DNA of 59,391 nucleotides from assembly GCA_001938485.1 (NCBI GenBank), contig MQRK01247609.1, positions 1 to 59,391 of the forward strand. Direction: 5' to 3'. Source of the stretch: Girardia tigrina (Eukaryota). The notes under the pieces were generated by a model, which was not told the DNA's origin, made no database searches, and saw nothing but the letters and a program-made list of their open reading frames with translations. The translations under genes were made by a program, and so were the position numbers. Positions 1 through 59,391 of this stretch are shown here, piece by piece; positions within the stretch are counted from its first letter, which is position 1; every line of letters starts with the position of its first letter.

Positions 1-123
1 ATAAATAGTTTCTCAAAAAAAATAAATTTGTTTAAATATTAGATTTAAACATTTTTTGTGGTATAATAAAAGTTTTAATGTCTGATATTAATAATTCTGA
101 CGAGTTTCCAAGAACCTCTTATA
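1..123 (+). mobile_element. 3' part of an LTR (solo or 3' LTR), same family as the Gypsy LTR at 44352-44829
   Basis: 1-123 is near-identical to the reverse complement of ~44352-44474 (ataaatagtttctcaaaaaa...aataaaagttttaatgtctg...ctgacgagtttccaagaacc). It ends in ATA and no TGG primer-binding site follows. Confidence 0.85.
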
Positions 124-149
124 ATCAATACTTACCACCTCCTTTTGAT

Positions 150-925
150 ATCGTTTCATATTATTTTTTTGAAATTATTCATAATTTATTCTTTTTGAAT
201 TACAAAGTTTGTCATCATGAAATGAAATGGTGAAAATTATAAAATCATTTAAGTAAATGGTTGTCGAAGGTCTTCGAATAATTAATGCTCACAGACTTTA
301 CTAGTCCCACTTGGTGGTATGTTCTCACATATACAAATACGAAGATGAAAGTGTTTTGTAAATGAAAGAATGTTTTATTTTAGTAAAAATTCATATTGAA
401 AAACACACTGATTCTCCAGTCTAGGAATTCTTTCATCCTTGACATTAAAAATAATATATTACATTAGCTCGCACAGCCAAAACTGTTTTTTATTTAGTCA
501 AAAAAATCTTTTTACCTTCGAAGTGATAGATACAACTTTTATATTTTTCCTACAGTTTATATAATGTAGAACTTTCATAATTGGTTTGAAACTCTCTTTT
601 TAATCATCATTCTTAATCTTATTTTCATCATTATCTTTATACAATGTCTGCTTAAACTGTTTATCAAAAGCACTATCAGAGTTTATATTCTAATTCTGCT
701 TATTCGTTAAAATATTTAAATCTTTGTGACCTAATTCAAAGTTTGAAGATAAAAATTACATTTGCATTTTTTCTAACAAAAACTGTACGGTGTAGTAAAC
801 AGTCTTGTTTCAGTTCTCTTCCTCTTTCTCGTAATTACCACACATCCTTCTAACAAGAACATCAAGTAAAGTAAATCTATTATCAGTCTCAGTTTCAATT
901 GTGAACTTTATTTTGGAATGTCTCA
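150..925 (-). pseudogene. Heavily decayed Penelope-like element (RT C-terminus/thumb plus GIY-YIG region)
   Basis: Minus-strand translation RHSKIKFTIETETDNRFTLLDVLV matches the PLE motif HPxIKFTxExE..LPFLDVLV. It is followed by SSNFELGHKDLNILTN...FDKQFKQTL and NQCVFQYEF...KHFHLRIC..SKVCEH, with many stops. Confidence 0.65.
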
Positions 926-1983
926 TAGAAAGTCACAAAAACACCTTTTAATTTTATAAACAGGTCTGTTCTGAATTTCATTTAAATTTATTTATTATAT
1001 TTATATTTGAATCATTATTGAAATTTATATTTGAATTCCTCCCTGTCAAAGACAATTCAAAATCAACATTTTTCTTATTCTCAAAATGACAATTACTGAT
1101 TCTTTTATCGTTGTTCTTTATTGCCTTTTCTTTTATATATGTATTGTAATAAGGACCATTAAATTAACCACGAGCATCCACAAACTCTTGTGCATATTTG
1201 ACACGTGCTACACGTACAGATGACCCTCACAATTAATGGCCTTAAAAAACCAATTGTCAGACAAGAAGCAAGCAGCGATATCGATATCAAGAATCTGGAG
1301 CTCGTTTTATTTTAGACGAAAAATCACCATGCATTCTTTATACTTGTTGCTCCTCATTTCCCTCTCCCAACCGGCATTTTAAATGATTTATTCTTGATTA
1401 AAGAATTTACAACTTCAAATGCATTCATAAACCTTAAGCATTGAAACCCGCATCGGTCACTGATTCCACAATTGAACAGCCTCTCGTCATCGTTATCCAA
1501 AACACCATTCTCAATCAATGATCTTTGATCCAAAAATACAACCCAAAAATTACAACCCAAAAATTTATTTATCACCTCTGTCTTATCGCTGTCTTTCACA
1601 AATCGTTCAAATTTTCAAATTAAAAAAACCAATCCAAAACACTTTTACAACTGATTCGCATTTTTAACAAACTATTTTCACCAAATTTTCAAATCAAGAT
1701 TTCACAAATCGTAAAAATAAACTCTCCAATAAGTCAGATACACAATTTCAAAATCTTTATAATTGTCCCAAGACTTTGATATTGAAATTTACACTTTTTG
1801 AGTCTAAATATATTTTGAACGACATCGGTTTTCACCAGAATTTTATTTTTATATTTTTGAACAAGATTCAAGAAATATTTCTTATTACATTTAATTACGT
1901 TTGGTCGTGAATCAATTCTTAATTGATCCACAGGGTTTAGCAAACATATATATAAAATACAAAATAAAAAAAACATATAATTA

Positions 1984-2645
1984 AAGTATTATTGGGTAAT
2001 AATGGCAAAAATATTTTAATTAAAAATTTTAAGTATTGAAATAACCTTACTTTGTCCATTCTGAATGATTTTACTAGTTTTATACATCTTTGTACATTTC
2101 AATATTTGAGCATACATACTGAAACAAGAAATATTTCGTTTTCAATTTTAGATAATATTTGAAAAAATAATTCATTTGGCGAAACAAATAAATATTCTGT
2201 AACATGATAGAATCTTTTTAAGTTGATGAAATTCTATTTAGAATCAATTTAAATGTTTTGTTCTGATTTTAAAGAAAAATATTAATCAACAGACAACAAT
2301 TTATCAATATACACGATTCTGGAATGTATTTGAAATTTTTTTATACATCGGAGAGACAAATCGTCATCTCAAAACCCGGATTAGCGAACACTCGCAAATG
2401 AGTTGATCGAGTAAGGTTCTTGATCATTGGTTATGTTGTAAGGATAGAACCTCATCCATTTCAAAAGATGAGTTTTCTGTTCTACAAAAGGGTTTTGATT
2501 CACATTACGAACGACAATTTTGTATATCTCCACTAATAAGACACTACAACCAATCAATTAACATTCAGAATGGGCAAAGTAAGGTTATTTCAATACTTAA
2601 AATTTTTAATTAAAATATTTTTGCCATTATTACTCAATAATACTT
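1984..2645. repeat. 84-bp inverted repeat (1984-2067 / 2562-2645) from the PLE 3' coding end
   Basis: aagtattattgggtaataatggcaaaa...ctttgtccattctgaatg is the reverse complement of cattcagaatgggcaaag...attactcaataatactt (2 mismatches). Confidence 0.9.
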
Positions 2646-2832
2646 CAATAAATAATAATATTTAATTCATAATATACCTTTTAAGTTTATGTTTTTATTA
2701 AAATTGTATTAACATTGCTGATGGTGATGTATATAAACATCGAAACATGTCCAATAATTATATAAAAAAAAGCTTGAATCAAATTATATTTTCAAAATAT
2801 TAAACTTGCGTTCACAAGACTCAATATTATAT
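2070..2832 (+). mobile_element. Penelope-like element 3' fragment (GIY-YIG endonuclease plus pLTR)
   Basis: 2341-2613 reads LYIGETNRHLKTRISEHSQMS*SSKVLDHWLCCKD...FSVLQKGFDSHYERQFC..PLIRHYNQSINIQNGQSKVISILKIFN*. A hammerhead motif lies downstream. The 5' boundary is approximate. Confidence 0.85.
2714..2755 (+). ncRNA. Minimal type I hammerhead ribozyme motif (core variant CUGAUGG)
   Basis: attg-CTGATGG-t-gatgt/atataa/acatc-GAAA-catg-TC-caat: stems I and II pair, stem III is the palindrome ACAUGU, cleavage triplet GUC; conserved A9 is G. Confidence 0.75.
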
Positions 2833-2861
2833 TATATATATATATATGTGTGTGTGTGTGT
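2833..2861. repeat. (TA)n(TG)n compound microsatellite
   Basis: Directly visible. Confidence 0.95.
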
Positions 2862-3903
2862 ATAGTTTTCTTCAAGTGTGTTGGCAAATGTTTTGGATAC
2901 ATCTTTGGAACTTGAAATTGCTCAAAATTCTGTAGTTAACCGGAAAAGTTTTATAAGCAAATTATGTGCCAAATATTTTCTTGCAAATCATCAGAAATGT
3001 GAAGCCCAGGTACAACAGTATAATTAGTACTACATTATTCAACATTATACAACATTATATGGGTCTAAATTTGTCAAAAAGAAAACAATGCAAGGATGAT
3101 TTTCCAGCATAATAAATTCCTGGAACAATATGTAAAAAAATCTAAACAAAACAACAGTAAATTTTATGCCAATCATAAAACAATATATTCTGCAACTCTT
3201 ATTGCTTATTTATACCAAATAAAAAAATAAAGGCAATGTTAATTTAAAATTTAACGTTTTTTGTGGATATAATTTACAAGTACTTATGAAACTCACTTTA
3301 TTTTATCAATATAAAAAAATATTTAAAAAAAAATACATTTTCCTGAAAAACTAAAAGAAAAAATATCTTTTACAAATTTGTCAAACTTAAGCAACATTTT
3401 ATATTTTCCCTTGCAAGTCGTATGGTGAGTCAACATCAGTGAGTAATGGACCTTGTATATCACTAATGTTTAAACTTTTTTTCCGATTTATTTGCAAATA
3501 AATTATTTTGAACTTGAAAGAGTCCTTAAAAATGAATGAATATTTTGCAAAACATAAATTTTAAATTGATTTTTTGTGTAAATTCGCAAAATTTTCAAAA
3601 AATTATATAAATTTATTTTAAGTTAGAAAATATATTTTCTTTATAAATATAGAAATATATTAATAATAACAAGTTGAAATTTTAGAAGTGTAAAATATAG
3701 TTCTTTTGTGAGCTTAATAACCCAATTTTATACAATTGAAAGAATAATTGGTGTCATTATAAAACATATGATTCAGATTTTCTATATCTTTCCTAGTAAG
3801 ATTTAATAATTGCTCAAAGGGTTTTAAGTAAATTTGAGGGTATATTTACTTTATAATGACGAGTTTTAATAACCAAAGTCATCCATTTAAAAATATATTT
3901 TAA

Positions 3904-3942
3904 GACAATATATTTCGACGGATCAACCGTCATCTTCAGGTC
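3904..3942 (-). ncRNA. Minimal hammerhead ribozyme in the PLE pLTR (minus arm)
   Basis: Reverse complement reads gac-CTGAAGA-t-gacgg/ttgat/ccgtc-GAAA-tata-TT-gtc. Confidence 0.85.
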
Positions 3943-5265
3943 ACTAATTAATAATCAATTCACCTGTATATAAGTACACAAATGATGATTGTGTAATTGA
4001 TTACATGAAATAATGCTAATCAAAAATTCTCAATAAGGTGTTTGAGACTGTCGATTGAACATTGATTTAATGGCAACGTGACCTAATTAACAATGCTTCA
4101 CACGACACTCTCCCAATAACTGTCAAAATGCTTACACAGAATTTTGAAATTATCAAAATTAACATCACATTTACATTTTTTCCTATGTTCTGCAATATTG
4201 CTCTTACTCTCTTTTCGACCATGTTCTTGAATTCGTTTACAGAGATGACGGGCAGTCTCTTCAATGTATGTGGTATCGCACCCATTACATTTATATTCAT
4301 AAACAATATCAGAACAAAGTGTTAAAGGTGTATTAGATTTATTACTGAACATATTTTGAATTTTATGAGATCGTGATATAATTTTTAAATTTAAATCATT
4401 GTTAGTTGCTTTTAACAATGCATTTTTAAGGTTTTTAAATCCTTCAGAATAAGGTACAATTAAACAATATTTAGGCATATTATTCATATCTAATGATCCT
4501 TCGATTTCTTTCTTAGATCCATNNNNNNNNNNNNNACTCTGATTTTTCGAAAAATCTTTCAAAAGTATTTTATCTACTGTTTCCTTTATTAATTTTTCTA
4601 GAAAAGATTTAGAATAACCATTCTTATTTAACAACGAACTTAGTTTATTAACACTTTCTACAGATTTAACAAAAGTGGAAGACAACGACCAGGAGCAATA
4701 AATTAAACCTTTAATCATGTTTCTAATAATGACTAAATATTGTTTAATTGTACCTTATTCTGAAGGATTTAAAAACTTTAAAAATGCATTGTTAAAAGCA
4801 ACTAACAATGATTTAAATTTAAAAATTATATCACGATCTCATAAAATTCAAATATGTTCAGTAATAAATCTAATACACCTTTAACACTTTGTTCTGATAT
4901 TGTTTATGAATATAAATGTAATGGGTGCGATGCCACATACATTGGAGAGACTGCCCGTCATCTCTGTAAACGAATTCAAGAACATGGTCGAANNNNNNNN
5001 NNNNNNNNNNNNNNNNNNNNNNNNNNNNNNNNNNNNNNNNNNNNNNNNNNNNNNNNNNNNNNNNNNNNNNNNNNNNNNNNNNNNNNNNNNNNNGAGAGAG
5101 TGTCGTGTGAAGCATTGTTAATTAGGTCACGTTGCCCTAAAATCAATGTTCAATCGGCAGTCTCAACCAGCTTATTGAGAATTTTTGATTAGTATGATTT
5201 CATGTAATCGATAACATAATCATCATTTTTGTATTTATAAACAGGTGAATTGATTATTAATTAGT

Positions 5266-5304
5266 GACCTGAAGATGACGGTTGATCCGTCGAAATATAT
5301 TGTC
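5266..5304 (+). ncRNA. Minimal hammerhead ribozyme in the PLE pLTR (plus arm)
   Basis: gac-CTGAAGA-t-gacgg/ttgat/ccgtc-GAAA-tata-TT-gtc; stem III is the palindrome AUAUAU. Confidence 0.85.
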
Positions 5305-6674
5305 TTAAAATATATTTTTAAATGGATGAGTTGGTTATTAAAAGAAGATTTTCATCCGGACTTCGTTTTATCAATAATGACGAGTTTGTTCCTTATTTCG
5401 ATAGAAATTTCTCAAGTTGAAATGAAATGTAAAATAAAAATAATAAAGGCTGGAATATGACCAGAATCAATTTTTATTATTTTATTATTGTTAGGAAATT
5501 TAATAAAAGCTTTGTTGAAAATAGGATTATGTGACATGCTAAAATTTTTTCCTTGATCATTTTATTAAATCAGCAATCATTAATTTAATAAAAATATTTT
5601 GTGTCTGGTCGTTTTATCATACGATCGTTGTTCCACATCAAAAATTATATATTTAAAAATAAAATAAAAGAAAATTTGAAATTGGAATTTTTAATTTCAA
5701 TTTCAGGTCTTTATAAATGTATATTTATATTAAAAAAAAGAAAGAAAAAAATAATTACTTTTTTTAAAATAAAGAAAACTTTTTCAAATTAATAATTGTT
5801 AATTTGAAAGACACTTTATGTCTAAAAAACAGAATTATATTTATATTGTTATGCTTATATCAATTGTTTAAATATGTTAATGAAATTATTAAAAAATTTG
5901 GAAACCAATAAATAAAAAAATTAATATATATTTCTTAATTAATTATTATTAAAGAAATCTAGTTATATTAAAACAGCCGAAAAGAAATGCAATAAAGGGA
6001 AAATTTCAACAGATAATACATCTGTGAATTACATTAAATAGAAGAAAGAATATACAAAACTAAAAGGGAAGTGAAACGAGGATTCTATCCTTTACCCATA
6101 GAAAAACACAATTAACTTCAAATACCATAATAAATAAAGTCTAGATTGAATAAATCGTTTTCCTTGTCTCATGGTTCAATTTATCCGACACGTTCTGATT
6201 TAGAAACCATACAGGAGATCTCTAATATTTGTGAAACTAATACAATAATTGGCTGGAAAACCGTCCTCGTTAGGGCGAAAATTATTGATCGCAGAACTGT
6301 TTCCGGAATATCGGAGGCCGCGTTCCTATGGGCCTGAACCATAATATCTGGCCCCGCCGGAGACTTAGTGTTGAAAATCATCACTGATAACAAAAGTTAT
6401 TTTAAAGAGTTTTCAGTCGTTCATCACATGTTTTTATCTCAATACTTTTTTCCAGCATGCTCTTGTATTTCACGTTCTAGAAGCCGATAATGAATTGATC
6501 GCTTCTTTTTCACAATATCCACGTATTAATGAGCTGACAATCTTCTATATATCTTAGGTACAACATAATTTGTAATCGGCAAATTCCTAATCATGGATAT
6601 ATTCACAGATCTTTTTATTCCATCAAACATTATGAACAAACTGCATTTAGCAATGGAAGGAATAGCACATATTA

Positions 6675-7952
6675 TTGGGTTGTTCGGAAAGTCATTTAAT
6701 TTTTTTGTATTAAAGTGAAAGACAAATTTTATGACGAATAAATATTTTATTGAAATACATATTGACCATTGTGGTCCAATACCTTCTTCCATCTTCCTAG
6801 CAGCGACATGATTCCACGTTCATAAAATATTTGTTCTTTGCTGCTAAAAAATTGTTCCAGGTGATTTTTAACATCTTCATTTGATCCAAAAGTGTTACCA
6901 TCTAAATAATTTTATAGAGACCGGAACGAATGATAATCAGAAGGTGCAAGGTCTGGAGAATATGGTGGGTGAGGCATGATGTTCCATCCAAGCTGTAAAA
7001 GCTTTTGGCGAGTTACCAAACTTGTATGAGGTCTGGCATTATCTTGGTGAAACACTACACCTTTTCTATTGATCTATTCTGGCCTTTTGTGTTTAAGGGA
7101 TTCATTTAATTTGTCAAGCTGATGACAGTAGACGTCCGAATCGATCGTAGTTTTGTCCGGAAGAAGCTCATAAAATACGATTCCTTTGAAATCCCACCAA
7201 AAAGATAGCATCACGTTTTTGATGAATGTCAGCTTTCAGAGTGCTTTGAGCAGGTTGATCTTTTTTACTCCAAGATCTCTTGCGTTTTAAATTATTATAG
7301 ATTACCCATTACTCATCTCCTGTGACGATGCGCTTCAAAAGTAGATAATTTTCTTGATGTTTAAGCAGCATATCGCATATGTCTAAACGACAGCATAAAT
7401 TTCGTTCGGTAAGATTATGAGGAATCCATGTGTCGAGTTTTGATGTAAAACCTCAGGCGCTTCAAATGATCACGGACGGTCGAATTAGATAAATGTAATG
7501 TCTGGGCAATTTCGCGAGTTGTTATTCGCCGGTTTGAATCAATAATACCTTTATTATGTCTTCTTCGGCCTCAATGGGCCTTCCGGAACGTGAAGAATCT
7601 TCAACATCAAAATTTCCGGATCTAAATCTTTTAAACCAGTTTTGGCATTGGCGTTCTGTCAATACATTTTCTCCATACACTTCGCATAATTTTCTTCTTG
7701 CTTGTACAGCATTTTTACCTTTTCGAAAGTAGAAAAGTAATACATGCCGTAAATGCTGATTCTTGCTTTCCATCTTTGATAGGTCAAAAATCAAATATAA
7801 ATGTTTTAATTATTCCAAAATTTTCCAAATCTAACCTTGATTACCAACTGCTAAAATAAATAATATAGTCAATGATTATTAATGATTATTAATATAAAAA
7901 AATACATTTAAAACAAGTATTAAAAAAAGAAATAACTTTCCGAAAAACCCAA
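6675..7952 (-). mobile_element. Mariner transposon (mellifera-subfamily-like), full length, transposase pseudogene
   Basis: TA TSDs; TIRs ttgggttgttcggaaagtcattt / aaataactttccgaaaaacccaa. N-terminus MESKNQHLRHVLLFYFRKGKNAVQARRKLCEVYG; HQDNARPH and PHPPYSPDLAPSDYH motifs in shifted frames. Confidence 0.93.
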
Positions 7953-8374
7953 TACAAACATATGTGAAGGATGGCACAGTAGTCTCCAGTCTCTTTAACT
8001 ATGCAACCAACACTCAATATAGACAATTTTAGATAAAATAAAAAAATTACAGTGTAGATGTCAGTGTTTCTTCAACGTAATTCTGAAAGTTTTCCAGCAC
8101 CAAAGAAGAAGTAGTTTTATCTTAAAGAACGTGTTCAACGAGCTTTTAAACTTTATAGGCACATAAATTATCTGATATTTTTGCGTGTTATGGTTCAACT
8201 ATATAGGGTCAAAATAATAAATGTTATTGTCAAAACTTTCTTGCTATTATTTTATTATTTTAATTTGTAATGACAATGATATATTGTGTACATTGATATT
8301 ATGATTTACAAAGAATATTTACTAAATCACTATTGAATTAAATTAAATGCGAAATTCAAAGCTTAAATTTGAAT

Positions 8375-8500
8375 GTAATGAAGACCGTATAATGAAATGG
8401 ATGTGTGGTGACACGACCGGTGATTAAACAACCGTGATATAGGTGACAGTGCCTTACCAATAATGATTCAGAAGAACAACCGTTCATTTGGGATTTTAAA
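8375..8500 (+). mobile_element. Possible tiny RTE-clade retrotransposon remnant
   Basis: MKWMCGDT resembles the RTE post-RT motif MLRWMCGVT; very degenerate. Confidence 0.3.
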
Positions 8501-8589
8501 AGGTTGTGATCAAGAGCTTTACTTGGTGAATACTCACTAATTCGGGTTTTGAGATGCTAATTTTACTTTCTAATGTAAGAATTTTCTTT

Positions 8590-9795
8590 TTATGGAGAGT
8601 CTCGTTAGGAATAAATGTCAAGGAATTTCAAAACCTGTTGATGTAACAAGTTTACAATTAGCTGAAATTGAAATCTGGGAAAGCTTTGACTTCAGAGATT
8701 TTGTTTTAAATAGATTTTCATATGTGACTCTGAATGTGTCGTCTAATTGCATGTATTCCGTTTACTAACGAATCTCTCCATCGATGGAACCATTTATTGT
8801 GGGTAGAATTATGAGAGGACAATTTGGACGCTATAAATAAGATAATAAAAAGTACGCATTTCAAGAACTTCTAAAGCTTTTGTACGAAAAGGGTGATGTT
8901 TTTAAAGGATCAATGACATTTTTAGAAAGATGGAGTTCAAATGGATTTTTATTAGCACTAACTTTGGAATGCATTTGTATAAATTAATTTGATAAAAAAA
9001 ACTTGATAAAAGACCAATGCTGTATAAACGGAATGTAGATGATAAATGTCTTCTAGAATCATTTTTCAAATTCATTAGTGTTGTTCATCAAATATTTAAT
9101 TTAGAATAAAATATAAAATAAATAATCAACTTCCTTTTCCTGACAATTTTTTCACTTAAATGAAGGGAGTAAATCTAATTTTCTTCTGATTTTGTAATGA
9201 CAGATTATAGTTAAAAAGGTTGGGAACAATATATAACAAATAAAGTAGATAAAGTACAGCATTGAGGTTACATTTGACAAAATAAGTATACATTTACGGG
9301 TTGAAAAAGGTCAAAATACTTTTTTACAGGTTTAAAGGATTGAAGAAAATATTTATAGAAATATAAGAAGTTTCAAAGTACCATTCAAAGTGCACATTTT
9401 ACTATCAAATATGTTAAAAACAGTTTGATGATTGTAAGGTAATCTGGTTTATAGATATAATTGTCAGTAGTGTAAAAAATTCTACTTGCAGTAGAATTTA
9501 TAGAGCAGAAATTTCGGAGACTGAAGCACTCCGTCCCCGTAGGAGGCCTATCAGGGGGCAGCTAGCACTCTTTAGTTTGGGTGGACCCTCTAAAGAGCCT
9601 AGTGGCTCAATACCATTCGAAAGAGATGGGAGGCCACTTTCAGAGACAAATAGTCATCTCAAAACCTGAATACTAATTATTCATAATCGAGTCGATAATG
9701 TAAGGTTCTTGGTCACTAATTGTGTTACAAAAGTAGAACCTCGTCTATTTTGGAGAATGATTTTCCTATAAAACAAAAATGTTTTATTCACACAT
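8590..9795 (+). pseudogene. Decayed Penelope-like element (RT plus GIY-YIG), interrupted by a GC-rich insert
   Basis: Motifs SFDFRDFV, FTN, QELLKL, KDGVQM, RPMLYKRNVDD and NNQLPF.DI are scattered across frames. 9643-9790 is homologous to the GIY-YIG segment at 2350-2500 (gagacaaat.gtcatctcaaaacc). Confidence 0.7.
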
Positions 9796-12700
9796 ATAAT
9801 CAATAAAGGTAGATTAAATAGATGAGATTTATTTTTATTAATTATTTTATAAAGGTTTGTATATCAAAAGATTATTTTATTATTTATCTCAATTATATTA
9901 AATAAAAAAAATAAAGGTCAATGTTAGTTTGAAAAAAAAATTTTCGATTTTCGTTTAACCTAAACTTTATACTTCCTAACAATCTGAAAAATATACTTAT
10001 AGCAAATTTTGATTAATTTATCTTTATAATACCTATTGAAAATAAATAATTAATAACAATAGACAAATAATAATTATTCCTTTTCAATTAAATATAATAG
10101 ACATTTAAACTAATAATTACATAAAAGTTACTTTAAGAGAAAAATTATTAAAAGACAAAATTATATTTTTTAATAACGAAATTGCTATTTTTTAATTAAG
10201 TTTTTATTAAAAATAAAATTACTATTTTTCATTCTATATTTGAAATACTAATTATTGTTATCAAAATAATTTCCACTATTATAATATTATAACTATATTA
10301 AAATTCACTCTTATTTTTTTAAAATATTTTGTTATTAAATTAATTTTCTGTTAATTATTTCAGTCTACTTCGTCACAAATAGCAAGTAAGTGTATTTTTT
10401 TATACGTTTTACTATTTTATTTTAATATCAATAACATTACTTAAGTATTTGATTTCGCATATATTGACACAAATTAATAATGACTACAAGTATATTTTTA
10501 TCAAGTATTTTAGTAAATGCAAATAATAATATGATATTAATAGTATTTTTATAATCGAAATATTCCATAGATAATGCACTATCCTAGATAATATGCACTT
10601 TTTTGGCCGTGAAATATGAGAAAATAAAAAAAATCTAAATAATACACATCTGAACCATCCAAGAAAGAAATGTCAAGTATTCAATGAATGGAGCTTTTTA
10701 CTTAAATTAGCAGATGGCAGTAGTAAACCGTTACCGAGATAGAGCTAGCGCTGAACCTAACGCTATCTGTAGAATGCATTTGTATCAAACTGAGGTAAAT
10801 AGTGCTGGGTACCGCAATTGAAAAATAAACTTAGATGACCTATACCTCTACACAACGCTCTGCCTGATTTTCAATCCTTAGGACTGGGACTTTCTAAGTT
10901 ATTTCGAAGATTTTTTATGTAATTACTTGTACTTGTTTAAAAATTAGTTAATCCTTTATGAATGTATGGAGATTCTCTGTCTTTTCAAATTTTTATTTAT
11001 AATAAGCACTATTGTAAAATCCTACAAGCCTTTTCTTCCAATATCTTAAACTGTTTTACTGAAAAAAATCGTATTGAAAATTCATGATAAAAACTATTTA
11101 GCTAGTATTAGTAAAACACCAAGAAGATTTTTACCAAATTTATATCTCTGTGATGACACTTCTGAAGCATACATAAAAATTTGTTAAATAAGAATTTTTT
11201 ATGTGTAAATATTGAGGCAAAAATGAGAATTTAAATGCTAGTAGATACCATCTAGATCGTAGATTTTTTTAAAAAAATTAGGTCTACACTCAAAACTGTT
11301 TTTGAGCGATAAATAAGTTTCCGCATAAAATTTCATGAGTGCCTATAAAAAAGAAGTTTTTAAAACAATATTAAAAAATTCTCAAAGAAAATATCACATA
11401 AAAAGACCACAAAAAATAGATTTGAATGTATTCTTTAAAAGTATTTCGTAAAAAATACTTTTTCAATAGAATATTTTTTATACTTTTCACTCAAAAATTA
11501 GAGATATTATTTCTGTATTTGTTAAAAACGATTTGTCGGGGCCAAATAAAAATTGGAGACATCCGATCAGCATCTAGTCGTTGCAAATTAAATTTAAAAA
11601 ATTTAAGTAATATTTTCATATTCTTTTAATAATTTAAAATTATGTTTTTAGCAAATAAAGTCTGACATATCGTTATGGATTTATGAAATATTTATTTTTA
11701 TAAGTAACGTGTTTCCTAAATGTAATACAGTGGCTCAAAATTTTGTCTCCAAACTTAGTTTCAAAAAATATTAAAAGAAATAAATTTAGAATTTAAAAAA
11801 ATATTTTAAATAATTAATAATCTAAAAGTTATTTTAAAAAAATGCTTTTTTCTGATATAACTTCATAACGTTTGTGATCTTACTCATGAGTTGTGTCAAG
11901 ATTCTCTTAGTTTATTTCACAAAATTCATTTTTAAAACACTCTTTACTTATTCGACTGCAAAATGTTTTATACCCAATTTGCTATTTCTTCAAATAAAGG
12001 TTTAACAAAATTCACAAAGATTTGTTAATAAAAAGAAGGTTATATCAAAAATTCCTTGACAATATAAATTAAAGCTTTTCTCAGTAGATCTTTTATAGTT
12101 TGAGAAACAATATTTATATTTGGATTATTTAAAAGAAAAGTACTTATTAGTAACAAAAGTTGCTATATGTTTTAAAAATTTTTCTTTTTTCCTAAATTTT
12201 TTTCGACATTTTAATATTTTTCTACTGATTATTAGTAGGGGAGTTTAGTGTATAGGTACTCACTGTTGAGTGACCAATTCAAGAAAATATTATTGAAACG
12301 GTTTTAATAGAAAAAAGTTGTAAATTTGATTTGATTTTAATCGGTACGTTTAACTTTTATCCATATTTTAATCTTTGTTTTGAATTTAATTTTAATCTTT
12401 GTTAAGCATGTTACGTGAAGGATAAAAATGAAAATAGAAAAGAATGATATAAATATAAAAAAATTAAGTAACCATAAAATGAATAATATAAATTTTCTCT
12501 TATGCAAGAAAATAACAAGAATACATTTGCTCTTAACTAAAAATGTCAGGCACATTTCAAATATAACAAATGCATAGGTAAAATAGGATTTCATTGTAAT
12601 GTTGCACTTGATTTGGTTTGTGATCATGCATTTCTTCAAATGAATCATTAATTGCAATATTCTTCAGATTAATATTAATATTCTGTCCATTTAATGTCAT

Positions 12701-14003
12701 CAAACGGTGATTGTAGAACTAAAACATCCAGAAATTTGTTCCGTAAACGAATAACACTTCACGAGTATCTCCAGATCGTCAAACAAGTCAAAATCAATGT
12801 TGAACATCTCATAATTCTTAATCAAATAATTCGTCTCAAGAAAATAATATTTAATCGGAGTTGAAAAATTTCGGCCGCTCTAAAAACCGTGATGATCGGC
12901 TAACCGATTACGAACTCTTGGATCAGCAATCGAAATAATTCTACTTATCCGTTCAAAATCATTGTAGACAAACGGGAACCAGTCACTGATTTTGATAAAA
13001 ACAAATGATTCTGCGTACAATTTACGAAGAAATCTTCCATTGATTTATTCCCATTTTGAATCTAAATAAATTTTTCATTTAATTATCAGAAATTCTGATG
13101 AATAAGCCTAAATATATGATGCATAAGTGAGTTTTATTAATTTAAACTATACCGATTTGTCTGACGGATTGATGAACACTGTATAATAAGTGTCCTAAAG
13201 GGATATACGAAAAAGAAAGAATCCTATATGAACCCTGAATACATTTATTATACTCTTATTATTTATGAAAATAATTAAATTAAGATTATATAAATTAACG
13301 TTTTTATTTAAAATACAAACTTTTAACGGAAAGAGAAAAAAAGTAAAAAGATAACCACAAACAATTGATCACAGAATAATATTAACAAGAAAAAGCGATT
13401 AGGATGGCTAATAATAAAACAATATTACTTTCTTTGATGTTCGGATGATAATTCTCCTCAAATATGATAATATTTTGGAAAGTCAATTATTTCTTCTTTA
13501 ACTAAGAATTTAGGATAGTAAGGATGGGCAATAAAATTTGTTTCAAATCGTTTCAACGAATTGTCTTTGATTGTTGAAAATATCAAATTAATATGATTCG
13601 TAATTTCGTAATTTGAACTCTTGTTGAGTTTTTGTTTTTTGGTGATCAGTTATTTTATAGAAATATAGTTCGAAAAAAATACAACGCAATAATAGAGCGT
13701 ACAGTATAATTTATAATCAAGTAAGTCAAAATTATAATTTCAGTATTAATAATAATGATCGATAGACTGATTATTATTTTAAATTAAATTTTAAAATTGA
13801 AATCATCTTAACGAATCATTGTCGTTAAGATTAATATAATAATTAATAAAGCTAATAAATAAAAATAATTATTAAAAATTACATGTAAACATTATATGAA
13901 ATAAAAATATAATAAGGATAATAATATACATATAACAGCCAAGATACAGAAATTAAATATAAATAAGTTTATACAAACACTATTCAACATTTAAAAAATT
14001 ATA

Positions 14004-14938
14004 CAGTACGACCCCGTTTTGGGGCAAAATTTCCCCAATTTTGAGATTTGGGGAAACTGCAACATAAAAGAAGTGAGAGACATTCTTTTCTCATTTTATA
14101 TCCGTTGGATGATTCATTTTTTTCAACAAAACTTTTTTTTGACAGAGTTTTATAAAAAATTGCAGTTTCGTCACAATTGAAGATGTTTTCTTCACCATAT
14201 TTTTTGATTAAATCATTAAATGTCGAGCGAAAGTTTTCAGCCCCTTCTTTATCAGCTGATCGTGCTTCGTCTTGAAGTGTTTTGAATTTTATATCAAACT
14301 GTTTCTTAAATCAATGAAGCAATGAAGTCTTTATTAGAATGTCTATTTGCGATTTTACGAGCAATAAGTTTTATAGTTGGTCCATTAACCGGGAAACCTT
14401 TGCATCTGAGAGAACGAAACACCTCGTAAACCACTGTATTTAATTGGTACCCTGTAGTCTCATTTGATGTAGAGCAGCCTTGGCATAGGATTTCCTTCCT
14501 TTTCATTTTCAGCCGGTGTAGACTTCCTTTAGAGATGCCATATTTCTCGCAAATAAACGAATCCTTATACACACCTGACTGTATATCATTGCATATTCTG
14601 ATTTTTTCACTTTAATTTAATTTCTTGGAAATACTTCTAAATTTCAGAAAATAAATTTAAAAATTAAGAATTGTAATATTCCTTACCGGATTGAATATTT
14701 TAAATTTCTAAATTTAATAAATCAAATATTTAAACAAAAATTTAAAAATTTTTTAACTTAAGTTTTCAAAATTTTTAAAATTTTAACTAATTTTCCCCAT
14801 TTGGAGGTTCATTTCTTTATAAAAATTCGTTTTTATAAGAATTAGTATTAAGGTGATAAAATTTTCCCCAGAACCGAGGTTTTCTCCAAAAAAAGGTTTT
14901 CCCCGCAGTTTAGGTTTCCCCAAAACGAGGTCGTACTG
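14004..14938 (-). mobile_element. Internally deleted pogo/Tigger (CENP-B type) transposon
   Basis: TA TSDs; TIRs cagtacgaccccgttttgggg / ccccaaaacgaggtcgtactg. HTH ORF ICEKYGISKGSL...FRSLRCKGFPVNGPTIKLIARKIA, then KYGEENIFNxDETAIFYK (first D of the DDE). Likely short GT-AG intron at ~14637-14686. Confidence 0.9.
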
Positions 14939-16140
14939 TAATATAAAAATTAGCGCTTTAAAAAACATATTATTAAAACAAATAGCTTTAGAAAAATATT
15001 TCATCATGAAACTCTACAATAATTTAATATAAACACTAAATTTTCTAATATATTAGTAATAATTATAAATTTTTTAAAGATATTTACTAACTGTGATAAA
15101 TCGATCAAAGACTTTGATTATCAGTTTTCAAAATTATGATGAAAAATGGTCATCAATACAAGTTATTATTTATGGCATTAATTATACTATCAAATAACAA
15201 CTAAATAGAGCTTTCAACCAATTTTAAGATTAATCTGAAATATCGAAAATCAAAAAAAATGAGTATAAGAATGCCAGAAAAAATATATGATGGTTTTTAT
15301 TACTTTGAGAATATTGTTTAATTTTGTTTATTTTGTGTTAAATTATGTTTGTTATTTTGGGATTATGTCTCTCCTATTCTTATTAACAGCAAACTTCTAA
15401 AACCAAGAACAGATTTCAAATTTCAAATATATAGAACATATAAATATTTTATGGTACTGATTAATTTAAATCATTTTTCTATGAAACTTTATTGTGTTTT
15501 TGCTCGTGCTTGAACAAAATCGTATTGAATCAAGTTAAAGGATTCTTACTTCCATTGAAAGTCAATAAAAATTGCTTGACCCTTCGGCTAGATAAACCAT
15601 TCTATTAAGCATTTGTCTGTCGTGCACTTTGAAAGTATTATTAATTATTCTAAACATTCAAAACTGTATCATCACTAGCTATATACTAATTGAAAATCTA
15701 TTAATAATTATATTTTTAATAAATTTGAAAAAATAATCCTAAAATTATGCATTATTATTTGACAAAATAATTTAGTTTGAAAATAAAAACCGAAAATATT
15801 GTTGTAGATTTTGTTTATTTAAAAAACAAAAATAAAATATTTGAATAAAATATTAAATTAATCAGTGAAAAGCAAATTTAAATGATGAAAATTAGTTCAA
15901 AAATATTATGTAAATATTGAAAATAAATTTTTCTGTGCTTTGATAAATTTCATTCTTTTATTTAGAAAATTGAAAAATTCATTATTAATCTTTATACAAA
16001 TAATTTTTTTTATATTTTTTAAATGAAAGATTAAAAAAATAATTTGTAAATAAAACACTGAAAGAATTAAATAATATGAAGAAAGAAATAATTAAACAAT
16101 ATAAATAAGATTTTATAAAACAAATCAAACCAAATTTATA

Positions 16141-16700
16141 TACCGGGTGTCAATAAAGTCGCAAAACATATGCAAGAGCTTTAAAATTACGCTTTTACGA
16201 ATTATTTACTTTTTTTTAGAATTTAATTAGAATTTTTTTCGTAATTCGAATGGAAGGTAGCACATGCAACTCATAGTGATTGCGCTGTCGTTGTTTCTGG
16301 TAGTATACTTATTATATCTGTATTGGTATATGCAGTGATACTGAAATTACAGAAAGGGTTCAGAGATTTTTATCATCCTATAAGGTATTGAGCTGAAGGC
16401 TCTTTTAAAAATCCTTGGACACTGATAGTGTCTTCAAACTGCTCCCCCAAATTATGGATCGACACAACTCTGCTCCGCATGATAACAAGCATCACCACAA
16501 AATAGTTCAACCGGATTGATTCATCAGATATCGTAGCAATGATATCTCACTATCTACCGTGGTTTCACCATGTTTCATAGCTGTTCTCAAACTCGATTAC
16601 TGCTGATCAGCCCCACGGCCTGCACACTCAGCATGATTGCTTAACTTTGTAAATGAATTGCTGGACAATGGTACTACGATTTTATTGCCGCTATTTAAGA
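16141..16700 (+). mobile_element. Possible decayed Tc1/mariner-superfamily (maT/DUF4817-type) 5' remnant
   Basis: TA + ccgggtgtcaataaagtcgc resembles a TIR and there is a weak HTH-like LQKGFRDF; no matching second TIR found. Confidence 0.3.
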
Positions 16701-18016
16701 GTAATAATTCGGTTAGTTTTCAAACACATTCGTCTTCTCACGTAATTTTTGTTAAATAAATAAAATAATAAGAAAAAATAAAAAGCTTTTGATAATCTAA
16801 TAATTATGATTTACTCTATAAAAAGCTTTAACCAATTTCTTAATAGTATTATTTAGAAATGATACAACACAAGATCAAGGATAAGGATTAAATTGTTTAT
16901 AAAAAGAAACATTATATATTATAAAGTATGAGGCTTAGTTTTGGAGAAATACTTGGAGTAAAGTGGGTCCCAATTGGCGTGTACTCTTTCCAAATCCATC
17001 TCATTTCCTGTCATTAATGTAAAAAATCATAAAAGTAAATATTAATGTTGCCGACATTCATATAAGTCTACATTAAATATCGTAAGATTGTTGCATTAAA
17101 CCTTGTTTCGTTCTTCATTGTTTTCTATTTCCCTAAAATACAGACATTATATTCATCATATCTTTGATTTTTAGAACGACTGGCTCATTTTTTATGAAAG
17201 CAATATGTGATAGTGAAACAATGTTTGACAGAAAAATATTGTATTTCTTCTGTTATCTTCACCTTTCAGTCTCGTTCTATGTTTTTTTTCCTTCTTTACA
17301 TTTAGCGATTTCTGAAGCAATATTTCTAAAAGAAATTATTTGATAATTGTAATATACTGAAACTTATAGCTTGTTTACTTCGGTTCATAAGAATTGAAAA
17401 ACGTCGATTACTATTTATTATTAAAATATGAATATTATATTTTTGTATTGATATTTTATTTATATAAATAATTGTTTTTTTAATACATCATACCGCTATG
17501 TCAGTATTTGCCACTGAATATTCCGCATTTACACATTATTCGTACTTAGCATTGACATGTCCCATCCGAATTTAAGCATTTAACAAAATATTGCATATTT
17601 CAACTTCGATTTTATTAATAAATAAGTGTTGTCTATTTGTTTCATTCTGTATTTAAATACTTTGCTCGAGTAAGGGTACTTAGTAGTTTAAAAAATTTTA
17701 AACCATTTCGATTCACAAGATACATCAAATTCAAATATACTGTAAATTACTTTTAAATTTCAAATTATATTTCATTCCTGGGTAAGGGGGTTCCTGTTGG
17801 TATTTCAAGAAGCAGAAAACAATTTATTCCCATTTTCATATTCACATCTTGGTGAAAAAGCATTTTTTCAGTTGTTGCATTTTTAAAAAGAAAATATTGT
17901 AAGGAGCTCACAGTTGAAGCAAATCTGTGTTTCTATTATGAGTAGAAAATCAAACTTTAATGACTTTTATATAAAATAAAACGATATTATTTTTTCCATT
18001 CTAATTTATCAGCTTA

Positions 18017-18017
<1 letters not shown>

Positions 18018-18050
<33 letters not shown>
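18018..18050. repeat. (TA)n(TG)n compound microsatellite abutting the 5' truncation of the NeSL-like element
   Basis: Directly visible. Confidence 0.95.
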
Positions 18051-21000
18051 CTCCTTGGAATTTAGAAACCTATTTTTGAAGGCCTTTTACTGCCATAAAC
18101 GAAGTCGCCACAGATAGAAAAAATAAACCCTATAGAGTGCGGCTCCCACTGAAGTTCCCCGAATGTGAGCAACAGACAAACAATAATGACTGTGGTCCTT
18201 TTGTCTNNNNNNNNNNNNNNNNNNNNNNNNNNNNNNNNNNNNNNNNNNNNNNNNNNNNNNNNNNNNNNNNNNNNNNNNNNNNNNNNNNNNNNNNNNNNNN
18301 NNNNNNNNNNNNGATCGTCCTGCGGGAAGAACTGGGGGTGGGGACATTTCAGTCACTGAGATATCTAAAACAAAAGTTTATTCTAAAAAAATAAGTCAAC
18401 AGAAAATTAATGTATATAATACCAAAAGGGAAATAACTATGAACCTACGACTATTTGAATATTTCCAAATGTCGAATCTTATTGATATATTACCGCCTAA
18501 TGATAAGTGGCTTACCTTATCTACACAAGCCACTTGTCAAATTGCCAAAAATAATGAATCATATATAAAAAGTAATATATCCTATAAAATATTTATAAAT
18601 ATAGATAAAGTTTTTTGCCCGTTATGTATATCAGACTTGCAATGGATTCTNNNNNNNNNNNNNNNNNNNNNNNNNNCAACCATCGTTTATAATGTAATGG
18701 AATCCCTAACACTGGAACAAGAACTGGCAATCAACAGCATTAATGCTAATCTTCTCTCCTTCTTTCGATTAGGTGGCGAAGGTTGGATCTTGAAACAATC
18801 CATTGATTTGCCAACTTCACAAAAATTTGCAGAGAGTGGATACTGGATTGCCAACTCTATATGGAAATTGTATCACAACAACCCCCCCAACAATGATGTA
18901 CGAGAAATAATTTACAACATCACTAAAAAGAAAGTTCAAAAGAAAATTAGACGACAAGAAAAAACTATTAAAGAAAAGAATGACAGAGAATTGCGTTACA
19001 AAAAAATTTCAGAGATAATAGTGGCCAACTCCACAAAAAGTGCTGAAGAATTGGACTCTTTCATTACCAACTACATTTTGCAAGCAAGAGTTAAAACGGT
19101 CAAAAATCTCAATGCATCAAGAAACATCAGAAATATTAGAAAAAAAACGGATGTAAATCTACGACATTACTTTAAAATAAAACCGAAAGAAGGCCATGGA
19201 AATAATTTTAAGTGACACTACTGTTGATGGAGAGCTATCTTTGGAATCTCTTACAAATTACGCCAAATCAAAAAGCGACTATCCTCCTGAAACAGACTGG
19301 AGCAATGCGCCAAACATCAAACCTGCCCCAAAATTTCAATTTCAGCATGTCACTCCAGAAGAGATTGCCAACATACTCAAGAACACCAAAAATACTAGTC
19401 CCGGTATATCAAACATTGGCTATCCAGATATTGACTATTGCGACCCGGGTTGTCAATTTCTGGCCACATTATTTAATAAAATCATTGATACAGGAGTTAT
19501 TCCACCCAGTTGGAAGAAATTCCTAACGGTAATGACCCCTAAACCAGGTAAGTCAGGAAATTACAAAGATATAGGATCATGGAGACCAATAGCCCTGATG
19601 GAGTGCATTGCCAAGTTGTTCACATCTTGCCTATGTACTCAACTGGAACAATGCCTGGTGAAGAACAATTTAATTTCAAAGTTCCAAAATGTCATCGGAC
19701 CATCGGACGGGTGCGCTGAACACAATAACGTCATGAGAATTTTACTGGAGGAATATGAACATATTCATATTGCATTCCTCGATCTAACTGATGCATTTGG
19801 CAGCATTCCAATTAATCATATATTAGAAGTTCTCAGAAGAAAAGGTCTAGATTCATTCTCCTGCTCTCTCATTGCAAATCTGTACTCGGATTGTTCATCA
19901 ACAACATATACCTGCAATGATTGTATGACTGAAGACATATCCATCAGGAGGGGGGTTAGACAAGGATGTCCTCTTTCAATGCTGCTGTTCAGCGTTGGAA
20001 TTGATCCAATTTTGGCTGCACTACAAGATAATGATGCTTTTGGTATNNNNNNNNNNNNNNNNNNNNNNNNNNNNNNNNNNNNNNNNNNNNNNNNNNNNNN
20101 NNNNNNNNNNNNNNNNNNNNNNNNNNNNNNNNNNNNNNNNNNNNNNTGTGACATGGTTGAATGGACTTCTATGAAGTTTAACCCAGCCAAATGTGGATAT
20201 TTATCAACTCCTCTTATGAACGAATCAATCCATATTAATAACATACCAATACCTATAGTAACGGATTAAGAGGGTTACCGTTATCTCGGAGTAGACTTTA
20301 CCAGAAAGACAAAATTCACTCCTGAACGTCTATTTCTATCAGCTATTAAGGACTTGAAAAAAATAACCAAATCAATACTATTTCCCTGGCAGAAANNNNN
20401 NNNNNNNNNNNNNNNNNNNNNNNNNNNNNNNNNNNNNNNNNNNNNNNNNNNNNNNNNNNNNNNNNNNNNNNNNNNNNNNNNNNNNNNNNNNGAAACCACG
20501 AAGTCTATCTTTAAAAGCGGCCTTGACGTGGAAATTCGTCGTTACTTGAAGAAGATTTGTGGAACGGTCCCAAATTCATCCAATGATTACATTTATGCTG
20601 ACAAGAAAAAATGTGGTTTAGGTTTAGTCTCTGCCCGAGATGAATACGCAATACAATCTATAATTCAAGCGTACAGGAACATGGTGTGCTCAGACAAAAC
20701 ATCGTGTCATCTCACCTTTATCAATTTATTCAACACCCTAGACAGATATCACGGTACTAAAGAAGAATGGACACTCTCTGATCGCCTAAACTGGATCAAC
20801 ACAGGTGACAAAGAGAATGGATTTAAATCTTGGTGGACCAAGATTCGGAATTCAATCAAATACCTGAAAGGCATTGGGTTACAAATTCAGTTTGTCACCA
20901 ACGAGCTAGGTATTTGTTTAAAAGTTCACATATCCAATGATTCCATGATACTAAGTGAACTCTCAATAGACAGTATAACTTTCCACTTGCACAGAATATA

Positions 21001-21890
21001 TAACAAAATAAAATTTGACAAATGGAGCAAACAAAGGATGGCTGGAATGTCAGCCATCTCATTGGCAGAACACAACTTCAGCTCCAAAGTATTATACAAT
21101 GAGTCACTATCCATCGAGGAATGGCGCTTTTTACACAGCGCAAGGACAAATAGTTTACCAACAAATTATAAGCCGAAAAAACCAAGACAACAATCGATGT
21201 GTAGGGTATGTGGTCAAGATATAGAAACACAGATCCATGTTCTATGTTGGTGTAAACCCAACAGCACTCTGATACAGGTGAGACATAATGCAATCGCGGA
21301 AATCGTCACAGATGCTTTACTTGCAGAGAAACCAATTTTAAAAATCATCATGAATCGAGAGTGTGATTGGTCTGTGTCGGGAAGCCGGGTTGATTTATAA
21401 GTTTATAACCATGGAACCAAAGAACTCTGGCTTATAGATATAAAAACCCCTTATGACACTGTCAAAGCACTTAAATATGCCAGAGATAACAACAAAAAGA
21501 AATATAAAAGCCTGCTAACTGAAGCAAAGGCGGCTCATGAAGGATGGACTGTAATATTAGGAGCAATTGTTGTCGGCTGTTTAGGATCTTGGTCCGCCGA
21601 TAATGACAACCTGCTTAAAAACAAATTACATCTTTCAGGTACAAGTATAAAAAATTTAACCAAAATGTGCATAGTGTCGAATATCAAATATTTCAACTCG
21701 ACATGGCATAAACACAATAACGGTCAATATAACTCACTGATGTCAAATGCGGTGACGACAAATCTTATCGACACAGTCACGCCATATGCACCAGTAGCCG
21801 GTTGATAACAATAACAATAACACAAGTCAAAGATGCTCTATACAGCGACCATAGCTTTGAGCATCTAATGTATATCCCAGGATATCTTTA
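18051..21890 (+). mobile_element. NeSL/Utopia-clade RLE non-LTR retrotransposon, copy A (5'-truncated within a Ulp1 protease domain; RT, CCHC, PD-(D/E)xK endonuclease); pseudogenised
   Basis: Ulp1 Cys motif QQTNNNDCGPFV. RT motifs WRPIALMECIAKLF, GCAEHN, IAFLDLTDAFGSIP, GVRQGCPLS, KFNPAKC, YRYLG, LFPWQK. CRVCGQDIETQIHVLCWC...RHNAI; RVDL..LIDIKTPYD..KYK..GAIVVGCLGSW. One frameshift near 19195, stops at 20267 and 21398, ORF ends ~21805. The 3' boundary is uncertain. Confidence 0.92.
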
Positions 21891-22193
21891 CATATTTCAA
21901 CTTGAATTTTTGTCACAATTTTCTATAAATTTTGCACACTTACTCATTCTTGATCACCATAAATGATTATGTGAAAATTTGATCAAAACAACTGTCTAAA
22001 GTCACAGAATGGGAAATAAACGTCCAAAACGGAGTTCCTGGACAATATTATTTTAAAAAGATCTACTTATAAATTATTAGTAATTTATATTACGCAAAAA
22101 AGTAAATATAATGGTAATTTTCTCTTCTTCAAAAGATAACAAAGAGTTCTGTCCGCATAAAGAATGGTTTAAAAATTTTTTGATTTACTAGTT
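21890..22193 (+). repeat. 3' flank shared by both NeSL-like copies (counterpart ~51509-51830, minus)
   Basis: aaattttgcacacttactcatt...tgtgaaaatttgatc, ggagttcc, gagttctgtc(c/t)gcataaagaatgg and ttttttgatttactagtt occur in order downstream of both copies. Confidence 0.8.
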
Positions 22194-23020
22194 AACTCTG
22201 GTTATTTTAAGGATTAAGAATTTTTCTTTCCGTAAGAAAGTTTTAAAACCTCAATTTCAGAAACATTTTTATAATATTAATTATCAATTGTACATTTAGA
22301 ATAGCAGTGAGGAATGGAAGGTATGAAAACAAGGCTCTTTTTGATGAGTTTCATTCTTGTTTTACGTCAATTCGGTTATTACAGTGAGAAATATAATCCT
22401 AAAAAATGGAAAATATAATTAAATAAACCGAAGTATGTCAAAACGATCACAAGCAAAACTCTTGATTTTATAAAAGGCAATTTTACCAAATAATAAAAGA
22501 AGATCTAGATTGTTAATCATTGAAGTCCACAAATTGTATTTTTTCAGTAGCGGAAGATGGTTGCCCTTGTGAGCAGTTTTATCTGAATATTTTTGCAAAG
22601 TATGATGTACGCATTAGAAAAAGCATACTTTTCAGGAGAACCTTTTTTCCACATGAACTGTTAATTTCCTATGTTTTCAAAGTCGGTGGTAAATAATTCC
22701 TGTTTTGATTTGATTGCATAAATTCTGTCCGATAGTTCGGAGGTTAAGTTTCATATCTTAAATGCATAAATGATCATATGTGTGACTGATTCATTAAAAA
22801 GTATTTTCTAATTTTGTTAAGAAAAAAACTTATCGTTGAATCAATCAACACTACTTTCATATTAAAATCATTGTTTTCAACTTAACGTTCAAAAAAGGAA
22901 ATCTTTAATAAATTTTTAAAACTTTGTTTTCTCTTCCTTTTTTACATTATATTTTCTTCAGAATTTTTCTCATCAACCTTGTTAGGTGAGTCTTTTCCAT
23001 TTTATGACAAGATGTATATA

Positions 23021-24479
23021 CATCGCCCTACGAAAAGTCCCTGACAACCTATGTATTTACAAATAATGTATGTTTTTTTACTCTGTCTGATATCTTTTAC
23101 CATGAAGATACTTAGCCAGTATCAATTTTGATCAAATGATTATAATTATTAATTTTTAATGGCGTTGCAATAAGAATACATTACATACACCCCTCATAAC
23201 AAATTTAGTTTTCAGGAACATCTTAGCAAGTGCAGTTCACTTAATTATAATTGTTTTTTTCATATGATATGAGGGAATTATGTGAAAAATTCAGTTATAT
23301 ACCTCCACAGCACCTATGATATTTATCTTCTCATTTTTCTGCTATTAATAATCATTCGATACAGTAAAATCTAGTAATTTTTTATTTTCTCTGAGAAAAG
23401 ACGAACAAGGAATTCATAGATTTTGAAAAGGGCGTTATTTTGGCACGTTTTATCAGTGGCAAATTACAGTGAGAATCGATGTTACTAAAAGCACATCAGA
23501 TAAACCTCTGGTGGTCTTGACACTCGCAATGTATCGTCATCTGCAAGATGGGGTCTTCCACATTTTTGTCAACCAGGACAAGCGTAGTTTAAAGCGTTTG
23601 ATGCATTTTGATAGAACAACATTTCTTTATCAGATTTCGACTACATTAGATTTTGCATCACTGTCCACAGTTCTTCAAATCTTGCATGTACTTTATTTCT
23701 ATGGGTGAGCAGGAAAAAAGAAGCTATTTATCACTGAAAAGAACCTCAAAAAAACATGCTTGGTGCAATGAGTATAAGCAGTGAGCCTTGGTTAAATAAG
23801 CTAGCATGAAATGGTATGATGAAAGTCGCTTTACTTTTTTCTTAATTTGATGAACATATTTGTGTGTGGAGTGAAATGCATGAACAATGCAACTATGTCT
23901 GACGAGTTCATAGAGTCAAATCTGATGGCAATCCTTTCATGTTTCGGAGCTAATTTACCCTTCAAGCAATTGGGCCTCTCATAATCTGTGCGATTGTTTT
24001 TCAGAGGAGGAATGTATTGAGACACCAGAGAAAGGTTAGCTTCCGTATTACCCGACTGTTCTAGCCACCTACTTTCAATACGATAAGACATTTTGCCATA
24101 CTACCAAAATGGTGAAAGATGGATTCCTCACTCAACATATCTACGTCTACACTAAGGTTGAACAAAGTTTTGATTTCAGTGTTTTAGAAAAGCTTGGCAG
24201 GAGTTAAAGAAGCAATTTCGCTGTAGATATCTCTACCATATTCTCTTGCTGTTCTAACAGAACACCTTCATGAATATTCCTCTAAACTTTCTAGATTGTA
24301 TCATCAACTTCATGCCAGATAAATTGAAAGAGTGATAAAATGCAAAGGACACTATACCAGGTATTAAAAATTCTTTAATATTATGCATTCCATTTTATAA
24401 ATTTATTATTATTTAAAAATTCTCATTATCTCAAATAACAGAAAATACACTGGTCGTTTGTGACTTTTGGTAGCGTGTG
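23021..24479 (+). mobile_element. Decayed Tc1-type transposon
   Basis: Imperfect TIRs (ctacgaaaagtccctgacaacc vs ggtcgtttgtgacttttggtag). Fragments EFIDFEKGVILA, FITEKN, WYDESRF, FQYDKTFCHT and RVIKCKGHYTRY*. Confidence 0.75.
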
Positions 24480-24799
24480 ATTTGAAAAAAAACTATAAAC
24501 AATGTATCAAACTCATAATTTTGCCATCATAATATTACAATTTACAGAAACTTGATTTTTATACAATCTACTGTTTGTTAGCTTTCGATAAATTGCTGTC
24601 CTAAACTACCACCTTTTTTCAATGATAATTTCGATACAGAGCGTTAGAAACCGTACTCTTTAAAAAGTACATTTGATTTATTTGAGTTTTGTACTTTTGT
24701 ACTAGTTACTTATGTCATTCCGACTCTTCTGTTTACTTTTTCCATGATAGGGAAACAAATTTCTTACCCTTCAGCAATACTTTGATGACTTATATGATT

Positions 24800-25060
24800 T
24801 ATTTATTTCGAATTCCACTCTTTTTTACAAAACAATCAAAAGTGAAAATAAAAATATCTTGTGAATTTTTAAAAACTTTGCAGCTACTGTTTTGTAATAC
24901 TGGCGCACAACGCGAACACTGAAAGGTTTTCTATGCGTATGAAGGCTCAGTTGTCCGAAGAAAGAAACAAGCTTCACCTGGAATCTTTTAAGAAGTTGTT
25001 AATCGTTCTATTCAACTAAAAGCATTTTGATTGCTCTCAATTTTATTTAAATTACTTACT
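24800..25060 (+). mobile_element. hAT transposase C-terminal (dimerisation) remnant
   Basis: VILAHNANTERFSMRMKAQLSEERNKLHLES resembles the hAT motif IPxHNANxERxFS..QW..ERNxL. Confidence 0.55.
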
Positions 25061-25289
25061 ATGCAAAATTTGAGAACAAAAAAATATGTAGTTAAATAAA
25101 GTAGAATTGTATTTGTTGACTAAATTTCTATTTTGAATTGAAGTTCCTACCATTTTGAATCATTTTTTACCTTAATATAAACAGTGAATTAAAATTAATA
25201 ATTTTTAGTATATTTTTCACTCATTTTGTTCTTTTTTAGTAATTTGTTTTACGAAAATACTCTATTTTGTAAAATGAGATACGGTAATC

Positions 25290-26095
25290 CTACGCATACA
25301 TTGACTGTATCATCAAATAATAAAACTCTTCTCCCATGACATCACCAATAAATGTCGTAAATGTGGACAATACATGGAAACCCCTATGCGCATCATCAAC
25401 GGATGTAATTACTCCTTTGACTTTGACACCATAAAGCACAACAAAATCAAGGACGAGCTGGTCAAATTTCGACGCAGAAAATTCGGCCATGACCTTGTTT
25501 CCGTTGAACAGCGACATGATTTCTTAGATAAAACCTGGAAAGCTATGGACATATATTTTGAACTAGGTAGCAAACTATGTATCATCGAAGTCAAGAGCCC
25601 ATGGGACGCAAACGACCAATTCTTTGACGCCTACACAAGAGCCTGCGATCATTACATAGACGTCTAAATGGACCTAATTGAAAGATACAACAAGAGCGAA
25701 GTAATGATTTTCCCTTTCGTCGTCGGTAGTCTTGGTCGATGGCACTACGACAACGATTCCCTTCTTCAAGCCATTGGATGGAATGACGTTGAAATACAAA
25801 CATATGCCACAAGAGTCGCCAGAAGAAATATCGAAATGTGTGCAAAACACTTTAGCTAACACCTATTGTACATATCAAATGAAGACATAATCAAAGATGG
25901 CACTGCATAACACCAAATTAGTCAAAACACTTCTAGTTTCATCCTATAAGAGGATGCAACTCCTTACCGATAGCGCAACAAGGATAGATGCGAAAGCAAA
26001 AATCTCTAAAATATGGAGTCTTCTTTAACTTCGTTAAAGACGTGACTCCCATTTGATTTGACCTAAGCGGTACACTTAAATTAAATTAAATTAAA
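25290..26095 (+). mobile_element. 5'-truncated RLE non-LTR retrotransposon (second family): zinc knuckle, endonuclease, structured 3' UTR, (TAAAT)n tail
   Basis: CRKCGQYMETPMRIINGC...KHNKI; DIY..IIEVKSPWD; FPFVVGSLGRW. In-frame stops at 25665 and 25857; ends ttaaattaaattaaattaaa. Confidence 0.85.
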
Positions 26096-26999
26096 CTTCT
26101 TCGTCATGGTTTAACATCCTAATATTCATCCATTGCCAATTTCAAAAATTAATTTTATCAAGGATGTTCTATAATCCAAAAAAATATATTTATTTGTTTC
26201 TTATCTGAAAATATCATTTAAAATTAAAATTAATTTTTCAAAAAAAATCTATAAAAATTGCATTTAACTTCAAATATTAATCATTATTTCATCTATATTA
26301 AAATTTAATTTATAATTTATTTAAAATAAAATGTTTTTTAATTTATTCATTTAATATCTATTTGTAAATGTCTCTGGTTATTAAAACAAAGTTTATAATG
26401 ATAAAATAAATTAATATTCTTCTTTTTTTATGACAGAATTCAAAATATTAATGACAAAATAATATTGAAAAAAATCATAGTTGATGAGTGTGACGAGAGG
26501 TTTGGCAATAATATTTTCATTCTCATTAATTTAAACAAAATGACGTTAATATTATTTACGAGTCACTTAGTTTTTTTTCGGAAAAATATTTAGTTTTAAT
26601 TGAAAAATTCTTTTTTTATCATTAATTTTTTTTACAAAATAAAAATTTCCTATTTTAGTACATTTGAAATCGCTTTTTACCAAAAGGAATTTGGTTAAAT
26701 ATTTAATTTATGTCGATAATTGATCTCCTTAGGAGCATTGCGAAAGTCTAAGTGACTTGGCTTTTGTCGGGCCAGGAAGACAAATTAACTTTTTTACAGA
26801 TTGTTAAAATATTGAATTAATTTCAGAATTGCTTATAAATTAAACTGTTTTTCGAAAATAGTACTTCCTGATTCATTTTTAAATATAACCAAAGATTCTA
26901 TTAAATTTAATAATTTTTGTAAAAAAAATGTGCAAAAGGTATTTTTAAAAATAATATAATTTATTAGTATAATATAGTTCTACAAAAATTTCATTAATA

Positions 27000-28284
27000 T
27001 TAGGTGTACAACTAATTAATTTCGTATTTGTTACGAAATAACCTTATATTCGTATTTGTTACCTCATTTCATATTTGTTACCTCATTTCGAATTTGTTAC
27101 TAACCTCATATNNNNNNNNNNNNNNNNNNNNNNNNNNNNNNNNNNNNNNNNNNNNNNNNNNNNNNNNNNNNNNNNNNNNNNNNNNNNNNNNNNNNNNNNN
27201 NNNNNNNNNNNNNNNNNNNNNNNNNNNNNNNNNNNNNNNNNNNNNNNNNNNNNNNNNNNNNNNNNNNNNNNNNNNNNNNNNNNNNNNNNNNNNNNNNNNN
27301 NNNNNNNNNNNNNNNNNNNNNNNNNNNNNNNNNNNNNNNNNNNNNNNNNNNNNNNNNNNNNNNNNNNNNNNNNNNNNNNNNNNNNNNNNNNNNNNNNNNN
27401 NNNNNNNNNNNNNNNNNNNNNNNNNNNNNNNNNNNNNNNNNNNNNNNNNNNNNNNNNNNNNNNNNNNNNNNNNNNNNNNNNNNNNNNNNNNNNNNNNNNN
27501 NNNNNNNNNNNNNNNNNNNNNNNNNNNNNNNNNNNNNNNNNNNNNNNNNNNNNNNNNNNNNNNNNNNNNNNNNNNNNNNNNNNNNNNNNNNNNNNNNNNN
27601 NNNNNNNNNNNNNNNNNNNNNNNNNNNNNNNNNNNNNNNNNNNNNNNNNNNNNNNNNNNNNNNNNNNNNNNNNNNNNNNNNNNNNNNNNNNNNNNNNNNN
27701 NNNNNNNNNNNNNNNNNNNNNNNNNNNNNNNNNNNNNNNNNNNNNNNNNNNNNNNNNNNNNNNNNNNNNNNNNNNNNNNNNNNNNNNNNNNNNNNNNNNN
27801 NNNNNNNNNNNNNNNNNNNNNNNNNNNNNTATACAGGCAACAATTGATACGTTTAAAGCAAGCAATAGCCGAAAAACGGCCAGAATGGGCGACCAGACAC
27901 GAGAAATTGATTTTCCATCATGACAATGCTCGGCCACATGTTGCAGTAACGGTCAAAAATTATTTGGAAAATGCCGGATGGGAAATTCTACCTCACCCGC
28001 CTTATAGCCCAGACATAGCTCCTTCTGATTACCACTTGTTTCGGTCGATGCAGAATCACCTTTCAGGAATACGGTTCACCAATGTTGAAGGTATTAAAAA
28101 ATGGCTTGATGACTTTCTCGGCGCAAAATAATAGAAGTTTTTTTGGGATGGAATCCATAAGTTGCCTGACAGATGGGAAAAAGTTTTGAATAAAATATTT
28201 TGAATAAAATATTTTTTCACTTTTATACTTAAATAAATGGTTTTTTTAACAAAAAAATACGAAATTAATTAGTTGTACACCCAA
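27000..28284 (+). mobile_element. Mariner transposon (mauritiana-subfamily-like), middle masked by Ns
   Basis: TA TSDs; TIRs ttaggtgtacaactaattaatttcgtattt / aaatacgaaattaattagttgtacacccaa. Motifs HHDNARPH, PHPPYSPDIAPSDYHLFRSM, GIHKLPDRWEKV. Confidence 0.93.
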
Positions 28285-28841
28285 TAGTTAAATCTCCAGG
28301 ATTCACTTCAGAATTCATAATATCAACATAATAAAAGATTTCAGTTAATTTAAATTTTTGTTCTAAATCTAATTATTATTTAATGTTAAAATTAAAAATT
28401 AGTTCGACTAATAAATTGTAATTTCAAAATTTAAAAAACTGTTCGATAAATAAATTTGAATCACTCAAAAAATAGGTAAATTCATTTCGACAATAATTTA
28501 AAAGTTTCAACGAAATTCGTTTAAGCATATTAACTATATCAACAAAATTAAATTGTACACAAAAACCTTTTTAAACTTATTTAATCTTAACATTATTTAA
28601 TTTTTATCCTTATTTACATATTTGTATACACATGCGAGCAATGTTCCCTCTAAGTTGCCGCGCTGTAATTTTCGAACAAAAATCTTTGACACAATGGTGA
28701 CTCACATTTCATTCCAATTAGTATAATTCTATATTTTGATGTAAATAAATTAATTTCTGTTTCATTATTTATTGGTTTAAAATAAATTAATTTATGAGTT
28801 TAATTTATTGACTGTTTAATGATTACTTTTAATTTTAATAA

Positions 28842-28846
<5 letters not shown>

Positions 28847-28879
<33 letters not shown>
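28847..28879. repeat. (TA)n microsatellite
   Basis: Directly visible. Confidence 0.95.
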
Positions 28880-28881
<2 letters not shown>

Positions 28882-28984
28882 GAGAAAAGTTTCATTAAAT
28901 ATCTAAATTAAAAAAATAATAACTGTAAGAATAAGTAACTACATATTTATCTATATGTTAAATAGCTGTTAGTAAAATTTAAAT

Positions 28985-30200
28985 GTATCTATATCTTTAA
29001 TTTGGAAAACAACTGTTCGCAGCTTGCAACGCTAATAGCCCGGGTAAGAAAGATGCGCAACAAAATCACAATATTAAGGATGAAGTCCCCAAGGTAATAT
29101 CTCTGTATGAAGCTCAAACGTTCTAAAGGTCCATTGATTCTGTTGTTTCCTGAAGCTATGGAAAAATACTGCAGTTTTCTTCTTTCGGCTAAGAATTCCT
29201 CTTTCTCCTCTATCTATTTCGCCAAGTTGGCAATCGTAATTATCATCAAAGAGATTCGATGGTGCAATAACAGCATATCTGTTTGCAAAATCATGAACTT
29301 GCTGAAATTTTGAATATATTTCGTCTATCAACCTGTCTAGGACAGACAGCATTTCCCGTCTCAACTCACCATCAAATGTCATCACTACATCAGTCAATTC
29401 CTTGCCATACATTCTTTTCTTTTGCGAATTCAACGCTCCATGCTTATCCCAATTTCAAAGCAGAGCTTCTTGGATTCGTCCATTGCACTTTCTACCATCT
29501 TTTCTCAATACTCAAAAATGTAATCTTTCAGTGATATGAGCTTGACAGAACTTTGATGCAGATCGAGCCCTTTTGTTTGAAGATACTTCTGGACATTATT
29601 GATCTCTGGTAGAATAGAATTCCAAAGGTTCAGAAGCGATAGAAATGGAAATGACAGTACTAATGATATAATTAAAGATGTATCTGATCTTGTCGTTAAA
29701 TTTTCTCCTTCTTTGGTGAGCTTCTTCATAGCAGTCATTACTTATGATAATTTTTTCACCAACACATTTACAGCATCAGCTCCAGTGCTCCATCTGGTTT
29801 CCACAACCCGCTTGATACTTAGACCAGTCTCATGAATCAGGACATCCCAGCGATGCGTAGATGCGGAAAAAAGAGAAAAACAGGTTCAATGTGCCAAAAT
29901 ATGTACCAGATGGAACCACAACGGAAGCTGCTTGTATGCAAGCCAAATTCAGGGAGTGATTTGAGCATGGCACAAATAGAGCTTTTGGGTTAATTTTCAA
30001 TATGCGCTTCTGAACACCCGATCGATGGGTAGATATAACAGCAGCATTGTCATATGCCTGGCCACGGCAATCATCAATCTGAATCTCGTCGTTTTTCAGT
30101 TTCTTAATATCAGTTCAGAAATTTCCTTTGCGTTCTTTCCCTTTGTCTCGATGAATCGGACAAAAGACTCCTCCACTTTCACTTCATTTCTGAATATTTT
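28985..30200 (-). pseudogene. ZMYM1-like hAT transposase fragment
   Basis: VEESFVRFIETKGKNA, DCRGQAYDNAAV..HRSGVQKRI, ALFVPCSNHSLNL, SASTHRWDVL, ETRWS, LQTKGLDL and SVASCEQLFSKL. Confidence 0.88.
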
Positions 30201-30279
30201 ATAAGACTCTTTAAAATTGTATTCAAATTAGCAATATTTTCAATAAAATAATGTGGTTTAGTTGGAATTAATAACCTTT

Positions 30280-32256
30280 ATGTAGAAGAGCAAGTTAAAT
30301 AAGCCGAGCAACTCGGCAAAAATTATCACAAAAGTAAAAAGTGTAGCAAGAAATTTAAAGTTAGCAAAGGCTTAGCAAAGTTGTGATCACAAGAATACCG
30401 GATTTTTCGTCTGTTAAGTTTAGTGATATCTTTTCGTATCAAAAAACTGATGACAGTGTAGTTTGTGAAATCTGCATAAAAGGAAATGCAGACAATGATT
30501 TCTGGGATGGAAAACGATGGAACGATTGAAAGTTGGATTATATCAAACGAAATATACAGCAAAAATACACACTTGCGCTGTGGAAAAACTTAGATTAAAG
30601 GAACGTAGCAGACAATGCTGTCAGAGATTGCTGTCAACCGAGAATTGAGGCAAGAAATAACACAACGTAAAAAGTGTTGATTGAAAACGTTCTCTTAACT
30701 ATTAATATGAATAAGTCAATTATGGCAGTCCAGGACATACACGATCATTTAGCAAAGTATACGTTAATTCCTGAAAATTGACACAGCAAAAATTACGCGA
30801 GTGAATTTCTTGGGTGTATAAATATCGTAGTCAAGAAAGAAATCATGACGGAACTATGCAGTTTAAATTTCTATACATTGACAGTAGACAAGAGCACGGA
30901 TGTTTCAGTTTCTAAGATGTTAATTTCATACACCAAATATCATCCTGTTAATGTTACGTCATATAAAACAGTTTTTTGGGAATTGTGCGTTTGAATAAGT
31001 GTTACAGTTATTCCATAGCAAACACGATAAGCGATTTTTACAAAGAACATTCCTTGGACATGCAGAAAATGGTAATGTTTACGTCAGATAGTGAATCGGT
31101 GATGATGGGTAAGAACAATAGTGTAGCTGCAATTCTTCGACGCAGTGTTCCACATCTGTTTAAACAGCACTGTGTTGCTTATCGAGAATATTTAGGCATA
31201 GACAACGCTTGCAAGCATGTTTCTTTAATGGCAGACATTGAAACATTTCTTAGAACCGTTTATACGCTGTTTAGTAGCTCAACAGTTAAGAAAGCGGAGT
31301 TCAGGAAACTTGCAGAACTTTTAGAATACCAGCCCATCGCCTTTAGACCTCTGAATGAAGTACGATGGCTTTCACGTCACTTAGCGTTAAAAGTAATGAT
31401 GAAAAACTCTAATATTTTAAATGAATTCTGCAATGCGCAGGTAAACTTGAATAATGATCCAATAAATAAGTACTGTCTGAAGAAATTAAGAGACACCCAG
31501 TTTCGAACTTCATTGCATGCTTTTAACGACGTTATGAGTAAACTGGTTGAATTGTACAAACTGCTGCAGCGCAAAAGTATTACAACAATTGAAGTGTTAC
31601 AATTTTTCAGAGCAAAACTTGCCAAGCTACGAGTTTAGTATCTTGACGAAAACGTTCACTGGAATGAAGAAGTTAACAAGATTATTATAAGCAATCCTGA
31701 CGTAAATACTTCTTCCATTCTAAGATTTGTTGAAAGATTGTGTTTGCATTTGGATGATAGTTTTCCTGAAAATGAACTGATGGAATGGCGTTTGTTCGAC
31801 ATATCAGCTTTAACTAACATAAAAGTTTTCATTCTCGGCAAAGAAAAACTTTCGTCCCTGTTGTTAAGATATGAAACGTTTTTGAATATATCTGCTGATA
31901 TGAAAGCCAAGTGTTTGGACCAGTACTGGAATTTACGATTTGTTCTTGTTTGAAAAAATAAAAAGGGGTTTAATAAAGACCTTTGATGAAGTTGTTCAGT
32001 TTGTTTTAAATGAAGAACAATTCGAAACTGCGATGCATCTGATTGATATCTGTTCCACATTTCTTGCATCAAGGGCAGAATGTGAGCGTGGATTTGGTCT
32101 TATGAACAATATAAAAACAAAATCGCGAAATAAACTAGAGTAGTTTCAATTGGATATGTTCATGCGGATTAAGTCGTACCAATATGTGGACAACATATTA
32201 ATTTAGACAACGTGTATGATACATGGTTGTCATGAAATGATAGACGCCAGAAGTGA
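30280..32256 (+). pseudogene. ZNF862/C17orf113-like hAT transposase pseudogene
   Basis: LTVDKSTDVS, FTSDSESVMMGKNNSVAA, HCVAYRE, NEVRWLSRH, ASRAECERGFGLMNNIKTKSRNKL; several stops and frameshifts. The 5' boundary is approximate. Confidence 0.9.
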
Positions 32257-33290
32257 GACAATGAACAATAATTATATAATATAGGCTGTATACAACAGCT
32301 TTATGATAGAGCCTAAATACTGTGTTATAAAACTTGATTATTATGAGGCTTTTTGATATAAAGTAGTTTATTTTTGTTATATGCCTCTGGAGTTTTCCAC
32401 GCGAACACCGGTCTTTTCTTTATAAGCTGAATAAACATTATAAAGGCTTATCGCACCAATGGCATGCTATAATATCTTTTAATTGGGATAAACCACCTTT
32501 ATTTCCGATGAACCTACAACAACTGTCATAATTTTTGCTTCTATAACGTATTTCGTTGAATGATGTTTAAGAACTGTGCTCTAGTAAGTTTCTGAATATA
32601 TATCTCCCGCAATGATTACACGATGCTGTTTACGCATTTAAGATATCCACGCACGTGAAAAAATAAGAGGAAACGTTGAATGCAAGTATAAAAAATTTCA
32701 GCAATCATCATTCTGTAAATTTCTAAAATGTCTTTGGGCAAAAGAGGAAAAATCTAATGAAAAATAATATTAAAATAAAGATTTATTCCAAAACAATTAT
32801 ATTATTTCTAATAATTCACAAAAAAATTTCTAATATTTAATAATATTTGAATAAAATATTTTTTTAAAGAAATTTATTTATAATTTTAATAATTTTTAAA
32901 AAAATCTCACAAATTTCTTTTTATTGATTTTAAAAGTATTTTGTTTTCAATAAATTTTCAATAAAATATTTATTGACAAATGTAACAGTCACAAGTATCA
33001 TTTTGAAATTTTAGGATTGAAACTTTTGCAAAAGAAAAAATAATTTATTAGTTATATAAAAATATAAATAAAAACGCCCAGACTCATTATTGATATTAAT
33101 ATCTAAGAAAACTGATTTAAATATATTGATTACAGTGTTACAAAATATTTATAAAATATTGTAATAAATATTTGCTAAAAACTGATATATTTCATAAATT
33201 CAGTTTTCGAATTTATAAAATAAAACCAAAAATAAATTAGAATCAAGTTTATGAAAAATGAAATAAAAAATTAAATTAGAAAATATTGTA

Positions 33291-34000
33291 CAGTGAAAGC
33301 CGCTTAATATGACCACTGGTTAATAGGACCAAATTCTGTGGGACCGAATCATTTCCTATGTTTCGAATATTAAAGCAGCCGCTTAATAGGACCAGTAAAA
33401 GTCGGTTAATGGGACCACTCATGAAACTGTTTGACTCTTCAAACAACATGAAAGTCATGAAAAACGTGTTTTTAGCGTAGGTCATACACCCACCCCAATC
33501 AACATACACATACTCACGTAACAAAGAAGCAGGTTTTGACTGAATTTGTATTTACTGGAAATGTGTATAAAGAAAATATGTATAAAGCCAAAATTATACA
33601 CATTGTAAACCGAAAGTTTAAACCGTAAAATCCAGTACAGTACATTATTACAAGTGTGAATACCCAAAGGCTGAATGCAACCATGACAACTGTCATTCAT
33701 TTTAAAATACAGTAAAGTAGTACAGAACTGTGTCGCCCAATACTGTACATAGTTAAAGCGTTTAACGTACTGTTTATACGAAGAGTGTGTACTTCATAGC
33801 TCTCAAACTGTTTAGACCATCGCAATCGGTTTGCAGGCAGTTTTAAATCGATGGCGACATTTAAAAACGCGCAAAATGTTGTAGCAACTCGAAAAGTGTA
33901 CTTTGTCAAAAAATAACACCACTTCGCTTAATGGGACCAGTCGGTTAATAGGACCAGTTGGGCTTGGGACAAATATGGTCATATTAAGCGGCTTACACTG
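33291..34000. mobile_element. Non-autonomous pogo/Tigger-type MITE (710 bp)
   Basis: TA TSDs; TIRs cagtgaaagccgcttaatatgacca / tggtcatattaagcggcttacactg; repeated subterminal (c/g)ttaatrggacca boxes. Confidence 0.9.
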
Positions 34001-35580
34001 TATACATATTAAAAGATTACCCGTGAATAATTTTTAATATAGAGTTAATAGTAAAGGTAGATAAATTATCATTTACAAATGATTTGAGTATGTTTGTAAT
34101 AAAGAAACCACTAAAGGGACTATTTTAGTATTTATTACTTCTCTTTATTATTAATAACAAAATCAATTTGAGAACCTTCGAACCTACCACGTATAAACAG
34201 AATTTTCGAGGATGTTGCATACAAACTTTGCATTTAAAGATGAAAACAATGGTTTGTTCAGTTATGGCTGAAAATTTAATAAATGTATCAGATGTGTCCA
34301 CCAGATGAAAGTTTCCTAGAACCCTAAACGTTTTTTTAAAATTTATTTAAATTAATTTTAATTATCAATATTACAAACACTAATTTGATTTTCGACACTT
34401 ATTACTATCACAAATATTACCAAAACTTTCGACATTTTCTATCGTACCATTGATTAACGTTCTTTTTCTCAATTTTCTGAAATAACTTGATCCTGAAAAC
34501 CTCTAAAACTATTTACTACAAATTTCATTAATAAAAATTCAAAAACTTTTATTTCAAAATATTAATTTTCTATATTTATTTAAAACTTTAATATCAAAAT
34601 TATCAAATTACTGAACATTTTGCAATGATATTAAATTAAAATTAATTTAAATATTATATATAAATTTAAATCAAATTAGTTTCACATAATAAGAATTAAA
34701 ATATTAATCAGCCATTTGGGTAGGAGAGACACAATCCCACCTCAATAATACACAACATTCAGACACAAAACATTTCAGACATTCCTCACATGTCAATCGA
34801 TTTAAAGGACTTTAGCCATTTAATGGTTCTTATAAAAATCATGCCATCTTCGAGCTGTAACTCAGAACTTCTTTAATGATTTCTTTATACCCCTTTTGCA
34901 GCGCCAATGTTATCTTTTAGATTTTTTTTCACCAAAGTCTCAATGTTCTTTCAAAGACTATCTCGGTTGGTAACACGCTTGTCGTAGCTTATACAATACT
35001 ATTCTGGATAGGAGAGACACAATTCCCAATCGACGCACAATATCGAACATTTCAAACACTCCTTCCAATTAGCAAAGACATTTAATCATTAATAATACTA
35101 CAAATTAAAGTATTCATCGTATCTAATTAATACTATTATGATGACAGTATGTCGTTCAAATAAGTTTTTTTAAAACTATTTTAATAGTTTTAATAATAAA
35201 AACATATCAATAATAATCAAAGAATAATATTTCAGTGATATTCAATTATAATAAACTCCAGTATAACGCAATGTTACTTGTAGGAGATCGAGTTGGACGA
35301 TGAAGTAACTTGTATAAAATGAATAATGATAGGATAAACAAGTAAAATGGATTTTATAAAATGAGAAATTAGAAATAAAATGTATTAAATCACATTTTTT
35401 AAACTTGCATTACACGGAAGTCAACTGTATTATAGTTTTCTGACTTATGAGAAACGTAGTTATCTTGAAAAATACTTTCCTAATGGTAATGACTTTATTA
35501 TAATGATTGTAAAATATTTCTTTTGCTTTCAAAAAAGAGCTATAAATATATATTGAAGCGATACATCTATATAATTTATA

Positions 35581-36766
35581 TTAGGTTGGAGAAAAGAAAT
35601 CCATTATTTTGGCGTGAAATTCAAAACTTTATTTAACATGTTTCGGATTGTCCTCTAGGAGTCAAATATGCACCGTTTTCTTGTATAATTATTTGCCATT
35701 TTGAAGGTAGCTTCATAATACCTCTCTCGTAGAAGTCTTGGTCCTTACTGGCGAAAAACTGTAGTAATCGATTATCAAAATCTTCTATTGAACCCAATTT
35801 CTTATCACTCAGAAAATTTTGCAATGCAAGAAAAAGGGGGTAATCGCTTGGTGCCAGGTCCGGACTATATGATTGATGCATTAAAACTTCCCAGACAAGC
35901 TCCCTGAGTTTCTGGCGAGTCACTACAGACGTATGTGGTCTGGCGTTGTCGTGATGGAACACAACACCTCTTCTGTTGGTCAATTCTGGTCGTTTCTCAT
36001 CAATTGCTATCTTCAAACGGTCAAGTTGTTGACAGTACAGATCTGAATTTAGTGTTTGGTCATACGGAAGCAACTCATATTAAATGATTCCTTTCCTGTC
36101 CCACCAAATACACAGTTAAACCTTCAAGGCCGTTAGTCCTGTTTTGGCGACCGTTTGAGGTGCTTCACCGTGCTTTGACTATGATCAATTTCGTACAATA
36201 TTGTCGTATGTGACCCATTTCCCATCCCCAGTAACCATCCGTTTAAGAAATGGGTCGATTTCATTTCGTTTGGCCAAGGCTTCGCAGATGGAAATTCGAT
36301 CCATCATGTTTTTTGGTGTTAATTAGTGTGGAACCCAAAAATCAAGTTTCTTTTTGAATCCTGCTTTGCCCAAATGGTTTAAAACCGTTTTGTGGTCGAT
36401 AGGCCTGTCTGTGCGAAGTGCAACCTTTAACATCAAAAATGCCTCCACGGAATCGACGAAACCAAAATTGCGTGTAATTAGCTGTTACAGTATTGGCACC
36501 ATAAACACCATTAACAATAACAGCTGCCTGGCTTGCATTTTCGCTTTTATCGAATAAAAACTGTAAAATGTACCGAAATTTTTCTTTGTTGACTTCCATT
36601 TTTAACACCCTGTAACTCAGAACTGAATAAAAAAAAGCAAAAAAATTTTGAGAAATTACTATGAAATGTTACCTTGACAAAGAGCAAAAATATGAAATTA
36701 TTTGATCGATAAATAATGAATTTAAATAATGGATTAAAATAATGGATTACTTTTTTCCCAACCTAA
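35581..36766 (-). mobile_element. Mariner transposon (mellifera-subfamily-like, different family from 6675-7952), internally deleted
   Basis: TA TSDs; TIRs ttaggttggagaaaagaaatccattatttt / aaaataatggattacttttttcccaacctaa. Motifs MEVNKEKFRYILQF, HHDNARPH, YSPDLAPSDY. Confidence 0.93.
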
Positions 36767-36899
36767 TATAATCTGAAGTAAATAAGGTTTTGCACTCGTT
36801 TTTACAAAAACATGCATCAATCGGTATTATATATAAAATATTATACTAAACTAATAAAATTTTAACTATTTCATAAATAAAAATAAAAATTCGTTTTGT

Positions 36900-37290
36900 T
36901 AGTCGCATTTCGAAATTTGAATATGAATTTATTAAAATGCTTATTAGCACAAATTAATAATTTTTATTACAAATAGTTTCAAACAAATTTCATTTTCTTT
37001 AATAATCAATTCATTGACATTTATCTTATTTTTGGAATTCTGATTAAAAACTCAAACTTAAAAATAAATAATTAAAATTAAAATTATATTATAAAAATTA
37101 TATTATAACTTAAAATTAAATAATGTGAGTTTAATTTAATTTACAAAATATTAAAACTCTTTTAATTTAAAATCAATTACATTTTTTTCTAAAATAATAT
37201 TTATTCTTAAAATTTGAGAAAAAAATTTATTCTACAATAATTAAAATTAATTATAGTTAAAATTTATTTATTTCAAAAATAATATAAATT
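36900..37290 (+). repeat. ~400-bp AT-rich direct repeat, copy 1
   Basis: Colinear with ~40185-40580 (caaattaataatttttattacaaa; ttacaaaatattaaaactct; taatttaaaatca; aaaattaattat). Confidence 0.75.
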
Positions 37291-37819
37291 TTAATTTAAA
37301 AATTTTTTTAAAAAAATGTTTTAACTATGTACACTTTTAATCATTTCTAAATTATTAAAATTTATCAGCGAAAAGAAATTTAATTAACTCTTCGTACTTT
37401 TTATAGAAATTTTACCAAATTTTAATTTTATATTTTGTTTAATTAATTTAAATTTTAATTTGCAAGCATAATAAATTTTATTCTTATTTTATATATCAGA
37501 TAAATACTATTGAAAGTTTACAAACGTTAATTAAATTTAATATAATTTTGTTGTCTAAATAAATTTTAGTCTAGTTTTTCAATTTCAAACTCTTAATTAA
37601 TTGAATTATCTAAATATCAACTGATCAGCGAAATGAAAAGAAATCATATCGTCAAAATGTTTTTCTCGTTTTCAATATTTTTGGTGTTTGTAAACGATTA
37701 AGGTTATAAAGTCTGTAAGTTTTATTGGATCTTTAGATGTGAATTTTACGAAATAACGCAAATTATAATCAGGTATTTCCAAATGTTAACAAGAATTTAT
37801 TTATTCATGTATTTAAGTA

Positions 37820-38610
37820 TATAAGCCTCCCACGACTGTGACGAATAACTGTATATTACAAATAATACTCAGCATTGGCGGACAGGGTAGTGAATCATAG
37901 ACTCTGTATCGGGTAGAAACCATTTGACAAATACAACTTCCTTTTACACAGCTTCGGATGCAAGAGTACGAACTTTCCATGAACGAGCATGCTTCCGCTT
38001 CCTCTGAGAAATTATCAGTTATGTTCTTTTGTTCCGTGATTCTGGAGACTTTTGACTGTATAAACGCAACTAGTGCAAGGGTGAAATGGACAGTTAAACA
38101 CTCTCTTATCCGTTATATTATCCAGCCGAAAACTCAGTACCACATTATGGATTATTCCTGGACAGTTATCATCAGTTACACAGATAGACACTGGCATATA
38201 ATGTTCCACGTTCAAGTTTAAAGGTCCAGTGCGTCTTTCTTTTTTTACTCTTTATATTATCTTCGTAGTACCATTACCTTGGATTCAATGATCAATTAAT
38301 AAATGACATTGAAGCCATCCATTAATTTTATAACTTTTGTGGCAGTTCTACATGATAAATATGAATGAACCACCACTTATCTGTGTCGTCGGTGCCGTGG
38401 CCAGATGCTCATTCTTAATGTGTCTTGTTAGTTCCTTCTGTTCAGTAAATTCTTTAAAGCAAGAAGGGAATGTGCAAACTAATATTTTGAAGCGCAGCTG
38501 CCGCATTTTCGGATATTCTTTTTCGTACTTGATTACCTCTTTCAATCGCTGAGATGTGATTCCTTTGATCAGGAATTTTCGATAATTTATCACTTTAAAC
38601 AAATAATATA
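37820..38610 (-). mobile_element. 3' fragment of an RTE-like retrotransposon with 3-4 C-terminal C2H2 zinc fingers
   Basis: CTFPSCFKEFTEQKELTRHIKNEH; NCHKSYKINGWLQCHLLIDH; CPFHPCTSCVYTVKSLQNHGTKEH; CIC...DTESMIH. Homologous to 49025-49490, which there follows an RT fragment. Confidence 0.7.
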
Positions 38611-38716
38611 TTAATTGCTAATATTGTTATGTAAGTAAGATTTGTAATTCTCAAAGGTAGATATTATTAGCTAACAGATGAATGGTTTTTCAATTTTATA
38701 AAATTTTAAATTACAT

Positions 38717-38722
38717 TTTATT
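38717..38722 (-). terminator. AATAAA polyadenylation signal of the kinase gene
   Basis: tttatt on the plus strand, ~28 nt after the kinase stop codon; AT-rich context lowers significance. Confidence 0.45.
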
Positions 38723-38749
38723 CGCAAGTAAGGAAAATGACTCAGTTTA

Positions 38750-39679
38750 CTAATGATGAGGAAAAGTGAAATTCATTTCCCTGCCGTAATTGCATAAAAT
38801 ATTAAAGCATTCTCTGGCTGTTGGTCTTTCAGAAGGATATTTCTCTAAAGTTGACTGTATTAAATTTGCTATAGGTTTTTCATCTATGTTATCAATATAA
38901 TAGTTTTCCAATTCTCTGTTAATAGTTCGCCAGTAAAGTTCCTCGGTTTCATCACAGTTATCAAAAAAAGGATTAACTTTTGTATAAATAAAATGCATTA
39001 CAACGCCAGATGACCAAATGTCAACTGCAAAATTTTGAGGATGTTTTAACAAAACCTCTGGTGCCATAAATCCTTTAGTTCCAGCAAATCCAGTTTTTCG
39101 ATTATTCTTTTCATAAATATAAGATAATCCAAAATCTATAAGCTTTATTTTACGGAATACATTGTTTTCCTTAAAAATGACGATATTATCTGGTTTTATA
39201 TCGGAATGAATAACGGAATGGGAATGCAAATATTTCACCGCACTAAACAGTTGGAAAGCGATCTGAAATGCCGCTTGGTATTTAAAATGACCATGCTTCT
39301 GTACATCATCAAACAAATCCCCTCCATTTGCGTATTCATATAATATTGACTTGTCAAGTTCTTTATCAATAACCACCCTTATACCTTCGATTATATATTC
39401 ATGTCTTCCAATCTTTCGCAATATTCTAATTTCATTTTCTAGAAATTTGGGATTTCTGAATGTTTTTTGAATAACCAAATTATTTGTCGCCAGGTTTTCC
39501 AAAATATAAACATCAGATTGTCGCTTTTTTGACAACAAGGAGACAATTTTGTAATCATCAGAAATGTCTTCCAATGTATTTTTATATTGTTTGTTAAATA
39601 TACCAAGTAATTTTTTATAAGGGATGCCAAGTTTCTTTTCGGTTTGAAACATATTTTTAGATTTAATAAAACTGATCAT
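38750..39679 (-). CDS. Intronless Ser/Thr protein kinase, CAMK-group-like, non-RD, degenerate Gly-rich loop (309 aa)
   Basis: Uninterrupted ORF with VIQK, ENEIRIL, YEYANGGDLF, YLHSHSVIHSDIKPDNI, KLIDFGLS, GTKGFMAPE, DIWSSGV and PSERPTARE. Confidence 0.93.
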   Translation of the reverse strand: MISFIKSKNMFQTEKKLGIPYKKLLGIFNKQYKNTLEDISDDYKIVSLLSKKRQSDVYILENLATNNLVIQKTFRNPKFLENEIRILRKIGRHEYIIEGIRVVIDKELDKSILYEYANGGDLFDDVQKHGHFKYQAAFQIAFQLFSAVKYLHSHSVIHSDIKPDNIVIFKENNVFRKIKLIDFGLSYIYEKNNRKTGFAGTKGFMAPEVLLKHPQNFAVDIWSSGVVMHFIYTKVNPFFDNCDETEELYWRTINRELENYYIDNIDEKPIANLIQSTLEKYPSERPTARECFNILCNYGREMNFTFPHH

Positions 39680-39732
39680 TTAGATCTTATTTGTGATTTA
39701 AGTTACATGTGAAAAGAGATTTATATTAAAGT

Positions 39733-39741
39733 TTTATATAA
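39733..39741 (-). promoter_or_regulatory. Candidate TATA box for the kinase
   Basis: TATATAAAA on the minus strand ~55 nt upstream of the ATG; AT-rich context lowers significance. Confidence 0.35.
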
Positions 39742-40184
39742 TTGTTGTGCAGTAATTGCCATTTTACGGAAATCATTTTTATATGAAACAAATATTGCGG
39801 AAAAAAGATATTATCTCCATCAATCTTCAACAGTATTTTGCGTTATTTTAACAGAATCAACTATCTTCCCTCAAGTCATTTAGAAGATTTACAAAGTTTT
39901 CTTCGGCAATTTCGAACAATACTGATTTACTAATTTTTCTAAGGTCTTTATACATGTATGTTTTCGTAGGGTGATAGATAGATTGTATAATTATAAAGAA
40001 TTGTGGCGTTGCATATAAAATGGTCTAGTAAATATGCTGTAAATTATCTTTTTATTTCTAAAACGTTATCTTTTTTATACATGCTTAAAAATTTTTTGTA
40101 ATAAAAGCTTTAATTTCTAAGAAAAAAATATGTTTTCACTTTAATCATATCAAAAATTCGAATTATATTTATTATTTGAGTTTA

Positions 40185-40580
40185 TATCGTTTTCGATATT
40201 TGAATAAGAATTTATCGAAGTTTTTTATTACCGCAAATTAATAATTTTTATTACAAACAAATTCGAACAAATTTTCATTTCCTTTTAATAATTAATTCGC
40301 CGATATTTATTTTAATTTTCAAATTCCGATTACATTTTTAAAAATTTTAATTAAAAATAATATTTAATTTGATTTTAATTTGATCTAATTTATTCTTAAA
40401 TAAAATTCATTTTTTAAATTGAAAAAGCATTTTTATTACAAAATATTAAAACTCTTAATTTAAAATCAGTTAAAATTTATTTCAAAATAATTTTCATTTT
40501 TAAAATTTAAGAAAACATTTTACCCTATAATATTAAAAATTAATTATTGCTAAAATGTATTATTTACAAAAATTATACTT
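40185..40580 (+). repeat. ~400-bp AT-rich direct repeat, copy 2
   Basis: Colinear with ~36900-37290. Confidence 0.75.
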
Positions 40581-41719
40581 ATAAACATAATTTATTTCAA
40601 TTATATTACGAAACTTTATATAAAATTTATTTTTTTTAATTTTTTAATTTTTAATTATTTATTAAAATAATTAATTTATTAAAAATTATATTATCAAAGG
40701 CAATAATAAAGAATTAGGTAATGAAATAGATATCATAATTATAAGCTATAAGAATTAATGCGAAATAACAAATTCGAAAATTCAAACGGCATCAAAAATA
40801 TCGTATTAGTCGTAGAACCCTCCACAATAAAAAATCAAATTCCAACCGAAAACTCCCTCCAGCAACTATTGCCAGTATCCAAATAACTATCGCTAGTTAA
40901 CAGCAGATCCTTACTGTAATTCAGTCAACCCAATGATCGAAAATAAATACAACAATAACGTTATTCGTTCCTTATTTCCTATCTCTCATTCCCCGAAAAA
41001 TTTTTCTGTTTTCTTTGATAAAAGAAATTATCTGCATTAAATCTGTTGTTTCGAGTTATCTTTAATATATTAGTTTATCGAATTTAATTCTATATTTTAT
41101 TTGTATATTATTCTTTTTTTAAGAAAACTCAAGGATCAAAAATTAAATAAATCTATAAGCTTTCCTCTTTCATTACAAAAACCAGCAAAATCATTAATTA
41201 TCTCAGCTACTAACTTTAACATTTATTAAACCACTTGTACGTAAAATATATAAAATAAAATAAAAAATTACGCAGATTACAAAAATTATGCAGATTACAA
41301 AAGCAAAAACAAAGTATGTAAATAACTATGTCAAAATACATTTTAGAAAATATTATGATATCATTTGTGTTTTTTTTACAAAAATAAGTATTATTTTAGG
41401 TCCCTACAAGTTCAGTTATGGATCAAATATAGGAAGCGACATGAGAGTGATTTCGGGTATTATTCATCAATGTTAATAAAGTTTTAAAACACTTGTTCAA
41501 ACGCGCAAAGTCATTCGTCCTCTCTTATTAAAACACTTTATTGTAAATACATAAATGATGTAATTTTTTGCCAATTAAGATGTAAAATGATGTTTTTTAG
41601 TTTATTATAAAAATTATATTAGTTAAAAATCGTAAATGTAATGTTAAAATATAATTATAATGTAAAAGTAGTGATAATAATATAATTTTCTCAGAAAACT
41701 AATTTTGATTATATATACA

Positions 41720-42110
41720 AATATATAAAATATATATCAAATCCAAAACAAAGTGTCGGTGTATGATTGTTTTGCATTGGCCAAATGTGTTATTATGAGT
41801 GTCCCCAGTGTCAAACCTGGTGCAGTTGAGGGAACACAACGTTCTCTCAGATTTCCATTTGGTCAGGCATTTCAGTCGAATTGCATCGATGAGATTTCGG
41901 ATTGTTTTGAGTTTGATGGGAAGGCTAAAATTGAGTTGATTGCATTGAGTGTGAGAAGTTTCATCTCAATGATTAACTTTTGGTGTGCCGTTAGTTGTCA
42001 TCTTTATCATATGTCTCCGTTACCTTGTAAAGTACGGAACGATAGAGAAAACATATCGTTTTCTCAAATGGCAATTGATATGGTTGGTTTGCGAGAATGA
42101 GATTGATTGC
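41720..42110 (-). mobile_element. Probable 3' fragment of a non-LTR retrotransposon (C-terminal zinc knuckle)
   Basis: RNLIDAIRLKCLTKWKSERTLCSLNCTRFDTGDTHNNTFGQC resembles the LINE C..C...DT..H....C knuckle; A/C-rich sense strand. Confidence 0.45.
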
Positions 42111-42237
42111 ATTTAGTGCATTTTTCTTAATTTTAAGGAAAAGTGAAATAAAATTATTTTCATCCAATAATTTTTTGGATAAATTTTATTTATTTTTGGC
42201 AAGCTACCATATAGTGTACTTGCGTAGTGTATTTTGT

Positions 42238-42278
42238 GACCTGATGATGAGATTATTATTATCTCGAAACGCGTCGTC
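42238..42278 (+). ncRNA. Canonical minimal type I hammerhead ribozyme
   Basis: gac-CTGATGA-t-gagat/tattatt/atctc-GAAA-cgcg-TC-gtc: all core nucleotides intact, palindromic stem III ACGCGU, GUC cleavage site. Confidence 0.9.
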
Positions 42279-44351
42279 TTGTTTTTATCCCTATTATATA
42301 GATTTTATTTTGCAATGTGTATATATATTTATATTTAATTATAACTAGTTATAAACTAGATTCTATTTTTTCACATACATTTACACAAAAAAATTTAGTA
42401 TTCAACGACTTTGGTAAGGAAAATCATTTTATAATGGATAAAATAATATTTGTCTAGTGAGTCAAAAATAATAATTACATTGAGATAAAATATTGTAACA
42501 TTTGAATACTTTAAAAACAAAAGCTTATATCAACATATAACTTATGGTAATATATTAAGTAGTTTTTAAAACAAGTAACAATACAGTAAAATTATTATAT
42601 ATTAATATTATAAATACTTGCTGCCAATTATATTTTTGTAAGTATTTTTAATGGAATAATATAATGGTTATAAGTAGGAATTATTAATAATTTCAATATA
42701 GTTATTTTTTTATTTTTTTATAACGAATATTATTACGAAAGTCTGTACATGCAGGAAAATAATTTTTTCTTGAAGTTGAAAGAAAAATTTACAATGTAAA
42801 TCGGTGCATAATTCATTTATTAAATCTAGAGAGATTTGAGAAGAAAAGTAAAAATCAGGTTTACATGAAGAAAAAATTATATTTATTTTATATTTTGTAT
42901 TGATTAAATTAAAAAATTAATTCTTAATTTCATTTATTTATTTATTTTCGAAAATTATAATAAACTAAATAACTTTTTTGTTCTAATTTTTGTATAAAAA
43001 CAATTAAAAATTATTTTATATGAAACGAAAAGAACTGAACCCCTGCCCTTGAATCCTATCTTTCCAAAGTCTCGAAAATAATTTTTTATCCTTTAGTGAT
43101 ATTTCTAATAAGTATTTTTGATATATACTCTAATTTTATAACTCCTGTATTAGAATTATAAGAACTCTTACAAAATAAGTTAGAAAATTTCGATCCCATT
43201 AAGTCTGAATGTTAAATAAGGAAGCCTCGCGGCAATATATCTCACCAGAAAACGTTAAATGGTTAAAACGATTTTTCCGAAAAAAAAATCGTGAAAAAGA
43301 ATATATTTTATAAATACAATTATTCAAAAACGAAGAAAACTTTTCGTAAAATAAATTAAAATAATGTTAGATAAAGATAAGATTTGTATTAGGAAATGAG
43401 AAATTTACAAAGATATAACTTATTTATATAAAAAAGATTTACAAGTTCATAAACTGGAATTAGTAAAAATTCTTAGAAAACTTTATCAAAACAATTAAGT
43501 CGACCTTCATAAGAAAATTTTTTTTGTTGCTTTTGGAGTCCTATGTCATGTTGGATTATACGATGTTAATAAAAGTATATGTAAAAGACCAATAATTTAT
43601 TAACAAAATGAAGCTGTTCACTTAGTCAAATCCCTTCTTTGGTCAAAGATATTTGACATTAAAAAACAAACAACCTATCTATGTTTTAAGGAAATTTTGT
43701 TACGTTATAATTAATGAAATACACAAAAATAATTATAAATCTTTGCTGGTATAACAATTAAATATTGGTAATGGATATATTGATACAATATGTTTATAAA
43801 TGTTTTAAAATAAAAAAGCAATGACTTCTTTTTAATTTTCTATCTTTTATCTATGTCATTTATAAATTATTTTATTTGTGAAATATAATACTTCCGTGTT
43901 TGAACATTCCTTAACAGTGTTCTTAATATGATGTACGCCTTTTTTATATTTATATTTCATTTCTATAGATTTATCTTTTTTTAAAAAAAGATCATTGCAA
44001 AAAAATTTGCAAGAAAATAAACTTTAGGGAAACATAAATGAAACACAAAGGATTAATCTATTTTTTGTAAATTTCTAAAGACAACAACACTTCTTTGTAA
44101 AAGACAACCTTTTCTTTTACCAATTCAAAAGAAAATATTTCTCTAATAAATAAAAATAATTATTCTCCACGAAAAGGTGACTCGGTACTTTGTCTAAGCT
44201 ATTGTTTTTTCACACTATTTCATATATTTATTTAGTGATATTTTATTTTTCTTGTATTTGTTATTAAAGATGTGATATGTCAATTATACTATATTATATT
44301 GTTTGGGATTCGAATATTTTGTATTTATATATTAACTTTATCATTACGTAT

Positions 44352-46493
44352 TATTAGTGGTTCTTGGAACCTCGTCAGAATTATTAGTAGCAGACATTAA
44401 AACTTTTATTATACAACAAAAAAATGTTTAAATCTAATATTTAAACAAATTTATTTTTTTGAGAAACTATTTATTTCATAAATCTTAAACCGATATAGAT
44501 AAAATATACTTATAAATATTCATATTTGATTTTTTAATTACTTATATAAATCAATTTTAAATTACGATAACATTTTAAAATATTTAATCGTTCCATTTAA
44601 TTTTATTACTTTTTTTTAAAATCGTTTCACATAAAAATTATACACTTTTTTTTCCTTTTTATATTATATTAAAACTCTCAAAAAAATTTTATTAGCAATT
44701 TAATTGATCTTAATTTTAGTAATTTTATTTTTTTTCAAACGTTACATTTAATTATATAAAAAGTTTAATTTGTACATATTTAATATAACCTTCTATCAAA
44801 AATTTTCCTAACATTTTTAATTCCTAACATTCCCCCTTTTCTTTAAAATTTTTGAACTTTTCGACATTTCTTACTATTTGTTTTTTCTCTTTATCCTCCA
44901 GTTTATAACTCCTNTCATGAATTTTNTCTATGATGGTNTATGGTCCCTCATATCTGTCATCATCTTTATTTCTTATCTCTTTTTTTACCCACACCTGATC
45001 TCCGATATTGAAATTTCGTTGTGTTTTTCCGTCTGGATACTTGATGTTTTCGTCTGACATGTTCATTTTATTGCTATACAACTTTAGCCTATCTATTTTT
45101 CTATTTAAAATTACTTCAGCCGGACTTCTTCCAATTGTTTTCCGTCGTGTTGCATTTAATGTGAATTCCACCTCTGGGAGCATATCAGCCCAACTCGTCT
45201 CTTTTCTTTCTTTTAAACTTGCTTGTATATACTCTCGTATCGTTCGGAATTGTCTTTCCACCNNNNNNNNNNNNNNNNNNNNNNNNNNNNNNNNNNNNNN
45301 NNNNNNNNNNNNNNNNNNNNNNNNNNNNNNNNNNNNNNNNNNNNNNNNNCCCACAATCCACATGTATTTCCTTAGGAGCACCAAATTTTAATATCCATTT
45401 GTCAAAATCGTTTGCATAATCGTCTGTTCATCTTGTCGTTTGATGGCTGTTAAAATGATATATTTGCTGAAATGATCAATCATGGTCATTATATATTTTT
45501 CTTTTCTTATTGTTTCTCTCCATGGGCCACATATATCAATGTATACTTTCTCAAACGGTTCAGAAGATGTTATCTTGATTGTTTCTTCTTTAGTCTTCGA
45601 TGTATCTGTTTTTGTTCGTTGAAATTCTATACAAGTTCCAACTACTTCTTTCACTGTATTCCGTTCCTCTTCCATATCAAATTTATCCTTTAAATAATGG
45701 TAAGCTTTTTCTGCTCCTGCATGACATAGCAATCTATGTGTCTGTGTGATTAATTCACTTCTTTTCTCTTTTGGTATCCCTTCTCTGTGTGCTTCTTTTG
45801 CCTGACTTCTTGTTGTAACCGCTAATAATCGTGTGTTAAGTCTGTCTGATTTTGCGTCTTCATGTTGCATTTGGCACTGGGTATATGTGTCACATTTGCT
45901 TCGAGACAGCATATCTGCATTTCCATGTAATTCACCTTTTCTGTATACCATCTCTATATCTAAACTACTGAGATAATTGATCCATGTCTGGAACAGGGTT
46001 GTTATTGGTTTTTTTGTATGTAACATAAAAGTGATGGCTTTATGATCTGTCCGTAGTTTAAATCTTTTCCCATATAAATAATGATTGAAATGTGGACAGA
46101 AATAATAAATGGCCAAAAGTTCTTTTCTAGTTATGCAGTATCTTTTTTCATGAGCTCCCATAGAATGTGAGTCATAAGCTATAACGTGTTCTCTTTCCGA
46201 TTCGCCAACTTGTGACAATACTGCTCCTATACTATCAAAACTGGTATCCGTATCCAAAATAAACTCTTTATTGAAGTTTGGGAATGCTAAAATTGGGGCT
46301 GTTATGAGGGATTTCTTCATATCGTTAAAAGCTAGTTCACATTCGTCCGTCCATACTAGTTTATCTTTATTCGATCCGCATAACCCTTCTAACGCCCTGG
46401 CCTTTTACAATTTAATTATATAAAAAGTTTAATTTGTACATATTTAATATAACCTTCTATCAAAAATTTTCCTAACATTTTTAATTCCTAACA
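44352..46493 (-). mobile_element. Ty3/Gypsy LTR retrotransposon, internally deleted (5' LTR remnant 46405-46493; RNase H and integrase; PPT; 3' LTR 44352-44829)
   Basis: APILAFPNFNKEFILDTD, CITRKELLAI, RTDHKAI, NADMLSR, HRLLCHAG, VYIDICGP, IDHFSKY, VERQFRTI, GPY-like YEGP. PPT aaagaaaagggggaa precedes TGTTAGG. 5-bp TSD cgtat at 44347-44351 and 46494-46498. Confidence 0.93.
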
Positions 46494-47044
46494 CGTATAT
46501 CAAATCCAGTACCTTTCTTCACCGTCATCTAAAATCAATAGTACGGGATTAACCAGTTGATCAATGACAATCATTGTTAACTTTATTCGTTTGTTTTTAT
46601 AAATAATATGTATATAAACGATATGTTGTGTAAAAAAGTAAAAAAAAAACAAGACCGTGTAAAATTAAATTCAAATTTTCTGTTTTGAATTGTTATCAAA
46701 ACATTTTATCGTGGTGACTCATCGAGACAATAATTGTAATCGAGTGGCAGTGTATAGATGTGTGCCAAATATATTTTCTCCATCTGTAATTGCTACCACC
46801 GTTCGTCGTGTATTCGTATGTTGGAGTGATCCGTTAACTGGCGTGCACAAGGTTGTTTGTTTGTATTTAATTGATTGTTTAGACTAATGTGAAATTTGAA
46901 CGAAACCTTGAGTTATCTTTATGGATTTTTTTTGGATGTTTGCTTTGTTAGTGGAACTGAACCGTGTTTTTTATCGGTTTGTGTTCGAAAGAACTGAAAT
47001 TGATTTAATTTTGTCAAAGTTGTCAGATGTTGAAGTTTGAAATA

Positions 47045-48213
47045 TTAGGTTGTCCTAAAAGTTCCCGGTCAATAATGAAAATACATTTTTTTTTAATTTC
47101 TTTTTGACATTATTTATTTGATATTGATATATATCGATTTATTTATAGCATTATACGGACTACGAGATTACAAAGCTTGAAATCCGTGTGTTGCTGCGTC
47201 ACTATTGGAAGAAAGGCTTGTCAACACGAGATGCTCCCAAGGCAATTTGCAAAGTTGAAGGTACACAAACGGTCGGAAAAAGTACGGCAATTGATTGGTT
47301 CAAGCGTTTCAATAAAGACAACTTTGACTTGAATGACAGTCCTCGTTCTGGACGACAAACAAAATTGGATAACGATGACTTTCAAGCAGAGTTGGACATG
47401 AAGCCTTCGCGATTTGACATTTAAGCTTGCAGTTGACAAGTAAACCATACATTGACATTTGAAGCAGTTCGACTTTGGGCACAAAAAACCGCGTTAAGAT
47501 CCACACGAATTTACCAAAGCACATGCCGATAAAAGAGTCCAAATTTGCCGACAACTGCTACAGAATCCACAAGATGACCGCTTTTGAAAACGAATTGTGA
47601 CATCGGACGAGAAGTGGGTCTACTTGGTCAACCAAACCGATACAAGTTATGGGTTCCACCGGGTCAAGCAATGTCGTCAGTTCCAAAACAAAATCGATTT
47701 GGATTGAAAATCATGTTGTGCGTCTGGTGGAACTTTGACGGAGTTATGCACTTTGAGTTAGTTCAGAACGGCCAGGCCATCAATGCAGAGCTCTATTGTC
47801 AACAGTTGTACCGTGTCTACGAGAAGCTCAAGAAGAAGTACCCTGGCTTAATCAACCGAAAACGTGCACTGCTTCCGCAAGACAATGCGGAGCCGCATAT
47901 CGCCAAAAGGATCACGGGCAGGTTCCATGAGTTGGATGGAGTTGAAATTCTGCCGCATCTTGCTTACAGTCCTGATTGCGCTCCATCCAAATATGACCTC
48001 TTCCGATCCATGCAACATTTCTTGAAAGGCCGCCGATTCAAAACATTCGATGAAGTTTTACAAGTATGTCAAGAGCTCTTCAATTCTAAGCAGCCGGAAT
48101 GGTATTTTGACCAGATATATACTTTGCAGATTAATTGTTATTTATTTAAAATATATTCTTGCACAAAAAATTCTACTTTTCATTCTTGACCGGGAACTTT
48201 TAGGACAACCTAA
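47045..48213 (+). mobile_element. Mariner transposon, copy 1 of a family also at 56027-57236; pseudogene
   Basis: TA TSDs; perfect 28-bp TIR ttaggttgtcctaaaagttcccggtcaa. Motifs IVTSDEKW, IMLCVWW, QDNAEPH, YSPDCAPSKY. Confidence 0.95.
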
Positions 48214-49970
48214 TAAAATTTGATCCCGGTTCGAAATTAATGAATTTTCTATCGTTTCAAATCTTTAATCTAATTGCGTTTTAAGTTATTAAGAACACCG
48301 ATTTGACTTTTCATATTTTTATTAACACAACAATTTCGATTGTCCTTAAGACAATCTTTGTCAAAGCTTTCGTACGAGTGCATGCCTAACTAAATAATTT
48401 AATAATTAAATAATATTAATATTAAAAAATTAAATAATATTAATATTAATAATAATTAAATAATTTAATAATTAAAAATAAAAATATTTTTTGTCAACAA
48501 ATAATTGTTTATATTTTGTTAAAAAATTTATTTTATTGTCTATAAAATAATTTTAAAAATATATTTTGTATATTGATTCTTTTAGTCAAAAAAACTGATA
48601 GAAAATAATAACAGGGATACATAATCATTTAAATTTAATCTGGTTTTATTCTGAAATTTTTCAATCTTTTATTATTTAGAACAATAGATTTTTCATGTCA
48701 AAAGATATCTTTAATCTGTCTATTTATTATACACTATCAGATGACGACTTTTTCTAAAGATTTCCTGGACTATATATTCTTTTTAATTAATTAAAGCATT
48801 TAAATAGCTTAGAACAATACTTTTTGTTAGGATTTAAATATTTTTGAAATGTGGAAAATGGTTTGGGGTCAATGATTAAAAGCAGTTTTGATGATATTTT
48901 TATAATATACATAATACGATTTCAAATTTTATATTTACAATAAAAAATAATTTAAAAGTTATTTTATATTATTTAAAAGTTAATAAAACAAAGATTATAA
49001 GAACAATTATAAAGAACATTTATAATAAGTCTCCTCGACTATGACGGATAAATTTGTTTAAATAGCAAACTATGATACTAAGCATTTACAAACAGAGTAG
49101 TGAATCATAGAGTCTGTATCGGTCGGAAACCTAAAAAAAGCAAGAGTTCTGATCCTCTCACACGACTTTGGTTTCATAAGGCTTTGACTTAATACGCAAA
49201 CTGAGTGCAACGGAAAAATATATCCAAAGAGACATCTTTTCTTCCGCTATATTATCCAGTAGAAATCTAAGCCAAGTTCTGGATCGCTGCCCTCAGCAGC
49301 ACTACAGACACTGGCACATAAATATTTAAGATCGGATTCAAATAATCTGTACGTCATTGTTTTGAGATTTCTTGTTCATTTACGGTACTATTATTACCAT
49401 TAACATTTATTCGATGATCATCTAAAATATGTCTTTACAATCATCCTTTGATTTTATAACTTTTGTGGCAGTTTTCAATGGGGAATATATAAGAATCACT
49501 CTGTCGCTGAGGCGCCAATTCAGAAAATGTGTTCCTCAATATATTTAGATTTCTGCTGACATGATTGATATTGAAATTAAGGATCATCTATATATATGCC
49601 AATCTATTGACTTTCATTTCAGCATCACTTTCGTCAATGAAGCTTATTCCGCTCGGGAAACTTTTATGTATAGTCGTTTTAATGACTTCGTCGAAAACCA
49701 AGTTAAATAAATAATACCCTATCAAAAATTTCTGTTTGACCTCTCTTTCAATGAAAAATCGCTATTCCCCACAGAAGTAAAAAAAATTCTCATGAAATCT
49801 TTTAATCAGACAAAGATTTTTGCCGGTTAAACTGATTATTTTTAGGCTTGTCTTATTTATTATTTTAATAGTTTAAATTTTCAAATATCTTAAAATGTAA
49901 ATTATGATTGAACAATCAATTTAAATTTCCCAGTTATCTTTGGATGGATTTAGACTTTATTTTTCTAATA

Positions 49971-50785
49971 TTAGGTTGGTCGAAAAATAATGGCGGTTTT
50001 GGGACACAAACTTCAAAGACGTGCAAATTCACAGAAACAAAAGTTTATTAATCAAAGTATGAACCGTTGGCATCAATACATTTTTGCCAACGAGAAACAA
50101 ATTGTTTTATTCCATCAGCATAAAATGCATCGGTTCTCGAAGCGACGAATTCTTGGAAAGCATTTTGAGCATCATTTTGCTTTTTGAAAATTTTTTCACA
50201 TAGGAAGTTGTACAAATGCCTGAAAAAGTAGAAGTCCGTTGGCGAGAGATCTGGTGAATATGGTGGATGAAGCAGGGTTTCATAGCCCAACTCATTAAGN
50301 NNNNNNNNNNNNNNNNNNNNNNNNNNNNNNNNNNNNNNNNNNNNNNNNNACTTTTTCGATTGACCAATCCCGGACAAAGGGTTTTCATTTTTTATGCATT
50401 TCATCAATTTCATGACAGTACCTCTCCGCTGTGATTGTTTCACCTGGATTCAAGAAACTATAGTGGATAATTCCAGCATCTCACCACCAAACTGTCACCA
50501 TAACCTTACGGGGTGTTAGTTTCGGTTTTAGAAAGTGTTTCGGTACTTCATCTTTGTCCAACCACTGTGCAGATCGACGTCCGTTATCATACAGGATCCA
50601 TTTCTCATCACAGGTAACAAAACGATCAAGAAATGGATCGTTTTTATTGCGAAGATGATTGACAGAACAAATTTCATAGCGTCGGTTCTTTTGATTTTCA
50701 TTCAAATCATGTGGAACCCATTTATTGATTTTCTTGATTTTTCCGACGTAGATGTATAATTTTGATATGGAAACAGTGAACAAGT
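49971..50785 (-). mobile_element. Mariner transposon (cecropia/Hsmar1-like), 3' two-thirds only
   Basis: TA + TIR ttaggttggtcgaaaaataatggcggtttt. Motifs WVPHDL, VTCDEKWILYDN, VMVTVWW, HPPYSPDLSPTDF, RWQKCIDANGSYFD. Confidence 0.92.
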
Positions 50786-51162
50786 ATTGACTTCTAATTT
50801 GGTTTTTAAGATAATAATTAGAAACTCTTTTTCGACATTTTTAACTATTGAATTTATTCACTACTCCATACCTTAATTCTTCAAATTTTGAATCATATAT
50901 TCCTATGTCTTATCTCCAATCCATTAGGTGTATCACCATTTATTGCAATATCATTATCTTTTATAGAGGCATTGTAGTCCATATTGAGGAAAATTAGAAA
51001 AAGATAACTCCTGAAAATAAATTTCATAAGCCATTATCTCCGTTAACAGAAGATTGAAGACGGTTTTTAATATTTTCATAGCATAAGTTCGTAATTTTCA
51101 ATATAGATGTGGAAATCTGGAATGTGGGCAAGGAAGCGAATCTTAAGTGTAAAAATTTTTTT

Positions 51163-51302
51163 ACCGTAATTTGATGGCGTGTGAGAGTTGTATGGGTCGC
51201 CATCACACCCACGCACGACGTGGACCGATACGGTCGGGAAGGAATTCTCAGGACTATGAGTTATATAGAGGAACTACATTAATTTATTGGTCGATTTACG
51301 TA
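51163..51302 (-). ncRNA. Candidate degenerate HDV-like ribozyme at the RTE 5' end
   Basis: Minus strand: P2 accgta/tacggt, P3-L3 cgg-tccacg-tcg, P4 atggcg/cgccat, then C-A-A-A. P1 is only partly satisfiable (acgta/tgcgt). Confidence 0.45.
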
Positions 51303-51829
51303 TTATTAAATAATTGATTAAATCAATTAAAAAAAAATAAAAAATCGCAAAAAAATCGAGAATAAAAGAATGATTTGAACAAATATATTTTTTACAGAAA
51401 TATCAAATCATTTCGAATTGTGACAGTCATTTTGAGAATATTTACACAATTGTTATTACAGTGATATTTATTATTTATATTTATTTTTTTAAATAGATAA
51501 GTAAAATAAACTAGTAAATCAAAAAAATAAATTTTTTATATCCATTCTTTATGCAGACAGAACTCCACTTTGACAACAAAGTTTTTAAAATTTAAAAAAA
51601 TTTAATTAAAAAAACATTAAAAATTAACATAAACTACATATAATTTATAAGTATATATCTTGCAATTAATATTGTTCAGGGAACTCCAAATTTTCCGTTT
51701 TTTCCCATTTTGGGACCTTAAAAAGTTTTTTTCGATCAAATTTTTACATAATCATTCATTGTCATCGAAAATGAGTAAGTGTGCAAAATTTGGAGAAAAT
51801 TGTGACAAAATTTCAAGTTGAAATACGTT

Positions 51830-53804
51830 AAGATATCCTGGGATATACATTGAATGCTCAAAGCTATGGCCCCTATATAGAGCATCTTTGACTTGTGTTG
51901 GAGATTAATGTTATTAACCGGCTACTGGTGCATCTGCCGTGACTTTGTCGGTAAGATTTGTCGTCAACGCATTTGACATCAGTGAGTTATATTGACCGTT
52001 ATTGTGTTTATGCCATGTCGAGTTGGAATATTTGATATTCGACACTACGCACATTTTGGTCAAATTTTTTATAGTTGTACCAGAAAGATGTAATTTGTTT
52101 TAAAGCAGGTTGTCATTATCGGCAGGTCAAGATTCTAAACTCGACAACAATTGCTCCTAACATTACAGTCCATCCTTTATGAACCGCCTTTGCTTCAGTT
52201 AGCAGATCTTTATATTTCTTTTTGTTGTTATCTCTGGCATCTTTAAGTGCTTTGATTGTGTCATAAGGGGTTCCATGGTTATAAACTTGATAAATCAACC
52301 CGGCTTCCCGAAACATACAATCATACTCTCGATTCATGATGATTTTTAAAATTGGTTTCTCTGCAAGTAAAACATCTTTGACGATTTCTGCGATTGTATT
52401 ATGTCAGGCCTGTATCAGAGTGCTGTTGGGTTTATACCAACATAGAACATGGATCTGTGTTTCTATATCTTGACCATATACCCTGCACATCGATTGTTGT
52501 CTTGGTTTTTTCGGCTTATAATTGGTTGGTAAACTAATAGTCTTTGCAGTGTGTAAAAAGCACCATTCCTCAATAGATAATGACTCGTTGTAAAGTACTT
52601 TGGAGCTGAAGTTCTGCCAATGAGATGACTGACATTCCAGCCATCCTTTGTTTGCTCCATTTGTCAAATTTCATTTTGTTATAGATGCTGTGCAAGGGGA
52701 AAGTTATATTGTCGATTGAATATTCACTTAGTATCATGCAGTCATTGGATATGTGAACTTTTAAACAAATACCTAGCTCGTTGGTGACGAACTGAATTTG
52801 TAACCCAATGCCTCTCAGGTATTTGAGTGAATTCCGAATCTTGGTCCACCAAAATTTAAATCCATTCTCTTTGTCACCTGTGTTGAACCAGTAAGCTTGA
52901 ATTATAGATTGTATTGCGTATCCATCTCGGGCAGAGTCTAAGCCTAAATTTTTCTTGTCAGCATAAATGTAGTCATTGGATGAATTTGGGACCGTTCCAC
53001 AAATCTTCTTTAAGTAACGACTAATTTCAAAGTCAAGGCCGCTTTTAAGGATAGATTTTGTGGTTTCGTGGTGGCCTTAATCCTTAAGTTACCTGTTTGG
53101 TTTATTATAATTTCGAAAATAGAAGGTGAATCGTGAGTGTATAAAGATTCTATACGCTTCTATTTTCTGCCAGGGAAATAGTATTGATTTGGTTATTTTT
53201 TTCAAGTCCTTAATAGCTGATAGAAATAGACGTTCAGGAATGAATTTTGTCTTTCTGGTAAAGTCTACTCCGAGATAACGGTAACCTCCTTCGTCTGTGA
53301 CTATAGGTATTATTATGTTATTAATATGGATTGATTCATTCATAAGAGGAGTTGATAAATATCCACATTTGGCTGGATTGAACTTTATAGAAGTCCATTC
53401 AACCATATCACATGCAGATGAAACCATGGCTTGTAAACAAGAATTGCTGGTTGCAACTAGTACAATATCATCTACATATGCCAGACAAGTAATCTTACCA
53501 GCCTCGGTGTCAATACCAAAAGCATCATTATCTTGTAGTGCAGCCAAAATCGGATCAATGCCAACGCTGAACCACAGCATTGATAGAGGACATCCTTGTC
53601 TAACCCCCCTCTTGATTGATATGTATTCAGTCGTACAATCATTGCAGGTATATATTGATGAACAATCCTAGTACAGATTTGCATTGAGAGAGCAGGAGAA
53701 TGAATCTAGACCTTTTCTTCTGAGAACTTCAAATATATTTTTAATATATGATTAATTGGAATGCTGCCAAACGCATCAGTTAGATCGAGGAATGCAATGT
53801 GAAT
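51830..53804 (-). mobile_element. NeSL/Utopia-clade RLE retrotransposon, copy B (5'-truncated in RT, several internal deletions)
   Basis: Roughly 90% identical to 19763-21890. It supplies LAYVDDIVLV and PWQKIEAYRIFIHSRFTFYFR, which are masked in copy A. C-rich junction (cccgcccccc) at the 5' end. Confidence 0.92.
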
Positions 53805-53949
53805 GGGGGGCGGGTATTTTCTTTCTATAATTGTTTACTTTCTTTCATTAAATTTTCTTTTCTGGTACCTTCTTCCTCTTCGTAACCTACACACCAAAAT
53901 AAAATAAAGAAACAAATAAAATATGAAATTAAAACAATACATGACTACC

Positions 53950-54520
53950 AGTTAAAATTGGTTACAGAGAACCAGAGATTCGACAATTATTGTGAAAAAC
54001 ACGTTATTCGAAAAGCTTTCATGATCTTTTTTTGTTCAATGCAAATTGTTAGAAATTTTTTCTGTGCAAATAACGAACGGGAATTCAAAACATGGTGAAT
54101 AAAAATATATGATCGTCTCACAAAAAGATTCTTCACTTTAAAAATGGAAATGGTGTTTTTGGACCAACGTGATAGTTGCGAACTATCTTTTAACACTATG
54201 TGAAATACCATAAACAAACTGAAGACGATTCCGAACTAAACGGTTCTCTCAAGAAAACCATCCGAGATATGATTGAGAGAGAGGGACTCTGTTGGCCAAA
54301 GCATAATTCCAAAATTCACAATAGTGTCAGGTAGCGCCGTGGCCGAACATGAGCGCTACTCTCACGAAAATCTTCACATCGCGGAGCTAGTCCATCTGGA
54401 GCAGAACAACTGTGGATCCAGAGCGACACCCGATCAGGATTTCTAGTGGGTGGACCCCCAACACTTGAGTGACTTGGAGCGTAGTTAATTCGCATAACCG
54501 GCTGGATCATAAGCAATAAT
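53950..54520 (+). mobile_element. Probable 3' fragment of a third RLE retrotransposon family with a GC-rich structured 3' UTR
   Basis: Degenerate KIYDRL...MVF-GPT and SLKKTIRDMIEREGLCWPKHNS resemble RLE C-termini; hairpins follow (gtagcgc/gcgctac, tctgga/tccaga). Confidence 0.4.
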
Positions 54521-56026
54521 AATATTTTAACAGGGAAATATATTATAGCAATATTTTTTGATAAAGTGACAAAAAAGGATCCTTAGTGAAAAATAATAAT
54601 AAAAAATACATCGTTTATATTGAATACTAGTTTTTTCTTAAGTTCTCTCTTATCAGTTTTATATACAGTTTTATTCATTTAAAAAATAATGAACATGTAA
54701 GCAGCTGTCTTTTCTCTCAAATATGCAATTAACAAAAATTAAAATGTTTTAACTGACAGAATTTATTCATAATTCTCAAAGTGAGAATGGTAAAAAAACA
54801 ATCAATTCCGAGTAAATTGTACTTCAGTTTTATTTGTTTGTATTTGTTGTTTTTTTTTGTTTAAAAGGAAAATAAATAATTAAAACAGTGTAGTTATTGA
54901 CAAATTATAAAAAAATAATAATATAAAAAATGTTTATGTTTGTCAAATATGGAAGGACATTTCTTTTCTGAATTCAAGTTTTATTTCTCAATAAAATAAA
55001 TTTTCAAATAAACTTTTTTTGTTTGTTTTATTAAATTTTCAAATATTTTAGAAGTAAAAAAAATAATTTAAATAAAACATTTTTCAGTGATAAATTAACG
55101 TGACAAAAGAAAGAAGGAAAAAACCCATTCAGACAATTAATTGTTTATTAATTTATTATTTTTATATTTTCTTTCATCAAACAAACAAATGACTTTTGTT
55201 TTATTATTGAATAAAAATTTTATTTTTATTTTTTTCGAAATAAAAACGTTTTTCTTCTACATAATTAATGATTAATAAAAAAATTAATATTTTACCTAGA
55301 TGTTTTTTGGGTTTTTTTTAAATTTCAAAGCTCATTAGTTGCCCGTCTAAATTGTATAAATTGAAATAAAATTTACATAAAAATTACAAAAATTACCCAA
55401 TATTAAATAATGTATTCCTTATGTAATTTTTATTTCATTCGGATAAAAATTAGTAACAATTCGTTCAAAAAAGGAAAAGAATTAAATTGTTTTAGAAAAT
55501 AAATTCATAATTTATGTAAATTTCTATTCAGAAACTAAATTATTTTCAACAATAAATAAAAAATAATTATTTTTAAACTCGGTTTTTGTTGTTGATTTTT
55601 CAAAAAATTATTTTTCATAGAAAAATATTACGGCTTATATTTAAAATATTTTATGGGATTATTTATTGGAATTATATTTGATGTTAAAAATTGCTCTGAG
55701 TAAAGAATAATTTGAGAAAAGTATATACAGAAAAATAAATTTTCAAAAATAAACACTATAAAAAAGATTTTCATGTTTCGTGAATATAAAATGCATTTCT
55801 TTTTTAAGATGGAAAAGAAAGGAAACATTTGGTCTTTCGTGTTTCTTTTTTACTCTCTGGTCTTCTATACGTTTGCTATCATGGAGTACTCAGATTTAGT
55901 TAGATATGAAAATAAATTTGAAAATTTTCCTAAACCTTCCTAAAACCCCAAGAGATGGTTTGTGTCAATATTTTTGCGAAAAAAATCATCATCGCCTTTC
56001 TACAAGGCGCTCTGAGAGCTTATCTA

Positions 56027-57236
56027 TTAAATTATTCTAAAAGTTCCAGGTCAAAAATGAAAAATACAATTTTGTGTGCAAGAATTTATTTTAAATAAAT
56101 AAAAATTAATCTTCTAAGTACAGTCCATCGTTTTCGACTACTTTCTGCCAATGGTCTGCAAGCTTTCGGATCTGGTCAAAGTTCAATTCCGGCTGCTTCG
56201 CATTGAAGAACTCTTGACATACTTGTAAAACTTCATCGAATGCTTTGAATCGGCGGCCTTTCAAAAAGTGTTGCATGGATCGGAAGAGGCCATATTTGGA
56301 TGGAGTGCAATCAAGACTCTAAGCAGGATACGGCAGGCTATCGACTACATCCAACTCTTGGAACCTGTCCAAGATCTTCTTGGTGGTATGCGGCTTGGCA
56401 TTGTCTTGCTGAAGCAGCCTACGTTTTCGGTTGATTAAGGCAGGGTACTTCTCCTTGAGCTTCTCGTAGACACGGTCAGCTGTTGACAATATAGCTCTGC
56501 ATTAATGGTCTCGCCGTTTTGAACCAACTCAAAGTTCCACCAGACCCTCAACATAATTTTTAAGCCAAATCGATCTTGTTTTGAAACTGACGGCGTTGCT
56601 TAACCCGGTGGAACTCTTCACTTGTATCGGTTGTGGTTGACCAAGTAGACCAACTTCTCGTCCGATGTCACAATTCGTTTCCAAAAGCGGTCATCTCGTA
56701 GATTCTGTAGCAGTTGTCGGCAAATTTGGACTCTTTTATTGGCCTGTGCTTTGGTAAATTCGTGTGGATCTTAACGCGGTTTCTTGTGCACAAAGTCGAA
56801 CTGCTTCAAATGCCAATGTATGGTTGACTTGCCAACTACAAGCTTAAATTGTAAATCACGAGTGCTAGACGAAGGCTTCATGTCCAACTCTGCTTGAAAG
56901 TCATCGTTATCCAATTTTGTTTGTCGTCCAGAACGAGGACTGTCATTCAAGTCAAAGTTGTCTTTAGTGAAACGCTTGAAAAAATCAATTGCCGAACTTT
57001 TTCCGACCGTTTTTGTACCTTCAACTTTACAAATTGCCTTGGCAGCATCTTGTGTTAACAAGCCTTTCTTCCAATAGTGACGCAGCAACACACGGATTTC
57101 AAGCTTTGTAATCTCGTAGTCCGTATAATGCTATAAATAAATCGATATATATCAATATCAAATAAATAATGCCAAAAAGAAATTTAAAAAAAAATTGTAT
57201 TTTCATTATTGACCGGGAACTTTTAGGACAACTTAA
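56027..57236 (-). mobile_element. Mariner transposon, copy 2 of the 47045-48213 family; pseudogene
   Basis: TA TSDs; right TIR ttgaccgggaacttttaggacaacttaa, left TIR decayed (ttaaattattctaaaagttccaggtcaa). N-terminus LLRHYWKKGL...DSPRSGR. Confidence 0.94.
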
Positions 57237-57419
57237 TACTATGACTTGAATGTCTGATCTATATAAACCATTCTACTTTGAGATCATTTATTGTTATGCT
57301 ATATACGTGATATCAGATTTTTTAAATTCACAGTTGGTACTTTCTCTAGTTGTTGATGTAAAATTAAAATTAAAATCAGTTTATATTCAATAATTTATTC
57401 AAAAATTATTTGTTTAAAC

Positions 57420-57601
57420 CAATGGTTTCCAACCTGTGGCAATGGGGGGCATGCAGCTGTTTCCAAAATATCATTTTCGAATACAAACCAAAAAAATCGA
57501 ATAGGTGTCACAAAAAATGAATCAATAATTTGTTTTTTTAAAAGAGGGCGCACCAATTTTTTTAAAAGGGTCCGCCGGTACAAAAAGTTTAGAAACCACT
57601 G
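57420..57601. mobile_element. hAT (Charlie/Buster-type) MITE, 182 bp
   Basis: Perfect 8-bp TSD gtttaaac (57412-57419, 57602-57609); TIRs caatggtttccaac / gtttagaaaccactg. Confidence 0.9.
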
Positions 57602-57989
57602 GTTTAAACCATTATGTATTTGTTGCTGTCTAATAATTGTTTGTGCATATGCAGAGTTTATTGTGTATCAATGTATATTTTGTAAATGTGATGAGGAGAG
57701 ATTTCGGATAATTTTTTATGTTTTAAAATAAAATTGTTCGTGAACTAAATTGAAATTGAAAATATATTTATATAAATAAATTTAAATTTGTCATAGTGTA
57801 AAACAATATTGACCAAGATGACAGGTTGGGTTGGTCGGTCGCAGCGAAGACGTTCATGAACTCAACCAAAATTTTAAAATAACGATATTTTTCATTGTTT
57901 TTTTTTGTACTTTTTGGATATGAATTTGATTCATATAATTTCATTTGGCTGTTCTCTGTGGTTCAGGAGGATGAGTATAAAATAAGTAG

Positions 57990-58500
57990 CTTGAAATGAG
58001 ATTAAGACAAGGGACTACAAAAGTCAAGTGTTCTTGAACTGAATGCGTTTGTTGAACACGGGTTTGTAGAGTTCAGTATGAGATGCTCATATTTGCATTC
58101 AATCAGACGCTCTATCGCAAAAAAAATTATAAGATCTTTCTCAATGAGGTGGCCTTTCAGAAAACAATGCGATGTATAATTCAAAAATATTTTGAATTGA
58201 TTAAATTCTGCTTGATTTGTGATAATCAAGATAAAATCATTTTAGTATTCCAGTCTCGCTACTCTCTATATCTGGACATTGATCAAATTCCACATATTTA
58301 ATGACACAATCTTGCCTTAAGGAATTTAATAAAACTAAATCTAGCAAGTGATATAAAAGAAGGAATTTCCATTCATAACTATTATTTATATTATTTCAAA
58401 ACACTTTTAGTGTATTTCCAAAGACATATGTCGCCAAGTTACATTACAAATGAAAATAATTAAAGCCAGCTAAATATTGTATCAATAATAGTTTTAATTA
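57990..58500 (+). pseudogene. piggyBac (PGBD4-like) transposase remnant
   Basis: ELNAFV, FQKTMR..FELIKFCL..DN and KPAKY motifs across frames. Confidence 0.55.
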
Positions 58501-58809
58501 AGTTATAAATTATGAAGTTTGTGTCAAAAAATATGCACTTCATTCAATGGTTTTTAATTTATCGTTGCTCATTATGAACAAAAAGGTCATCTTCTTTCTT
58601 TACAGTCCCTATAAAAAGCTACTTCAGCTAAGAAAGCAATTAGAAAACTTTGAGTTAGGCTTATACATATCGGCCAAAAGAATTTCGAAAAAGTATATAT
58701 ACAGAAAGAATTGCTGACTAAAATATTCCTTATAATAAATCAATCTTTATTAATGTCAATGAATGGTAGTAATGATAATTCTTGAATACATATATTGATG
58801 TACATTTTA

Positions 58810-59391
58810 TTAGGTGTATAACTTAGTTTTTGGATTTTCTAAGAGATGGTGTAACCTTTGTAATAAGCATTATTTTACAGTCGTACGTACAGATTTTTAA
58901 AGTTCTGAAATCGAGGGATTAAAATGAAGTAGGTCATTGACCTTAAATGCGTCATAAACATATTTTGAATCATGTTTTAGCATGACAACTTTGATACCAA
59001 CAAAACAGCATTTGCGAAAGCACTACTGTTTTGCTTTAATCAAAAGAAAAAAGCTGCAGACAGTTTTTGGCTTCTTGAAGAAACTTATGGTCAACATGCA
59101 CCAACTCAACAGACTTGCGAGAACTGGTATAAATGTTTCAAAAGTGGAGATTTCGAAGTAAGTGACAAAGAGCGTTCCGGTCAACCAAAAAGATTCGAAG
59201 ATGAAGATTTGGAATCATTACTGAAGAAAGATCCTACTCAAACAGAGAAAGAGCTTGCAAAACAGTTAAATTTTACTCAAGCAGACATAAGTAAACGTCT
59301 ACATGCTATGAAAATGATTCAAAAAGAAGGAAAATGGATACCACATGAATTGAATCAAGCCAACATTGAAAGTCGATTACTGATATTCAAT
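58810..59391 (+). mobile_element. Mariner transposon (mauritiana-subfamily-like), runs off the window end
   Basis: TA + TIR ttaggtgtataacttag. ATG at 58982: MTTLIPTKQHLR/(frameshift)ALLFCFNQKKKAA...FKSGDFEVSDKERSGQPKRFED...GKWIPHEL. Confidence 0.92.

Follow-up and report, generated by a model that had tools for sequence, protein, structure and literature searches.

Two copies of a non-LTR retrotransposon in a 59,391-nt stretch of the Girardia tigrina genome (contig MQRK01247609.1; here called the window) are followed by one and the same sequence, which raises the question whether that sequence belongs to the element, was duplicated together with it, or is a target into which the element inserts. 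Our analysis favours the last of these. Hundreds of copies of the family share a single position and orientation, some 80-100 bp into a high-copy non-autonomous Helentron (HINE), most likely because the predicted endonuclease of the element recognises the site and primes reverse transcription there, a reading to which we give a probability of roughly nine in ten.

Structure of the locus

Copy A (plus strand) and copy B (minus strand) can be aligned from the reverse transcriptase (RT) to positions 22193 and 51509, respectively, where the alignment ends (Table 1). An earlier note made from the sequence alone had described the two copies as colinear past the ORF, with conserved islands in the shared flank and no poly(A) tail, and all of this is borne out. 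Identity falls as reported there, from 266/288 (92%) in the ORF tail and 99/112 (88%) over 21805-21915 to 225/299 (75%) over 21916-22193, but the element ends about 110 nt past the stop codon (21915/21916) and not about 130. What had been missed is the 5' half of this target, which directly adjoins the 5' end of copy A and is composed, in order, of a T run, the 5' subterminal inverted repeat (subTIR), a (TA)n/(TG)n microsatellite and a conserved block reaching up to the insertion site. The 5' end of copy A has 5 nt of microhomology to the target, and its ORF is interrupted by stops and frameshifts as well as N gaps. No Pfam detection was obtained for its CCHC/endonuclease region.

Table 1. Features of the retrotransposon copies and their HINE targets in the window
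Feature	Position	Strand	Evidence or remark
HINE target, 5' part	17994..18091	+	blastn of empty copy L047 to window; empty copies
Copy A, RLE non-LTR retrotransposon	18092..21915	+	5'-truncated ~2.75 kb into the ~6.6-6.8 kb element
Ulp1-like protease region remnant, copy A	18095..18205	+	tblastn to L135 ORF
Reverse transcriptase domain, copy A	19544..20029	+	PF00078, E 3.8e-16
CCHC knuckle and PD..D-type restriction-like endonuclease region, to stop codon	21199..21805	+	alignment with U2-flanked relatives; translation
3' UTR, ~110 nt, without poly(A)	21806..21915	+	kept in element copies, missing from empty targets
Fixed 3' junction	21915..21917	+	C at 21916 assignable to element or target; 21917 is the target's polymorphic A/G
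HINE target, 3' part	21916..22193	+	island 22144-22167 with 3' subTIR, AT-rich hairpin, end ACTAG then TT
Retrotransposon copy B, from RT to 3' UTR, internal deletions	51803..53804	-	target 5' half not seen upstream
HINE target, 3' part, second independent copy (copy B)	51509..51802	-	88% to empty copy L047

Several other repeats and one gene-like ORF lie in the window. They comprise a C-terminal fragment of another, distant retrotransposon with a restriction-like endonuclease (RLE) at 25305-25742 (21% identity, E 1e-4), an intronless protein kinase ORF of 309 aa at 38750-39679 on the minus strand (PF00069, E 1.7e-46), and a broken LTR-retrotransposon RNase H/integrase fragment at 44824-46404, also on the minus strand, with short direct repeats at 44742-44829 and 46405-46493. 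Decayed mariner-type copies were found at 47043-48215 and 56025-57238, which are 86% alike and have terminal inverted repeats (TIRs) of about 50 bp each, and also at 27800-28130, 35633-36079 and 50048-50780.

The flank is a separate high-copy repeat

In the 1.43-Gb assembly searched, the 24-nt island of the flank is matched exactly 2,734 times, whereas a 24-mer taken from the end of the ORF has 321 exact matches. Exact matches numbered 1,768 for a 30-mer spanning the empty site, 1,833 for a 26-mer at the 5' terminus of the target and 577 for a 22-mer at the filled 3' end, and reversed control patterns gave 0. The first 30 matches of each pattern, in contig order, were fetched as loci. Among those fetched with the island, the junction was empty in 19 and filled in none, and could not be recognised in 11. 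Scaling by the fractions of exact matches (19/27; 2/29; 2/30) gives an estimate of about 800 for the filled sites and of some tens of thousands for the targets, figures that hold to an order of magnitude only. The flank thus exists without the element, as the 1,768 exact empty sites show, and is not found only attached to it as a long 3' UTR would be; the suggestion in the earlier note that the family targets another multicopy sequence is thereby supported, that sequence being the HINE.

The flank had not been recognisable as U2, 28S or spliced-leader (SL) sequence, and the Rfam search agrees, since it gave only below-threshold miRNA-family matches, all of them in one of six target loci. An RNA-gene target and a 5' ribozyme were rejected on Rfam results of this kind.

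The target is a non-autonomous Helentron

By its sequence features, the target is a HINE family of ~380 bp. T runs mark its sharp ends, most copies contain a (TA)n microsatellite, and a 7-bp 3' hairpin is located 11 nt from the end (in the empty copy L047). Its real inverted repeat is a perfect 10-bp subterminal pair, one member of which is set back a few nt from the 5' end and the other about 35-45 nt from the 3' end. TT follows the 3' end at all 29 loci where this end was found (30 examined), and the 5' boundary is T-rich at 30/30 loci, the last two T having belonged to the search pattern. The palindrome aaattttgcaca...tgtgaaaattt, which had been taken for the arm of a non-autonomous DNA transposon, is present, but it is internal to the target rather than its terminus and is less symmetric in other copies. 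That proposal was right in kind, the transposon being a rolling-circle HINE and not a TIR/MITE arm; the TIR/MITE reading of the palindrome was rejected.

The target was identified as a Helentron because a decayed Rep/PIF1 Helentron is framed by the same ends. In locus L268 the first 254 bp and last 65 bp of the target surround a 5.9-kb Rep/PIF1 gene in a decayed state; Helitron_like_N and PIF1 are both hit between the target ends, the Rep motif is RGSPH, and the insertion site is empty. This is the one complete case among 50 stretches around Helitron_like_N hits; a second, partial case (L302/L303) has Rep-Hel pieces followed by the target 3' end. On this arrangement, the retrotransposon and the Rep/helicase gene would have the same orientation, with the insertion about 90 bp from the 5' end. 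Upstream of Rep, L268:2550-3139 contains Cys and His motifs with no Pfam hit, which are reminiscent of the herpes-tegument-type deubiquitinase of some Helentrons. An intact canonical Helitron Rep/helicase ORF of 1,518 aa with the Helitron-type L motif was also found (L251, G000 C238346), and no target ends were seen around it.

DINE-1/HINE elements are described as having subTIRs of 12-15 bp, a 3' hairpin, a microsatellite and TT at both ends, and the S in the RG(S)PH motif of Rep is diagnostic of Helentrons (PMC4067079, Thomas et al. 2014). The target resembles this description in its subTIRs, 3' hairpin, microsatellite, TT at both ends, structure as a Rep/helicase deletion derivative and S in RG(S)PH, and differs in that its subTIR is 10 bp and perfect, not 12-15 bp (PMC4067079). 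Unlike the described Helentrons, L268 has no endonuclease seen after the helicase (PMC4067079).

Fixed 3' and variable 5' junctions

Of 30 loci anchored on an ORF motif, 24 enter the target at the same base, one keeps only the first 7 nt of target, two have other flanks and three lack the 3' end. After removal of duplicates (two identical pairs), 22 of 25 distinct 3'-ended copies join the HINE at the same base, and the remaining three 3' ends are off-target or near-target. A second set, anchored on the last 22 nt and partly overlapping the first, has the same junction in 26/29. The junction is not an assembly artefact, since contigs of runs X2, X6 and X10, from two studies, hold it as well.

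All fetched loci together provided 89 distinct target 5' halves, of which 64 were empty, 18 filled and seven other, proportions that are not a census because the loci came from different anchors. The 18 filled ones divide into nine with a full-length start and nine truncated at nine different points, and in all of them the element joins the HINE within a few bases of one target position. Compared with empty sites, full-length copies lose 1-2 target bases and truncated ones a few more, with no duplication. The target 5' half was not seen at 6/16 long loci or at copy B, and several of those loci have N gaps. Judged by sequence, the 5' junctions look like TPRT products.

At the same HINE site, two loci (L064, L085) hold short hybrid elements, in which a diverged 5' end of about 200-450 bp is joined to the family's 3' end. 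These are possible non-autonomous partners.

The retrotransposon and its U2-inserting relatives

The full-length element measures about 6.6-6.8 kb and encodes, in order, an Ulp1-like protease (PF02902, E 3.3e-12, in two stretches of the L135 ORF), RT (PF00078), a CCHC knuckle and RLE, the CCHC and R(V/P)D...D(I/V)K motifs aligning with relatives. It therefore has the NeSL-clade layout, with RT followed by CCHC and a PD..D/ExK-type endonuclease and no APE domain. The 5' regions of five of five copies contain no N-terminal C2H2/CCHC pattern and no Pfam finger, and the pattern is likewise absent from the L402 ORF and the L407 N-terminal ORF. About 27 nt separate the first ATG from the 5' junction. 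A public 868-aa uninterrupted RT-RLE protein (P0001) is 96% identical to the family. Contigs of the RNA-labelled runs X2 and X6 cover 30/30 element bins and not the L268 Rep/helicase interior, and are silent on transcription, start sites and level.

In an RT tree of 51 rows, the family, its closer sister and the L402 and L407 families form one clade (100/98), nested in a 100/100 group with the U2-flanked L305 and L308; the tree is without named Repbase references, holds few non-NeSL RLE outgroups, and has the sister row represented by 19% of columns. L305 and L308 are metagenome relatives that adjoin U2 at the canonical Utopia position. The L402 and L407 families are Ulp1-RT-RLE families of the same genome, in which we found 18 U2 matches, and adjoin 5'-truncated U2 genes at about nt 29-32. 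This placement with U2-abutting host families upholds the NeSL/Utopia-like identity first proposed for copies A and B. The family is most likely a target-switched element of the Utopia lineage, and the ancestral target of the lineage was probably U2.

The U2-inserting families of this genome comprise L402 (22-4386), L403 and L408, and L407, L400, L405 and L406, one of them with an intact 1,455-aa ORF. Their junction at about nt 29-32 is upstream of the canonical nt 38/39 site. The 5' region of host U2 is unusually divergent (L384, L385 and L386; G000 C64257, C228290 and C117480), and its branch-site pairing stretch and canonical Utopia site differ from the metagenome U2 in L308. The closer sister family (L404, L409, L414-L419) has 57% identity over RT-RLE; its T-rich tail occurs at three unrelated flanks in six hits, and thus a weakly specific stage may have been part of the switch. 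About 170 bp behind one U2 gene there is a sister copy, which stands in tandem with a related 5' end.

None of the 18 U2 loci matches the RT or 3' end of the family at the DNA level. In one long U2-containing stretch (L413), an N-terminal piece with 86% identity lies some 2.7 kb from U2 and is followed by HINE sequence. The HINE target has no significant likeness to U2. A U2-derived or U2-like target, suggested by the likeness of GGCCTTTT...ATCAA, was rejected: of 400 shuffles, 41-83 attained the best local scores obtained with the 5' end of the L308 U2, and 182-357 attained those obtained with host U2. A separate comparison pointed the same way.

Independence of insertions and alternative explanations

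If the flank were a long 3' UTR and the "empty" copies SINE-like derivatives of it, the ~390 nt that copies A and B have in common after the stop codon would follow directly. The empty copies, however, extend upstream into a block matching window 18016-18091, directly 5' of copy A, so that what precedes them is the sequence found 5' of the element in filled copies, and they have Helentron ends and an autonomous partner. This split-target anatomy refutes the long-UTR explanation, whose probability we consider negligible. Another alternative is that rolling-circle transposition (Helentron capture) multiplied one or a few old insertions into a HINE as a composite, without sequence targeting. HINEs are mobile and carry cargo (PMC4067079), two loci have internal deletions (L120, L123), one filled unit is in tandem (L027/L028), and a Mantel test (r 0.18, p 0.06) leaves room for a minority of copies having spread as a HINE-plus-insert unit. 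Against this, the filled target halves are as diverse as the empty ones and 2.4 times more diverged than the element: in 59 filled copies the last 72 nt of the element differ by 6.3% and the first 72 nt of the target by 15.3%, the latter differing by 13.8% in 48 empty copies (2/61 filled and 2/50 empty copies, with first 72 nt less than 72% alike to the reference, were dropped). Filled and empty HINEs are interleaved in their tree, with 33 label changes against 35.4 when shuffled (109/500 shuffles as low), in a short (152 columns), star-like and weakly resolved tree with 12/104 branches starred, and a single filled clade is rejected (AU p 8.4e-45). The mixing in the tree and the rejection of one filled clade indicate that insertions were independent, and the roughly twofold divergence of the target over the element indicates that the HINE burst preceded the element. 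In a pairwise comparison of 51 filled copies in which the target end is complete, none of 1,275 pairs has a target half more than 93% or an outer flank more than 80% alike, which also removes the segmental duplication of A and B that the earlier note had held out as an alternative. Both target alleles were found with both UTR subtypes of the element, and each of the nine different 5' truncations leads back to the same target position. Composite amplification is therefore largely refuted, and we regard it as very improbable.

A further alternative holds that the enzyme has just a short, loose motif preference, or that a bound protein or some DNA structure attracts it to the HINE, the specificity being an apparent one that results from the abundance of HINEs. 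Two off-target 3' junctions that still run on with CAAT/CGAT (L069, L089), the lack of a detected N-terminal C2H2 finger and the ~14% divergence of the targets used are in keeping with it. A motif of 4-6 nt, on the other hand, is expected millions of times in 1.43 Gb, whereas 22/25 copies use one base in one family, and tethering would still be targeting by another route. We judge this explanation slightly less probable even than composite amplification, and recognition of the HINE site by the endonuclease remains the preferred reading.

Some HINE subfamilies carry inversions in their interior or, early in the sequence, an inverted copy of the 3' end (L142, L145, L076, L080; L045, L058, L154), and filled copies are present in these as well.

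Putative mechanism and significance

By analogy with R2 and Utopia (PMC4640811, PMC13188248), the RLE would nick the bottom strand at the 3' junction, where TPRT begins, and top-strand cleavage or microhomology joining 1-7 nt upstream would then give the 5' junction with its small deletions. Expression of the element is probably by read-through from the target or its flank, because the first ATG is so close to the 5' junction, again by analogy with these systems (PMC4640811, PMC13188248). An ancestrally U2-specific lineage that switched to the HINE would have gained tens of thousands of dispensable sites in place of a handful of essential genes, the HINE burst putatively serving as a large, harmless target pool for the element.

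Known targets of the NeSL clade include U2, SL, 28S, tRNA, (TG)n and a U2-derived satellite, with occasional Polinton neighbours (PMC4640811); the latter are LIN25/LIN26 copies next to Polinton sequence in supplement S6, the sole supplement covered, which has no Helitron entry, and supplement S1 could hold other flanks (PMC4640811). Like Utopia, the family has a single ORF with RT, CCHC and RLE and junctions that are precise on the 3' side and variable on the 5' side (Kojima and Jurka 2015, PMC4640811), and groups with U2-flanked elements; the absence of TSD is shared with arthropod Utopia and the Ulp1 domain with Utopia-1_TSP and nematode NeSL (PMC4640811). It departs from Utopia in having the HINE and not U2 as target, hundreds of copies and a site without significant likeness to U2, and no N-terminal C2H2 finger was found in it, whereas one to three N-terminal zinc fingers are the general rule in Utopia (PMC4640811). 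NeSL sensu stricto likewise has the N-terminal Ulp1-like protease but inserts into nematode spliced-leader genes and not into a Helentron derivative. Target switches within the clade are also seen in NeSL-1 and planarian LIN/R5 (SL exon, 28S, tRNA, (TG)n, U2-derived satellite), whose main targets, unlike the HINE, are RNA genes or simple repeats, the families being compared here by description (PMC4640811). Our search of the literature found no Helitron-targeting RLE element.

Another parallel comes from Xenopus. Its Tx1L and Tx2L are non-LTR retrotransposons that occupy a fixed site in a non-autonomous DNA transposon, as the present family does; the endonuclease of Tx1L is of the apurinic type and its host element moves by cut-and-paste, whereas the enzyme here is an RLE and the host a rolling-circle transposon. 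On balance, we favour the view that this is a Utopia-lineage RLE retrotransposon without N-terminal zinc fingers that became a sequence-specific parasite of a rolling-circle transposon family, and the first RLE element with a Helitron-type main target, alongside siblings in the same genome whose target is a divergent U2, entered at a shifted site.

The targets known for RLE elements are, for the most part, conserved RNA genes or simple repeats. With a target that is itself a mobile element, drifting and present in high copy number, strict site specificity would be seen to shift to non-conserved DNA and sustain a burst of hundreds of copies, and the hundreds of junctions in polymorphic targets would offer a free map of the recognition sequence. 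If this is true, the family and its U2-targeting siblings form a natural series in which the determinants of RLE specificity could be sought; with siblings of the same domain plan inserting into U2, the choice and change of RLE targets would become directly testable, which bears on R2-type gene-insertion tools.
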